Shown: positions 1 through 64,000 of the stretch, piece after piece | How the letters are laid out: every line of letters begins with the position of its first letter | How positions within the stretch are numbered: the first letter of the stretch is position 1 | Assembly: GCA_964016885.1 (NCBI GenBank) | Contig: OZ024742.1 | Location: forward strand, 364,870,001-364,934,000 | Origin: Eledone cirrhosa | Lineage: Eukaryota | Direction of reading: 5' to 3' | Length of the DNA: 64,000 nt | Position numbers and translations under genes: made by a program | Notes under the pieces: generated by a model | What the model saw: only the letters and a program-made list of their open reading frames with translations | Database searches by the model: none | Told to the model about the DNA's origin: nothing

Positions 1-3000
1 TTATATATTGGTAGAGAGAATTATATATTGGGAGAGAGAACTATATACTGGGAGAGAGAATTATATACTGGGAGAGAGAATTATATATTGGTAGGGAGAA
101 TTATATATTGGGAGAGAGAATAATATACTGGGAGAGAGAATTATATATTGGGAGAGAGAACTATATACTGGGAGAGAGAATTATATATTGGGAAAGAGAA
201 TTATATATTGGGAGAGGGAATTATATACTGGGAGAGAGAATTATATACTGGGAGAGAGAATTATATACTGGGATAGAAAATTATATATTGGTAGAGAGTA
301 TTATATACTGGGAGAGAGAATTATATATTGGTAGAGAGAATTATATATTGGTAAAGAGAATTATATACTGGGAGAGAGAATTATATATTGGTAGAAAGAA
401 TTATATATTGGTAGAGAATATTATATACTGGGACAGAGAACTATATATTGGTAGAGAGAAATATATACTGGGATAGAGAATTATATATTGGTAGAGAGTA
501 TTATATATTGGTAGAAAGAAGTATATATTCGTAGCGAGAATTATATATTGGTAGAGAGAATTATATACTGGTAGAGAGAATTATATATTGGGAGAGAGAA
601 ATATATACTGGTAGAGAGAATTATATATCGGTAGAGAGTATTATATATTGGGAGGGAGAATTATATACTGGGAGAAAGAATTATATGTTGGTAGAGAGAA
701 GTATATATTGGTAGAGAGTATTATATACTGAGAGAGAGAATTATATACTGGGAGAGATAATTATATATTGGTAGAGAGTATTATATACTATGAGAGAGAA
801 TTATATACTGGTAGAGAGAGTTATTTATTGGTAGAGAGAATTATATACTGGGGGAGAGTATTATATATTGGTAGAGAATATTATATACTGGGAGAGAGAA
901 CTATATCTTGGTAGAGACAATTATATACTGGGAGATATACTTATATACTGGGAGAGAGAATTATATATTGTGAGAGAGAATTATATATTGGTAGAGAGTA
1001 TTATATATTGGTAGAGAATATTATATATTGGGAGAGAGAATTATATATTGGGAGAGAGAATTATATATTGGTAGAAAGAAATATATACTGGTAGAGAGAA
1101 TTATATATTGGTAGAGAGAATTATATATTGGGAGAGAGAAATATATACTGGTAGAGAGAATTATATATTCGTAGAGAATATTATATATTGGTAGAGAGAA
1201 TTATATATTGGCAGAGAGAATTGTATGTTGGTAGAGAGAATTATATATTGGGAGAGAGAACTATATACTGGGAGAGAGAATTATATACTGGGAGAGAGAA
1301 TTATATATTGGTAGAGAGAATAATATACGGGGAGAGAGAATTATATATTGGGAGAGAGAACTATATACTGGGAGAGAGAATTATATACTGGGAGAGGAAA
1401 TTCTATACTGGAAGAGAGAATTATATATTGGTAGAGAGAATTATATACTGGTAAAGAGAATTATATATTGGTAGAGACAATTATATACTGGGAGAGAGAA
1501 TTAAATATTGGGAGAGAGAATTATATACTGGGAGAGAGAATTATATACTGGGATAGAAAATTATATATTGGTAGAGAGTATTATATACTGGGAGAGAGAA
1601 TTATATATTGGTAAAGAGAATTATATACTGGGAGAGAGAATTATATATTGGTAGAAAGAATTATATATTGGTAGAGAATATTATATACTGGGACAGAGAA
1701 CTATATATTGGTAGAGAGAAATATATACTGGGATAGAGAATTATATATTGGTAGAAAGAAGTATATATTGGTAGTGAGAATTATATATTGGTAGAGATAA
1801 TTATATACTGGGAGAGAGAATTATATACTGGTAGAGAGAATTATATACTGGGAGTGAGAATTATATACTGGTAGACAGAATTATATATTGGGAGAGAGAA
1901 TGATATATTGGGAGAGATAATGATATATTGGTAGAGAGTATATATTGGGAGAGAGATTTATATACTGGTAGACAGAATTATATATTGGGAGAGAGAAATA
2001 TATACTGGTAGAGAGAATTATAAATCAGTAGAGAGTATTATATATTGGGAGGGAGAATTATATACTGGGAGAGAGAATTATATGTTGGTAGAGAGAATTA
2101 TATATTGGGAGAGAGTATTATATACTGAGAGAGAGAATTACATACTGGGAGAGATAATTATATATTGGTAGAGAGTATTATATACTATGAGAGAGAATTA
2201 TATACTGGTAGAGAGAGTTATTTATTGGTAGAGAGAATTATATACTGGGGGAGAGTATTATATATTGGTAGAGAATATTATATACTGGTAGAGAGAACTA
2301 TATCTTGGTAGACACAATTATATACTGGGAGAGATACTTATATACTGGGAAAGAGAATTATATATTGTGAGAGAGAATTATGTATTGGTAGAGAGAATTA
2401 TATATTGGTAGAGAGTATTATATATTGGTAGAGAATATTATATATTGGGAGAGAGAATTATATATTGGGAGAGAGAATTATATATTGGTAGAAAGAAATA
2501 TATACTGGTAGAGAGAATTATATATTGGTAGAGAGAATGATATACTGTTAGACAGAATTATATATTGGGAGAGAGTATTATATACTGGGAGAGAGAATTA
2601 TATATTGGCAGACAGAATTATATACTGGTAGAGAGTATTATATATTGGGAGAGAGAATTATATATTGGTAGAGAGAATTATTTATTGGTAGAGAGAAATA
2701 TATACTGGTAGAAAGAATTATATATTGGTAGAAAGAATTATATACTATTAGACAGAATTATATATTGGGAGAGAGTATTATATACTGGGAGAGAGAATTA
2801 AATATTGGTAGAGAGAATTATATATTGGTAGACAGAATTATATATTGGTAGATAGTATTATATACTGGGAGAGAGAATTATATACTGGGAGAGATAATTA
2901 TATATTGGTAGAGAGAATTATATATTTGTAGACAGAATTATATATTGGTAGAGAGTATTATATACTGGGAGAGAGAATTATATATGGGTAGAGAGAATTA

Positions 3001-6000
3001 TATACTGGTAGACAGAATTATATATTGTGAGAGAGAATTATATATTGGTAGAGAGAATTATATGTTGGTAGAGAGAATTATATACTGGGAGATAAGAATT
3101 ATATATTGGTAGAGAGTATTATATACTGGGACAGAGAATTATATAATGGGAGATAGAATTATATAATGGGGAGAGAATTATATATTGGTAGAGAGTATTA
3201 TATACTATGAGAGAGTATTATATATTGGGAGAGAGAATTATATATTGGTAGAGAGAATTATATACTGGGAGAGAGAATTATATATTGGTAGAGAGAATTA
3301 TATATTGGGAGAGAGAAATATATATTGGGGGAGAGAATTATATATTGGCAGAGAGAATTATATATTGGTAGAGAGAATTATATACTGGGAGAGAGAATTA
3401 TATATTGGTAGAGAGAATTATATTTTGGGAGAGAGAATTATATATTGGGAGACAGAACTATATATTGGTAGAGAGAATTATATACTGGGAGAGAGAATTA
3501 TATATTGGCAGACAGAATTATATATTGGTAGAGAGTATTATATATTGGTAGACAGAAGTATGTACTGTTAGACAGAATTATATGCCGGTAAAGAGAATTA
3601 TATATTGGTAGAGAGGATATATATTGGTAGAGATAATTATATACTGGGAGAGAGAATTATATATTGGTAGAGAGTATTATATATTGGTAGAGAGAATTAT
3701 ATATTGGTAGAGAGAATTATATATTGGGAAAGGAAATTATATACTGGTAGAGAGAATTATATATTCGTAGAGAATATTATATATTGGTAGAGAGAATTAT
3801 ATATTGGCAGAGAGAATTATATATTGGTAGAGAGAATTATATATTGGGAGAGAGAACTATATACTGGGAGAGAGAATTATATACTGGGAGAGAGAATTAT
3901 ATATTGGTAGGGAGAATTATATATTGGGAGAGAGAATAATATACTGGGAGAGAGAATTATATATTGGGAGAGAGAACTATATACTGGGAGAGAGAATTAT
4001 ATATTGGGAAAGAGAATTATATATTGGGAGAGGGAATTATATACTGGGAGAGATAACTATATACTGGGAGAGATAATTGTATATTGGGAGAGAGAATTAT
4101 ATACTGGGAGAGGAAATTCTATACAGGAAGAGAGAATTATATATTGATAGAGAGAATTATATACTGGTAAAGAGAATTATATATTGGTAGAGACAATTAT
4201 ATACTGGGAGAGAGAATTAAATATTGGGAGAGAGAATTATATACTGGGAGAGAGAATTATATACTGGGATAGAAAATTATATATTGGTAGAGAGTATTAT
4301 ATACTGGGAGAGAGAATTATATATTGGTAGAGAGAATTATATATTGGTAAAGAGAATTATATACTGGGAGAGAGAATTATATATTGGTAGAGAATATTAT
4401 ATACTGGGACAGAGAACTATATATTGGTAGAGAGAATTATATACTGGGATAGAGAATTATATATTGGTAGAGAGTATTATATATTGGTAGAAAGAAGTAT
4501 ATATTGGTAGTGAGAATTATATATTGGTAGAGAGAATTATATACTGGGAGAGAGAATTATATACTGGTAGAGAGAATTACATATTGGGAGTGAGAATGAT
4601 ATATTGGTAGAGAGTATATATTGGGAGAGAGATTTATATACTGGTAGACATAATTATATATTGGGAGAGAGAAATATATACTGGTAGAGAGAATTATATA
4701 TCGGGAGAGAGAATTATATACTGGGAGAGAGAATTATATACTGGGGGAGAGTATTATATATTGGTAGAGAATATTATATATTGGGAGAGAGAATTATATA
4801 TTGGCAGAGAGAATTATATATTGGTATAAAGAAATATATACGGGTAGAGAGAATTATATATTGGTAGAGAGAATGATATACTGTTAGACAGAATTATATA
4901 TTGGCAGACATAATTATATATTGGTAGAGTGTATTATATATTGGGAGAGAGAATTATATATTGGTAGAGAGAATTATAAGCTGGGAGATAAGAATTATAT
5001 ATTGGTAGAGAGTATTATATACTGGGAGAGAGAATTATATAATGGGAGATAGAATTATATAATGGGGAGAGAATTATATATTGGTAGACAGAAGTATGTA
5101 CTGGTAGACAGAATTATATGCTGGTAGAGAGAATTATATATTTGGTAGAGAGGATTATATATTGGTAGAGAGAATTATATACTGGGACAGAGAATTATAT
5201 ATTGGTAGAGAGAATTATATATTGGGAGAGAGGACTATATATTGGTAGAGAGAATTATATATTTGGGAAGAGAATTATATATTGCTAGAGAGAATTATAT
5301 ATTGGTAGAGAGAATTATATACTGGGAGAGAGAATTATATATTGGTAGAGAGAATTATATTTTCGGAGAGAGAATTATATATTGGGGGAGAGAACTATAT
5401 ATTGGTAGAGAGAATTATATACCGGGAGAGAGAATTATATATTGGTAGACAGAATTATATATTTGGAGAGAGAATTATATATTTGTAGAGACTATTATAT
5501 ATTGGTAGACAGAAGTATGTACAGGTAGACAGAATTATATGCTGGTAGAGAGAATTATATATTGGTAGAGAGAATTATATACTGGGAGAGAGAATTATAT
5601 ATTGGTAGAGAGAATTATATATTGGTAGAGAGAACTATATATTGGTAGAGAGAATTATATATTGAGGGAGAGAATTATATATTGGCAGAGAGAATTATAT
5701 ATTGGTAGAGAGAATTATATACTGGGAGAGAGAATTATATACTGGTAGAGAGAATTATATTTTGGGAGAGAGAATTATATATTTGGGAGACAGAACTATA
5801 TATTGGTAGAGAGAATTATATACTGGGAGAGAGAATTATATATTGGCAGACAGAATTATATATTGGTAGAGAGAATTATATATTGGTAGAGAGTATTATA
5901 TATTTGTAGACAGAAGTATGTACTGGTAGACAGAATTATATGCTGGTAGAGAGAATTATATATTGGTAGAGAGGATATATATTGGTATAGAGAATTATAT

Positions 6001-9000
6001 ACTGGGAGAGAGAATTATATATTGGTAGAGGGAATTGTATATTGGTAGAGAGAAGTATATACTGGGAGAGAGAATTATATATTGGTAGAAAGTATTATAT
6101 ATTGGTAGAGAGAATTATATATTGGTAGAGAGAATTATATATTGGGAGAGAGAATTATATACTGGTAGAGAGAATTATATATTCGTAGAGAATATTATAT
6201 ATTGGTAGAGAGAATTATATATTGGCAGAGAGAATTATATATTGGTAGAGATAATTATATACTGGGAGAGAGAACTATATACTGGGAGAGAGAATTATAT
6301 ACTGGGAGAGAGAATTATATATTGGTTGAGAGAATTATATATTGGGAGAGAGAATAATATACTGGGAGAGAGAATTATATATCGGGAGAGAGAATTATAT
6401 ATTGGGAGAGAGAATAATATACTGGGAGAGAGAATTATATATTGGGAGAGAGAACTATATACTGGGAGAGAGAATTATATATTGGGAGAGAGAATTATAT
6501 ATTGGGAGAGGGAATTATATACTAGGAGAGACAACTATATACTGGGAGAGAGAATTATATATTGGGAGAGAGAATTATATACTGGGAGAGGGAATTCTAT
6601 GCTGGAAGAGAGAATTATATATTGGTAGAGAGAATTATATACTGGTAAAGAGAATTATATATTGGTAGAGACAATTATATACTGGGAGAGAGAATTAAAT
6701 ATTGGGAGAGAGAATTATATACTGGGAGAGAGAATTATATACTGGGATAGAAAATGATATATTGGTAGAGAGTATTATATACTGGGAGAGAGAATTATAT
6801 ATTGGTAGAGAGAATTATATATTGGTAAAGAGAATTGTATACTGGGAGAGAGAATTATATATTGGTAGAGAATATTATATACTGTGACAGAGAACTATAT
6901 ATTGGTAGAGAGAATTATATACTTTTAGAGAGATTTATATACTGGGAAAGGGAACTATATATTGGGAGAGAGAAATATATATTAGTAGAGAGAATTATAT
7001 ATTGGTAGAGAGTATTATATACTGGGAGAGAGAATTATATTATGGGAGATAGAATTATAAAATGGGGAGAGAATTATATATTGGTAGACAGAAGTATGTA
7101 CTGGTAGACAGAATTATATCCTGGTAGAGAGAATTATATATTGGTAAAGAGGATTATATATTGGTAGAGAGAATTATATACTGGGGCAGAGAATTATATA
7201 TTGGTAGAGAGAATTATATACTGGGAGAGAGAATTATATATTGGTAGAGAGAATTATATTTTCGGAGAGAGAATTATATATTGGTGGAGAGAACTATATA
7301 TTGGTAGAGAGAATTATATACCGGGAGAGAGAATTATATATTGGTAGACAGAATTATATATTGGGAGAGAGAATTATATATTGGTAGAGAGTATATATTG
7401 GGAGAGAGAATTATATACTGGTAGACAGAATTATATATTGGGAGAGAGAAATATATACTGGTAGAGAGAATTATATATTGGTAGAAGAGAGTATTATATA
7501 TTGTGAGAGAGAATTATATACTGGGAAAGAGAATTATATATTGGTAGAGAGAATTATATATTAGTAGAGAGTATTATATACTGAATGAGAGAATAATACT
7601 GGGAGAGATAATTATATGTTGGTAGAGAGAATTATATATTGGGATAGAGAATTATATATTGGTAGAGAGAATTATATATTGGTAGAGAGAATTATATACT
7701 GGGAGTGAGAATTATATATTGCTAGAGAGAATGATATACTGGGAGAGAGAATTATATACTGGGAGAGAGAATTATATAGTGGGAGAGTGAATTATATATT
7801 GGTAGAGAGAATTATATTTTTGGAGAGAGAATTATATAGTGGGAGAGAGAATTATATATTGGTAGACAGATTTATATATTAGGAGAGATAATTATATATT
7901 GGTAGAGAGAATTATATATAGATAGAGAGAATTAGATATTGGTAGAGAGAATTATATACTGGGAGAGAGAATTATATATTGGTAGAGAGACTTATATACT
8001 GGGAGACAGAATTATATACTGGGAGAGAGAATTATATATTGGTAGAGAGAATTATATATTGGTAGAGAGAATTATATATTGGTAGAGAGAATTATATACT
8101 GGGAGAGAGAATTATATATTGGTAGAGAGAATTATATATTGGGAGAGAGAATTATATACTGGTAGAGAGAATTATATATTGGGGGAGAGAATTATATACT
8201 GGTAGAGAGAATTATATATTGGTAGAGAGAATTATATACTGGGAGAGAGAATTATATATTGGTAGAGAGAATTATATATTGGTAGAGAGAATTATATAGT
8301 AGGAGAGAGAATTATGTATTGGTAGAGAGAATTATATATTGATAGAGAGTATTATATACTGGGAGAGAGAATTATATATTGGTAGAGAGAATTATATATT
8401 GGCAGAGAGAATTATATACTGGGAGAGAGAATTATATATTGGTAGAGAGAATTATATATTGGGAGAGAGAATTATATATTGGTAGAGAGAATTATATACT
8501 GGGAGAGAGAATTATATATTGGTAGAGAGAATTATATATTGGTAGAGAGAATTATATAGTGGGAGAGAGAATTATATATTGGTAGAGAGAAATATATATT
8601 GATAGAGAGAATTATATATTTGTAGAGAGATTTATATATTGGTACAGAGAATTATATACTGGGAGAGAGAATTATATATTGGTAGAGAGAATTATATATT
8701 GGTAAAGAGAATTATATACTGGGAGAGAGAATTATATATTGGTAGAGAGAATTATATATTGTTAAAGAATATTATATACTTGGAGAGAGAACTATATATT
8801 GGTAGAGGGTATTATATACTGCTAGAGAGAATTATATACTGGGAGAGAGAATTATATACTAGGAGAGAGAATTATATATTGGGAGAGAGAATTATATCTT
8901 GGTAGATAGAATTATATATTGGTAGAGAGAAATATATACTGGCAGAGAGAATGATATATTGGGAGAGAGAATTATATATTGGGAGAGTGAATTATATATT

Positions 9001-12000
9001 GGTAGAGAGTATATATTGGGAGAGAGAATTATATACTGGTAGACAGAATTATATTTTGGGATATAGAAATATATACTGGTAGAGAGAATTATATATTGGT
9101 AGAGAGTATTATATATTGTGAGAGAGAATTATATACTGGGAGAGAGAATTATATATTGGGAGAGAGAATTATATATTGGTAGAGAGTATTATATACTGAC
9201 AGAGAGAATTATATTCTGGGAGAGATAGTTATATATTGGTAGAGGGAATTATATATTGTGAGAGAGAATTATATATTGGTAGAGAGAATTATATACTGGG
9301 AGAGAGAATTATATACTGGGAGAGAGAATTATATACTGGGAGAGAGAATTATATACTGGGATAGAAAATTATATATTGGTAAAGAGAATTATATACTGGG
9401 AGAGAGAATTATATATTGGTAGAAAGAATTATATATTGGTAGAGAATATTATATACTGGGACAGAGAACTATATATTGGTAGAGAGAAATATATACTGGG
9501 ATAGAGAATTATATATTGGTAGAGAGTATTATATATTGGTAGAAAGAAGTATATATTCGTAGCGAGAATTATATATTGGTAGAGAGAATTATATACTGGT
9601 AGAGAGAATTATATATTGGGAGAGAGAAATATATACTGGTAGAGAGAATTATATATCGGTAGAGAGTATTATATATTGGGAGGGAGAATTATATACTGGG
9701 AGAAAGAATTATATGTTGGTAGAGAGAAGTATATATTGGTAGAGAGTATTATATACTGAGAGAGAGAATTATATACTGGGAGAGATAATTATATATTGGT
9801 AGAGAGTATTATATACTATGAGAGAGAATTATATACTGGTAGAGAGAGTTATTTATTGGTAGAGAGAATTATATACTGGGGGAGAGTATTATATATTGGT
9901 AGAGAATATTATATACTGGGAGAGAGAACTATATCTTGGTAGAGACAATTATATACTGGGAGATATACTTATATACTGGGAGAGAGAATTATATATTGTG
10001 AGAGAGAATTATATATTGGTAGAGAGTATTATATATTGGTAGAGAATATTATATATTGGGAGAGAGAATTATATATTGGGAGAGAGAATTATATATTGGT
10101 AGAAAGAAATATATACTGGTAGAAAGAATTATATATTGGTAGAGAGAATTATATATTGGGAGAGAGAAATATATACTGGTAGAGAGAATTATATATTCGT
10201 AGAGAATATTATATATTGGTAGAGAGAATTATATATTGGCAGAGAGAATTGTATGTTGGTAGAGAGAATTATATATTGGGAGAGAGAACTATATACTGGG
10301 AGAGAGAATTATATACTGGGAGAGAGAATTATATATTGGTAGAGAGAATAATATACGGGGAGAGAGAATTATATATTGGGAGAGAGAACTATATACTGGG
10401 AGAGAGAATTATATACTGGGAGAGGAAATTCTATACTGGAAGAGAGAATTATATATTGGTAGAGAGAATTATATACTGGTAAAGAGAATTATATATTGGT
10501 AGAGACGATTATATACTGGGAGAGAGAATTAAATATTGGGAGAGAGAATTATATACTGGGAGAGAGAATTATATACTGGGATAGAAAATTATATATTGGT
10601 AGAGAGTATTATATACTGGGAGAGAGAATTATATATTGGTAAAGAGAATTATATACTGGGAGAGAGAATTATATATTGGTAGAAAGAATTATATATTGGT
10701 AGAGAATATTATATACTGGGACAGAGAACTATATATTGGTAGAGAGAAATATATACTGGGATAGAGAATTATATATTGGTAGAGAGTATTATATATTGGT
10801 AGAAAGAAGTATATATTCGTAGCGAGAATTATATATTGGTAGAGAGAATTATATACTGGTAGAGAGAATTATATATTGGGAGAGAGAAATATATACTGGT
10901 AGAGAGAATTATATATCGGTAGAGAGTATTATATATTGGGAGGGAGAATTATATACTGGGAGAAAGAATTATATGTTGGTAGAGAGAAGTATATATTGGT
11001 AGAGAGTATTATATACTGAGAGAGAGAATTATATACTGGGAGAGATAATTATATATTGGTAGAGAGTATTATATACTATGAGAGAGAATTATATACTGGT
11101 AGAGAGAGTTATTTATTGGTAGAGAGAATTATATACTGGGGGAGAGTATTATATATTGGTAGAGAATATTATATACTGGGAGAGAGAACTATATCTTGGT
11201 AGAGACAATTATATACTGGGAGATATACTTATATACCGGGAGAGAGAATTATATATTGTGAGAGAGAATTATATATTGGTAGAGAGTATTATATATTGGT
11301 AGAGAATATTATATATTGCGAGAGAGAATTATATATTGGGAGAGAGAATTATATATTGGTAGAAAGAAATATATACTGGTAGAGAGAATTATATATTGGT
11401 AGAGAGAATTATATATTGGGAGAGAGAAATATATACTGGTAGAGAGAATTATATATTCGTAGAGAATATTATATATTGGTAGAGAGAATTATATATTGGC
11501 AGAGAGAATTGTATGTTGGTAGAGAGAATTATATATTGGGAGAGAGAACTATATACTGGGAGAGAGAATTATATACTGGGAGAGAGAATTATATATTGGT
11601 AGAGAGAATAATATACGGGGAGAGAGAATTATATATTGGGAGAGAGAACTATATACTGGGAGAGAGAATTATATACTGGGAGAGGAAATTCTATACTGGA
11701 AGAGAGAATTATATATTGGTAGGGAGAATTATATACTGGTAAAGAGAATTATATATTGGTAGAGACAATTATATACTGGGAGAGAGAATTAAATATTGGG
11801 AGAGAGAATTATATACTGGGAGAGAGAATTATATACTGGGATAGAAAATTATATATTGGTAGAGAGTATTATATACTGGGAGAGAGAATTATATATTGGT
11901 AAAGAGAATTATATACTGGGAGAGAGAATTATATATTGGTAGAAAGAATTATATATTGGTAGAGAATATTATATACTGGGACAGAGAACTATATATTGGT

Positions 12001-15000
12001 AGAGAGAAATATATACTGGGATAGAGAATTATATATTGGTAGAAAGAAGTATATATTGGTAGTGAGAATTATATATTGGTAGAGAGAATTATATACTGGG
12101 AGAGAGAATTATATACTGGTAGAGAGAATTATATACTGGGAGTGAGAATTATATACTGGTAGACAGAATTATATATTGGGAGAGAGAATGATATATTGGG
12201 AGTGATAATGATATATTGGTAGAGAGTATATATTGGGAGAGAGATTTATATACTGGTAGACAGAATTATATATTGGGAGAGAGAAATATATACTGGTAGA
12301 GAGAATTATAAATCGGTAGAGAGTATTATATATTGGGAGGGAGAATTATATACTGGGAGAGAGAATTATATGTTGGTAGAGAGAATTATATATTGGGAGA
12401 GAGTATTATATACTGAGAGAGAGAATTACATACTGGGAGAGATAATTATATATTGGTAGAGAGTATTATATACTATGAGAGAGAATTATATACTGGTAGA
12501 GAGAGTTACTTATTGGTAGAGAGAATTATATACTGGGGGAGAGTATTATATATTGGTAGAGAATATTATATACTGGGAGAGAGAACTATATCTTGGTAGA
12601 CACAATTATGTACTGGGAGAGATACTTATATACTGGGAGAGAGAATTATATATTGTGAGAGAGAATTATATATTGGTAGAGAGAATTATATATTGGTAGA
12701 GAGTATTATATATTGGTAGAGAATATTATATATTGGGAGAGAGAATTATATATTGGGAGAGAGAATTATATATTGGTAGAAAGAAATATATACTGGTAGA
12801 GAGAATTATATATTGGTAGAGAGAATGATATACTGTTAGACAGAATTATATATTGGGAGAGAGTATTATATACTGGGAGAGAGAATTATATATTGGCAGA
12901 CAGAATTATATACTGGTAGAGAGTATTATATATTGGGAGAGAGAATTATATATTGGTAGAGAGAATTATTTATTGGTAGAGAGAAATATATACTGGTAGA
13001 AAGAATTATATATTGGTAGAAAGAATTATATACTATTAGACAGAATTATATATTGGGAGAGAGTATTATATACTGGGAGAGAGAATTAAATATTGGTAGA
13101 GAGAATTATATATTGGTAGACAGAATTATATATTGGTAGATAGTATTATATACTGGGAGAGAGAATTATATACTGGGAGAGATAATTATATATTGGTAGA
13201 GAGAATTATATATTTGTAGACAGAATTATATATTTGTAGAGAGTATTATATACTGGGAGAGAGAATTATATATCGGTAGAGAGAATTATATACTGGTAGA
13301 CAGAATTATATATTGTGAGAGAGAATTATATATTGGTAGAGAGAATTATATGTTGGTAGAGAGAATTATATACTGGGAGATAAGAATTATATATTGGTAG
13401 AGAGTATTATATACTGGGAGAGAGAATTATATAATGGGAGATAGAATTATATAATGGGGAGAGAATTATATATTGGTAGAGAGTATTATATACTATGAGA
13501 GAGTATTATATATTGGGAGAGAGAATTATATATTGGTAGAGAGAATTATATACTGGGAGAGAGAATTATATATTGGTAGAGAGAATTATATATTGGGAGA
13601 GAGAAATATATATTGGGGGAGAGAATTATATATTGGCAGAGAGAATTATATATTGGTAGAGAGAATTATATACTGGGAGAGAGAATTATATATTGGTAGA
13701 GAGAATTATATTTTGGGAGAGAGAATTATATATTGGGAGACAGAACTATATATTGGTAGAGAGAATTATATACTGGGAGAGAGAATTATATATTGGCAGA
13801 CAGAATTATATATTGGTAGAGAGTATTATATATTGGTAGACAGAAGTATGTACTGTTAGACAGAATTATATGCCGGTAAAGAGAATTATATATTGGTAGA
13901 GAGGATATATATTGGTAGAGATAATTATATACTGGGAGAGAGAATTATATATTGGTAGAGAGTATTATATATTGGTAGAGAGAATTATATATTGGTAGAG
14001 AGAATTATATATTGGGAAAGGAAATTATATACTGGTAGAGAGAATTATATATTCGTAGAGAATATTATATATTGGTAGAGAGAATTATATATTGGCAGAG
14101 AGAATTATATATTGGTAGAGAGAATTATATATTGGGAGAGAGAACTATATACTGGGAGAGAGAATTATATACTGGGAAAGAGAATTATATATTGGTAGGG
14201 AGAATTATATATTGGGAGAGAGAATAATATACTGGGAGAGAGAATTATATATTGGGAGAGAGAACTATATACTGGGAGAGAGAATTATATATTGGGAAAG
14301 AGAATTATATATTGGGAGAGGGAATTATATACTGGGAGAGATAACTATATACTGGGAGAGATAATTGTATATTGGGAGAGAGAATTATATACTGGGAGAG
14401 GAAATTCTATACTGGAAGAGAGAATTATATATTGGTAGAGAGAATTATATACTGGTAAAGAGAATTATATATTGGTAGAGACAATTATATACTGGGAGAG
14501 AGAATTAAATATTGGGAGAGAGAATTATATACTGGGAGAGAGAATTATATACTGGGATAGAAAATTATATATTGGTAGAGAGTATTATATACTGGGAGAG
14601 AGAATTATATATTGGTAGAGAGAATTATATATTGGTAAAGAGAATTATATACTGGGAGAGAGAATTATATATTGGTAGAGAGAATTATATATTGGTAGAG
14701 AATATTATATACTGGGACAGAGAACTATATATTGGTAGAGAGAATTATATACTGGGATAGAGAATTATATATTGGTAGAGAGTATTATATATTGGTAGAA
14801 AGAAGTATATATTGGTAGTGAGAATTATATATTGGTAGAGAGAATTATATACTGGGAGAGAGAATTATATACTGGTAGAGAGAATTACATACTGGGAGTG
14901 AGAATGATATATTGGTAGAGAGTATATATTGGGAGAGAGATTTATATACTGGTAGACATAATTATATATTGGGAGAGAGAAATATATACTGGTAGAGAGA

Positions 15001-18000
15001 ATTATATATCGGGAGAGAGAATTATATACTGGGAGAGAGAATTATATGTTGGTAGAGAGAATTATATATTGGTAGAGAGTATTATATACTGAGAGAGAGA
15101 ATTATATACTGGGAGAGATAATTATATATATGTAGAGAGTATTATATACTATGAGAGAGAATTATATACTGGTAGAGAGAATTATATATCGGTAGAGAGT
15201 ATTATATATTGGGAGAGAGAATTATATACTGGGGGAGAGTATTATATATTGGTAGAGAATATTATATATTGGGAGAGAGAATTATATATTGGCAGAGAAA
15301 ATTATATATTGGTATAAAGAAATATATACGGGTAGAGAGAATTATATATTGGTAGAGAGAATGATATACTGTTAGACAGAATTATATATTGGCAGACATA
15401 ATTATATATTGGTAGAGAGTATTATATATTGGGAGAGAGAATTATATATTGGTAGAGAGAAGTTTATAAGCTGGGAGATGAGAATTATATATTGGTAGAG
15501 AGTATTATATACTGGGAGAGAGAATTATATAATGGGAGATAGAATTATATAATGGGGAGAGAATTATATATTGGTAGACAGAAGTATGTACTGGCAGACA
15601 GAATTATATGCTGGTAGAGAGAATTATATATTTGGTAGAGAGGATTATATATTGGTAGAGAGAATTATATACTGGGACAGAGAATTATATATTGGTAGAG
15701 AGAATTATATATTGGGAGAGAGGACTATATATTGGTAGAGAGAATTATATATTTGGGAAGAGAATTATATATTGCTAGAGAGAATTATATATTGGTAGAG
15801 AGAATTATATACTGGGAGAGAGAATTATATATTGGTAGAGAGAATTATATTTTCGGAGAGAGAATTATATATTGGGGGAGAGAACTATATATTGGTAGAG
15901 AGAATTATATACCGGGAGAGAGAATTATATATTGGTAGACAGAATTATATATTTGGAGAGAGAATTATATATTTGTAGAGACTATTATATATTGGTAGAC
16001 AGAAGTATGTACAGGTAGACAGAATTATATGCTGGTAGAGAGAATTATATATTGGTAGAGAGAATTATATACTGGGAGAGAGAATTATATATTGGTAGAG
16101 AGAATTATATATTGGTAGAGAGAACTATATATTGGTAGAGAGAATTATATATTGAGGGAGAGAATTATATATTGGCAGAGAGAATTATATATTGGTAGAG
16201 AGAATTATATACTGGGAGAGAGAATTATATACTGGTAGAGAGAATTATATTTTGGGAGAGAGAATTATATATTTGGGAGACAGAACTATATATTGGTAGA
16301 GAGAATTATATACTGGGAGAGAGAATTATATATTGGCAGACAGAATTATATATTGGTAGAGAGAATTATATATTGGTAGAGAGTATTATATATTTGTAGA
16401 CAGAAGTATGTACTGGTAGACAGAATTATATGCTGGTAGAGAGAATTATATATTGGTAGAGAGGATATATATTGGTATAGAGAATTATATACTGGGAGAG
16501 AGAATTATATATTGGTAGAGGGAATTGTATATTGGTAGAGAGAATTATATACTAGGAGAGAGAATTATATATTGGTAGAAAGTATTATATATTGGTAGAG
16601 AGAATTATATATTGGTAGAGAGAATTATATATTGGGAGAGAGAATTATATACTGGTAGAGAGAATTATATATTCGTAGAGAATATTATATATTGGTAGAG
16701 AGAATTATATATTGGCAGAGAGAATTATATATTGGTAGAGATAATTATATACTGGGAGAGAGAACTATATACTGGGAGAGAGAATTATATACTGGGAGAG
16801 AGAATTATATATTGGTAGAGAGAATTATATATTGGGAGAGAGAATAATATACTGGGAGAGAGAATTATATATTGGTAGAGAGAATTATATATTGGGAGAG
16901 AGCACTATATACTGGGAGAGAGAATTATATATTGGGAGAGAGAATTATATATTGGGAGAGGGAATTATATACTAGGAGAGACAACTATATACTGGGAGAG
17001 AGAATTATATATTGGGAGAGAGAATTATATACTGGGAGAGGGAATTCTATGCTGGAAGAGAGAATTATATATCGGTAGAGAGAATTATATACTGGTAAAG
17101 AGAATTATATATTGGTAGAGACAATTATATACTGGGAGAGAGAATTAAATATTGGGAGAGAGAATTATATACTGGGAGAGAGAATTATATACTGGGATAG
17201 AAAATGATATATTGGTAGAGAGTATTATATACTGGGAGAGAGAATTATATATTGGTAGAGAGAATTATATATTGGTAAAGAGAATTGTATACTGGGAGAG
17301 AGAATTATATATTGGTAGAGAATATTATATACTGTGACAGAGAACTATATATTGGTAGAGAGAATTATATACTTTTAGAGAGATTTATATACTGGGAGAG
17401 GGAACTATATATTGGGAGAGAGAAATATATATTAGTAGAGAGAATTATATATTGGTAGAGAGTATTATATACTGGGAGAGAGAATTATATAATGGGAGAT
17501 AGAATTATAAAATGGGGAGAGAATTATATATTGGTAGACAGAAGTATGTACTGGTAGACAGAATTATATCCTGGTAGAGAGAATTATATATTGGTAGAGA
17601 GGATTATATATTGGTAGAGAGAATTATATACTGGGGCAGAGAATTATATATTGGTAGAGAGAATTATATACTGGGAGAGAGAATTATATATTGGTAGAGA
17701 GAATTATATTTTCGGAGAGAGAATTATATATTGGTGGAGAGAACTATATATTGGTAGAGAGAATTATATACCGGGAGAGAGAATTATATATTGGTAGACA
17801 GAATTATATATTGGGAGAGATAATTATATATTGGTAGAGAGTATATATTGGGATAGAGAATTATATACTGGTAGACAGAATTATATATTGGGAGAGAGAA
17901 ATATATACTGGTAGAGAGAATTATATATTGGTAGAAGAGAGTATTATATATTGTGAGAGAGAATTATATACTGGGAAAGAGAATTATATATTGGTAGAGA

Positions 18001-21000
18001 GAATTATATATTAGTAGAGAGTATTATATACTGAATGAGAGAATAATACTGGGAGAGATAATTATATGTTGGTAGAGAGAATTATATATTGGGATAGAGA
18101 ATTATATATTGGTAGAGAGAATTATATATTGGTAGAGAGAATTATATACTGGGAGTGAGAATTATATATTGCTAGAGAGAATGATATACTGGGAGAGAGA
18201 ATTATATACTGGGAGAGAGAATTATATAGTGGGAGAGAGAATTATATATTGGTAGAGAGAATTATATTTTTGGAGAGAGAATTATATAGTGGGAGAGAGA
18301 ATTATATATTGGTAGACAGATTTATATATTAGGAGAGAGAATTATATATTGGTAGAGAGAATTATATATAGATAGAGAGAATTAGATATTGGTAGAGAGA
18401 ATTATATACTGGGAGAGAGAATTATATATTGGGAGAGAGAACTATATACTGGGAGAGAGAATTATATATTGGGAGAGAGAATTATATATTGGGAGAGGGA
18501 ATTATATACTAGGAGAGACAACTATATACTGGGAGAGAGAATTATATATTGGGAGAGAGAATTATATACTGGGAGAGGGAATTCTATGCTGGAAGAGAGA
18601 ATTATATATTGGTAGAGAGAATTATATACTGGTAAAGAGAATTATATATTGGTAGAGACAATTATATACTGGGAGAGAGAATTAAATATTGGGAGAGAGA
18701 ATTATATACTGGGAGAGAGAATTATATACTGGGATAGAAAATGATATATTGGTAGAGAGTATTATATACTGGGAGAGAGAATTATATATTGGTAGAGAGA
18801 ATTATATATTGGTAAAGAGAATTGTATACTGGGAGAGAGAATTATATATTGGTAGAGAATATTATATACTGTGACAGAGAACTATATATTGGTAGAGAGA
18901 ATTATATACTTTTAGAGAGATTTATATACTGGGAGAGGGAACTATATATTGGGAGAGAGAAATATATATTAGTAGAGAGAATTATATATTGGTAGAGAGT
19001 ATTATATACTGGGAGAGAGAATTATATAATGGGAGATAGAATTATAAAATGGGGAGAGAATTATATATTGGTAGACAGAAGTATGTACTGGTAGACAGAA
19101 TTATATCCTGGTAGAGAGAATTATATATTGGTAGAGAGGATTATATATTGGTAGAGAGAATTATATACTGGGGCAGAGAATTATATATTGGTAGAGAGAA
19201 TTATATACTGGGAGAGAGAATTATATATTGGTAGAGAGAATTATATTTTCGGAGAGAGAATTATATATTGGTGGAGAGAACTATATATTGGTAGAGAGAA
19301 TTATATACCGGGAGAGAGAATTATATATTGGTAGACAGAATTATATATTGGGAGAGATAATTATATATTGGTAGAGAGTATATATTGGGATAGAGAATTA
19401 TATACTGGTAGACAGAATTATATATTGGGAGAGAGAAATATATACTGGTAGAGAGAATTATATATTGGTAGAAGAGAGTATTATATATTGTGAGAGAGAA
19501 TTATATACTGGGAAAGAGAATTATATATTGGTAGAGAGAATTATATATTAGTAGAGAGTATTATATACTGAATGAGAGAATAATACTGGGAGAGATAATT
19601 ATATGTTGGTAGAGAGAATTATATATTGGGATAGAGAATTATATATTGGTAGAGAGAATTATATATTGGTAGAGAGAATTATATACTGGGAGTGAGAATT
19701 ATATATTGCTAGAGAGAATGATATACTGGGAGAGAGAATTATATACTGGGAGAGAGAATTATATAGTGGGAGAGAGAATTATATATTGGTAGAGAGAATT
19801 ATATTTTTGGAGAGAGAATTATATAGTGGGAGAGAGAATTATATATTGGTAGACAGATTTATATATTAGGAGAGAGAATTATATATTGGTAGAGAGAATT
19901 ATATATAGATAGAGAGAATTAGATATTGGTAGAGAGAATTATATACTGGGAGAGAGAATTATATATTGGTAGAGAGACTTATATACTGGGAGACAGAATT
20001 ATATACTGGGAGAGAGAATTATATATTGGTAGAGAGAATTATATATTGGTAGAGAGAATTATATATTGGTAGAGAGAATTATATACTGGGAGAGAGAATT
20101 ATATATTGGTAGAGAGAATTATATATTGGGAGAGAGAATTATATACTGGGGGAAAGAATTATATACTGGGAGAGAGAATTATATATTGGGGGAGAGAATT
20201 ATATACTGGTAGAGAGAATTATATATTGGTAGAGAGAATTATATACTGGGAGAGAGAATTATATATTGGTAGAGAGAATTATATATTGGCAGAGAGAACT
20301 ATATACTGGGAGAGAGAATTATATATTGGTAGAGAGAATTATATATTGGGAGAGAGAATTATATATTGGTAGAGAGAATTATATACTGGGAGAGAGAATT
20401 ATATATTGGTAGAGAGAATTATATATTGGTAGAGAGAATTATATAGTGGGAGAGAGAATTATATATTGGTAGAGAGAAATATATATTGATAGAGAGAATT
20501 ATATATTTGTAGAGAGATTTATATATTGGTACAGAGAATTATATACTGGGAGAGAGAATTATATATTGGTAGAGAGAATTATATATTGGTAAAGAGAATT
20601 ATATACTGGGAGAGAGAATTATATATTGGTAGAGAGAATTATATATTGTTAGAGAATATTATATACTTGGAGAGAGAACTATATATTGGTAGAGGGTATT
20701 ATATACTGCTAGAGAGAATTATATACTGGGAGAGAGAATTATGTACTAGGAGAGAGAATTATATATTGGGAGAGAGAATTATATCTTGGTAGATAGAATT
20801 ATATATTGGTAGAGAGAAATATATACTGGCAGAGAGAATGATATATTGGGAGAGAGAATTATATATTGGGAGAGTGAATTATATATTGGTAGAGAGTATA
20901 TATTGGGAGAGAGAATTATATACTGGTAGACAGAATTATATTTTGGGATATAGAAATATATACTGGTAGAGAGAATTATATATTGGTAGAGAGTATTATA

Positions 21001-22762
21001 TATTGTGAGAGAGAATTATATACTGGGAGAGAGAATTATATATTGGTAGAGAGAATTATATATTGGTAGAGAGTATTATATACTGACAGAGAGAATTATA
21101 TTCTGGGAGAGATAGTTATATATTGGTAGAGGGAATTATATATTGTGAGAGAGAATTATATATTGGTAGAGAGAATTATATACTGGGAGAGAGAATTATA
21201 TACTGGGAGAGAGAATGATATACTGGGAGAGAGAATTATATACTGGTAGAAAGAATTATATACTGGGAGAGAGAATTATATATTGGTAGAGAGAATTAAA
21301 TATTGGTAGAGAGTATTATATACTGGGAGAGAGAATTATATATTGCTAGAAAGAAGTATATATTGGTAGTGAGAATTATATATTGGTAGAGAGAATTATA
21401 TACTGGTAGAGAGAATTATATACCGCGAGAGAGAATTATATAATGGTAGAGAGAATTATATACTGGGAGAGAGAATTATATACTGGTAGAGAGAATTAGT
21501 TATTGGGAGAGAGAATTCTATACTTTGAGAGAGAATTATATATTGGTAGAGAGAATTATATATTGGTAGAGAGTATTATATATTGGTAAAGAGAATTATA
21601 TATTGGTAGAGAGAATTATATATTGGTAGAGAGAATTATATACCGGAAGAGAGAATTATATACTGGTAGAGAGAATTATTTATTGATAGAGAGTATTATA
21701 TATTGGTAGAGAGACTTATATATTGGCAGAGAGAATTATATACTGGTAGAAAGTATAGTATACTGGTAGAGATAATTATATATTGGTATAGAGAGAATTA
21801 TATATTGGTAGAGAGAATTATGTATTGGGAGAGAGAATTATATACTGGGAGAGAGAATTATATAATGGGAGATAGAATTATATATTGGAAGAGAGAATTA
21901 TATGCTGGTAGAAAGAAAAATATATTGGCAGAGAGAATTATATATTGGTAGAGAGAATTATATATTGGTAGAGAGAATTATATACTGGGAGAGAGAATTA
22001 TATATTGGTAGAGAGAATTATATACTGGCAGACTGAATTATATATTGGTAGAGAGAATTATATACTGGGAGAGAGAATTATATACTGGGAGAAAGAATTT
22101 TATATTAGTAGAGAATTATATATTGGTAGAGAGAATTATATATTGGTAGAGAGAATTATATACTGGGAGAGAGAATTATATATTGGTAGAGAGAATTATA
22201 TACTGGAAGAGAGTATTATATATTGGTAGTGAGAATTATATACTGGGAGAGAGAATTATATATTGGTAGAGAGAATTATATATTAGTAGAGAGAATTATA
22301 TACTGGGAGAGAGTATTATATATTGGTAGAGAGAATTATATATTTTTAGAGAGAATTACATTTTGGTAGAGAGAATTATATACTGGTAGAGAGAATTATA
22401 TATTGAGAGTGAGAATTATATACTGGTAGAGAGAATTATATACTGGGAGAGAGAATTATATACTGGGAGAGAGAGTTATATATTGGTAGAGAGAATTATA
22501 TACTCGGAGAGAGAATTATATATTGGTAGACATAATTATATACTGGGAGGGAGAATTATATATTGGCAGAGAGAATTATATACTGGTAGAGAGAATTGGA
22601 TATCGGTAGAGAGAATTATATACTGGTAGACATAATTATATACTGGGAGAGAGAATTATATATTGGGAGAGAGAATTGGATATTGGTATAGAGAATTATA
22701 TACTGGTAGACATAATTATATACTGGGAGAGAGAATTATATATTGGGAGAGAGAGTTATATT
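1..22762 (+). repeat. 20-bp tandem satellite (consensus TTATATA[T/C]TGG[T/G]AGAGAGAA) with higher-order repeat structure; extends beyond the window start
   Basis: Uninterrupted 20-bp periodicity. Variant blocks recur at +10288 bp (ORFs 1188/11476, 3185/13473, 4224/14512), with local 1260-bp (10216/11476) and 1537-bp (17152/18689) duplications. Confidence 0.98.
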
Positions 22763-22850
22763 TTCCGCCGTTTTAGTTGAGATGAAGTCGGCCTATGAAT
22801 CATGATGAAAGTATTTTGGGTGTCAGAGCGCGTATTTTCAATTCCGTGAA

Positions 22851-22907
<57 letters not shown>

Positions 22908-22910
<3 letters not shown>

Positions 22911-23467
22911 CACCAGATAAAATATATACCATTTCCTCTTAAATAATCTCTCTTAGGTTGAGATACAATTTTGGCTGTATTGTGCTGCGCTTTCTAGCAA
23001 AAGGCCACCAGCCGTAAGCAACTAATCACATTCTTTCTAACCTGAGCGCTGCTACGTCACGATTCTTAGACATTTTTAAATGTATTCTTGGCGCAATCAC
23101 TTTGGAAAATTTATTGTCTAAATTTGAGCTAACTTCCTGAAGAGTCCGGTGCTCTCGATGTCCAATGCTATCGGATATCTTAAAATGCGGATGAAACCAT
23201 GGTAAAGGTCACTAAATATGTTCACTTTTCTCCTAGTTTATGTTACACCTAATTCTGTTTAGTTGACTGTATATCTGAGCGATTTATACACGCTGGCGAA
23301 ATATTCGATAAATACTCCGTCGCAACCGACGCGAAGGCCTGCATTCGGTTATTTGTCGGAGATTTCTTCATAGAAGCCTTTATTCTTATAGCTTGGTCTA
23401 ATCGATTTTTTATATGGTTAATTATGCTAATTGGGAGAGGAAATGGTATATATTTTATCTGGTGATT
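22908..23467 (+). mobile_element. Non-coding cassette with ~32-bp terminal inverted repeats and an internal HHR motif (Penelope pLTR-like relic)
   Basis: AATCACCAGATAAAATATATACCATTTCCTCT at ~22908 is the reverse complement of AGAGGAAATGGTATATATTTTATCTGGTGATT at ~23436; lies between (TA)n tracts. Confidence 0.6.
23132..23209 (+). ncRNA. Type I hammerhead ribozyme motif (near-canonical)
   Basis: CTGAAGA(23137)-GTCCG...CGGAT-GAAA-CCATGG(palindromic stem III)-TA; stem I ACTT/AGGT with a mismatch next to the core; extra hairpin GATGTCC/GGATATC in stem II. Confidence 0.65.
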
Positions 23468-23559
23468 CTATAGACATGTTTTATGATATATGGCTCTGAT
23501 TATTTAATTTATTAACTCTTCATTGTGCCACAAAGTGACCGGTTGCAAAACACACACAC

Positions 23560-24125
<566 letters not shown>

Positions 24126-24261
24126 TTCAATGGCCCATCTCCATCATCCAATTATGATACAAGACAAGACGATGTCATCAGGTAATTTCGACAGAATTGC
24201 ATAAAAGAATTACTTTGACATTTAGGAATAGATACATACACACACACACATATATATGTAC

Positions 24262-24321
<60 letters not shown>

Positions 24322-24483
24322 AATTCCTATGAGATTTAAAAGATTGTACCTACCTGCTGTTCGTCGCAGAATAGTGGCAGTATATGATTCATTGTTATTT
24401 GGTTCTGTAGTGATACCTGCAACGAGTACCAGAGGAAGTACTTAGAAATTGATACATATATTCACACATATACATACATTAAC

Positions 24484-24540
<57 letters not shown>

Positions 24541-24836
24541 CATATATAGTTTTACATAGAGAGGTTGAAAACCGTTGGAAGATAATGTATAAATTAAAAG
24601 AATTTGAAAATTAACGAAGAGAAAAATAATGTAAACTTAAGGTTTCTCCTCCTTCCTCATTATACTCCTCCCTCTCCACTTTTTACTCTCATCTCCTCCT
24701 CTTTTTCATCCTTCCGCCCCCCTCAAAATAAAATATTTTTCCCAATATCACACATCAATCTAAAACTACTTTTCATATGTTGATTTAAAACTGCACTATC
24801 CACAAGTGTTTTTTTAACCTTCATATCATATCTTCC

Positions 24837-24907
24837 TGTTTTATCTGATGAAAACACAAATATTATTGCATGATGATATTTGTTTTTGAAATGCGCATAA
24901 TAAAATA
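24837..24907 (+). ncRNA. Type I hammerhead ribozyme motif (intact)
   Basis: Stem I TGTTTTAT/ATAAAATA; CTGATGA(24845); long stem II AAAC-ACAAATATTAT/ATGATATTTGT-TTTT; GAAA; palindromic TGCGCA; cleavage triplet AUA. Confidence 0.85.
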
Positions 24908-25030
24908 CATGGAACTCTTTTAACCATCTTTTGTTCTTATATATTATGTATACTCCAGTCCTACAAACTGTAGAGTGCTTATTATCCGATATCTGCATTG
25001 CTTTATTGTACTACAATAAAACTCACCTCC

Positions 25031-25219
<189 letters not shown>

Positions 25220-25711
25220 CTAAATATCATGTGAAATGGCTTCAAATATAAACAAACGTTTCATACCTATGAGGGTGTATGTATTAACTCTTGCAAATTA
25301 AATTCGTAATTCTCTCATGACTAATTAACGATGGCTTTGCAATCAATATTTAATTAATGAGGAAGAAATTGGGAAGAATTATATACAAATATCGTCCAGG
25401 CAGGTGCTGAGGAAAGGAAAATATATTTAGTGTGAACGTATGTCTATACCAAAACATATATGATGAGGATACACTGTTTAAATATAGACACGGCCTGGTG
25501 ATCAGACTCAAAGTCAAGTATTTTAATCATCTTACACGAGGATTTGTAAATAACGACTTTCATCTCACTGCGAATAGCGAACCGCTTTTACAGATGGTTT
25601 ATATTTGAGAGAGAGAGAGAGATGTAGCGAGCTTTTAAATGTTGATAAACACACACACACACACACACACATACACACACACACACACATATATATATCT
25701 ATATATGTATA

Positions 25712-25911
25712 TATATAACAAAGGAATATTGGTAAGGAACCAGATGGACCATAACGCACCAGAGTACTCAATAATGAGGGTAGTAGAGTGGGAAATAGGA
25801 AAAAGTATGACCCCGACGGCAGAGCTCAAGCCGTTTCTACAACTATTTCTGGTCCAGAAATAGCCGTCGAAACGGCTTGAGCTCTGCCGTCGGGGTCATA
25901 CTTTGTCCTAT
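25712..25911 (-). mobile_element. ~140-bp dispersed repeat (family H140), minus copy folded back into a partial plus copy
   Basis: Homologous to 46081-46219 and 55354-55493; palindrome centred at ~25852 (TTTCTGG-T-CCAGAAA); contains the HHR 3' half GAAACGGC-ttgagctct-GCCGTC. Confidence 0.8.
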
Positions 25912-25930
25912 GTATATACATATATATATG

Positions 25931-26252
25931 TATTGCGTACTTCCGTAGAAAAGGTAAAGGAAAGAAGAGTGCTCTATGTATAGTACAGAGCTATTTAATT
26001 ATGTAATAAACAACACAATATAATTATTCCATTACCCAAGGTTTCGCGAAGTCAGACGATTCTGACAAAAACGACTGATATCGCTCATCATATGATTTTT
26101 TTTCTATTCACATCCAGATCACAACTTCCTGTCAACCATGGAAATAAAGGTTTCATCTGATGAGAAATATCAGACATTTCTCTCAGAATCTTCTAACTTC
26201 GCGAAATCTTGGGAAATGGAATAATTATATTGTGTTGTTTGTTACATAATTA
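25931..26252. mobile_element. Foldback cassette with a decayed HHR on each arm; same family as 33941-34216
   Basis: Minus arm ~26027-26095: ATGATGA-GCGA..TCGC-GAAAC-CTTGG-GTA-ATGG. Plus arm 26152-26221: CTGATGA..TCGC-GAAAT-CTTGG-GAA-ATGG. Tail shared with 34130-34216. Confidence 0.75.
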
Positions 26253-26259
26253 TATATAC

Positions 26260-26339
<80 letters not shown>

Positions 26340-26341
<2 letters not shown>

Positions 26342-27413
26342 TGGTTCATGGTGAAAGGCTAAGGGTCGTTGGCAGTTTTGTATATCTTGGAAGCACTCTG
26401 AGTATGTCCAGCGATCTTGATAGGTAAATATCAAACAGGATACAGAAAGCCAGTGATGCTTTTAGAAAACTGAACAAGCGTCTCTGGTCTCAACACTGAA
26501 TTTCGGTAAAGACAAAGCTGAAAGTGTATCATGCGTGTGTGCTCGCGGCACTTCTTTATACTTGTGAGACGTGTGTGGTATACCGTAAACAGATGAAGCA
26601 ACTTGAGAGCACTCACCAGTACAGCTTACGTCGGATCCTCGGCATAACTTGGCAAATGTTTGTCAGTGACGTCGAGTTTCTGGACAGAAGTGGCTCTGAT
26701 AGTATCGAGTCCTTGATTTTGAAACATCAGCTGCGCTGGACAGGCCATCTTGTAAGGATGAATGACAAGCGAATACCGAAGCAGCTGCTTTATGGCGAGC
26801 TCCCAATTGGAAAAAGGAACGCGAGCAAACCCAAGATGCGTTTTAAGGACTGCATCAAGGGGGCGCTCAAGAAATTTAACATCCCTTGTGAGCACTGGGA
26901 AGCATGCGCTAGCGAGCGATCACATTGGAGGAAAGCAGTGGCTAGGGGAAAGTGTCTATTTGAGGAAACAAGAAGAAGGCACGCGACACTAAAAAGAGAT
27001 GTCCGGAAAGGAATCCATGTTGGCCTTCTCGAAGGCAGGGACAGATGGCCTGTCCTGACATGTGAGACCTGTAATAGGGTTTGTTTGAGCATGGCAGGCC
27101 TAAAGAGTCACCTGAGAGTGCACAAGAACAGGGAAGCAGGCACCTGTGGAGCTATAAGTGTTCATCAGACGACGACATGTAAGGTTTGTGGAAGGGTATG
27201 CAGGTCCAGTAGTGATCTCACACGACACCTTGGGTCACATGGTGCCATGGGCCCAGCACTACGTGTTAATAATTGTCACAAGTGTAGTGTTTGTACCAGA
27301 GTTTTCAAGTCGCTGGCTGGACTAAAAAGTCACACTCGTTCAGCGCATCGGTAGGGGTTCTCCTACATGGATATAAAGTAGTGGCCGTACTCGAAAACGA
27401 GTTGGCAGCCACC
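26340..27413 (+). mobile_element. 5'-truncated RTE-clade LINE (3' part of the ORF), flanked by (TA)n
   Basis: Translates to GSFVYLGSTLS...RIQKASDAF...TKLKVYHACVLAALLY..LRRILGITWQ..QLRWTGHLVRM..RIPKQLLYGEL..RFKDCIK, the typical post-RT region of RTE elements. Confidence 0.9.
26524..27354 (+). pseudogene. RTE ORF C-terminal fragment ending in three C2H2 zinc fingers
   Basis: CETC-x12-HLRVH, CKVC-x12-HLGSH, CSVC-x12-HTRSAH; stops and a frameshift upstream, no RT core. Confidence 0.85.
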
Positions 27414-27453
<40 letters not shown>

Positions 27454-27468
27454 GTGTATATGTATATG

Positions 27469-27537
<69 letters not shown>

Positions 27538-27721
27538 GTGTATATGTATATATATATATATATATATATGTTTATATACATATATATATATGTATATATA
27601 CATATATATATATGTATATATACATATATATATGTATATATATATATATATATGTATTTATATATGTATATATATATGTGTATTTATATATGTATATATA
27701 TATATATATATACATATACAC

Positions 27722-27770
<49 letters not shown>

Positions 27771-27924
27771 CAAACCAAATTGACCGGTCAATTACATTTA
27801 CATACATCTATATTCTTATATATTTGAAACCAGGTGTTTACCAACTTGTGAGTACATTTTCCTTTAACTACAAATTATTATATACTTTCATCTTTTCATT
27901 AATTTAATTAATTTCAAATAACCA

Positions 27925-27960
<36 letters not shown>

Positions 27961-28067
27961 TCATATTTATATATATACTCTTCTCACTCACACACAAGAA
28001 AAACAAACAAAAAAAAAATATATATATATTGAAATACTTAACTAAAACACACACACTCAAAACTAGA

Positions 28068-29200
28068 ATGGCTAACCAGCAAAAATCCAAACAGAACTGG
28101 TCTGATAATGAAATCGACATTCTAATAAACACATGGCATTGCCTTACCCAAACAGAAGACATAGATGCTTCATGTCTGAACGACATTGCTAAACGTACAG
28201 TTCACCTTTTGAAAACCCGATCTGAACAACAGATTCAAAATAAATTAAAGCAAATCGAAGTTGCTTTTAAATTAATCAATAAACATTTGGATAAACTACG
28301 GTGTGTTTTTTCTTCGGATGCTGTCCAGCAGCAGCAACAACAACAACAGCAGCAACAACGGCAACAACAACAACAGCTACAACAACAACAGCAATAACAA
28401 CAACGACAACAACAACAACAGTGTGAACCACTCCTTGATTCATCAACAATGGCCGATCTACTAAATGAAACTATTGACATCCCAGTAGCCTCTGTCTCAC
28501 AGCAGGAAACGTCACTTCCTTTCTCTGCCCCAGCAGTCCAATCATCACCACTGCCAACATCTTCTCTGCCTACTACTACTACTACTACTACAACATCTTT
28601 GCCTACTGCTATCTCAAGGAATTTACCTTCTAATACCGTACAAGAACTCTCCCTCCCACAGCCCACAAAGGTCGTCAAATCCTACTCAAACCATCATCTA
28701 CACCTCTCACAAGACACACACACACATACACACCCACTTGAAACCCCATCATTTGCCGCTACTCTCTACGCTATAGAATATGTACGGATAGTGGCTGCAA
28801 ATTCATCCATTTACCTAGGACAAAACGGTCTATCCCCACAAACAGCCACCACCATAATACATACTCTAATTTAACACCAACACAACCACCAATAACTCAA
28901 ACAAGGAATCCACAAATCTGCCGCTTTTCCCTGCGAGACAGATTGTGTTTAAACCGGGATTGTCCCTTTACCCATCTCCCGGGGACCCGTCGGACAAATG
29001 AAAATTAAAATAAAAATAAAAATAAAAGCAAAAACAAAAACCATAACCTACATAAAAATAACCACTACCACAGTCACCAACAGTCTCCTAAACAGGAAAC
29101 TTCTTCCTCTTTTTTAGACATAATGAATCTGGCAAAAGAACTGGAAAAAAACATTCGAGCTATCACCCAGCACCACCCTCCACTATCACCCCACTGCACA
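28068..29200 (+). pseudogene. LINE ORF1 remnant: Myb/SANT(trihelix)-like N-terminus, polyQ, Ser/Thr/Pro linker, CCCH zinc finger
   Basis: NWSDNEIDILINTW...RSEQQIQNKLKQI; (CAA/CAG)n; CRFSLRDRLCLNRDCPFTH (C-x8-C-x4-C-x3-H) at 28919-28975; interrupted by stops. Confidence 0.65.
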
Positions 29201-29208
29201 AACTCCCA

Positions 29209-32200
29209 TTGCTGCCATTAACAAACAAACAAATTAACAACACACCAAAACAATTAAAACCATCCACTCTCACCTCAACATTTTTGCTTAACGCCCAAGG
29301 CATCAGCCCTTCCACCAATACTCAAAAATGGAAGATCAAATTCCTGGAGGACTGGGTTGATGTCCATCCAAACCACATCCCGTTCTTCGTCCTCACTGAA
29401 ACCTATCTCAGTAACCTCCACTTGGAAGCCGAGGTGAAAGTGAAAAATTTCAAAGCCATCCGTGCTGATCGCGCTGGCAGAAGAAAGGGTGGGACTGCCA
29501 TTTATGTCCATAATTCTTTCTCAACAGAGGCTATGAACATATTTACTAATGGATACTGCGAAGCAGTCACTGTATTCAATCAAACCAACAACCTAATAGT
29601 AGTTGGGCTCTATAGGCCACCCCAAACGCCTGTACTATGCTTCAAGGAATGCCTCAACAGCATAAAGTGTTTCATCCAAGAGTGTCACCCTGACAACATC
29701 TTAATGATGGGGGACTTCAACCTCCCGGGAGTTGACTGGTCCACAAACAGCCTGCCACCAGGTTCTTCTGCCTCAACCTCTGACAGGGAAGCAGTGGAAT
29801 CGCTTCTTGACTTCATGGATGATTTCTTCCTGTCCCAACTGGTGCTCGAACCAACGATTGCCACAAAAACGTCCTAAACTTAATTTTCAGCAATCACACT
29901 GACAATATCCACAATATTGCAGTGGAGAAAACTCTACTCTCTGATCATGACATGGTTCTCTGTGATCTGAGATTCCACCGTCCAATATACAAACCCAATG
30001 TCCTCTCTCCTATCCATCCGTTTGACGCTATGGATTTCCACAATGCAAACTGGGAAGCGATCAGTCATGATCTTGCACATGTCGACTGGTCCTTCACGCA
30101 CACTCATACACCCACTAACATCAAAAAGTCCTGGTAGACATTTGTGGACACTGTTACAAACATATGTGCAAAACACACCCCATTAACAACTATAAACAAA
30201 TCTAAGAGCAGAATCCCTAGAAATAGATAAAACGCTCATCAGGAAAATTAAGAGAACGAAGAAAAAAAAAAAAAAAATCAACAAGCTGAAATACTGTCAG
30301 CAGCAACACATCAACTTGACTGCCATTTCATCACTAGAGATTAAAAAACATAACCTCCAAAACAATATGATGTCTATCATCAACAATCAGAGAAGAGCTG
30401 AAGAGGCCTGGGCCATTGAGAAGATCAAACTCAATCCCAAAGTGTTCTTTTCCTTTGCAAAAAAACACAAAATCACTGACTCCACTGTTGGCCCTCTAAT
30501 TGATGAAAATGGCGCTCTTCAAGACAATGCTAAAACCATGGGTGAGATACTGCAGAAACAATACTGCTCTGTTTTCAGCAATCCTGATATGGCCGATCTG
30601 GGCTGTATCGGCGATGTTACTCCCCATTACACCTTATCGGACATAACGTTTGGCGCCCCTGATGTCTTAGCGGCAATAAAGGAAATCAAGCATAATTCAG
30701 CAGTAGGTCCCGATAGGTTCCCTGCTTATGTCTTGAAGGCGTGTCAACACCAACTTGCATCTCCTCTTGCCAATCTGTGGCGGAACTCACTGGATGCTGG
30801 ATATGTGCCAGAAAACCTTCTATCCCAGTCTGTTATCCCAGTTTTCAAAAAAGGAAACAAATCCCTTGCCGTGAATTACCGTCCAATCTCACTCACCTCT
30901 CATATCATTAAGGTATTTGAGAGAGTGGTGAGATCGCGAATGATTCACTTCCTTGAGAGTAACAATATGCTGAACTCCAACCAGCATGGATTCCGTAATG
31001 GAAGGGATTGCCTGACGCAGCTACTGCATCACTTTGATGACATTTTGAGAGCCTTGGGAGAGGGTTCCAACACTGATGTTATCTACCTTGATTTCAGCAA
31101 GGCCTTTGACAGGGTTGATCACAACATTCTACTGAGAAAGCTGTCCAATATTGGTGTCACTGGAAAGCTGCTGCAGTGGATCAAGAGCTTCCTGTCAAAC
31201 AGAACCCAACATGGTGTAGTCGAAGGAGTCAAATCCAGCCCAGCCAAAGTCAGTAGTGGGGTCCCACAAGGCACTGTGTTGGGTCCACTTCTCTTCATCA
31301 TCTATATTAATGACATCACTGACATCATCAAACACAGCAACATTAGAATTTTCGCTGATGATTCCAAGCTCCAAAAGGTCATCGATGGCGTGGATGACCG
31401 GATAAGCCTTCAGTCAGACCTACTGGCTGTTACCCAATGGGCGGAAAAGAACATGTTACTGAACGAAGACAAATTCGAACTGATCCACTTTGGAAGAGGA
31501 TGCTCTGAAACTCCCGTACTCCCTTCCCTCCGGTGAAACTCTCGTGGCATCTAACAACATCAGAGACTTGGGAGTAACCGTGGACAGCAACATAAGCTGG
31601 GCCACGCATATAAGAAGCAAAGTTGACATGGCCCGCAGAATGTGTTCCTGGATCCTCAGAACCTTCCAGTCGAGAGATTCCCACACCATTATCCTTCTCT
31701 TCTCTACTTTTGCCCGACCACACCTTGAATACTGTTGTCCACTGTGGTCTCCCCACACGAAACAACGTATCATGAAACTTGAAGCTCCCCAAAGGGCAAT
31801 CACGAAAAAGATGGATGGCATGTCAGACATTGACTACTGGGGTCGACTAGAAAAGCTCAAACTTTACTCACTCCAACGTCGCCGTAAGCGTTATATTATC
31901 TGCATGATGTGGAAAATGTTTCATCATCACTGCCCAAATGATGTTGGCATCACCTTCAAATTACACCCAAGGCTTGGGCCCGTGCTATCCGTCCCAAACA
32001 AAAATCTAAATCGCAACTCATAACAACAATACGGCACAATTAGTTCACCTCAATTGGCCCTGCTCTCTTCAACATCACACCAGGACACGTCAAAACAGAA
32101 ACTGACCACACAAAATTCAAGAAGTCTTTGGACAAATTCCTCCAAGTAATCCCGGACAAACCACCCACACCCGGATATGTCTCCGCAAACAGTAATTCTC

Positions 32201-32231
32201 TTCTCGAATGGGCCATGGTGCCCAAATCCTG
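29209..32231 (+). pseudogene. LINE ORF2 (apurinic endonuclease + reverse transcriptase), frameshifted
   Basis: LTETYL, RADR..RKGGTAIYV, YRPP, MGDFNLP, SDHD; NYRPISLTS, QHGFR, YLDFSKAFD, GVPQGTVLGPLLF, FADDSK, RPHLEYCCPLWSP. Confidence 0.93.
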
Positions 32232-32326
32232 AATTGAAAGACTTCGCCAGGTGGTGCTATTAAGTTAGACATGGCCTGGGCCAATACTGGCCAAAACATT
32301 TCAAAGTTATTCAAAGTTATATATAT

Positions 32327-32663
<337 letters not shown>

Positions 32664-32932
32664 CCTATGTGTGTGTGTGTGTGCGTCAGTGACTATTCTT
32701 GCACCACTATGTCGTCTTCTTCTCATCTACATCTATCTACACCATTTGTGTGTAGATTGAACAAGATCAATTAATGCATAAATTATTTACACCATAGACA
32801 TACACTGAAGTGAAACTTTACTGGTACCAAATTATATCAATATGTTTCAACACACAGTTTTACATCAGGAACCTTGCGACCCATCCCCCCAAACACATAA
32901 AAAAACGTACGTATATATATCTCTCTCTCCCT

Positions 32933-32963
<31 letters not shown>

Positions 32964-33311
32964 ACATAACACTCAGCAAGATCGATAACATAAAACTAAG
33001 CAGTATTCACATCAGTTACATTTATATTTACAACCTACCGACTAACAACAACATATTTTAACAGTTTTACATAAATCTCTTGCTTGCAATTTATATTACA
33101 AACACAACTCCAAATGAACGACTTTTGTTATTTTATATTCAAAATACGACAGAAATCTCATCCAGAATACAACTTCCCTGTCATCCTTGCAAATTCTTAC
33201 ATAAAATGTTTGTTTTTTTCTGTGTAATTCCTTCGATATACAGCCGAACATGAGTTAGTGTTTTACTATGAACTAGAATCAATACCACTGAATGTATTTT
33301 TATTTTGGAGT

Positions 33312-33712
33312 CCCTATACACTAGGACAACTGGGTATATATATAGTAGGATAACAGGGTATATATACACTATGATACCGGTATATATACACTAGGATACA
33401 GGGTATATTTCCACTAGGATAACAGGGTATATATATACACACTAGGATAACCTGCTACATATGCACTAGGATAACTGGGTATATATATATACACCAGGAT
33501 AACTGGGTATATATGCAGTAGGATAACCGGGTATATGTACAGTAGGATAACCGGGTATATATACACTAGGATAACCGGGTATATATGCACTAGAATAACT
33601 GGGTATATATACACTAGGATAACAGAGTATATGTTATATACACTAGGATAACCGGGTATATATACACTAGGATAACTGGGTATATATGCACTAGGATAAC
33701 AAGGTATATATG
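33312..33712 (+). repeat. ~24-bp minisatellite (CACTAGGATAAC[C/T]GGGTATATATA)
   Basis: Roughly 16 degenerate tandem units. Confidence 0.9.
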
Positions 33713-33875
33713 CAATCATATACACAGGTAAATTTAGATTTTGATAAATTAATGATTTACATAAGTGAAACCCACTTGTTTTAATTTGACTATTGGTAAT
33801 GTGGAAGTGGTGGAACAGAATATTTTAATAACATATTTCTAAGAAAGAATTATTTAAACGTATTTCCTATATATA

Positions 33876-33940
<65 letters not shown>

Positions 33941-33942
<2 letters not shown>

Positions 33943-34216
33943 CACAACACAATACAATTATTCCATTTACCAAAGGTTTCAAGAAGACAGGCGAGTTCGA
34001 TAGTGGCATCTGAAATCGTTCATCAGAGAGGAAAATTTAATATGATGTCCATATTAAATTTTCCTTTCTGATGAACGTTTGCAGCAGACGTCTTTATCTA
34101 GCTCGCCTGTTTTCGTGAAACCTTGGGTAATGGAATAATTGTATTGTGTTGTTTATTACATAATTAAATAGCTCTGTACTATACACTCCTTCCTTTACAC
34201 ATTTTACGGAAATACT
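33941..34216. mobile_element. Foldback cassette with divergently oriented HHRs on both arms
   Basis: Palindrome centred at ~34047 (GGAAAATTTAATATG-atgtc-CATATTAAATTTTCC). Plus arm CTGATGA(34068)-ACG..CGT-GAAA-CCTTGGG-TA-ATGGAA; mirror motif on the minus strand 33961-34032. Confidence 0.82.
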
Positions 34217-34399
34217 TTATATATATAGAGAGAGATAGAGAAATGACAAATATGATTAAATGTATGAGTAAAGTTTGTGAAATAGGAGGGACAACTTTAG
34301 GGCTGGAACCGAAGAGTTTGTGATTGGAAGGAGACATTTTTATTGTAGCATCATGACAGAGGTAGGAAGTGGAATGTGTGTATATTTGAGTATGTAAAT

Positions 34400-34444
34400 T
34401 ACAAACAGTCATATATGTATTCATATATATATATATATATATAT

Positions 34445-34523
<79 letters not shown>

Positions 34524-34562
34524 TTGTATGTATGTATATATATATACACATATATTGTATGT

Positions 34563-34612
<50 letters not shown>

Positions 34613-34648
34613 AAGAGTGAGAAATGAAATTTCGTTTCATTCTATTCC

Positions 34649-34687
<39 letters not shown>

Positions 34688-34726
34688 TATATATTGTATA
34701 TATATCTATATATACATATATATTGA

Positions 34727-34777
<51 letters not shown>

Positions 34778-34817
34778 CACACATATATATTGTATATATA
34801 TGTATATATACATATAT

Positions 34818-34857
<40 letters not shown>

Positions 34858-34880
34858 TATGTACACACACACATATATAT

Positions 34881-34971
<91 letters not shown>

Positions 34972-35143
34972 ATATATATATGTATATACATATATATAAA
35001 TTATATATATATATATATAATATATATATGTATATACATATATATAAATTATATATATATATATATATAATATATATATGTATATACATATATATAAATT
35101 ATATATATATACATATATAATATATATATGTATATACATATAT

Positions 35144-35229
<86 letters not shown>

Positions 35230-35243
35230 TATACATATATACA
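34400..35243. repeat. Compound (TA)n/(CA) microsatellite with ~48-bp higher-order units
   Basis: AATATATATATGTATATACATATATATAAATT recurs at ~34970-35150. Confidence 0.9.
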
Positions 35244-35926
35244 TCGCGTATTATAGTGGTTTATTGAAGATCGTCACGAAGCGAACACATATAGAAAACA
35301 ATTACCCCGTTAAGCTCGTGATTTCTTTTCCGCATGCTTTCATCAATATGCAAACGAACATGATGTTTTGTTTTAATATAAATGCTTTCCTCTTGACTAA
35401 AGAAACAGAACAAACTAATTTGCTTGTTTCAGCTGTCTAATACACAGTACAATGAATGGATTTTATATGTACTTTATTTGGCAAAATCTCAGCAATACAG
35501 AGAGAAGGCTCTATCACTAACTTCTAAACAATATAAGCTATATATTTCTGTATTTTATATAGTATTTATTTTTCAAATTTCTCATCAATACTGAGATATA
35601 TGTGGCACCTTAATTTCATATATTCTTTTATATTTACACGTGTTGATAGAATATATGTCTTATGTATATGTGTTCATGCATAGGATTTTATGTATAACTA
35701 TATATTTTTGTGACTACAGCATGTCTATATATGCATTATATATATATATATATAGTAGTGTGGTTGAATGAAAAGATGCGCCCGTAGGCAGTATGCCGGT
35801 TGAGCACTCGATGCTCGCGCAGAGCAGATTATAATATTATAATGATAAGGAACAAGGATTCAGTGTTACATCATAACATATTTAATAATATATTACACAC
35901 ACACACTCACATATGTATATATCATT

Positions 35927-36037
35927 AAATCCCGCCAAGGTTAACTTTGCCTTTCATCCTTACGTGGTCGATAAAATAAAGTACCAGTAACGCACTGGGT
36001 ATCGCTGGCCTTGTGCCAATAGTAGAAACAATTATTT
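35927..36037 (+). mobile_element. SINE fragment (Nin-domain-like core)
   Basis: ACTTTGCCTTTCATCCTT..GGTCGATAAAATAAAGTACCAG..GCTGGCCTTGTGCC; resembles mollusc/octopus SINEs from recall; second copy at 41418-41492 on the minus strand. Confidence 0.65.
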
Positions 36038-36351
36038 AAATATGAAACAACATTTATTTATGGAATATATGTAAATCCAGTTTAATAAAAATAGAAGAAA
36101 AAAAGAGATTGAGAAGAAAGAATGGAATGTAAAATACAAAAACAGCATAAAGAAAAAATACAAACGGAAAATGGAGGGAATGGCAAGGACTCTAGAGTCA
36201 CAGGATAAGTGGGAGGGGAGGCTGATTTGGCTCTGGGCCCAGGGCCGGGGTTTATCGAGCTGCTAACAATTAACAGTGGCACCCACTGCAACAGCCACCC
36301 CACCCCGTAAGGCTACCTCCTCAGAGGGGTAGCTGACGTTCTGATCTTGCG

Positions 36352-36426
36352 GAGGAGCTCAATAGTACGGGGTCCAGAGGAGCTCGATAGTACGGGGTCC
36401 AGAGGGCCTCGATAGTACGGGGTCCA
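36352..36426 (+). repeat. Three tandem 25-bp GC-rich repeats (GAGGAGCTCGATAGTACGGGGTCCA)
   Basis: Units start at 36352, 36377 and 36402 with no spacers. Confidence 0.9.
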
Positions 36427-36879
36427 AGTACGTCTGAGGTCTCGACCGTGACCGATATTTATTTAACTTTCTTTCCTCTGCAAGTCGCGCCATGGCATCC
36501 TAGATTAGGGATCTACCTTCTTCGAATGTGAAAAGAGTGTTTCCATTGGGACGCTTGCTGTTTCCACAGTCAAGGCCTGCTGGCTCCAGTTGTGGTGGAG
36601 AAACCAGCTGCGGGCCATATGCTTCTCAATTATTTAATATGGAAAATGCTTCTACTGAAATACAACTGTTTCATTCCTATGGAATCGTCAGCAATGAGTA
36701 TACCTGATCTATCATACGAATAAACAGTTGTAGCCTTGTAGAAACCATTTCTATTTTAAATAATAATATTTACATTCTTCTGATATATTGAGTACCATTT
36801 TAACTGTGGGTGCCCCCGATTTTACCAGGGTTCCACACACACCCACAGACACATACATATATATATATATATTTATTAA

Positions 36880-36937
<58 letters not shown>

Positions 36938-36982
36938 CGATGGCCAGCAGGGCCTCGGCCTATCGCCTGGAACACGCATTAG

Positions 36983-37046
<64 letters not shown>

Positions 37047-37050
<4 letters not shown>

Positions 37051-37135
37051 ATAATAAAACATTTGAAGACTAAAATCCAAAGAGGGCTAGATAAGGATAA
37101 ATATATATCAAATATATAAGAACCGTAGAGCAAAT
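37047..37135 (+). repeat. ~90-bp dispersed repeat, second copy at 40535-40623
   Basis: TTTGAAGACTAAAATCCAAAGAGGGCT.GATAAGGATA.ATATATATCAAATATATAAGAACCGTAGAGCAAA in both; each preceded by (TA)n. Confidence 0.9.
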
Positions 37136-37598
37136 ATTTATTAAAATAACAGATTAAATTTTAAGCAAAGAATCGCTGCTTTCACCCTTAACAGCATCTT
37201 CTGAAACTATAAAAATCAATCTGTGAACGCAGAAGTAAATATTTCAAAAAACGTTGCAACCGAAGGAAGACAGGAAGACGATACTTTGGTTCGTGGAAAG
37301 GTTCCCAGGAGAAGAACGGAAAAAAACGAAGATAATACGTGATTATTTGGTGCAGTGAAAACAATTACACGCAAAGACAAAACCACGTTTATGGCATACA
37401 TGAAGTTGTAGACTAATATTCTATTAGGTGGTTCATCGAGACGTTCTCTGGCAAAGAACGGAAAAAACGAAGATAATATGTCATTATGTGGAGCGTAGAG
37501 AACAATTACACGTAAAGACAAAACCACGTAAATGGTATAACTGAAGTCGTAGACAAAAATTCTATTTAGGAAACCGAATGATTCTCGGCTTCAGAGTT
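37136..37598 (+). repeat. ~460-bp dispersed repeat with an internal ~140-bp tandem duplication; second copy at 41566-42022
   Basis: Shared start ATTTATTAAAATAACAGATTAAA and shared GGAAGACAGGAAGACGATACTTTGGTTCGTGG; internal repeat AGAACGGAAAAAACGAAGATAAT occurs twice. Confidence 0.85.
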
Positions 37599-38587
37599 AA
37601 GAATAAAGTAAATAAAAAACAGAGGTAATTGAAATTGAATATATACATACACGCATCCATAAACGTACATACACAAGCATACGCGAAAACACTCGCGGTA
37701 GGTATGCAAATACAAGCGCGTACACAAAAAAAAAACACGCACGCACATACAGAACCCACGCAACGCCTGTACCCGCACACATACGAACGTATACACCAAA
37801 TACACATAAAAATATATATAAAAAATATATATATATATCTGTGTGTGCGTGTATACATAATTAAATAAACGTATATAAATATACACACATAAATACGTAT
37901 ATAACGCGCACACACATACCTATATGTAAATACACATATGTTCGCGGACCTACGTCAATCAAAACGCGAAGTACACATATACATACACCCTACATACGTA
38001 CGAACCCGCATAATCACACAGACGCAAAACTCACGTATACACAAAACCAAATGCACATGTACCAGTATATATATATAATATATACGCAATAACATATACA
38101 AGCAAATATACGTACGAGAAAGTATACGTACCTTCACAAAACATACAGGTAATATATACTTACCTATACAAAAGAGTAATGGTATAAACATAACATATAC
38201 TTAGCTAGCACATCAAGACGTAAAATATCCGTGTATAGTTCGTACTATCCGTTAGGGTATAATGTGGGGCTGTAATACAGGAAAGTTTTGTGCAATTTAT
38301 GTTTACAAGCCGAAATTGCCTCAAATTTTTTTTTTTAATGTGGTCTTTGGCGTAGAGTATTTTCAGGGCCTCGGCGGCGCAGAGGTCACATGGTCTTTTA
38401 TTTCCGTTATACGATCTAGCCTAAGCTAGGATCTCCCAGTGTAACTTATATTGCGTGTGGTTGTCTTTTAGACTCCAGATATAAGCTGAAAGTGACTTAC
38501 CTGTGACACTGACTACCTAGACAGCCATGACCTTAGCCGTTTCTGCCCCAGTAGACCCATAAGAGGTAGACCCCCACCATAACCTCA

Positions 38588-39990
38588 ATGGCAAAAAAGA
38601 CTCCCATGGGAAGGTGGATTGGGTGCACCAAAGCAGTACGGACCCCCCAAAACAATGATCAGGTAATAAAAATGGTGGCACATGCAATAGGGGCTAGTAT
38701 TAAAACTACCCTAAAGGTCCACATATTCAAATTAAACGAGAAGATCTACACCAAATATGAGGCAGCAGCCATTGGCGTCAGCATAGCTGGCGACGTTGCA
38801 AACCTTTTTATAGTGTGGTGGGAAAGGAGACTCAAAGATCTTGATGAGAGCTCCATAGACCTCATCGTGTACTCTCGTTACGTAGACGACATCACTATAG
38901 TAATAAGGACATCCCCACAAGAGAGTACTGACAAGTATGATTTAGGATGTAGCACAATGGAAAGCATCCAGCAGATAGCTAATTCCATACACCAGAGTAT
39001 AACTGTAACTATCGACTCCCCTTCCAAACACCCTAACAATAGACTACCTGTATTAGACACGGAACTCTGGATTAACACTATAGACGAGAGAGCCCAAATT
39101 CTCCACTCACACTACGCTAAAACAATGGCCTCCAAATATCTGATACTCACAAACTCAGCAGTGTCCAGTAGTGCTAAGTTTAATATTCTGATCGCAGACA
39201 TGGTACGAGTGATGAAGAACGTGTCCCGCATGTGCGACCCAACAGAAATGGAAAGACACATCCAACACTTCATCAACCGCATGCAGTTCTCTGGCTACAA
39301 CCAAAGAGACAGAATCAGAGTACACGAAGGAGCCACGGAGAAGTATAAGACCCTCATAGAACTGGACATGAAAGGAATTTTGCCATTATACATGAGCAAA
39401 TCATGGAATAGCTTAGATAGAACTAAACATAAGATAGGGAATGCCACATCATGGTACGACAACCAAAGATACCAGAGTGTCATGTTCCTGGACGCTACCC
39501 CTGGAGGGAAATTAGCTCACCAGAAAAGCCCTGAGAAAGACCCACTTAAAGATTAAGGTGGTAGAAAAGCCAGGAACCACCATAAAATCCCTGATTAGCA
39601 AAACATACTCTTTTAAGAAAACCCACTGTATTAATAGGATATGTGTTATATGTAAAGTAAACCCCCGGATAAACTGTAAAACTAGAAACATAGTCTATAG
39701 CATAAGATGTATAGACGGTACCTGCAGAAACATGACAACAACATACATAGGCGAGACAGCTCGTAGCATAGGTGAAAGGATAGACCATCAGTGGGGGGAA
39801 CTAAAATGACGAAAAAACGGTTCAGTACTATATGAACACACCAGACAACAACACGACGGTAACATAGACAACATAGAAATTAAAATAATATCTAAACATA
39901 GAAATGACCCAGCAGATAGGCAATGACAGAAGCAAGTGAAATAGAACTTAGAAGGCCAAAGCTAAACAGAAAAAATAAATGGAATAACAA
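38588..39990 (+). pseudogene. Penelope RT / GIY-YIG endonuclease, frameshifted
   Basis: ORFs 38588-39556 and 39558-39809, with read-through remnants after the stop. Confidence 0.9.
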
Positions 39991-40268
39991 AACCCAAACA
40001 AACAATACTGACCTAAGAGAAATATAAATAAATAAATAAATACATATATAAGCACAATAACAACAAATACATATAACACACACACTAGTAAACTAAGATA
40101 GAATACAATAACCAAAACAGAGTCACCCAAACACGAACACACATCAAACACTATACACACACGCAAACGCATGCGCAGAGAAGAAGACACAAATAAATAA
40201 ATAAATAAACAGATTAAATAAAGATGGCGTAGACATACAAATATAACAGGAGGAAACATAATAGCACC

Positions 40269-40303
40269 ACTGACGAGTTGCAGATGTGCAACGAAAGAAC
40301 TTT
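40269..40303 (+). ncRNA. Minimal HHR core in the Penelope 3' region; stem I disrupted
   Basis: CTGACGA-GTTGCA-gatg-TGCAAC-GAAA-GAAC-TT; homologous to the 56625-56667 motif. Confidence 0.7.
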
Positions 40304-40489
40304 CTTAGACTATATATATGTTTGTGTCTATATTATATCTGTATTTTTAGTCAGTCAATGATAAACATTGAGGAGCGAATAAATTAACTGATATAAAAGA
40401 TACGGAAGCGAAAACCAACCAAACAATGAGTGTGTTCTGTTATTAATCCTGGCAATATTATTACAACAATATGACCCTCCCCAAGTATC

Positions 40490-40534
<45 letters not shown>

Positions 40535-40538
<4 letters not shown>

Positions 40539-40617
40539 ATAATAATAAATTTGAAGACTAAAATCCAAAGAGGGCTCGATAAGGATACATATATATCAAA
40601 TATATAAGAACCGTAGA

Positions 40618-40623
<6 letters not shown>
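40535..40623 (+). repeat. ~90-bp dispersed repeat, copy 2
   Basis: Near-identical to 37047-37135; isolated between (TA)n tracts. Confidence 0.9.
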
Positions 40624-40681
<58 letters not shown>

Positions 40682-41140
40682 TGTATATATAGTGTATTTT
40701 GCAATACACTGTATGCTTAATTAAAAGCATTTCGAAGACCTTACGCTATTGTTTTAGAGTAGTGACAGTCTCACTTACTTTAAATTTTCAGCAAACAGGG
40801 GGGATAAAGCTGACAGAGCTCTGTTTCGTACTTTTGCAGATTAGGTAAGCAAAACTTTCACTTAAAAGACGAAATCCTATCGAAAGCTGTAGTGAAATAT
40901 ATGTCTGGGAGATTATACCAGAAATATATTTGCTGGATCTATAATTCCTATCGGATTAATAGTCACAAATATATATTTATAACCTGGAGTCTCAGACGAT
41001 TTTGATGACTTAAGCTTGACCGTACCGGTTACATGTTGTTTGTTTTTTAAATAATACATATACTCCATTTATTTAAAGCAGGCTGTACTTTAAAGAATAA
41101 TGCTCTTACTAGACCAAATTAGAACCATGTTATCTCTGTC

Positions 41141-41195
<55 letters not shown>

Positions 41196-41417
41196 TACGC
41201 ATATGCCTGAATCGGACTAAGGAATTTAAAATGGAAATGGACAGGAAGCAAAAATAATCTGAAGGATTGGTAAATGAAAGTTCAGTTTTTAATTGAATAT
41301 ATGACTTTCAATATTCATTTTGTTAAGGCTAAATAGTGAGTCTTGTTACTGAAGGCAAAACTCCAGAGTAACAAAACATACATCTTTAATAAAATGTTGA
41401 ATATATATATATATATC

Positions 41418-41492
41418 AAATAATTGTTTCTACTTTGGGCACAAGGCCAGCAAATACCCAGTACATTACTGGTACTTTATTTTATCGACCCC
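41418..41492 (-). mobile_element. SINE 3' fragment (same family as 35927-36037)
   Basis: Reverse complement GGGGTCGATAAAATAAAGTACCAGTAA..GCTGGCCTTGTGCC.AAAGTAGAAACAATTATTT. Confidence 0.7.
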
Positions 41493-41565
41493 GTATATAT
41501 AAAATAATGAAGTCAAATAAGTAAAATTTGGCTTCGTTTATTATATATATACATATATATATATA

Positions 41566-42022
41566 TTTATTAAAATAACAGATTAAAGTTTAAGTAAATA
41601 ATCGCTGCTTTCACCCTTAACGGGATCTTCTGAAACTAACAAGGTCAATCTGTAAACGCAGATCTGGATATTTCAAAAAACGTTGCAACTGGAGGAAGAC
41701 AGGAAGACGATACTTTGGTTCGTGGTAACGTTCGCTGGCAAAGAACGGGAAAAAACGAATAATACGTCATTAATAGGAGCGGTGAAAAACAATTACGCGC
41801 AAAGACAGAACCACGTTTATGGTATAAAAGAGGTCGTAGACTAATGTTCTCTTAGGTGGTGCATAGAGACGTTCTCTGGCAATGAACGAAAAAACGAAGA
41901 TAATAAGTCATATGTGGAGCGTGGAGAACAATAACACGCAAATACAAAATCACGTAAATGGTAAGCAGAAGTCGTAGACTAAAATTCTAACTAGGAGACC
42001 AAATGAATCTCCGCTACAGAGT
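41566..42022 (+). repeat. ~460-bp dispersed repeat, copy 2
   Basis: Colinear with 37136-37598. Confidence 0.85.
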
Positions 42023-42043
42023 GTCCTCCAATTTTATTATTAT

Positions 42044-42094
<51 letters not shown>

Positions 42095-42251
42095 TATTAT
42101 AATTATTTTTATTATTATATTATATATATGTATATTAGTGATGGTCTCCGTCAGTGCTAGGACAGCTAAATTTGAAAAGCCAGTAGTCCTTCAAAAAGAA
42201 AATTCACACTGTCCCCAAAAGGGAAAGGGGAGGTCATCGTAAAATATAAAA

Positions 42252-42533
42252 TAATATATACACTGGTCATTGAAGCCTGTTAGGTATTTTAACCACGTGT
42301 TTAAGAACTCAATTGGATATTAAAAAAATAAATATATGTATGTACCATCGATACATACATATAGGTATTTTCTCAGGCAAATCCTGTATCTCATGCATGA
42401 TATTTTGCCTGAGAAAATACCTATATGTATGTATAGATGGTACATACATATATTTATTTTTTTAATATCCAATTGAGTTCTTAAACACGTGGTTAAAATA
42501 CCTAACAGGCTTCAACGACCAGCGTATATATTA
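42252..42533. repeat. ~280-bp near-perfect palindrome (130-bp arms, ~22-nt loop)
   Basis: 42252-42381 is the reverse complement of 42404-42533, with a few mismatches. Confidence 0.92.
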
Positions 42534-42559
42534 AAGCTTTCTCTGTTAATGTATTAAAT

Positions 42560-42675
42560 ATAAGTTGAAAAAAATGAAAACGAAATTTCATTTCTCACTC
42601 TTAGTATGGCACTTACTTAAACGTAAGTATGTATGTATACGTACATACATATGTGTATAAAAACGTACAGTAGCA

Positions 42676-42773
<98 letters not shown>

Positions 42774-43207
42774 TACATACAGGTACACATACATATATGC
42801 ACGCATCAGTTTAGCGGACGCTTATTATAACGCCGCTTTGTTCGTTTGTAAACAAACTGAACAGCCTGAATTTATGCCATACGGTGTTAAGGCAACCACG
42901 TCACCTTTTTGTTCAACACTGACACAGGAACGATGTACTAGTTTCAAGCTTGTTAGCTATCATCAGCACCGTATACCCATCTGCCAGATAGTTGAACGTT
43001 CGAAAGTATATACTTTCGTTATGAAAATTAACGGCTGAGCAGCCTAATTTGTATATTGAGTGAGTTAAATCGGTCAGGCATACCGAAAACGATAAGTTGA
43101 AAAAAATGAAAACGAAAGTTCATTTCTCACTCTTAGTATGGCACTTACTTAAATGTAAGTATGTATGTATACGTACATACATATATGTATACAGACGTAC
43201 AGTAGCA

Positions 43208-43277
<70 letters not shown>

Positions 43278-43318
43278 TACATACAGGTACACATACATAT
43301 ATGCACGCATCAGTTTAG
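42560..43318 (-). mobile_element. Retrozyme-like repeat, subfamily B (~1.4 units; internal TA expanded)
   Basis: Reverse complement of 61885-62468; homologous to the 422-bp unit; direct repeat at 42560 and 43093. Confidence 0.85.
42930..42972 (-). ncRNA. Minimal type I hammerhead ribozyme (subfamily B)
   Basis: Minus strand: ACGGTG-CTGATGA-T-AGCT-aaca-AGCT-T-GAAA-CTAG-TA-CATCGT. Confidence 0.85.
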
Positions 43319-43461
43319 TGGTAGTGGTAGGACACGGGAAGGTAATATCCGTAGTGGTAGAGCACTCAGTCCATGGAACGAGTTAGGTAGAAGTGGTAAC
43401 ACAACACTTAATTCACCATACCGAGAACAATTCTTTCACTTTAATGGATCTTCAAGATTCG

Positions 43462-43556
<95 letters not shown>

Positions 43557-44448
43557 AAAAAGTTTTAATGTTATTAAACGTTCTATACAGATCACGTTAT
43601 GTCAGGAAGGCGTCTGGGGGTGCGAACTTATATACATGTATGTTAGATTAAAATACAATACACAGGGAAATGAGCTGGGGAATCAGTATAGTTGTTCTCT
43701 AAAAAATTATGTCAGATGCTACCTATCTGAATACTAATTAAAATTAAGGAATGTTGTCTGGTGTCAGACAGCGAGAATCATGTCCACTTGTCGAACGGAA
43801 ACCGTGAGGTTAGTTACAATTCTCTGAACATATTGTCGATAGACCAGACAGGAAACCAGCATTCAGCAGATTTGAAAATACATACTGAGATAGTGGTGAA
43901 TTGATTAGTAAACTTCTGATTAGTTTGGGATATTGCCAATATCGTAATCGAATAGAAATATACTGAAATGTGTGAACTATAGAGTTCCATATATAATTAC
44001 GGAAGTTTGGTTTAGGTTATGGAAACGCTAGGAAATGGAATTAAGATATTGGGATGATCATATTTTCCTAGACAGATACAGCTAATGTCATTTAAGTTGA
44101 GCACAATTAGCAATCGAAACTTCTGTAAATAAAACTCAATTTCTTTATAATATAAATAGATCACATATACATTTTCAGCTAGCTAACCATAACACCTCAA
44201 CATAAGTTTATGCGAACCAGACAACTGTCCTTTTGTTCCCTAGAATATACATTACCGGAATTATCAGCCTAAAGAATTCTTTCTCCGTCCATAATTAACC
44301 TCATATATATTAATGTAGAAATATTCATTAATTTCATTAATCAAGCGAGCGCTTTATTATTATTAGTTTAGAGTTTAGCCTCACTCTGAATTTAAACACC
44401 TATGTTCTATTATAGTCCCGGTTTGCTAAATTCATAGAAAAGGTTCTT

Positions 44449-44525
<77 letters not shown>

Positions 44526-44702
44526 TTGAATATCAAAGAAAGACGAACCCAGATATATAGATATATGTGTTCAAATCGCAAGGGACCAGATTCGCTAAAG
44601 TGAAAAGAATACTAACTATACTAACTATAGACAATAGGGGTTGCCTGTCTCAATTTAAGAAAAAATCAAGAAAATAAATACAAATCGGAATTGTGGTAAC
44701 TA

Positions 44703-44786
44703 TCAATCACCCAGACAACTTGGTGTTGTTTCGCAATATTAATTGTGAATAGAATTACCAATTCTTGCTCATCAGTGGGTGATCAA
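44703..44786 (-). ncRNA. Canonical type I hammerhead ribozyme with a stable stem III
   Basis: Minus strand: ATCACCCA-CTGATGA-GCAA...TTGC-GAAA-CAAC-accaa-GTTG-TC-TGGGTGAT (8-bp stem I, GUC site). Confidence 0.93.
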
Positions 44787-44962
44787 TTAGTATCCTAGAC
44801 ACTTATAACTATATTAAGAACTAAATAGTGTGCTATATATAATAACGCACATGGTATCTTAGCGTGTCTCACAAACTTACACCACTAAAAATAGAAGCCA
44901 GGTCCCTGGCACTTTGAACACATATATCTATATATCTGCGTTTTTTTTCTTTTAAATTGTAG

Positions 44963-45016
44963 CTTTACTTGCCCTGATGAGTCCTTAATAGGACGAAACA
45001 TTGTTGGCTAATAAAG
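44963..45016 (+). ncRNA. Canonical minimal type I hammerhead ribozyme
   Basis: CTTTA-ctt-GCC-CTGATGA-GTCC-ttaata-GGAC-GAAAC-att-GTT-GGC-taa-TAAAG (stem I with an internal loop, GUU site). Confidence 0.92.
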
Positions 45017-45165
45017 ACTTTTGATGTATTGAAGGCTTCTTTGGTTTAATTTTTATAATTCTTCGGCTCTGTTTAATTACATTGAGCTATATCTTATACT
45101 GTAATTTCTGTAATATGAAGAGGGTGTTTAACTCCAACACACTCTAGTATTTTAATTCTTATATA

Positions 45166-45225
<60 letters not shown>

Positions 45226-45232
<7 letters not shown>

Positions 45233-45523
45233 AAGAAGAGGTGAAATCGAAAATGCAACTGGAGTCATATTTTTTTTTTAAATATATATATTTATTTGGT
45301 TCCTTTACCGGTTTCGCAGTTCTTCTGCTTTTCAAAAGGTGAGTTGAGATGGAGGGTCTGTGGTTTTTCTCAGATGTGAGAAAAACCACAGACCCTCCAT
45401 CTCAACTCACCTTTTGAAAAGCAGAAGAACTGCGAAACCGGTAAAGGAACCAAATAAATATATATATTTTTTAAAAAAATAAGACTCCAGTTGCATTTTC
45501 GATTTCACCTCTTTTTCTTTATA
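45226..45523. mobile_element. ~300-bp near-perfect palindrome carrying a core-mutated HHR on both arms
   Basis: Arms 45226-45372 and 45377-45523. At 45410-45447: CCTT-TTGAAAA-GCAG-aagaa-CTGC-GAAA-CCGG-TA-AAGG. Confidence 0.85.
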
Positions 45524-45578
45524 CTTTCACTCGTGTAGGACACCTCGGTTATTTTTCATTTTGTAAAAAAACCCTCAC

Positions 45579-45625
<47 letters not shown>

Positions 45626-45689
45626 GCAATTGGAAAGACCAACGGAAACATTGTTCCCTCGGTCCGATTTGACGAAAGTCGATCGTTTA

Positions 45690-45721
<32 letters not shown>

Positions 45722-45743
45722 CGTATATATATATATATATATT

Positions 45744-45799
<56 letters not shown>

Positions 45800-46080
45800 G
45801 ATATATGTAGATAAATCTACCAAAATATACGGTAGTGTCCAATCCGTATGAAGAACTCAATGTAATCCAAATATCATGAAAAGAGAAGATGTATTCAAAA
45901 TTTTTTCGAAGAAAAACACAGGAAAACAGAGTCAAGATAAATTAATAAAAATAATGAATAAAAACAAAGAAACAGTTCCTTATATTAAAAAATCATCATT
46001 TTACGATTGTTTCTAGGATAATAATGTGTGTTTGTGTTGGTAAGTATATCTATATGATATACATACCAACACACACACAC

Positions 46081-46321
<241 letters not shown>

Positions 46322-46336
46322 TAATATATATATATA

Positions 46337-49057
46337 ATTTTGATATCTTTGATAGGTTTTGGCCAGTATTGGCCCAGGACATGTCTAACTTAATAGCACA
46401 ACCTGGCGAAGTCTTACAAATCAGTGTTTGGGCACCATGGCCCACTCGAGCAGAGAGTTATTGTTTACGGAGGTATATCCGGGTGTAGGAGGCTTATCCG
46501 GGTTTCTTGAAGGAATTTATCCAAAGACCTCTTGAACTTGATGGGGTCTGTTTCTGTTTTAATGTGTTTTGGTGTAATGTTAAAGAGTGCAGGGCCAATT
46601 GGGGTGATATAATTGTGCCGTATTGTTTTTATGTGATGCGAGTGGGATTTTTGTCGTGGGCGGATAACACGGGGCCCAACCTTGGGTGTACACTAAAGGT
46701 GATGCGTACATCATTTGGGCTAAGCTGATGGAATATTTTCCACATCATACAGATAATGTAGTGCTCACGGCGACGTTGAAGAGAATAAAGTTTGAGCTTT
46801 TCTAAACGACCCCAATAGTCAAGGCCTGTCATGCCAACTATCTTTTTTTTAATTGACCTTTGGGGTGCTTCAACTTTCATGATACTTTGTTTCGTGTGGG
46901 GGGACCACAGTGGACAACAGTATTCAAAGTGGGGTCGTACAAAAGTGGAGAAGTGAAGGGGCAACAGTGTGGATATCTCTCGACTGGAAAGTTCTGGGAA
47001 TCCAGGAACACATTCTGCGGGCCATATCAACTTTGCTGTTTATATGAGTGGCCCAGCTTATGTTGTTGTCCACAATTACTCCCAGGTCTCTGATGTTATT
47101 GGAAGCCACTAGAGTTTCACCCGAAGGAAGAGAGTATGGTAGTTTCAAGGCATCCTTTTTTCCAAATTGGATTAGTTCAAATTTATCCTCATTCAACAGC
47201 ATATTATTCATCTCTGCCCATTGGATAACAGCCAGTAGGTCTGACTGAAGGCAAGTCCGGTCACCCACCTCATTGATGACCCTTTGGAGCTTGGAATCAT
47301 CTGCGAAGATTCTGATGTCACTGTGTTTGATGGTGTCAGTAATGTCATTAATGTAAATGATGAAAAGAAGTAGGCCCAACACAGTGCCTTGTGGGACGCC
47401 ACTGCGGACTTTGGCAGGGCTTGATTTTACTCCTTCGACTACAACATGCTGGGTTCTGCCTGTCAGGAAACATTTGATCCACTGTAGTAACCTTCCAGAG
47501 ACAACATTGGATAGTTTTTTCAGTAGAATCTTATGAACAACCCTGTCGAAGGCCTTGCTGAAATCAAGGTAGATGACATCAGTGTTGGAGCCCTCTCCCA
47601 AGGCTCTCAAAACATCGTCAATGTGATGCAGGAGCTGCGTTAGGCAGTCCCTTCCATTACGGAACCCATGTTGGTTGGAGTTCAGCAGGCCGTTGCTTTC
47701 AAGAAAGTGGGTTATTCGTGATCTCACCACCCTCTCAAATACCTTGATAATATGAGATGTGAGTGAGATGGGACGGTAGTTCACTGCAAGGGACTTATAT
47801 CCCTTTTTGAAGACTGGGACAACGGACTGGGACAAAAGTTTTCAGGAATATAGCCACTGTCCAGTGAGTTCCTCCACAGATTAGCAAGAGGTGTTGCAAG
47901 TTGGTGTCGACACACCTTCAGGACACAAGCAGGGAACCTGTCGGGGCCTACTGCTGAATTTTGTTTAATTTCTTTTATTGCCGCTAAGACATCAGGGGCG
48001 CCAAACGTTATGTCTGATATAGTGTGTTGGGGGTTAACATCACTGATACAGCCCAGATCGTCCATATCAGGATTGTTGAAACCAGAGCAGTATTGTTTCT
48101 GCAGTATCTCTCCCATGGTTTTGGCATTGTCTTGGAATGTGCCATTTTCATCAACTAGGGGCCAACAGTGGAGACGGTGACCTTGTGTTTTTTAGCGAAT
48201 GAGAAGAACACTTTGGGGTTGAGTTTGATTTTCTCAATGGCCCACCTCTCTTCAGCTATTCTCTGGTTATTGATGATGGTCATCATGCATTACTGGAGGT
48301 TATTTTTTTTTTACTCAAGCAGGGTGATAGCCATTGAACGCGTGTGTTTCTGTTGGCAGTATTTTAGTGTGTTAATTTTTTTGTTTGTTCTTTTTTATTT
48401 TTCTGATAATTGTTTTTCTGTTTTGGGAGATACTGCACTTGATTTTTTTCACAAGTTTTGGTGGGGTGCGTTTTGTACATATATTTGTGACAGTGTCTAC
48501 AAAGATCTGCCAAGATGTTTTGATGTTGGTAGTAGTGTGTGCGTGTGTAAAAGACCAGTCGACATGTGATAGTTCGTTCATAATTGCATTCCAGTTGGCA
48601 TTGTAGAGATCCATGTTATCAAATGAGTGGGCTGGAGAGAGGACCCTGGGATTAGCTTTCGGCTGGTGGAATCTCAGGTTACAAAGAACCATGTCATGGT
48701 CTGAGAGAAGGGTTTTTTCCACTGTAATATTATGTATAGTATTAGTGTGGTTACTAAACACTAGATCCAGAATGTTCTTCTGATGCCTCGTTGGTACAAG
48801 GATAAGTTGGGACAAGATAAACTCATTCATGAAGTCAAGAAGTGACTCGACAGCCTCTTTGTCAGTGGTTGACGCTGTCGAGCCTGGTTTCAAACTACAT
48901 GTAGACCAATAGACACAGGGTAGATTAAAGTCTCCCATCAAAAGTATGTTGCTAGAATGGCACTGTTTAATAAAGCATTTAATACTGTTGAGGCATTCTT
49001 TGAAACAGATTATGGGTGTTTGTAGCGGCCTATAGAGCCCAACTAATGTCAGGTCAT
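46337..49057 (-). mobile_element. 5'-truncated CR1-group LINE, same family as 27960-32319 in opposite orientation
   Basis: Minus-strand ORFs with YRP, GDFNLP, SDHD, YLDFSKAFD, GVPQGTVLG, FADDSK, RPHFEYCCPLWSP; homologous 3'UTR (..GCTATTAAGTTAGACATG.CCTGGGCCAATACTGGCCAAAAC). Confidence 0.93.
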
Positions 49058-49202
49058 TGGCATGTCTCTTTTCTACGCTTCCTCTTACATCTCTCTCTCA
49101 CTAGCACCTGATTCTGTTAGCTGGAGATTTACCCATCTGCATTGTTGAGGCTTCCAAAACGATCATTTTTATTATCCCACAATGCTCCAAGCAAACTTCA
49201 AC

Positions 49203-49246
<44 letters not shown>

Positions 49247-49249
<3 letters not shown>

Positions 49250-52200
49250 GTTCGGTGAATCCATACGTGCATATATATATGTGTGCATGTATGTATATAT
49301 ATATATACATACTACTGTACGTCGGTATACATATATGTATGTACGTGTACATACTTATATTTAAGTAACAGCCGTACTAAGAGTGGGAAATGAAATATCA
49401 TTTCATTTTTTCCGTTTATCGTTTTCGGTGCACCCGGCCGATTAACCCACTCGATATGCAAATTGGGCTACTCAGCCGTTAATATGCATAAGGTAAGTAT
49501 ATACGTTCAACAATCTGGCAGGAAGGTATACGTTGCTGACGATAGCTAACAAGCTTGAAACTAGTACAGCGTTCCTTTGTCAGTGTTGAACAAACGAGCA
49601 ACGGTGGTTGCTAGACACTACGGCTTAATACGGGATGTTTGTTTACAAACACACCGAGCATTATAATAAATGTTCGGTGAATCCATACGTGCATATATAT
49701 ATGTGTGCATGTATGTATATATATATATACATACTACTGTACGTCGGTATACATATATGTATGTACGTGTACATACTTATATTTAAGTAACAGCCGTACT
49801 AAGAGTGGGAAATGAAATATCGTTTCATTTTTTCCGTTTATCGTTTTCGGTGCACCCGGCCGATTAACCCACTCGATATGCAAATTGGGCTACTCAGCCG
49901 TTAATATGCATAAGGTAAGTATATACGTTCAACAATCTGGCAGGAAGGTATACGTTGCTGACGATAGCTAACAAGCTTGAAACTAGTACAGCGTTCCTTT
50001 GTCAGTGTTGAACAAACGAGCAACGGTGGTTGCTAGACACTACGGCTTAATACGGGATGTTTGTTTACAAACACACCGAGCATTATAATAAATGTTCGGT
50101 GAATCCATACGTGCATATATATATGTGTGCATGTATGTATATATATATATACATACTACTGTACGTCGGTATACATATATGTATGTACGTGTACATACTT
50201 ATATTTAAGTAACAGCCGTACTAAGAGTGGGAAATGAAATATCGTTTCATTTTTTCCGTTTATCGTTTTCGGTGCACCCGGCCGATTAACCCACTCGATA
50301 TGCAAATTGGGCTACTCAGCCGTTAATATGCATAAGGTAAGTATATACGTTCAACAATCTGGCAGGAAGGTATACGTTGCTGACGATAGCTAACAAGCTT
50401 GAAACTAGTACAGCGTTCCTTTGTCAGTGTTGAACAAACGAGCAACGGTGGTTGCTAGACACTACGGCTTAATACGGGATGTTTGTTTACAAACACACCG
50501 AGCATTATAATAAATGTTCGGTGAATCCATACGTGCATATATATATGTGTGCATGTATGTATATATATATATACATACTACTGTACGTCGGTATACATAT
50601 ATGTATGTACGTGTACATACTTATATTTAAGTAACAGCCGTACTAAGAGTGGGAAATGAAATATCGTTTCATTTTTTCCGTTTATCGTTTTCGGTGCACC
50701 CGGCCGATTAACCCACTCGATATGCAAATTGGGCTACTCAGCCGTTAATATGCATAAGGTAAGTATATACGTTCAACAATCTGGCAGGAAGGTATACGTT
50801 GCTGACGATAGCTAACAAGCTTGAAACTAGTACAGCGTTCCTTTGTCAGTGTTGAACAAACGAGCAACGGTGGTTGCTAGACACTACGGCTTAATACGGG
50901 ATGTTTGTTTACAAACACACCGAGCATTATAATAAATGTTCGGTGAATCCATACGTGCATATATATATATATGCGTGCATGTATGTATATATATATATAC
51001 ATACTACTGTACGTCGGTATACATATATGTATGTACGTGTACATACTTATATTTAAGTAACAGCCGTACTAAGAGTGGGAAATGAAATATCGTTTCATTT
51101 TTTCCGTTTATCGTTTTCGGTGCACCCGGCCGATTAACCCACTCGATATGCAAATTGGGCTACTCAGCCGTTAATATGCATAAGGTAAGTATATACGTTC
51201 AACAATCTGGCAGGAAGGTATACGTTGCTGACGATAGCTAACAAGCTTGAAACTAGTACAGCGTTCCTTTGTCAGTGTTGAACAAACGAGCAACGGTGGT
51301 TGCTAGACACTACGGCTTAATACGGGATGTTTGTTTACAAACACACCGAGCATTATAATAAATGTTCGGTGAATCGATACGTGCATATATATATGTGTGC
51401 ATGTATGTATATATATATATACATACTACTGTACGTCGGTATACATATATGTATGTACGTGTACATACTTATATTTAAGTAACAGCCGTACTAAGAGTGG
51501 GAAATGAAATATCGTTTCATTTTTTCCGTTTATCGTTTTCGGTGCACCCGGCCGATTAACCCACTCGATATGCAAATTGGGCTACTCAGCCGTTAATATG
51601 CATAAGGTAAGTATATACGTTCAACAATCTGGCAGGAAGGTATACGTTGCTGACGATAGCTAACAAGCTTGAAACTAGTACAGCGTTCCTTTGTCAGTGT
51701 TGAACAAACGAGCAACGGTGGTTGCTAGACACTACGGCTTAATACGGGATGTTTGTTTACAAACACACCGAGCATTATAATAAATGTTCGGTGAATCCAT
51801 ACGTGCATATATATATGTGTGCATGTATGTATATATATATATACATACTACTGTACGTCGGTATACATATATGTATGTACGTGTACATACTTATATTTAA
51901 GTAACAGCCGTACTAAGAGTGGGAAATGAAATATCGTTTCATTTTTTCCGTTTATCGTTTTCGGTGCACCCGGCCGATTAACCCACTCGATATGCAAATT
52001 GGGCTACTCAGCCGTTAATATGCATAAGGTAAGTATATACGTTCAACAATCTGGCAGGAAGGTATACGTTGCTGACGATAGCTAACAAGCTTGAAACTAG
52101 TACAGCGTTCCTTTGTCAGTGTTGAACAAACGAGCAACGGTGGTTGCTAGACACTACGGCTTAATACGGGATGTTTGTTTACAAACACACCGAGCATTAT

Positions 52201-52793
52201 AATAAATGTTCGGTGAATCGATACGTGCATATATATATGTGTGCATGTATGTATATATATATATACATACTACTGTACGTCGGTATACATATATGTATGT
52301 ACGTGTACATACTTATATTTAAGTAACAGCCGTACTAAGAGTGGGAAATGAAATATCGTTTCATTTTTTCCGTTTATCGTTTTCGGTGCACCCGGCCGAT
52401 TAACCCACTCGATATGCAAATTGGGCTACTCAGCCGTTAATATGCATAAGGTAAGTATATACGTTCAACAATCTGGCAGGAAGGTATACGTTGCTGACGA
52501 TAGCTAACAAGCTTGAAACTAGTACAGCGTTCCTTTGTCAGTGTTGAACAAACGAGCAACGGTGGTTGCTAGACACTACGGCTTAATACGGGATGTTTGT
52601 TTACAAACACACCGAGCATTATAATAAATGTTCGGTGAATCCATACGTGCATATATATATGTGTGCATGTATGTATATATATATATACATACTACTGTAC
52701 GTCGGTATACATATATGTATGTACGTGTACATACTTATATTTAAGTAACAGCCGTACTAAGAGTGGGAAATGAAATATCGTTTCATTTTTTCC

Positions 52794-52797
<4 letters not shown>
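49247..52797 (+). mobile_element. Tandem array of 422-bp HHR-containing units (retrozyme-like satellite), 8.4 copies
   Basis: Marker TGTTCGG at 49249, 49671, 50093, 50515, 50937, 51363, 51785, 52207, 52629; units nearly identical; flanked by (TA)n. Confidence 0.95.
49530..49572 (+). ncRNA. Minimal type I hammerhead ribozyme; repeated at 49952, 50374, 50796, 51222, 51644, 52066, 52488
   Basis: ACGTTG-CTGACGA-T-AGCT-aaca-AGCT-T-GAAA-CTAG-TA-CAGCGT; palindromic stem III (ACTAGT); GUA cleavage predicted after 49566. Confidence 0.88.
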
Positions 52798-52827
<30 letters not shown>

Positions 52828-52991
52828 CAGACGAAGCTTATCGAATAAAATGGGCATAGCTTCGGCCGTTTCGTCACTCAATAGTCTAATTAAGTCTGTA
52901 TTATTAAATTATTAAAATGTAAACTTATTGGAGTGTACACTTATGTTAATGAGTGAGGAAGATGACTTTCTGTGGGTAGGAAGATGTGTCC

Positions 52992-53042
<51 letters not shown>

Positions 53043-53309
53043 TATATGTATATTAATTAAGGCCTCCTTCTGTCAAAGCCGACCACCGGTAGTAACCTGT
53101 TGTCACCTCAACTGGAGCAGCGTCTCCGGTGGCTAAGCAGACAAAATTTCGAACTACTAAATCCCAACATAAACAGAAAATATTCTGCCTCTCACATCTG
53201 AATCAAGTCAAGAATCTCTCCCATCAATATATTATGTACCTCCGTCGTATCCATCGACGAGTGTTCCAGATATTCGATTAACAAAAGCTTCTGCTAGTAC
53301 AATTCCCTT

Positions 53310-53445
53310 CAAGTTGCTGAGTGTTATGTAGAAACGTGTACCATTAACGTAATTCTAGTTGAGATTCAGCGTGAGACAGCTGCCCCCATTCAATTACTGG
53401 TACAATTCATTTTCTACAACTGAATGGAATTAAGCCATGTGAAAT
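53310..53445 (-). mobile_element. Decayed SINE body fragment
   Basis: GCTGAG..ACGTGTACCATTAACGTAATTCT..GAGATTCAGCGTGA; related to 55000-55085. Family recognised from recall only. Confidence 0.45.
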
Positions 53446-53501
53446 GGCCGTCTGTATAAACCTGGTCATCCATATTTACTGTTGTTTACATCAAATACAA
53501 C

Positions 53502-53785
53502 CAGGGCCGGATTTAATGGAGAACAAATAGGGCAATCACCCCCCCCCCCCCAGTAGTGGAGTGCCCTACCATCGACGGCCGTAGCAATTTATTCCTGCCT
53601 TCTGCTGGACTTTTTTATTTTTAGGGTGGGTAAAATTTCTGAATTTCATACCTGTATGTATAAGTTAACATATCAAAGTTAGCTTGGTGTAAGTAATTGA
53701 AAGTAGGGAGGTTGTTGTGTATTGTTGTTTAAGCGGCCCCGCAAACCTGAAGTGTCCTGGGTCCCCAATATTTAAACCAACCCTG
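53502..53785. mobile_element. hAT-type MITE (284 bp)
   Basis: Imperfect TIRs CAGGGCCGGATTTA / TAAACCAACCCTG; 8-bp TSD AATACAAC (53494) / ACTACAAC (53786). Confidence 0.7.
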
Positions 53786-54402
53786 ACTACAACCAATCTC
53801 CTGTGGTTTGATACTCTGTCGATGTAAGGTTTAGTTAGTGCAGTGGTCTCGAACTTCGTACCTCATGATTGCGAAACAAAAGTATTCACCACTTTGTTGT
53901 GTCTGTTCATCGATGTTCAAATTATTGATTTTTCTCCACATTAAAAAACGAAAAAAATCTTTACACGTGATAGCAATGAACCAGGCTTCTCGTCCGTTTA
54001 GCATGAAAAATGATTGCAGAAATAAAAGAAAGTAAAAACAATATATCAGATCTCTGGTCTGTAAACAAGTAATTGTTTGCTGCAAATGTATACATTTATT
54101 CCGCATATCTACTATTGGAAATATGATTTTTTCTTTTACAAACCAAAGACTGCTGAAGCCATTTACCTTGTATTCATCCATTTTTTTCTGATTGAATTTT
54201 GCTATATACAATATTTGCAGCGAATGTCAATTAAGCTCAATTAACAACAAATGCCATCGTACTCAAACAAAAGCTCGGAGTAAATGTTTCAATTTAGTAA
54301 GCGTAATTGCAAGGTTATATTGAAGATATCCGTATGAAAACCAGTTGATAATGAAGGTATATTTAGTGGAATGAAGCGATATAAAAATGAAAGTATTGTG
54401 AA

Positions 54403-54530
54403 GTCGTGTAGCTCTGTAAGTAGGGCATTCGGCTTGCAATGGGAAGGTCGTGAGTTGGATCTACAGAATTGATGTGTGTCCTTCAGCAAGTCACTTTATT
54501 TCATTTTGTTGCCGTCAACTCAGCTGGCAT
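54403..54530 (+). mobile_element. Decayed tRNA-derived SINE head and core
   Basis: A-box-like GTGTAGCTC..GTAGGGCATTCGGCT, B-box-like GGTCGTGAGTTGGATC, then GTGTCCTTCAGCAAGTCACTTTATTTCA..ACTCAGCTGGCA. Confidence 0.6.
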
Positions 54531-55302
54531 AAATTATTTGCCCTTGTCAGCAAGAGGCCCAGCCCTGACAAAGAATCTAGAACGGTTAACTTTCGCGACA
54601 GTTAATTTCCTGAGTAAGTTGTTCTGTGGAAGGAATTATCAGGATTAGTCATCGTAATTACAGATGGTGGTTCAACAGGGACTCTATATGTGATGGGGAG
54701 AACAATTTGATGGGACTGAAGAAAGCTGCGTGAAGGCCGAGTGGGGTGTAATATGGAGAAGAAAACAATACAATGATGATTTCCCCTGCCGTTCTTTGGA
54801 ATGGCTAGCTCCTGTCAGCAAGTACAAGAAGTTAGAGCTATGGTGATAGGGATCGCTGTAAGTCAAATGCAGCTCCTTTGAATCGCCTAGACCTGGTAGA
54901 AACAGCTAAACATATGTGTGAGTATGACTGTGTGTATGTGTTTACATACATATATGTGCTTCAGCGTGTGTGTGGGGAGACATCCGTCAGTTCGAGGGTT
55001 ACAGTTATTTAATTGACGCTACAGCCTGCTCATGAAATTAACGTGTCAGTGGCTGAGCATACCAAAGGCACGTGCACCCTTAACACAGCAACTCAATTTT
55101 TTCCGCTGAGTGTGCTGGAGGAATGGAAAATAAAATGTCAAGATCAAGGACATAATTGAATTCCAGTCCTTTATATATATATGTTCTACAGGCAAGTTCA
55201 GCCACCCCTACCTCCCACCAAATGCCATGATAGAATTATTTGTGTTTACAATAAATTTTAACCAATCCTCTTGACAACTACAATCTTCCCATATAAAGAA
55301 GA

Positions 55303-55490
55303 ATCCCCTGGAAAATTTCGGCTATTTATTCACCAGGCTAGAAATTCTAATTTAGTCCAGAAGTAGCCGTCGAAACGGCTTGAGCTCTGCCGTCGGGGTC
55401 ATACTTTTTTCCTATTCCCACTCTACTGCCCTAAGTATTGAGAACTCTGGTGCGTTATGATCCACTTGGTTCCTTATCACAATTCCTTTG

Positions 55491-55493
<3 letters not shown>
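55303..55493 (+). mobile_element. Family H140 copy including a degenerate HHR 5' half
   Basis: ATCCC-CTGGAAA-..CGGCTA...TAGCCG-TC-GAAA-CGGC-ttgagctct-GCCG-TC-GGGGT; tail ends in (TA)n. Confidence 0.72.
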
Positions 55494-55530
<37 letters not shown>

Positions 55531-55745
55531 TTTCTGAATTTGTTTAGCAAGATTCTTTATCTGAAAACGTGTGCTGAAACCGATATTGTTATACTTTGGG
55601 GGGGGGGGGGTCATGTTGCCAATAAGAAACACACGCACCAGTCGTTTCACTTCAATTTATTATAATAAATTTATAAATTTAGGAATTTATAAATTTCCGG
55701 TTGGTTGGTTGGTTCCACAACCAGATGGTTGTTTATATATTGCCA

Positions 55746-56430
55746 GAACCAAATGGGAAAAAATGGTAAATAATGACACAAATGGGACCTGCCCCTTGTA
55801 TAGGAGCAAATTTTGGAATAGAATAGAAAGAACTAGGAATAAGGCTAATAGAATAAACTCATGGTATGATAGCAATAAATACCAGAGTGTAATGTTCATC
55901 GATACAACCCCTAGAGGTGAATTAGCTTACAAATTTAGAAGGGCCCTAGATAAACATAAACTCAATATTAAGAAAGTAGAAAGACCAGGTACCTCCATAA
56001 AAACACTTATTAGCGAGACATACCCTTTTCAAGGACCTCCCTATATAGATAAGAAATGTATAATCTGTAAAATATGCCCCCATATTAACTGTAAAACAAG
56101 AAATGTAGTATATAGCATAAGATGTACTGAAGGACAATGTAGAGATACAAATATAGTGTACATAGGTGAGACAGCTCGTAGTATAGGGGAACGGATAAAT
56201 GAACACTGGCGAGAGCTTCAAGATAGTAAAGAATCATCTGTACTCTACCAACATGCTAAAATAGGACATACGGGTAAATTAGAGAACATAGAAATAAAAA
56301 TAGAATCTACACACAGAAAAGACGCAATGTTTAGACAAATCACAGAGGCAATAAACATAAATGAATTATAAGCAAAATTAAATAGAAAGCATGAGTGGAA
56401 CAGCAACATCACAACTTACAATTAAGGACA
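55746..56430 (+). pseudogene. Penelope linker + GIY-YIG endonuclease fragment
   Basis: YQSVMFIDTTPRGELA..CIICK..NCKTRNVVYSIRC..YIGETARSIGERINEH..RQITEA; the first ~57 aa of ORF 55571 derive from the inverted repeat. Confidence 0.9.
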
Positions 56431-56624
56431 AAATGAAAACAGACACGCACATACAACAAACAACCAACCAGTAACATGTAAATAAACAAATAAATAAACG
56501 AATAAAAAACACACAGACACCCGGATGTAACACATGCGCAAACTAAGCACAACACACACACAAAAACAAGATGGCGTAGGGCAGAACAAAGGAGAGGCAC
56601 AAAAAGCAAAGAAAAGAATCCCCA

Positions 56625-56667
56625 GTCACTGAAGAGGTCACAGAATGTGTGACGAAAGAACTTTGAC
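56625..56667 (+). ncRNA. Minimal type I hammerhead ribozyme in the Penelope pLTR
   Basis: GTCA-CTGAAGA-G-GTCACA-gaatg-TGTGAC-GAAA-G-aa-C-TT-TGAC; cleavage predicted after 56663. Confidence 0.82.
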
Positions 56668-56813
56668 AATATATAAACAACCATCTGGTTGTGGAACCAA
56701 CGAACCAACCGGAAATTTATAAATTCCTAAATTTATAAATTTATTATAATAAATTGAAGTGAAAGCAGCTGGTGCGTGTGTTTCTTATTGGCAACATGAC
56801 CCTCCCAAAGTAT

Positions 56814-56898
<85 letters not shown>

Positions 56899-56902
<4 letters not shown>

Positions 56903-56966
56903 GTTAAAACGATCAAATTTTAGTTTAGAACATGTTCAAAACTAAAATTTGATCGTTTTAATACTT
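56899..56966. repeat. 68-bp near-perfect palindrome abutting (TA)n
   Basis: AAGTGTTAAAACGATCAAATTTTAGTTTAGAACA|TGTTCAAAACTAAAATTTGATCGTTTTAATACTT. Confidence 0.9.
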
Positions 56967-57099
56967 GTATCGCGGCTCTGTAAAACACTTGAAAATGTAC
57001 ATTGAGCTTTTTGTGATACCGGTAACCGGCTAGTACTTAGTACTACCCTCCATATTTATAGTTGTATCTATCAAACATATAAATATAAATATTCTTATT

Positions 57100-58049
<950 letters not shown>

Positions 58050-58053
<4 letters not shown>

Positions 58054-59043
58054 GAAAGAAGGTTTACATGGATTGCTATACAAAAAAGTTTTTAATCACA
58101 TAGCTTACATTTGTTTCACTGAACTGGTATGTCTAGAGATCGCTATCCGCTTAATTTTGCGTTACTCGATCGCCAATACAGAATTATAACCAGTCAGATC
58201 TTCGGAGCATGCGAGAATGAAGAAAATACACAGGCAAGAAAAGAAAAGAAAATACAGGCTTCCATATGAAGTAGTGATGGCATTCAATTAGAACATAACA
58301 ACAATTACAACAATGCTATCAATAAATTATTTAAGGAGACCCTGACATTACTTAGGTGGGGGTATATAATGTATCTAATGTTACGGCGTGTAAAACTAGC
58401 TGTCATAAGGCAAAAAGTATCGTAGTGTATATCAATTTTAAATTATAAAGATAAGCTAGTTTTTACAGTCTTTCTCTTCATATTCAACAGTATACATGAG
58501 TGGGACCACTGTCAAAGCTAAATAGTTGTAGAGTTAATACAGAGGTTAACGAATTAATATACGCATATATTTACGCACACACACACACACACACACATAC
58601 ACACACGCATACACACACACATATATATATATATATATACACATATATACACATGCATGTGTACATAGACACATACATACACATCAATATACACTCGTAC
58701 AAAAATATACATGCATGCAAAGAGAAAAGAGTGCTAATTGTAATTATGTCAAATAATTTATTGATAGCATTGTTGTAATTGTTGTAATTGTTGTTATTGT
58801 TCTAATTGAATGCCATCACTACTTCATATAGTAGCCTGTACTTTCTTTTCTTTTCTTGCCTGTGTATTTTCTTCATTCTCGCATGCTCCGAAGATCTGAC
58901 TGGTTATAATTCTGTATTGGTGATCGAGTAACGCAAAATTAAGCGGATAGCGATCTCTAGACATACCAGTTCAGTGAAACAAATGTAAGCTATGTGATTA
59001 AAAACTTTTTTGTATAGCAAACCATGTAAACCTTCTTTCCTGA
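58050..59043. mobile_element. ~285-bp inverted repeats around a 420-bp spacer; each arm carries an HHR-like fold
   Basis: 58050-58332 is the reverse complement of 58751-59043. At 58879-58997: TCGCAT-GCT-CCGAAGA-T-CTGA-CTGGT...ACCAG-t-TCAG-T-GAAAC-aaat-GTA-AGC-t-ATGTGA. Confidence 0.85.
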
Positions 59044-59219
59044 TTTATTATTACTCGAAGTGTTTACAACATAGGAATTACGGCATACCCGCAGCATCAC
59101 TATGAAAACGCCTTGTTGAGTCAAACCAAGCCAAGCGTTAATATCATCCACTACCTGGAATACCATAACTAGGACTTCACCTAAGTGGACTGCATTTACC
59201 TATTATTTGTTAATCCGTA

Positions 59220-59351
<132 letters not shown>

Positions 59352-59355
59352 CATA

Positions 59356-59387
<32 letters not shown>

Positions 59388-59394
59388 CATACAA

Positions 59395-61120
59395 TTGTAC
59401 GTCTATATACATATATGTATGTACGTATACATACTTATATTTAAGTAACAGCCGTACTAAGAGTGGGAAATGAAATTTCGTTTCATTTTTTTCCGTTTAT
59501 CGTTTTCGGTGCACCCGGCTGATTAACCCACTCGATATGCAAATTGGGCAACTCAGCCGTTAATATGCATAAGGTAAGTATATACGTTCAACAATCTGGC
59601 AGGAAGGTGTACGTTGCTGACGATAGCTAATAAGCTTGAAACTAGTACAGCGTTCCTTTGTCAGTGTTGAACAAACGAGCAACGATGGTTGCTAGACACT
59701 ACGGCTTAATGCGGGATGTTTGTTTACAAACACACCGAGCATTATAATAAATGTTCGGTGAATCCATACGTACATATATATATGTGTGCATGTATGTATA
59801 TATATATACATACTACTGTCCGTCTGTATACATATATGTATTTACGTTTACATACATATATGTAAGTAACAGCCGTACTAAGAATGGGAAATGAAATTTC
59901 GTTTCATTTTTTCCGTTTATCGTTTTCGGTGCACCCGGCCGATTAAACCACTCGATATGTAAATTGGGCTACTCAGCCGTTAATATGCATAAGGTAAGTA
60001 TATATGTTCAACAATCTGGCAGGAAGGTATACGTTGCTGACGATAGCTAATAAGCTTGAAACTAGTACAGCGTTCATTTGTCAGTGTTGAACAAACGAGC
60101 AACGATGGTAGCTAGACACTAAGGCTTAATGCGGGATGTTTGTTTACAAACACACCAAGCATTATAATAAATGTTCGGTGAATCCATACGTACATATATA
60201 AATGTGTGCATGTATGTATATATATACACACTACTGTACGACTGTATACATATATGTATGTACGTATACATACTTATATTTAAGTAACAGCCGCACTAAG
60301 AGTGGGAAATGAAATTTCGTTTCATTTTTTTCCGTTTATCGTTTTCGGTGCACCCGGCTGATTAACCCACTCGATATGCAAATTGGGCAACTCAGCCGTT
60401 AATATGCATAAGGTAAGTATATACGTTCAACAATCTGGCAGGAAGGTGTACGTTGCTGACGATAGCTAATAAGCTTGAAACTAGTACAGCGTTCCTTTGT
60501 CAGTGTTGAACAAACGAGCAACGGTGGTTGCTAGACACTACGGCTTAATACGGGATGTTTGTTTACAAACACACCGAGCATTATAATAAATGTTCGGTGA
60601 ATCCATACGTGCATATATATATGTGTGCATGTATGTATATGTATATATACATACTACTGTACGTCGGTATACATATATGTATGTACGTGTACATACTTAT
60701 ATTTAAGTAACAGCCGTACTAAGAGTGGGAAATGAAATATCGTTTCATTTTTTCCGTTTATCGTTTTCGGTGCACCCGGCCGATTAACCCACTCGATATG
60801 CAAATTGGGCTACTCAGCCGTTAATATGCATAAGGTAAGTATATACGTTCAACAATCTGGCAGGAAGGTATACGTTGCTGACGATAGCTAACAAGCTTGA
60901 AACTAGTACAGCGTTCCTTTGTCAGTGTTGAACAAACGAGCAACGATGGTTGCTAGACACTACGGCTTAATGCGGGATGTTTGTATACAAACACACCGAC
61001 CATTATAATAAATGTTCTGTGAATCCATACGTACATATATGTGTGTGCATGTATGTATATATATATGCATACTACTGTACGTTTGTATACATATATGTAT
61101 GTACGTGTACATACTTATAT
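59395..61120 (+). mobile_element. Second, more diverged array of the 422-bp HHR unit (~4.1 copies)
   Basis: HHRs start at 59611, 60031, 60450, 60872 (spacing 420/419/422); cores intact; loop II AACA/AATA variation. Confidence 0.95.
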
Positions 61121-61164
61121 ATATATATAAATATATAATATATATAAATATATATATATATATA

Positions 61165-61470
61165 TATGATATTAAATAAATGGAAACTATATTTATAAAA
61201 CCATATTTATTTCGTTATATATATTTCAGGGATATCATATTAACAATATGTTATGCCATCTTCAGACAAAATACAATATAAACAGTCTTATAAATAAATA
61301 GATACGACATACCTTTCAATCACCTTGCATTTGTGAGGTTGATATAAGACTGTTTATATTGTATTTTGTCTGAAGATGGCATAACATATTGTTAATATGA
61401 TATCCCTGAAATATATATAACGAAATAAATATGGTTTTATAAATATAGTTTCCATTTATTTAATATCATA
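61165..61470. mobile_element. Foldback cassette (128-bp arms, 50-nt spacer) with an HHR on each arm
   Basis: 61165-61292 is the reverse complement of 61343-61470. At 61362-61427: TATTTTGT-CTGAAGA-T-GG..CATATT-gtt-AATATG..CC-T-GAAA-TATATA-TA-ACGAAATA. Confidence 0.85.
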
Positions 61471-61562
61471 AATATACTCCAAATACTTGTTGAGTGCTTT
61501 TATATCAGTTATAAATATTTACTCGTTGTTAACCCAACAATTTAAATATAACTTTCCATGTA

Positions 61563-61652
<90 letters not shown>

Positions 61653-61658
61653 TATATC

Positions 61659-61710
<52 letters not shown>

Positions 61711-61727
61711 TATATCTATATATATAA

Positions 61728-61798
<71 letters not shown>

Positions 61799-61815
61799 CA
61801 TATCTATATATATAA

Positions 61816-61884
<69 letters not shown>

Positions 61885-61888
<4 letters not shown>

Positions 61889-62468
61889 TGCCACTGTACG
61901 TCTGTATACATATATGTATGTACGTATACATGCATACTTACATTTAAGTAAGTGCCATACTAAGAGTGAGAAATGAAATTTCGTTTTCATTTTGTTTCAA
62001 TTTAACGTTTTCGGTATGCCTGACCGATTTAACTCACTCAATATGCAAATTAGGCTGCTCAGCCGTTAATTTTCATAAGGAAAGTATATACTTTCGAACG
62101 TTCAACTATCTGGCAGATGGGTAAACGGTGCTGATGATAGCTAAAAAGCTTGAAACTAGTACATCGTTCCTGTGTCAGTGTTGAACAAAAAGGTGACGTG
62201 GTTGCCTTAACACCGTATGGCATAAATTCAGGCTGTTCAGTTTGTTTACAAACGAACAAAGCGACGTTATAACAAGCGCCGCTAAACTGATACGTGCATA
62301 TATGTATGTGTACCTGTATGCATATGTATATATATATGTATATATATATATGTGCATGCTACTGTACGTCTGTATACATATATGTATGTACGTATACATG
62401 CATACTTACATTTAAGTAAGTGCCATACTAAGAGTGAGAAATGAAATTTCGTTTTCATTTTGTTTCAA
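61885..62468 (+). mobile_element. Retrozyme-like repeat, subfamily B (~1.4 units)
   Basis: Homologous to the 422-bp unit and near-identical to the reverse complement of 42560-43318; flanked by (TA)n. Confidence 0.88.
62124..62168 (+). ncRNA. Minimal type I hammerhead ribozyme (subfamily B)
   Basis: AACGGTG-CTGATGA-T-AGCT-aaaa-AGCT-T-GAAA-CTAG-TA-CATCGTT. Confidence 0.88.
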
Positions 62469-62530
62469 TATATATATATATATATATATATATAGTGGTT
62501 TGTGTGTGTGTGTATATATATATATTGGAT

Positions 62531-62595
<65 letters not shown>

Positions 62596-63249
62596 CTAAA
62601 ATATCTACACAATCCACTAAATATATATTACACATGTCTGTATCGTTTCTGACTCCATATAAGTGTGTGTGGTAGATGGGGAAGATTAATGAAACGTATG
62701 ACGTTATTCGCTAGAAATGTAGTGAAGTTTGGTTGTAAACATAGATAACTAGATTCTAGTACAAATGAATAGAATCTACACAACTGCCTTTCCAATTCCA
62801 CGTCTGTTAATAAAACGTGATGGGAAAATCTAACAAGCTCAGGAATTGGAATTGCAGAATATAAAGCTTTCTAATCTACGACGAAATATATTTAGGTTTT
62901 CAGATAATGAGGTATTAAAATCTACGAGTGTATGTGGTCCGTCTTTTAAACATTTTTTTATAGAAAGCATTTAACACTTTTCTTTGCGCAGTAACTACAT
63001 CTTTTCTATCTAAAGGGATGGTTTTTATCAGCCAATGAAACCTGATAGTTATCTATCTAAGTAGATAAAAAAAAAACATTGTTTTACCCATATATAGAGG
63101 TATTGATGTACAGTACAGCATTTCGCTTTGTAATCACATGGGTCCTTATTTCACATCCACTGCACCACATATTAAGCAAAGGTCATCTATATTCTCGGGT
63201 TGATACATTATTGGTGAATGAAATTTGTTGGATGGAAACTGTAGAAACT

Positions 63250-63313
<64 letters not shown>

Positions 63314-63610
63314 AGCTTCTACAGTTTACATCCACTACCTATATATGTGTTCACCCCTCTCATATATCCAATTGTATATATATATATATATATATATAGA
63401 TAGATAGATAGATATAGATAGATATATATATATTGGTAAACGGAATAGAAAACGCTGACAAATATTTCACAATGAAAACTAGTTTAATTAGGAATAAGTG
63501 AGAATTAGTAATATTCAGTTTAGTATTCAGTTAGTATTCAGTTTTGGTTTTAAGTTTTACCGGTTGCGCATTTCTAATGCTTTTCAAAAATAATTTTGAG
63601 ATAGAGCGTC

Positions 63611-63678
<68 letters not shown>

Positions 63679-64000
63679 GTTTGTAGTTGTAAGGCCAAGA
63701 CAATGCAGGTATGGATATAGAATATAAATGCAAAAACAAAAGATATTGTTGACAATTATTCTTTTACCTTAAATTTATTTAAATATCGTTAATTTTCGAG
63801 ATAATATCTCTTTTTCGGAGGCAAGTAAAGTGGTTAATCCAGTATTCTAATTAGCTTGCCAAGTCATGCTGACAGGAAATGGTATAGAGATTCCATTCTA
63901 TCTCTAATGTCAAAGAGTGAAGGTTAGGTAGATAAAGAGTAGTCTCCCTTTAAAAGGGATTTTGTACATGTTTGTTTAAGTGTGTTGGAGAATACGTGAA

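Follow-up and report, generated by a model that had tools for sequence, protein, structure and literature searches.

Two type I hammerhead motifs of separate repeat families, likely Penelope-like, on opposite strands of a (TA)n-bounded island

Organization of the locus

The window analysed here, a stretch of DNA of 64,000 nucleotides, is AT-rich throughout and contains many (TA)n tracts and retroelement remnants. Between two of these tracts lies an island (44519–45159) that carries two hammerhead motifs, HHR-A and HHR-B, on opposite strands (Table 1), as a preliminary description of the sequence had recognized. The island consists of a long minus-strand arm of one repeat family, A, placed head to head with X′, a short piece that repeats the 3′ end of family A on the plus strand; X′ is followed by a fragment of a second family, B. 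X′ and its counterpart X in the long arm form an inverted repeat of 59 alignment columns with 84.7% identity (E = 5.7e-12); the preliminary description had noticed this inverted segment but had put its length at about 38 bp. X′ overlaps the family A arm by 3 nt (44901–44903) and family B by 2 nt (44957–44958), and no TA remains between X′ and family B. The distance from the predicted cut site to the 3′ end is 195 nt for HHR-A (to the TA tract) and 152 nt for HHR-B (before 45157). Self-comparison of the 64-kb window gave no second copy of either arm, and neither family contains an ATG-started frame of more than 12 codons.

Elsewhere in the window, a 20-bp satellite with approximately 1139 copies and a strong GC skew occupies 1–22761, and two LINE remnants in opposite orientation (29585–32315 and 46339–49060), 81% identical to each other, contain AP-endonuclease and reverse transcriptase (RT) frames.

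Table 1. Features of the island and of the tracts that bound it.
Feature	Position	Strand	Remarks
Left (TA)n tract	44452–44518		Abuts the 3′ end of the family A fragment
Family A fragment	44519–44903	minus	5′-truncated 3′ end of a dispersed repeat, likely a Penelope-like pseudo-LTR; covered by runs X1 and X8 in every bin
Segment X	44529–44587	minus	Near the 3′ end of family A; from inverted-repeat search and copy depth
HHR-A, type I hammerhead	44702–44787	minus	GUC; predicted cut 44714/44713
Putative leader hairpin, RAGATH-1-like	44788–44804	minus	Directly 5′ of HHR-A helix I
Segment X′	44901–44958	plus	Short inverted copy of the family A 3′ end, lacking the last ~10 nt
Family B fragment	44957–45159	plus	5′-truncated 3′ end of a second dispersed repeat; in runs of three organism labels
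HHR-B, typical animal type I hammerhead	44961–45019	plus	GUU; predicted cut 45005/45006
Right (TA)n tract	45160–45229		Abuts the 3′ end of family B

Copies in sequencing runs

Parts of the island are present in seven runs from four studies. The best run contains a fraction of only 0.22 of the island words, so its source organism may not be the species of the window; no RNA run is among those that share island words. Four of the ten listed runs (X1–X10) were mapped at 80% likeness, namely X1 (1672 contigs), X8 (2756 RAD-seq reads), X4 (eight contigs) and X6 (three contigs). The mapping displays 40 of 179 substitutions, 12 of 23 indels and 20 of 291 loose ends, each loose end being cut at 30 letters. 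RAD-seq (X8) samples copies unevenly and contig depth (X1) is not copy number.

The two halves of the island continue separately in other copies. The depth in X8 is about 1.5–1.8 over 44915–44958, about 308 at 44959–44980 and about 1044 at 44563–44584, the family A depth being highest at 44563–44606; over X′ it is thus less than 1% of that on HHR-B. The X1 contigs do give depth over X′ (5981 and 2591), with 73 of the 1672 contigs fitting two places. At the 5′ side of the A arm, 123 X8 reads continue past 44903 with other letters, and at its 3′ side the end point is 44524 in 148 of the 182 X8 molecules. The loose letters ahead of 44535 are TA-rich, and family A reads run into TA-rich letters at an agreement of 0.55. 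Upstream of family B, 177 X8 reads have other letters before 44969, and contigs of X1, X4 and X6 likewise carry other letters (before 44957, 44960 or 44969), the loose ends showing two versions of upstream sequence. Downstream, 224 X8 reads pass into (TA)n behind 45156 and copies of B leave at 45155–45156. Both ends lie at or below 44901 in all five listed joints, of which four switch strand and none links A to B, and no piece among those listed spans the whole island. Because of these separate continuations, the low depth over X′ and the confinement of the joints, A and B are two separate repeat families, X′ is a short inverted piece of the 3′ end of A, and the junction between X′ and HHR-B is rare or private.

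Two of the four strand-switch joints lie at 44900 and 44901 in other copies, beside the island's own inversion point, so family A may have a favoured 5′ limit at 44900–44903. X and X′ have two common minority letters (44560 and 44579), found in approximately 10–23% of the X1 and X8 depth. Among the listed pieces of X4 and X6, four differ from the A arm by 6–9%, and four of the five that align with the B arm differ from it by 0–4%, the fifth by 13%.

Identification of the hammerhead motifs

A strict type I descriptor, with at least 3, 4 and 2 bp in helices I, II and III around a CUGANGA core, picks out 2 of the 36 such cores in the window, namely HHR-A and HHR-B. Across 5000 dinucleotide-shuffled versions of the island the same descriptor matched twice in all, each time in a different version. 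In both motifs C3 U4 G5 A6 N7 G8 A9, G12 A13 A14 A15 and U16 H17 are intact, following the type I core criterion as given in PMC3088659, and paired bases adjoin the core in all three helices. At gathering level no Rfam family matched in the window.

Further hammerhead-like sequences occur outside the island. Tandem units of 420–422 bp and related single copies are found at 49238–52799, 59372–61120, 42771–43210 and 61886–62467; each full unit has a CUGANGA word, and these retrozyme-like arrays fail the hammerhead descriptors. Two related palindromic insertions (25992–26256 and 33940–34215) contain hammerhead cores at 26157 and 34068 on the plus strand and at 34026 on the minus strand, likewise with long helix II inserts; they represent a further family, apparently decayed.

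Structure and variation of HHR-B

The core of HHR-B is formed by CUGAUGA (44974–44980) and GAAA (44995–44998), and GUU precedes the predicted cut. Helix I comprises 3 bp, an internal loop and then 5 bp, and helix II is the 5-bp GUCCU/AGGAC, one pair longer than the GUCC/GGAC of the preliminary description, which had given the same trinucleotide and looped stem I. Helix III has 2 bp, a 3-nt loop and a palindromic sequence that lets one copy pair with another (duplex −4.7 kcal/mol); a weak helix III of this dimer type is known from animal motifs (PMC4209133). The active monomer fold accounts for at most 0.02% of the predicted ensemble, and the modelling indicates that HHR-B is likely not active as a monomer and likely dimer-dependent. 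This dependence is tempered by an axolotl motif with a 2-bp helix III and a tetraloop, for which 22% cleavage in one hour as a monomer has been described (PMC7229834).

In its helix II of 4–5 bp and short palindromic helix III, HHR-B resembles the canonical animal type I hammerheads, including those of non-LTR retrozymes (PMC7229834; HH9, RF02275), and its UUAC/UA internal-loop letters align with those of HH9. It scores 28.5 bits against HH9 (E = 7.7e-5), however, below the cut-off of 52 bits; its proximal helix I has 3 bp, or 5 with a bulge; and it is not in tandem here. The UUAC letters differ in another subfamily, represented by the loose ends before 44969.

Among the 40 of 179 substitutions displayed, none falls in 44959–45043 and 12 fall in 45044–45145, which suggests constraint on HHR-B. 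Two X4 contig pieces match HHR-B without a difference over 42 and 30 nt, and an indel at 44984 falls in a loop.

Structure and variation of HHR-A

HHR-A contains CUGAUGA (44775–44769), GAAA (44732–44729) and GUC at the predicted cut site. The 8-bp stem I, 5-bp stem III and GUC of the preliminary description were all found again: helix I has eight Watson–Crick pairs (12 counting G–U) and helix III has 5 bp closed by a 5-nt loop. Helix II, absent from that description, is GCAA/UUGC enclosing 28 nt and is best modelled as 4 + 6 bp with a 13-nt loop at 44756–44744. A three-way junction inside helix II was rejected, as it reaches −15.9 or −17.7 kcal/mol compared with −20.2 kcal/mol for the extended helix and is also disfavoured by variants 44750, 44753 and 44755, which fall in its loop. 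The preliminary description had called both motifs fully canonical, which holds for HHR-B only in so far as it has the usual animal type I form, with its weak helix III, and for HHR-A extends only to the intact core: in the predicted structure, HHR-A is atypical in combining this core with a 5-bp helix III, a long helix II and a 5′ hairpin.

With its stable helix III, HHR-A could cut as a monomer. Against this, the modelled active fold lies approximately 3 kcal/mol above the ensemble, corresponding to about 0.6–0.7% of it in a nearest-neighbour model that ignores core and tertiary energy. The minimum-energy fold has helices I and III, helix II being displaced by alternative pairings that take up GAA.

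None of the eight substitutions displayed in HHR-A is at a core position, which is not significant alone (40 of 179 substitutions displayed). In helix III, 26 of 60 X8 reads and also 19 X1 contigs have another letter at 44718, and loose ends of X1 and X4 have another letter at its partner 44726. The apparent change is from A–U to G–C, with both sides seen but never together in one molecule (phase not shown). Unless compensated, variants 44783, 44784 and 44742 disrupt outer pairs of the predicted fold; indels at 44721 and 44723 lie in loops and an indel at 44759 lies in the predicted distal helix II.

The published animal hammerheads of Penelope-like elements (PLEs) are described as minimal or as having a small palindromic helix III (PMC4209133), whereas HHR-A has 5 bp there. 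It resembles the fungal and protist PLE hammerheads with a large helix III presented in the same source in being of type I with a stable helix III and in its atypical lengths of helices I and II, with no standard loop 1–loop 2 motif; one of these, the Serpula motif, is reported to cut at 0.16 per minute in 1 mM Mg2+ (PMC4209133). It is unlike them in its presumed animal host, its (TA)n target and its candidate leader pseudoknot. An 18-mer of HHR-A was found at three loci in viral contigs, and the one examined, L001, was without hammerhead context; metagenome scans for HHR-A and for HHR-B each gave no match.

On the minus strand, at 44880–44875, the A arm has a GTRAG splice-donor-like word about 23 nt from its 5′ end. 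Across copies, position 44878 of this word is A or G, and both letters fit the donor consensus. The word might be the sign of a 5′ UTR intron of Penelope type that lies upstream of HHR-A.

A RAGATH-1-like leader in HHR-A

The best Rfam match of HHR-A (131 nt) is the RAGATH-1 hammerhead (RF03152), known from phage and bacterial contigs, with 22.1 bits and E = 0.067 against a cut-off of 56.3 bits; members fetched for comparison score 35–83 bits. The match is lost when 17 nt upstream of helix I are removed. This leader folds as a 4-bp hairpin 5′ of helix I, as in RAGATH-1, at −4.2 kcal/mol, which 7.7% of shuffles equal or better. Only 0.06% of 5000 shuffles surpass its likeness to one real RAGATH-1 member, a post-hoc figure. 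HHR-A and RAGATH-1 also share type I topology, a long helix III and a leader loop ending in AGGA, which lies 12 nt from the core in HHR-A and 11 nt in RAGATH-1. They differ in helix II (approximately 10 bp against 1–2 bp) and helix I (12 bp against 5 bp) and in the AUAAAA linker, which is absent from HHR-A. With these differences and its score, HHR-A was rejected as a member of RAGATH-1.

The leader AGGA (44796–44793) is a candidate pseudoknot partner of HHR-A loop II (44754–44751). The predicted pairing between leader and loop II comprises 6 bp + 3 bp at −8.6 kcal/mol; 1.1% of 5000 shuffles equal it by energy and 39% hold some 6-bp run. Variant 44753 converts a G–U of the 4-bp pseudoknot core to G–C, variants 44750 and 44755 break outer pairs of the candidate pseudoknot unless compensated, and the long form of the pairing competes with the leader hairpin.

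For comparison, 40 loci were fetched as a RAGATH-1 leader-pattern set, of which 38 were parsed (39 matches, 16 distinct loop pairs); RF03152 matched in 17 of the 20 fetched loci that were scanned. With the exception of L056, all parsed loci have a helix II of 1–2 bp, and their leader loop and loop II are joined by 4–6 pairs whose two sides covary. In the phage and bacterial contigs (L018–L055) this covariation is absent from the printed Rfam structure line of RF03152. One locus, L036, contains two RAGATH-1 hammerheads in tandem, and at another, L022, a twister-P1 match lies beside the RAGATH-1 hammerhead. A search with the leader-plus-core pattern found 14 loci, three of them RAGATH-1 matches and none resembling HHR-A. 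A RAGATH-1-like leader in an animal repeat was not found in the titles and abstracts of the literature surveyed, which includes few subscription papers and not the primary description of RAGATH-1.

HHR-A may be read, on the modelled pairing, as working like RAGATH-1 hammerheads through a leader–loop II pseudoknot. Pseudoknot-braced hammerheads are put at about 40%, a human one included, in PMC3088659, and because they are so common the putative pseudoknot would make HHR-A a variant of what is known, with no new class implied.

Relationship to Penelope-like elements

Two coding PLE remnants lie in the window. The first (38570–40492) has an RT (38570–39556) and the second (55529–56817) a piece of a GIY-YIG open reading frame (55565–56371); both have a CX2-5CxxC linker and a minimal hammerhead, 200 and 164 nt, respectively, from (TA)n. 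Their Pfam scores of 17 and 19 bits are below the curated cut-offs, and the GIY-YIG piece has one longer homologue, a protein of 394 residues that is 42% identical. The second remnant has an inverted end (55587–55745/56664–56817), which includes an extension of about 58 nt. Both remnants have the word AAGATGGCG approximately 50–60 nt upstream of the hammerhead and similar 3′ ends at (TA)n. The presence of PLE remnants whose GIY-YIG domain is C-terminal suggests that the host is an animal.

The distances between hammerhead and (TA)n in the island, 177 and 215 nt, are to be set beside the 164–200 nt of these remnants. As in PLE pseudo-LTRs (pLTRs), the hammerheads of A and B lie near the 3′ end of the insertion, family A combines 5′ truncation with an inverted head-to-head copy (X′ and the four strand-switch joints), and the insertions are biased to microsatellites, family B into (TA)n and family A into TA-rich sequence. 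An inverted partner for family B was not seen in the data mapped here. Inverted 5′-truncated copies and a bias to (TA)n have been described for PLE insertions (Craig et al., 2021; PMC8557442), and opposite-strand hammerheads 100–700 bp apart are reported from Schistosoma (Cervera & de la Pena, 2014; PMC4209133). The island matches the pLTR hammerheads of endonuclease-bearing PLEs in these two sources in its type I motifs near a 5′-truncated 3′ end, its head-to-head inverted copy, its (TA)n target and its opposite-strand pair, which is about 200 nt apart; it differs in that its two hammerheads belong to different families. Non-microsatellite inverted repeats are also present in 11 other of the 58 inter-(TA)n stretches of the window (selected by visual inspection; many of these stretches are very short).

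Downstream of the hammerhead, families A and B are rich in T and the two ORF-bearing remnants are rich in A, and hence A and B are not the families of those remnants. Of the two upstream motifs taken from the loose ends and sought in the window, one gave a single match with three mismatches (chance mean 0.27) and the other gave none. These motif searches and the metagenome scans linked no RT or GIY-YIG ORF to A or B; judging by their layout, the two families are likely PLE pLTR ends.

Origin of the composite island

We consider it fairly probable, at roughly two chances in three, that the island combines end fragments of two separate families, likely PLE pLTRs inserted in (TA)n, and that each family brought a type I hammerhead with it. 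Family A would have arrived as a 5′-truncated insertion with an inverted partner, the usual product of PLE target-primed reverse transcription, and the insertion of family B where the short arm of A ends would most likely have been a later, separate event. PLEs are known to insert into or beside older PLE copies (PMC6765202; PMC3846280). X′ and B would have been joined by a 2-nt microhomology, with loss of approximately 10 nt of the A end and of any TA there. The hammerheads presumably acted on the RNAs of the parent elements. HHR-B would have worked in dimers paired through the palindromic helix III, and HHR-A probably worked as a single molecule that the leader–loop II pseudoknot may have braced. 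The island itself likely carries both as passengers, and no joint function would attach to their lying in opposite orientation. Two insertion events are weakly favoured over one, because the two A arms differ by 15% and most listed B pieces differ by 0–4% compared with 6–9% for A.

A single insertion, in which the RT copied the 3′ end of B, switched to an RNA of family A at its 3′ end and then made the inverted A copy, is an unlikely course with several observations in its favour. It would give the published PLE order of inverted copy, short direct copy and main copy (PMC8557442), with a foreign family as the main copy; it would account for the lack of TA between X′ and B without a deletion. 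Overlaps of 2–3 nt at both junctions and a family B without an inverted partner of its own also speak for it. The minority letters common to X and X′ also fit, but they tie X to X′ and not to B. The 15% difference between X and X′ is against it, as is the closer likeness of the listed X4 and X6 pieces to the B arm than to the A arm, a weak hint that B is younger, and one rotifer study reports no cross-mobilization between two PLE types (PMC3846280). We regard as doubtful the stronger proposition that family A is an animal retroelement with a fast single-molecule hammerhead braced by a RAGATH-1-type pseudoknot and that the island records an RT jump between the RNAs of two families in one insertion.

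A or B, or both, might instead be monomers of non-LTR retrozymes, tandem units of 170–400 nt that make circular RNA, and not truncated ends of coding PLEs. PMC7229834 assigns to retrozymes the canonical type I form, which is that of HHR-B, most invertebrate retrozymes are described as forming a stable helix III and cutting as monomers (PMC7761336), and the window itself holds tandem 420–422-bp arrays with hammerhead cores (49238–52799 and 59372–61120). Each family, however, is present in a single copy in the window, none of the five listed joints is a head-to-tail return, reads that run off B enter (TA)n and the joints of A include strand switches, which makes this origin rather improbable. 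It would be a neighbour of the two-family PLE explanation, because a 2026 preprint derives retrozymes from PLE pLTRs (bioRxiv 10.64898/2026.07.22.740005).

The preliminary description had proposed a parent element with HHR-A, the inverted segment and HHR-B in one orientation, of which the island would be a rearranged copy. The local order is compatible with such a parent and the X1 contigs give depth over X′, with the reservation on double placement noted above. The proposal nevertheless did not survive comparison with other copies, in which the X8 depth drops over X′, two different sequences precede B, TA-rich sequence closes family A shortly beyond X and the linkage of the two hammerheads, by which the description itself would have judged the matter, is found in none of the five listed joints; we hold it to be very improbable. 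An integrated viroid-like circular RNA with one ribozyme per polarity is scarcely credible: two hammerheads of opposite polarity lie within 640 nt, the whole island folds with z of −6.3 and −7.0 and such RNAs exist in animals (PMC7761336), but the X/X′ repeat is the source of these z values (once X′ is removed, the circular fold has −112.5 kcal/mol against −104.7 ± 5.2 kcal/mol in 20 shuffles, with a paired fraction of 0.62 against 0.58), the halves are separate DNA repeat families and both motifs are of type I.

Significance

The two motifs are real and their arrangement is ordinary for two families; what appears unusual is the predicted single-molecule design of HHR-A. The opposite-strand arrangement in itself matters little, as it is already published for truncated Penelope-like insertions. 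If the junction between X′ and B arose in one event, it would be evidence for template jumping between families. Animal PLE hammerheads have been described as minimal, slow and dependent on dimers or protein, and their role as open (PMC4209133; PMC11167929). The HHR-A family could provide a direct test of whether a PLE-type element keeps a fast monomeric ribozyme, and of the effect of such a ribozyme on its RNA.

What the first reader, a model, noticed from the sequence alone, without database searches (positions are those of the whole stretch)
55583..56820. The inverted terminal copy of a Penelope element begins at the predicted ribozyme cleavage site
Seen: the HHR at 56625-56667 predicts cleavage after 56663 (CUU|UGACAAU). 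The inverted copy at the element's 5' side matches 56664-56820, and similarity ends at 55745 (TGGCAAT vs TGACAAT, one mismatch), or at 55742 if that mismatch is not tolerated. The boundary is therefore within about 3 nt of the cut. Established: inverted partial pLTRs at Penelope 5' junctions are known. Inference: the inverted piece is a cDNA of the 3' cleavage product, a mechanistic footprint linking HHR cleavage to pLTR inversion.
Basis: partly seen in the sequence, partly recalled or inferred. Interest (0 to 1): 0.75.

Follow-up and report, generated by a model that had tools for sequence, protein, structure and literature searches.

The report
Truncated Penelope copy with inverted arm
This is an ordinary, cut-down copy of a Penelope-like jumping gene whose backwards-facing end piece stops 0 to 4 bases from the predicted cut site of its small self-cutting RNA motif, a match that is likely incidental because inverted pieces of other Penelope copies stop elsewhere.

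Summary
The inverted arm starts at 55529, not 55583: it carries a 54-base PLE 'tail' and the whole insert (55529-56821) sits between two (TA)n runs. The single 'mismatch' at 55743 falls in a conserved Ala codon of the ORF body, so the arm's sure inner end is 3-4 bases downstream of the predicted cut; an end exactly at the cut needs imperfect 4-base microhomology. The hammerhead is a minimal type I motif with compensatory helix II changes in a second family in the window. The cleavage link is not supported beyond this copy: in distant PLE families 0 of 4 independent junctions (0 of 5 loci) lie within 3 bases of the cut and all run upstream of it; none of the listed joints or loose ends of this high-copy family in four runs marks the cut, though only 15 of 366 and 24 of 1275 rows were shown. 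Best reading: two reverse-transcription events primed on opposite strands, joined head to head. The scan noted the same coincidence before in another genome, with a similar verdict. Known architecture; low interest.

The parts
55492..55528 (.). (TA)n run, left half of the likely target microsatellite
   Evidence: sequence
55529..55582 (-). 54-base PLE 'tail': element sequence beyond the common 3' end, reading as an open frame that is likely the start of the next ORF unit; present only on the inverted arm
   Evidence: 24 of 30 letters match a loose end behind 56819 in run X5; open frame; likeness to the N-terminus of full-length homologue P0044 is not significant, E 1.6
55583..55741 (-). inverted pLTR arm, copy of 56668-56821
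55742..55745 (.). head-to-head junction: 1 base of sure microhomology (55742), 3 of 4 bases compatible with both arm and body
   Evidence: column-by-column comparison; Ala codon test
55742..56371 (+). 5'-truncated end of the PLE ORF: end of the RT thumb region, Cys linker, GIY-YIG endonuclease with CCHH; no RT core in this copy
   Evidence: Pfam GIY-YIG E 9e-4, below the curated cut-off; 1667 relatives at E<=0.001; invariant C, C, YxG, R, H, H, H columns
56372..56821 (+). AC-rich 3' region and 3' pLTR; ends at the same motif as the second PLE family at about 40495; predicted ORF-start ATG at 56796
56625..56667 (+). minimal type I hammerhead: helix I 4 bp (56625-28 with 56664-67), core 56629-35, one unpaired G, helix II 6 bp, 2-bp helix III with AA loop, CUU triplet, predicted cut 3' of 56663
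   Evidence: motif scan and second-family comparison; helices I and II in the MFE fold; no Rfam hammerhead hit
56819..56898 (.). (TA)n run, right half of the likely target microsatellite
   Evidence: sequence

Best explanation
The insert 55529-56821 is a 5'-truncated, Neptune-type Penelope-like element in a (TA)n run, likely made by two reverse-transcription events primed on opposite strands of the cut target and then joined head to head, with the short arm likely ending near the ribozyme through ordinary variable truncation. Shown: both outer ends are element 3' ends, one at 56821 and one 54 bases further on in the tail; the junction has 1 sure and up to 4 imperfect bases of microhomology; both flanks are (TA)n. 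Inferred: the endonuclease cut both strands of the (TA)n run; one RT began at the first internal start site and copied about 1.08 kb (through an uncut ribozyme, into the ORF), a second began at the tail site and copied about 0.21 kb; the two cDNA ends were joined at the microhomology. The arm length is set by where the second cDNA stopped and found a partner, which varies from copy to copy.
For: Outer ends at the two positions that define a tail; the Anolis PLE protein cuts and extends both strands and starts RT at two internal sites that bound the tail (PMC11167929); inverted 5'-truncated partners, tails at one end and (TA)n targets are the usual PLE pattern (PMC8557442) and inverted repeats vary in size by copy (PMC2377424); arms in other families end at -130, -119, -74 and -8/-6 from the cut; three opposite-strand joints listed for this family or its relatives have all six coordinates more than 40 bases from the cut; the long copy itself was read through an uncleaved ribozyme (sequence); the mismatch is body-derived.
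Against: The arm does end within 0-4 bases of the cut, which has a 1-5% chance per arm under a uniform null. The comparison set is small (95% upper bound on the share of arms at the cut about 0.5) and comes from distant families. The listing for the own family is heavily cut and did not show this copy's own junction, so it lacked its positive control. Summed depth downstream of the ribozyme is about twice that upstream (medians 1325 and 618 thousand in X1), so many copies do end somewhere between about 56580 and 56700, and the bins cannot place that step because related families share the ribozyme. An earlier scan note calls the cut site 'mildly favoured' in another genome (unchecked). Two-strand priming is shown in vitro for a different clade only.
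Confidence: 0.5

Rival explanations
1. Run-off from a ribozyme-cut RNA: the second RT copied an RNA whose 5' end was made by hammerhead cleavage at 56663/56664, ran off, and its 3' end annealed to the body cDNA through 4 bases with one mismatch resolved in favour of the body.
For: The arm never crosses the cut and 3 of the last 4 bases fit it; the motif is conserved with compensatory changes; R2 elements have 5' junctions set by ribozyme cleavage (PMC3774820, abstract start); cleavage of PLE precursors has been proposed (PMC4209133).
Against: Sure arm end is +3/+4, not 0; 0 of 4 independent junctions elsewhere are at the cut and all include sequence upstream of it, which a cleavage product cannot template; no listed loose end or joint at 56660-56668 in four runs (24 of 1275 and 15 of 366 rows shown); helix III cannot close as a monomer (2-base loop) and its dimer form has two A-A mismatches with a positive duplex energy, +1.4 kcal/mol; ribozyme mutants do not affect insertion in vitro and no RNA ends were found at the cut in Anolis.
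Confidence: 0.2
2. Pausing at the folded ribozyme: RT coming from the tail stalls where it first meets helix I (56667-56668) of the folded, perhaps protein-bound or dimerised, motif and switches to the other cDNA; no cleavage is needed.
For: The perfect match ends exactly at the last base of helix I; L039/L040 end inside their ribozyme, 6-8 bases upstream of the cut; earlier scan notes report ends gathering at ribozyme edges rather than at the cut (unchecked).
Against: Helix I is only 4 bp and the whole motif folds at about -9 kcal/mol; the long cDNA of the same insert passed the motif; three of four other junctions lie well upstream.
Confidence: 0.2
3. The present junction is secondary: a later deletion between short matching bases, or two separate insertions into the same (TA)n run, produced the boundary, which then says nothing about the RNA template.
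For: The copy is old: arm and 3' pLTR differ at 4 further positions plus gaps, and at 56702 and 56768 the 3' pLTR carries the minority base of the family; no target-site duplication can be read inside (TA)n.
Against: Head-to-head arm plus body with a tail on one side is the standard primary PLE structure; five other loci show the same layout; no filler or third sequence at the junction.
Confidence: 0.1

Closest known systems
Canonical endonuclease-bearing Penelope-like elements (Neptune/Nematis type), insertion structure as drawn in Craig et al. 2021 (PMC8557442, passages read)
   Same: C-terminal GIY-YIG with CCHH, Cys linker, hammerhead in the pLTR, 5' truncation, inverted 5'-truncated partner, tail at one end, (TA)n target
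   Different: Tail is 54 bases rather than 30-40; first Cys of the linker is Tyr in this copy; RT core absent, so clade placement is by linker and target only
PAc (Poseidon of Anolis carolinensis), Frangieh et al. 2024 (PMC11167929, main text parts 1-2 of 4 read)
   Same: Two internal RT start sites that bound the tail, AT-rich target, both strands cut and extended, hammerhead near the ORF start
   Different: Different clade; there the cut lies 26 bases after the start codon, here 132 bases before the predicted ATG; that paper does not treat inversion junctions in the parts read
Minimal type I hammerheads of metazoan PLEs, Cervera and de la Pena 2014 (PMC4209133, parts 1-2 of 4 read)
   Same: Short helix I, long helix II, unpaired base between positions 9 and 10.1, G10.1-C11.1, tiny helix III; pairs of motifs on opposite strands 100-700 bp apart are reported there, which implies arms that include the ribozyme
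   Different: Loop 3 (AA) is not palindromic here; this arm lacks the ribozyme
L1 twin priming and dual priming (PMC2837659, passages read)
   Same: Two RT events on opposite target strands joined at an internal junction with little microhomology
   Different: In twin priming the second RT starts at an arbitrary internal site; here both start at the element's own 3' start sites, as in dual priming, with no poly(A)
R2 retrotransposon 5' HDV-like ribozyme (PMC3774820, search listing and abstract start only)
   Different: In R2 the match to the junction is systematic and shown experimentally; here it is one copy and a different ribozyme class

Membership tests
EN+ Penelope-like element | C-terminal GIY-YIG endonuclease with CCHH | tested here: met
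   Pfam GIY-YIG E 9e-4 (below gathering score); VY..YIG, R, H, E and C126, C131, H169, H174 present and invariant or nearly so in alignment A1
EN+ Penelope-like element | Telomerase-like RT upstream in the same ORF | tested here: inconclusive
   Truncated away in this copy; the 69%-identical family at 38430-40495 has an RT remnant (YVDD, weak RVT_1 E 0.005) and full-length relatives carry RT motifs
EN+ Penelope-like element | pLTR with inverted 5'-truncated partner and one-sided tail | tested here: met
Neptune clade | CX2-5CxxC linker between RT and EN | tested here: inconclusive
   CxxC present, first Cys is Tyr in this copy; intact CX4CxxC in the second family; the linker is shared with Nematis
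Neptune clade | Insertion bias for microsatellites such as (TA)n | tested here: met
   both flanks are (TA)n
Neptune clade | Placement in an RT phylogeny with named Neptune elements | not tested
   no RT in this copy and no named reference sequences in hand
Minimal type I hammerhead of PLEs | Core CUGANGA and GAAA with helices I and II, G10.1-C11.1, unpaired base after position 9, NUH triplet | tested here: met
   two compensatory pairs in helix II between the two window families
Minimal type I hammerhead of PLEs | Palindromic positions 15.2-16.2 and loop 3 allowing a dimer helix III | tested here: not met
   G-AA-C: outer pair fits, loop gives two A-A mismatches, duplex energy +1.4 kcal/mol; same letters in the second family
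Minimal type I hammerhead of PLEs | Self-cleavage at the predicted site | not testable with these tools
   needs in vitro cleavage or RNA end mapping
Ribozyme-defined insertion boundary (R2-like) | Junctions of independent copies coincide with the cleavage site | tested here: not met
   0 of 4 independent junctions in distant PLE families; own-family listing incomplete and without a row at the cut; small sample

The most novel reading that the evidence does not exclude
In this high-copy family a sizeable share of inverted arms are run-off cDNAs from RNAs cut by the minimal hammerhead, so that arm ends peak at 56664: a genomic record that PLE hammerheads cleave in the germ line and that the cleaved RNA feeds the second strand of a two-primer insertion.
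Probability: 0.12. Interest if true: 0.6.

Novelty: already known. Interest (0 to 1): 0.17.

Why it matters
The role of hammerheads in endonuclease-bearing PLEs is stated to be unclear (PMC8557442), and the steps that make inverted arms are unproven. A peak of arm ends at the cut would be in vivo evidence of cleavage and would tie it to insertion. One copy cannot show that, and the other junctions seen here point away from it. What the locus does show well is that both outer ends are RT start sites (one with, one without the tail), which fits a two-primer insertion. The family has thousands of copies in at least two organisms, so the test is cheap for anyone with the assembly.

Tried and rejected
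No whole genome is held, so a genome-wide breakpoint map could not be made. Rfam: no hit at gathering scores in the window and no hammerhead among 16 matches at E<=10 around the element. Viral contigs: protein, alignment and ribozyme-pattern scans gave no loci. Metagenome scan with the family's 3'-end motif: 0 matches. Prokaryote genomes: alignment scan gave none; the ribozyme pattern gave 14 loci, none with blastn or tblastn likeness to the element, dropped as chance. Plasmids: no match. Of the 41 metagenome loci, 7 showed an inverted pLTR-like arm: L028, L032, L036, L039, L040 were scored; L013 and L031 were dropped because no hammerhead could be located; the other 34 showed no such arm, most being short contigs. 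L039 and L040 share both breakpoints within 2-3 bases but differ in flanks and were counted as one junction. The many loose ends before 56624, the 5' edge of the ribozyme (160 contigs in X1, 198 in X10), were considered as breakpoints and set aside: their mixed consensus is A-rich like a direct 3' region, which fits related families sharing the motif. No RNA holder listed: no evidence either way on expression. The second PLE in the window has no inverted arm. Fold-back self-priming at a palindrome (PMC3846280) was considered and not adopted: no palindrome spans this junction. Another register for helix III with the cut one base later was rejected because helix I would start with a mismatch. 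Lunse et al. 2017 (PMC5785218) is not held and was seen only as a citation in PMC6765202. Four literature searches listed no title that maps inverted-arm ends against the hammerhead cut; subscription papers are not covered, and supplements were not read.

Full report
What is there. The region holds a 5'-truncated Penelope-like element (PLE) on the + strand. The frame 55748-56368 encodes the end of the RT thumb region, a Cys linker and a GIY-YIG endonuclease (Pfam E 9e-4, below the curated cut-off; 1667 relatives at E<=0.001; invariant C, C, YxG, R, H, H, H columns in a 30-sequence alignment). An AC-rich 3' region and pLTR follow to 56821, then a (TA)n run. A second PLE family, 69% identical, lies at about 38430-40495 with an RT remnant and the same 3'-end motif. 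The linker and the (TA)n target point to the Neptune type; an RT tree was not made.

The ribozyme. A scan of both strands of the window for core plus helix II gave 4 hits, two of them at matching places in the two PLE 3' ends. The motif at 56625-56667 has a 4-bp helix I, a 6-bp helix II with two compensatory pair changes in the second family, an unpaired G after position 9, and a CUU triplet; these traits match the minimal PLE hammerheads of Cervera and de la Pena (PMC4209133). Rfam finds no hammerhead here. Helix III would close on a 2-base loop as a monomer, which the folding program rejects, and the dimer form has two A-A mismatches (+1.4 kcal/mol). That a U before the cut is the weakest allowed base is recalled, not tested. 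Activity is untested.

The arm. The reverse complement of 55583-55745 matches 56664-56821 (92.7%). Two corrections follow. First, the arm runs on to 55529, where a (TA)n run begins: a contig in run X5 continues past 56819 with 24 of 30 letters matching this extension (table 7, compared by eye), and it reads as an open frame (likeness to a homologue's N-terminus not significant). This is the PLE tail, found at one end only (PMC8557442) and bounded by the two internal RT start sites in the Anolis element (PMC11167929). So both outer ends of the insert are element 3' ends. Second, the inner boundary: the mismatch at 55743 sits in codon 55742-55744, GCC, at a column that is Ala in 16 of 21 homologues with a residue and GCC in the second family. 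The body therefore most likely reaches 55742, and the arm's sure end is 56668 or 56667, the 3' foot of helix I. An end at 56664 remains possible if the two cDNAs annealed over 4 bases with one mismatch; a family variant at 56666 is not excluded either, since only 40 of 353 variant rows were shown.

Test on other copies, own family. No genome is held. Contigs of four runs were laid on 55746-56821: 17756 in X1 and 15823 in X10, 161 in X6, 32 in X5, so the family or its close relatives are very abundant in two organisms. Of 366 joints 15 were shown; 3 join opposite strands (56540/56791, 56621/56744, 55746/56557) and none has a coordinate within 40 bases of the cut. Of 1275 loose-end rows 24 were shown; none lies at 56660-56668. 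No place was flagged where a fifth of the depth begins or ends. These tables are cut, and this copy's own junction did not appear, so they are weak evidence. Summed depth in X1 has medians of 480, 618 and 1325 thousand over body, 3' region upstream of the motif and pLTR downstream of it: extra pLTR pieces are common, but the bin just upstream of the cut (1505) is as high as the one just downstream (1539), and related families that share the ribozyme blur the step. The tool warns that such depth is no copy number.

Test on other copies, distant families. A metagenome scan gave 41 PLE loci. Five had an inverted arm and a locatable hammerhead. Arm inner ends relative to the first base after the cut: L028 -130, L032 -119, L036 -74, L039 -8, L040 -6; the last two share both breakpoints and count as one. 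So 0 of 4 independent junctions are within 3 bases of the cut, and all include sequence upstream of it, which a 3' cleavage product cannot template. One of the four lies inside the ribozyme. The sample only bounds the share of arms at the cut below about one half. Two more loci with arms (L013, L031) were dropped for lack of a motif.

Literature. Inverted repeats of Penelope vary in size by copy (PMC2377424, passage). Dual motifs on opposite strands 100-700 bp apart are reported, which implies arms that contain the ribozyme. For the Anolis element the protein cuts and extends both strands, ribozyme mutants do not alter insertion, and no RNA-seq reads start or end at the cut. Self-priming on palindromes has been proposed for inverted junctions (PMC3846280, passages); no palindrome spans this one. 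L1 twin and dual priming give the template for a two-primer model (PMC2837659, passages). R2 is the known case of a ribozyme-set boundary (PMC3774820, listing only). A 2026 preprint on retrozymes and PLEs (10.64898/2026.07.22.740005, parts 1-2 of 5) did not address junctions in the parts read. Searches listed no title mapping arm ends against the cut.

Earlier scan notes. The same coincidence was noted in another genome and judged only mildly favoured (e1-9850483); two others report ends gathering at the 5' edge of the motif, not the cut (e1-7858061, e1-9958889). These are unchecked notes; they prompted my look at 56624, which was inconclusive.

Verdict. Shown: the anatomy, the tail, the microhomology range 0 to +4. 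Inferred: two RT events on opposite strands joined head to head, with the arm's end set by variable truncation (0.5); rivals are run-off from a cleaved RNA (0.2), pausing at helix I (0.2) and a secondary rearrangement (0.1). The architecture is known; the cleavage link is unproven and not favoured by the copies that I could see. Interest 0.17.

Noticed in passing
window 44499-45162: Between two (TA)n runs lie two dissimilar type I hammerheads head to head about 200 bases apart: a minus-strand one (core from 44775) with about 9-bp helix I, a full helix III and a GUC triplet, and a plus-strand one (core from 44974); no inverted repeat links them.
   Followed up: partly
window about 38430-40495: Second, decayed PLE family (69% identical) with RT remnant, frameshifts, a hammerhead at 40270-40303 whose helix I is broken, the same 3'-end motif and (TA)n target, and no inverted arm.
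   Followed up: partly
window about 37045-37140 and 40535-40625: A stretch of about 90-100 bases occurs twice in direct orientation, each time right after a (TA)n run, bracketing the second PLE (read by eye).
   Followed up: no
window about 55367-55490 and 46085-46220: The left flank of the element is itself a repeat that recurs 9 kb away, both times ending in (TA)n (read by eye).
   Followed up: no
window 56898-56967: A near-perfect 70-base hairpin directly right of the element's (TA)n run; further foldbacks at 45226-45523 (147-base arms) and 58045-58295 with 58798-59048 (251-base arms).
   Followed up: no
window 50000-52900 and 59400-62200: Tandem array with a period of about 422 bases, near-identical copies, on both sides of the region that holds the element.
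   Followed up: no
runs X1-X20: Sixteen organism labels hold sampled words of this element, eight besides organism A at shares of 0.21-0.27; laid contigs of three of them cover most of the stretch. Wide spread among relatives or horizontal transfer was not examined.
   Followed up: partly
L039:781-1086 and L040:2260-2565: Two loci with different flanks share both inversion breakpoints within 2-3 bases, suggesting that an arm-plus-body unit was itself copied as a whole.
   Followed up: partly
L001:1239-1273 and L015:21-51: Hammerhead cores with the U3-A8 covariation in place of C3-G8 downstream of PLE ORFs, a variant described in PMC4209133.
   Followed up: no

Follow-up and report, generated by a model that had tools for sequence, protein, structure and literature searches.

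Putative non-LTR retrozymes with apparently selected RNA folds and Penelope-like insertion ends in the genome of Eledone cirrhosa

Introduction

The closest described systems are the non-LTR retrozymes of animals, which are built of protein-free tandem units with one type I hammerhead each and a GC content below 50%, occur in thousands of copies and several families per genome, and have a strongly self-paired predicted circle and, in axolotl HHR_Amex2, a U·U at the base of helix II (main text of PMC7229834; Cervera & de la Peña 2020). The same text sets out the retrozyme cycle and reports expression, cleavage and circles, the last found in coral, mussel and axolotl. The repeats of Eledone cirrhosa analyzed here resemble them in these sequence traits, whereas their units are longer (422–540 bp with a variable TA tract, compared to a quoted 150–450 bp) and are known from sequence alone. 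Retrozymes have been proposed as non-autonomous users of Penelope enzymes both in PMC7229834 and in a study of Xenopus (main text of bioRxiv 10.64898/2026.07.22.740005; Li, Clavereau & Pollet 2026). Xenopus retrozymes, like ours, co-occur with Penelope elements and are found as monomers, dimers and multimers; their link to Penelope is drawn from co-occurrence and terminal-repeat similarity, whereas the link drawn here comes from an insertion signature. The main text of the Xenopus study makes no mention of tails, covariation or compensation, and that of PMC7229834 makes no mention of fixed tailed and untailed ends or head-to-head arms.

Penelope-like elements show 5′ truncation, partial tandems, an adjacent inverted copy, a tail that is often on one end only and microsatellite targets in the available text of PMC8557442 (Craig et al. 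2021), and the insertions described below resemble those of Neptune-type Penelope elements in these marks (PMC8557442, PMC11167929). An anole Penelope element has two internal reverse transcriptase (RT) start sites 3′ of a hammerhead, a layout like that proposed here, and both strands were extended in vitro (available text of PMC11167929; Frangieh et al. 2024). Unlike Penelope-like elements, the retrozyme has no ORF; its tail measures ~55 nt (~70 in family E) compared to the 30–40 bp quoted for Penelope-like elements in these texts, and its hammerhead is canonical with tertiary loops, whereas the local Penelope repeat has a variant hammerhead. Compensatory changes in genomic hammerhead families have already been noted (available text of PMC4209133; Cervera & de la Peña 2014).

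Results

Retrozyme-like units in the window

The window is a 64,000-nt stretch of contig OZ024742.1 (positions 364,870,001 to 364,934,000 of the forward strand; assembly GCA_964016885.1). Two arrays in it consist of a 422-bp unit, termed subfamily A. The array at 49247–52799 (+) has 8.4 units, 8 hammerheads and a tailed 3′ end in (TA)n, and its eight full units are identical outside the TA tract; the array at 59352–61123 (+) has 4.2 units, 4 hammerheads and an untailed 3′ end, and its units are mosaic at lineage-variable sites. The diverged copies that the initial annotation had assigned to a subfamily B are present where it placed them, at ~61885–62469 (+) and ~42560–43321 (−), with 76–79% identity to the A unit. 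The former (the 62-kb copy) comprises a 5′-truncated partial unit (to 62005) and one full 464-bp unit (62006–62469), with a single hammerhead and a tailed 3′ end against (TA)n. The latter (the 42.8-kb copy) has ~1.6 units, a single hammerhead and a tailed 3′ end at 42560. Their CUGAUGA motifs lie at 62131 (+) and 42966 (−), respectively. A short 5′-truncated tail fragment of the same A/B family (79% to A) occurs at 34513–34654 (+). The division into two discrete subfamilies did not hold, as A and B are the ends of a graded lineage series with intermediates.

Head-to-tail tandem units a few hundred bp long with a type I hammerhead in each were found in the window arrays and in many genomic arrays. 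The units are non-coding, the only frames of at least 100 aa over them being TA-tract read-throughs, and GC is ~38% over the array. The plant LTR retrozyme, with type III hammerheads in LTRs around a unique core, was ruled out by the type I topology and the tandem units. By these sequence properties, the units would qualify as an animal non-LTR retrozyme.

The remainder of the window is rich in other repeats. A satellite of 20-bp units with a strong G/C strand skew fills positions 1–22761 (~1,139 copies, 84% matches), and a 24-bp minisatellite of ~16 copies lies at 33315–33733. Two broken LINE copies at 29092–32023 (+) and ~46600–49100 (−) contain endonuclease and RT domains (Pfam Exo_endo_phos and RVT_1), and a 284-aa open frame at 26500–27354 (+) resembles a LINE C-terminus followed by C2H2 zinc fingers. 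An inverted repeat with ~130-bp arms (61197–61470) lies between TA tracts and adjoins an A array; similar fold-back inserts occur near 42260–42560 and at a locus outside the window (L148).

Anatomy of the hammerhead

Every A and B unit carries one type I hammerhead, in which CUGANGA follows a stem I of 5 bp and leads to a stem II of 4 bp based on U·U; GAAAC-UA-GUA comes next, and then stem I returns with its second arm. The core elements CUGANGA, GAAA and NUH sit on three helices, open at stem I. In the 62-kb copy the hammerhead spans 62126–62166 (+), as read from the sequence and from a weak Rfam HH9 match, with stem I at 62126–62130/62162–62166, CUGAUGA at 62131–62137, the U·U at 62138/62151, stem II as AGCU-AAAA-AGCU, GAAAC-UA-GUA at 62152–62161 and a predicted cut after 62161, which is unit position 156 in B and corresponds to 147 in A. 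It is surrounded by an extended stem I rod with an internal loop UAAA/UU (62100–62186, +; fold z −3.51). Over the 64-kb window Rfam gave no match at the gathering score and 63 matches at E up to 10, mostly miRNA models in TA tracts and one weak hammerhead match, Hammerhead_HH9 on 62117–62179 (20.4 bits, E 0.024, cut-off 52). The hammerhead call therefore stands on the core motifs and on covariation.

The differences between A and B partly agree with those claimed. The N7 position is C in A and U in B, and stem I changes from CGUUG/CAGCG in A to CGGUG/CAUCG in B, as the initial annotation had stated. Its list of the only changes (N7, loop II and a swapped stem I pair) was incomplete: the stem I internal loop is UAAA instead of UAUA in the 62-kb copy, the next stem I segment changes from AAGG/CCUU to UGGG/CCUG, and 5 of 42 distal stem positions differ. 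Loop II does not mark the subfamilies, the sequence AACA being common to both. In contigs from four sequencing runs of unknown type, N7 and loop II were the only core sites with listed variants; the non-TA part was covered in one run by a single contig of 470 letters, and such contigs cannot show circles.

We compared 26 natural hammerheads, chosen by hand to span lineages. The loop 1/loop 2 letters, namely the loop II AA and the internal-loop U letters, are unchanged in 26/26. The conserved G10.1-C11.1 pair, usual in canonical metazoan hammerheads (available text of PMC4209133), is absent in most, the position being unpaired in 22 of the 26 sequences (U·U in A, B, C and most F; A·A in G), and only family E keeps G-C. 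The same U·U is found in the axolotl HHR_Amex2, which cleaves (main text of PMC7229834); the pair is typical of type I hammerheads, not defining. Helix III is palindromic throughout (C-UA-G, C-AU-G and C-GC-G), and the family-level haplotypes have A, C or U at position 17. The self-duplex energies of helix III are −6.4 to −9.5 kcal/mol, and it forms no hairpin alone. A short helix III with a palindromic loop in metazoan hammerheads has been read as a sign of dimer cleavage (PMC4209133, available text), and the modeled helix III of our units would fit that mode. At a single locus (L182, ~1001–1316, −), an E unit has apparently lost the hammerhead interior, so that the internal loop is joined to the cut-site region.

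Copy number and families

A 31-nt core has 24,749 exact matches in the 3.0-Gb genome by pattern search, and a 20-nt motif near the 3′ end has 34,432; neither had a match in the reversed control. The excess of 3′ anchors over cores is consistent with 5′ truncation. Further families were found with patterns that left out the main stem II, kept the core fixed and did not demand stem I or stem II pairing. Family E has a 470-bp unit and 1,834 first-look candidates; family G is older, mostly 88–92% identical to the query, with 5,983 first-look candidates that possibly include other families; and family F has a 310-bp unit. Outside the ribozyme, homology to A/B extends to E and G, while at E 0.01 family F shows similarity to none of A, B, E and G, and its agreement with the other families may thus be convergence. 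Four looser pattern matches (L249–L252) and the locus L148 had no stem I pairing and were taken as chance.

Long B arrays with variable TA tracts occur at C4:212911961–212949976 (~80 units) and C3:12275000–12284999 (>20 units), and family F units break up the former (L142). Penelope repeats and retrozymes of different families are often neighbors within the same TA tracts (L149, L175, L229, L231 and L301), which suggests a shared choice of target.

Selection on the RNA fold

The initial annotation had argued for selection on RNA structure from the swapped stem I pair (62128/62164 in the 62-kb copy), which is U-G in A and G-U in B. On a tree of 101 insertions, the pair is A-U near the midpoint root (6 insertions), G-U in B and intermediates (53), U·U in a few intermediates (4) and U-G in A (36), with two others, giving a path A-U → G-U → U·U → U-G. 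The swap is thus one two-step event through a tolerated mismatch and weak evidence alone. We rejected it as evidence of covariation by itself, the mismatch state having reached at least 210 exact copies; this genome-wide count of the U·U haplotype has no matching count for the alternative mismatch as a control.

Wider data support the claim that the swap could not carry. Between A and B in the window, 0 of 29 constrained core positions differ compared to 45 of 174 flank positions (Fisher p = 5e-4), a comparison that the initial annotation had suggested, and 12 of 83 differ in the 5′ flank alone (p = 0.034). In the 26 hammerheads, pairing holds in 90.6% of 416 cells (16 pairs), compared to 74.0 ± 1.4% in shuffles and 35–46% in slid controls. 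Both sides have changed at 11 of the 16 pairs across four families; this count of 11 was also reached in 179 of 500 shuffles, and relatedness among the 26 sequences inflates the other pairing measures. Stems I and II present four different solutions around an invariant core.

Compensation extends to helices outside the ribozyme. A long-range closing helix, with its 5′ arm GUAUGGCA at 62215–62222 (+) and its 3′ arm UGCCAUAC at 62421–62428 (+), has arms ~170–200 nt apart and is compensated stepwise across lineages, from GUACGGCU/AGCCGUAC through GUACGGCG/UGCCGUAC and GUACGGCA/UGCCGUAC to GUAUGGCA/UGCCAUAC, and again in family E (GUAUGACU/AGUCAUAC). A tail-closing helix changes from G-C to A-U in a lineage-specific manner (GAGUGGG/CCCACUC versus GAGUGAG/CUCACUC). 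We also placed paired-site changes on a tree of 55 insertions whose units are complete, and the ratio of pairs kept to pairs broken is 25:13 at the lineage level and 36:82 among private changes (p = 2e-4). Because the helices come from A or B folds, the ratio is somewhat biased toward pair-keeping; the 13 pair-breaking lineage changes lie mostly where helices slip register. The initial annotation had also proposed folding the circularised monomer, and 7/7 monomers are predicted to be strongly self-paired (z −4.3 to −9.9 with 40 shuffles each, values that TA tracts inflate).

The second hairpin varies in strength among the copies. Both versions quoted in the initial annotation exist and fold, that of the A array with z −5.76 and that of the 42.8-kb copy (42813–42837, within the minus-strand copy) with z −2.46; the 62-kb copy has a weaker third version with an A·C mismatch (62260–62283, +; z −1.64). 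A young B sublineage (L002, L007 and the B-like loci of the window) has lost 6–7 nt of the apex, yet it spread, so the apex is dispensable.

The evidence from the constrained core positions is more equivocal. On the 101-insertion tree, lineage changes number 1 in 29 constrained columns (one ascertained column excluded) compared to 104 in 202 flank columns. Private changes, which are confined to a single insertion, also fall below expectation in the core (17 versus 38.9 expected, and 19 versus 30.2), likewise in the two long arrays (9 versus 21.7 and 14 versus 22.1) and in family G (20 versus 36.7), which makes the lineage-versus-private contrast weak for the core. Accordingly, core lineage changes did not differ from those on terminal branches in a McDonald-Kreitman-type test (p = 0.59), in which terminal changes are also core-depleted and some of the sampled insertions had been selected by their core; against within-insertion changes (p = 0.038) and against the 5′ flank only (p = 0.22), the contrast is weak. 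The depletion of private changes is likely explained by unsampled small lineages that had already passed selection and to which many of these changes would belong. Broken cores do occur among inserted copies. Owing to the depletion of private core changes, selection at the copying stage is not cleanly separable from other causes.

Paired changes could in principle arise in DNA with no selection on RNA, through quasi-palindrome template-switch repair and gene conversion in a TA-rich satellite. The unit is rich in local inverted repeats, long arrays exist (~80 units at C4:212910000), homogenisation of this kind could act on local hairpins, the second one among them, and private core changes are low too. 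Such repair would, however, give Watson-Crick pairs without strand bias, whereas G-U outnumbers A-C on the plus strand by 16 to 6. The compensated closing helix spans ~170–200 nt, the unpaired catalytic core is the most conserved part, and the dispersed, 5′-truncated copies with fixed 3′ ends point to reverse transcription. We regard this origin as very improbable. Selection seems to cover the whole monomer fold beyond the ribozyme, and, judging from these substitution patterns, propagation would depend on the folded RNA.

Insertion ends and the link to Penelope

Insertions stop at two fixed unit positions ~55 nt apart, nearly always against (TA)n, while their 5′ ends scatter. The fixed 3′ ends lie at unit positions 366 and 422 in A, 409 and 463 in B, and ~396–401 and 470 in E. 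The stretch between them is the tail (62415–62469, + in the 62-kb copy), and the two ends may mark the start sites of reverse transcription; in the 62-kb copy the tail holds one hairpin and one arm of a compensated helix (GAGUGAG, 62432–62438). The sampled loci comprise listed places in the first 22 Mb of contig C1, B-like similarity matches and two long arrays.

Many insertions lie head-to-head, and these combine the two kinds of end. We found 56, and both outer ends could be classified in 39, the other 17 having an end cut off or in neither class. Among the 39, 38 have one tailed and one untailed end, one has both tailed and none has both untailed (binomial p = 7e-11); a local duplicate accounts for two of the 38. 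Family E behaves likewise, its classifiable head-to-head pairs being tailed plus untailed in 15 of 15 cases among 19 loci, three of which are on small contigs and may repeat others. 5′ truncation, an inverted adjacent copy, a tail on one end and a microsatellite target are all present, as in Penelope-like elements. Target-site duplications, expected to exceed 4 bp in animal retrozymes that have them, would be hidden by the (TA)n adjoining the ends. The pairing of arms may reflect two internal start sites and two-strand extension as in the anole element, an analogy that it fits. No description of tailed and untailed inverted arms was found for retrozymes in the literature searched or in the main texts of the retrozyme papers, on which the supplements may bear.

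Penelope-like elements are found beside the retrozymes. A truncated copy at 38570–40493 (+) retains RT, a GIY-YIG region and a terminal repeat with its own hammerhead-like core at 40270, and its untailed end lies in (TA)n. A second truncated copy of a related subfamily (55529–56817, +) has an inverted tailed 5′ arm (55529–55745), an untailed 3′ end and a hammerhead-like core at 56629. A separate hammerhead-like motif at 44969–45010 (+; CUGAUGA-GUCC/GGAC-GAAAC-AUU-GUU), ~150 nt 5′ of a TA tract, appears to be a solitary terminal repeat from a further Penelope-type family.

The two window fragments belong to a local Penelope family with 20,948 first-look candidates and open frames above 1000 aa. 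Tandem units of 4,132 bp at L298:4387–8518 (C7:28550500 onward) contain a 1204-aa open frame, which includes an asparagine-rich stretch. Pfam recognised neither the Penelope ORF nor the window fragments, so the assignment rests on motifs in the ORF (RT motifs, a C-x4-C-xx-C linker and a GIY-YIG motif) and on its Atlas neighbours with RT/GIY-YIG/HTH_animal. The RT motifs, cysteine linker and GIY-YIG point to a putative Neptune type. Among 29 ends of this family, 14 are untailed, 14 have tails of 42–62 nt and one runs into the ORF, and all five two-ended loci (5/5) have one tailed and one untailed end. The retrozyme units have no sequence similarity to this one Penelope family (best E 0.006, in TA tracts), which is therefore a candidate partner only.

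The units could instead be terminal repeats shed by an autonomous Penelope-like element not yet found, in which selection acted while the units hitch-hike. A Penelope repeat has the same order, with the hammerhead before the tail; among 57 Xenopus retrozyme families, 24 match transposable elements, nearly all of them Penelope terminal repeats (main text of bioRxiv 2026.07.22.740005); and the comparison above covered one Penelope family. Against this origin, the 246 tail-anchor occurrences at the sampled loci run into the next unit or stop, nearly always in (TA)n or AT-rich DNA, and lineage-specific compensations link the tail to the start of the next unit, where the ORF of an autonomous element would lie. 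We consider shed repeats the least probable of the explanations weighed here.

The template

The insertions bear on the form of the RNA that was copied. At least one hammerhead is passed through in 117 of 169 arms. We looked for an excess of 5′ ends at the cut site and found none, 2 of 175 lying within 4 nt of it; an apparent cluster at unit position 1 is artificial, since alignments break in the TA tract. A cut linear monomer was thus not what was copied, and the template was either circular or an uncut multimer. In some young insertions the units are identical and both arms share a period peculiar to that insertion (491 bp at C28:69777333), which favors a circle, as do the catalytic letters kept in all families and the compact circular folds predicted for all seven monomers. 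Units within an insertion are closer to each other than to the nearest other insertion in 11 of 37 cases (5 ties), and together with the mosaic array at 59–61 kb this result makes a single circular template insufficient by itself and favors multimers or later conversion.

We think a circle quite probable as the template, by analogy with known retrozymes; this confidence derives largely from the circles shown in coral, mussel and axolotl (PMC7229834, main text). The competing view is that Penelope copies an uncut multimeric transcript, the fold being kept for protein binding, RNA stability or excision from read-through RNA and not for circles. The mosaic array and the 11 of 37 cases favor it, arms that pass through hammerheads fit uncut RNA as well as a circle, and unprocessed RNA is the main in vitro substrate of the anole element (available text of PMC11167929). 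Four families with different stems nonetheless retain all catalytic letters, a position 17 that can be cleaved and the palindrome of helix III; with an uncut multimer as template, cleavage would be destructive and units with dead cores would be expected to spread, and retrozyme circles have been shown in three animals. Copying from uncut RNA is in our judgment unlikely. Two reports weigh against the self-cutting model: hammerhead mutants of the anole element showed no loss of insertion in vitro (available text of PMC11167929), and cleavage was absent in 8 of 9 dimers of Xenopus retrozymes (main text of bioRxiv 2026.07.22.740005).

Discussion

The units are likely a non-LTR retrozyme, whose sequence suggests transcripts that cut themselves, form circles and are copied into (TA)n by a Penelope-like RT. 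In the proposed cycle, arrays would be transcribed on the plus strand, and the hammerheads would cut, probably as dimers through the palindromic helix III. A host ligase would close the monomer into a circle. The Penelope protein may then nick both strands of a TA tract and start one cDNA at each of the two sites, and a cDNA going round the circle would yield arms of more than one unit. Only variants that keep the fold would found new lineages, while inserted copies would decay. Since a monomer requires two cut sites, the two B copies in the window, with one hammerhead each, have probably reached a dead end.

We advance a broader reading tentatively and with some doubt. At least four retrozyme families with tens of thousands of copies may parasitise a Neptune-type Penelope with which they share no sequence. 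The RT would read RNA shape, in the form of the compensated tail domain, and prime a cDNA from either of two fixed sites, both on a single circular RNA, leaving tailed and untailed arms in nearly every inverted insertion.

The retrozyme papers, in their main texts, argue for Penelope from co-occurrence and similarity, whereas the insertion ends described here tie the retrozyme to the Penelope mechanism directly. A further new element is the map of helices under apparent selection across the monomer. Intact-looking Penelope ORFs and ~25,000 substrate copies in one genome make two questions testable, namely what the Penelope RT recognises and whether spread depends on hammerhead cleavage and circles. 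If the broader reading is true, the genome of Eledone cirrhosa would amount to a natural mutational scan, informative both on the features that Penelope enzymes read and on the reasons for which hammerheads persist.
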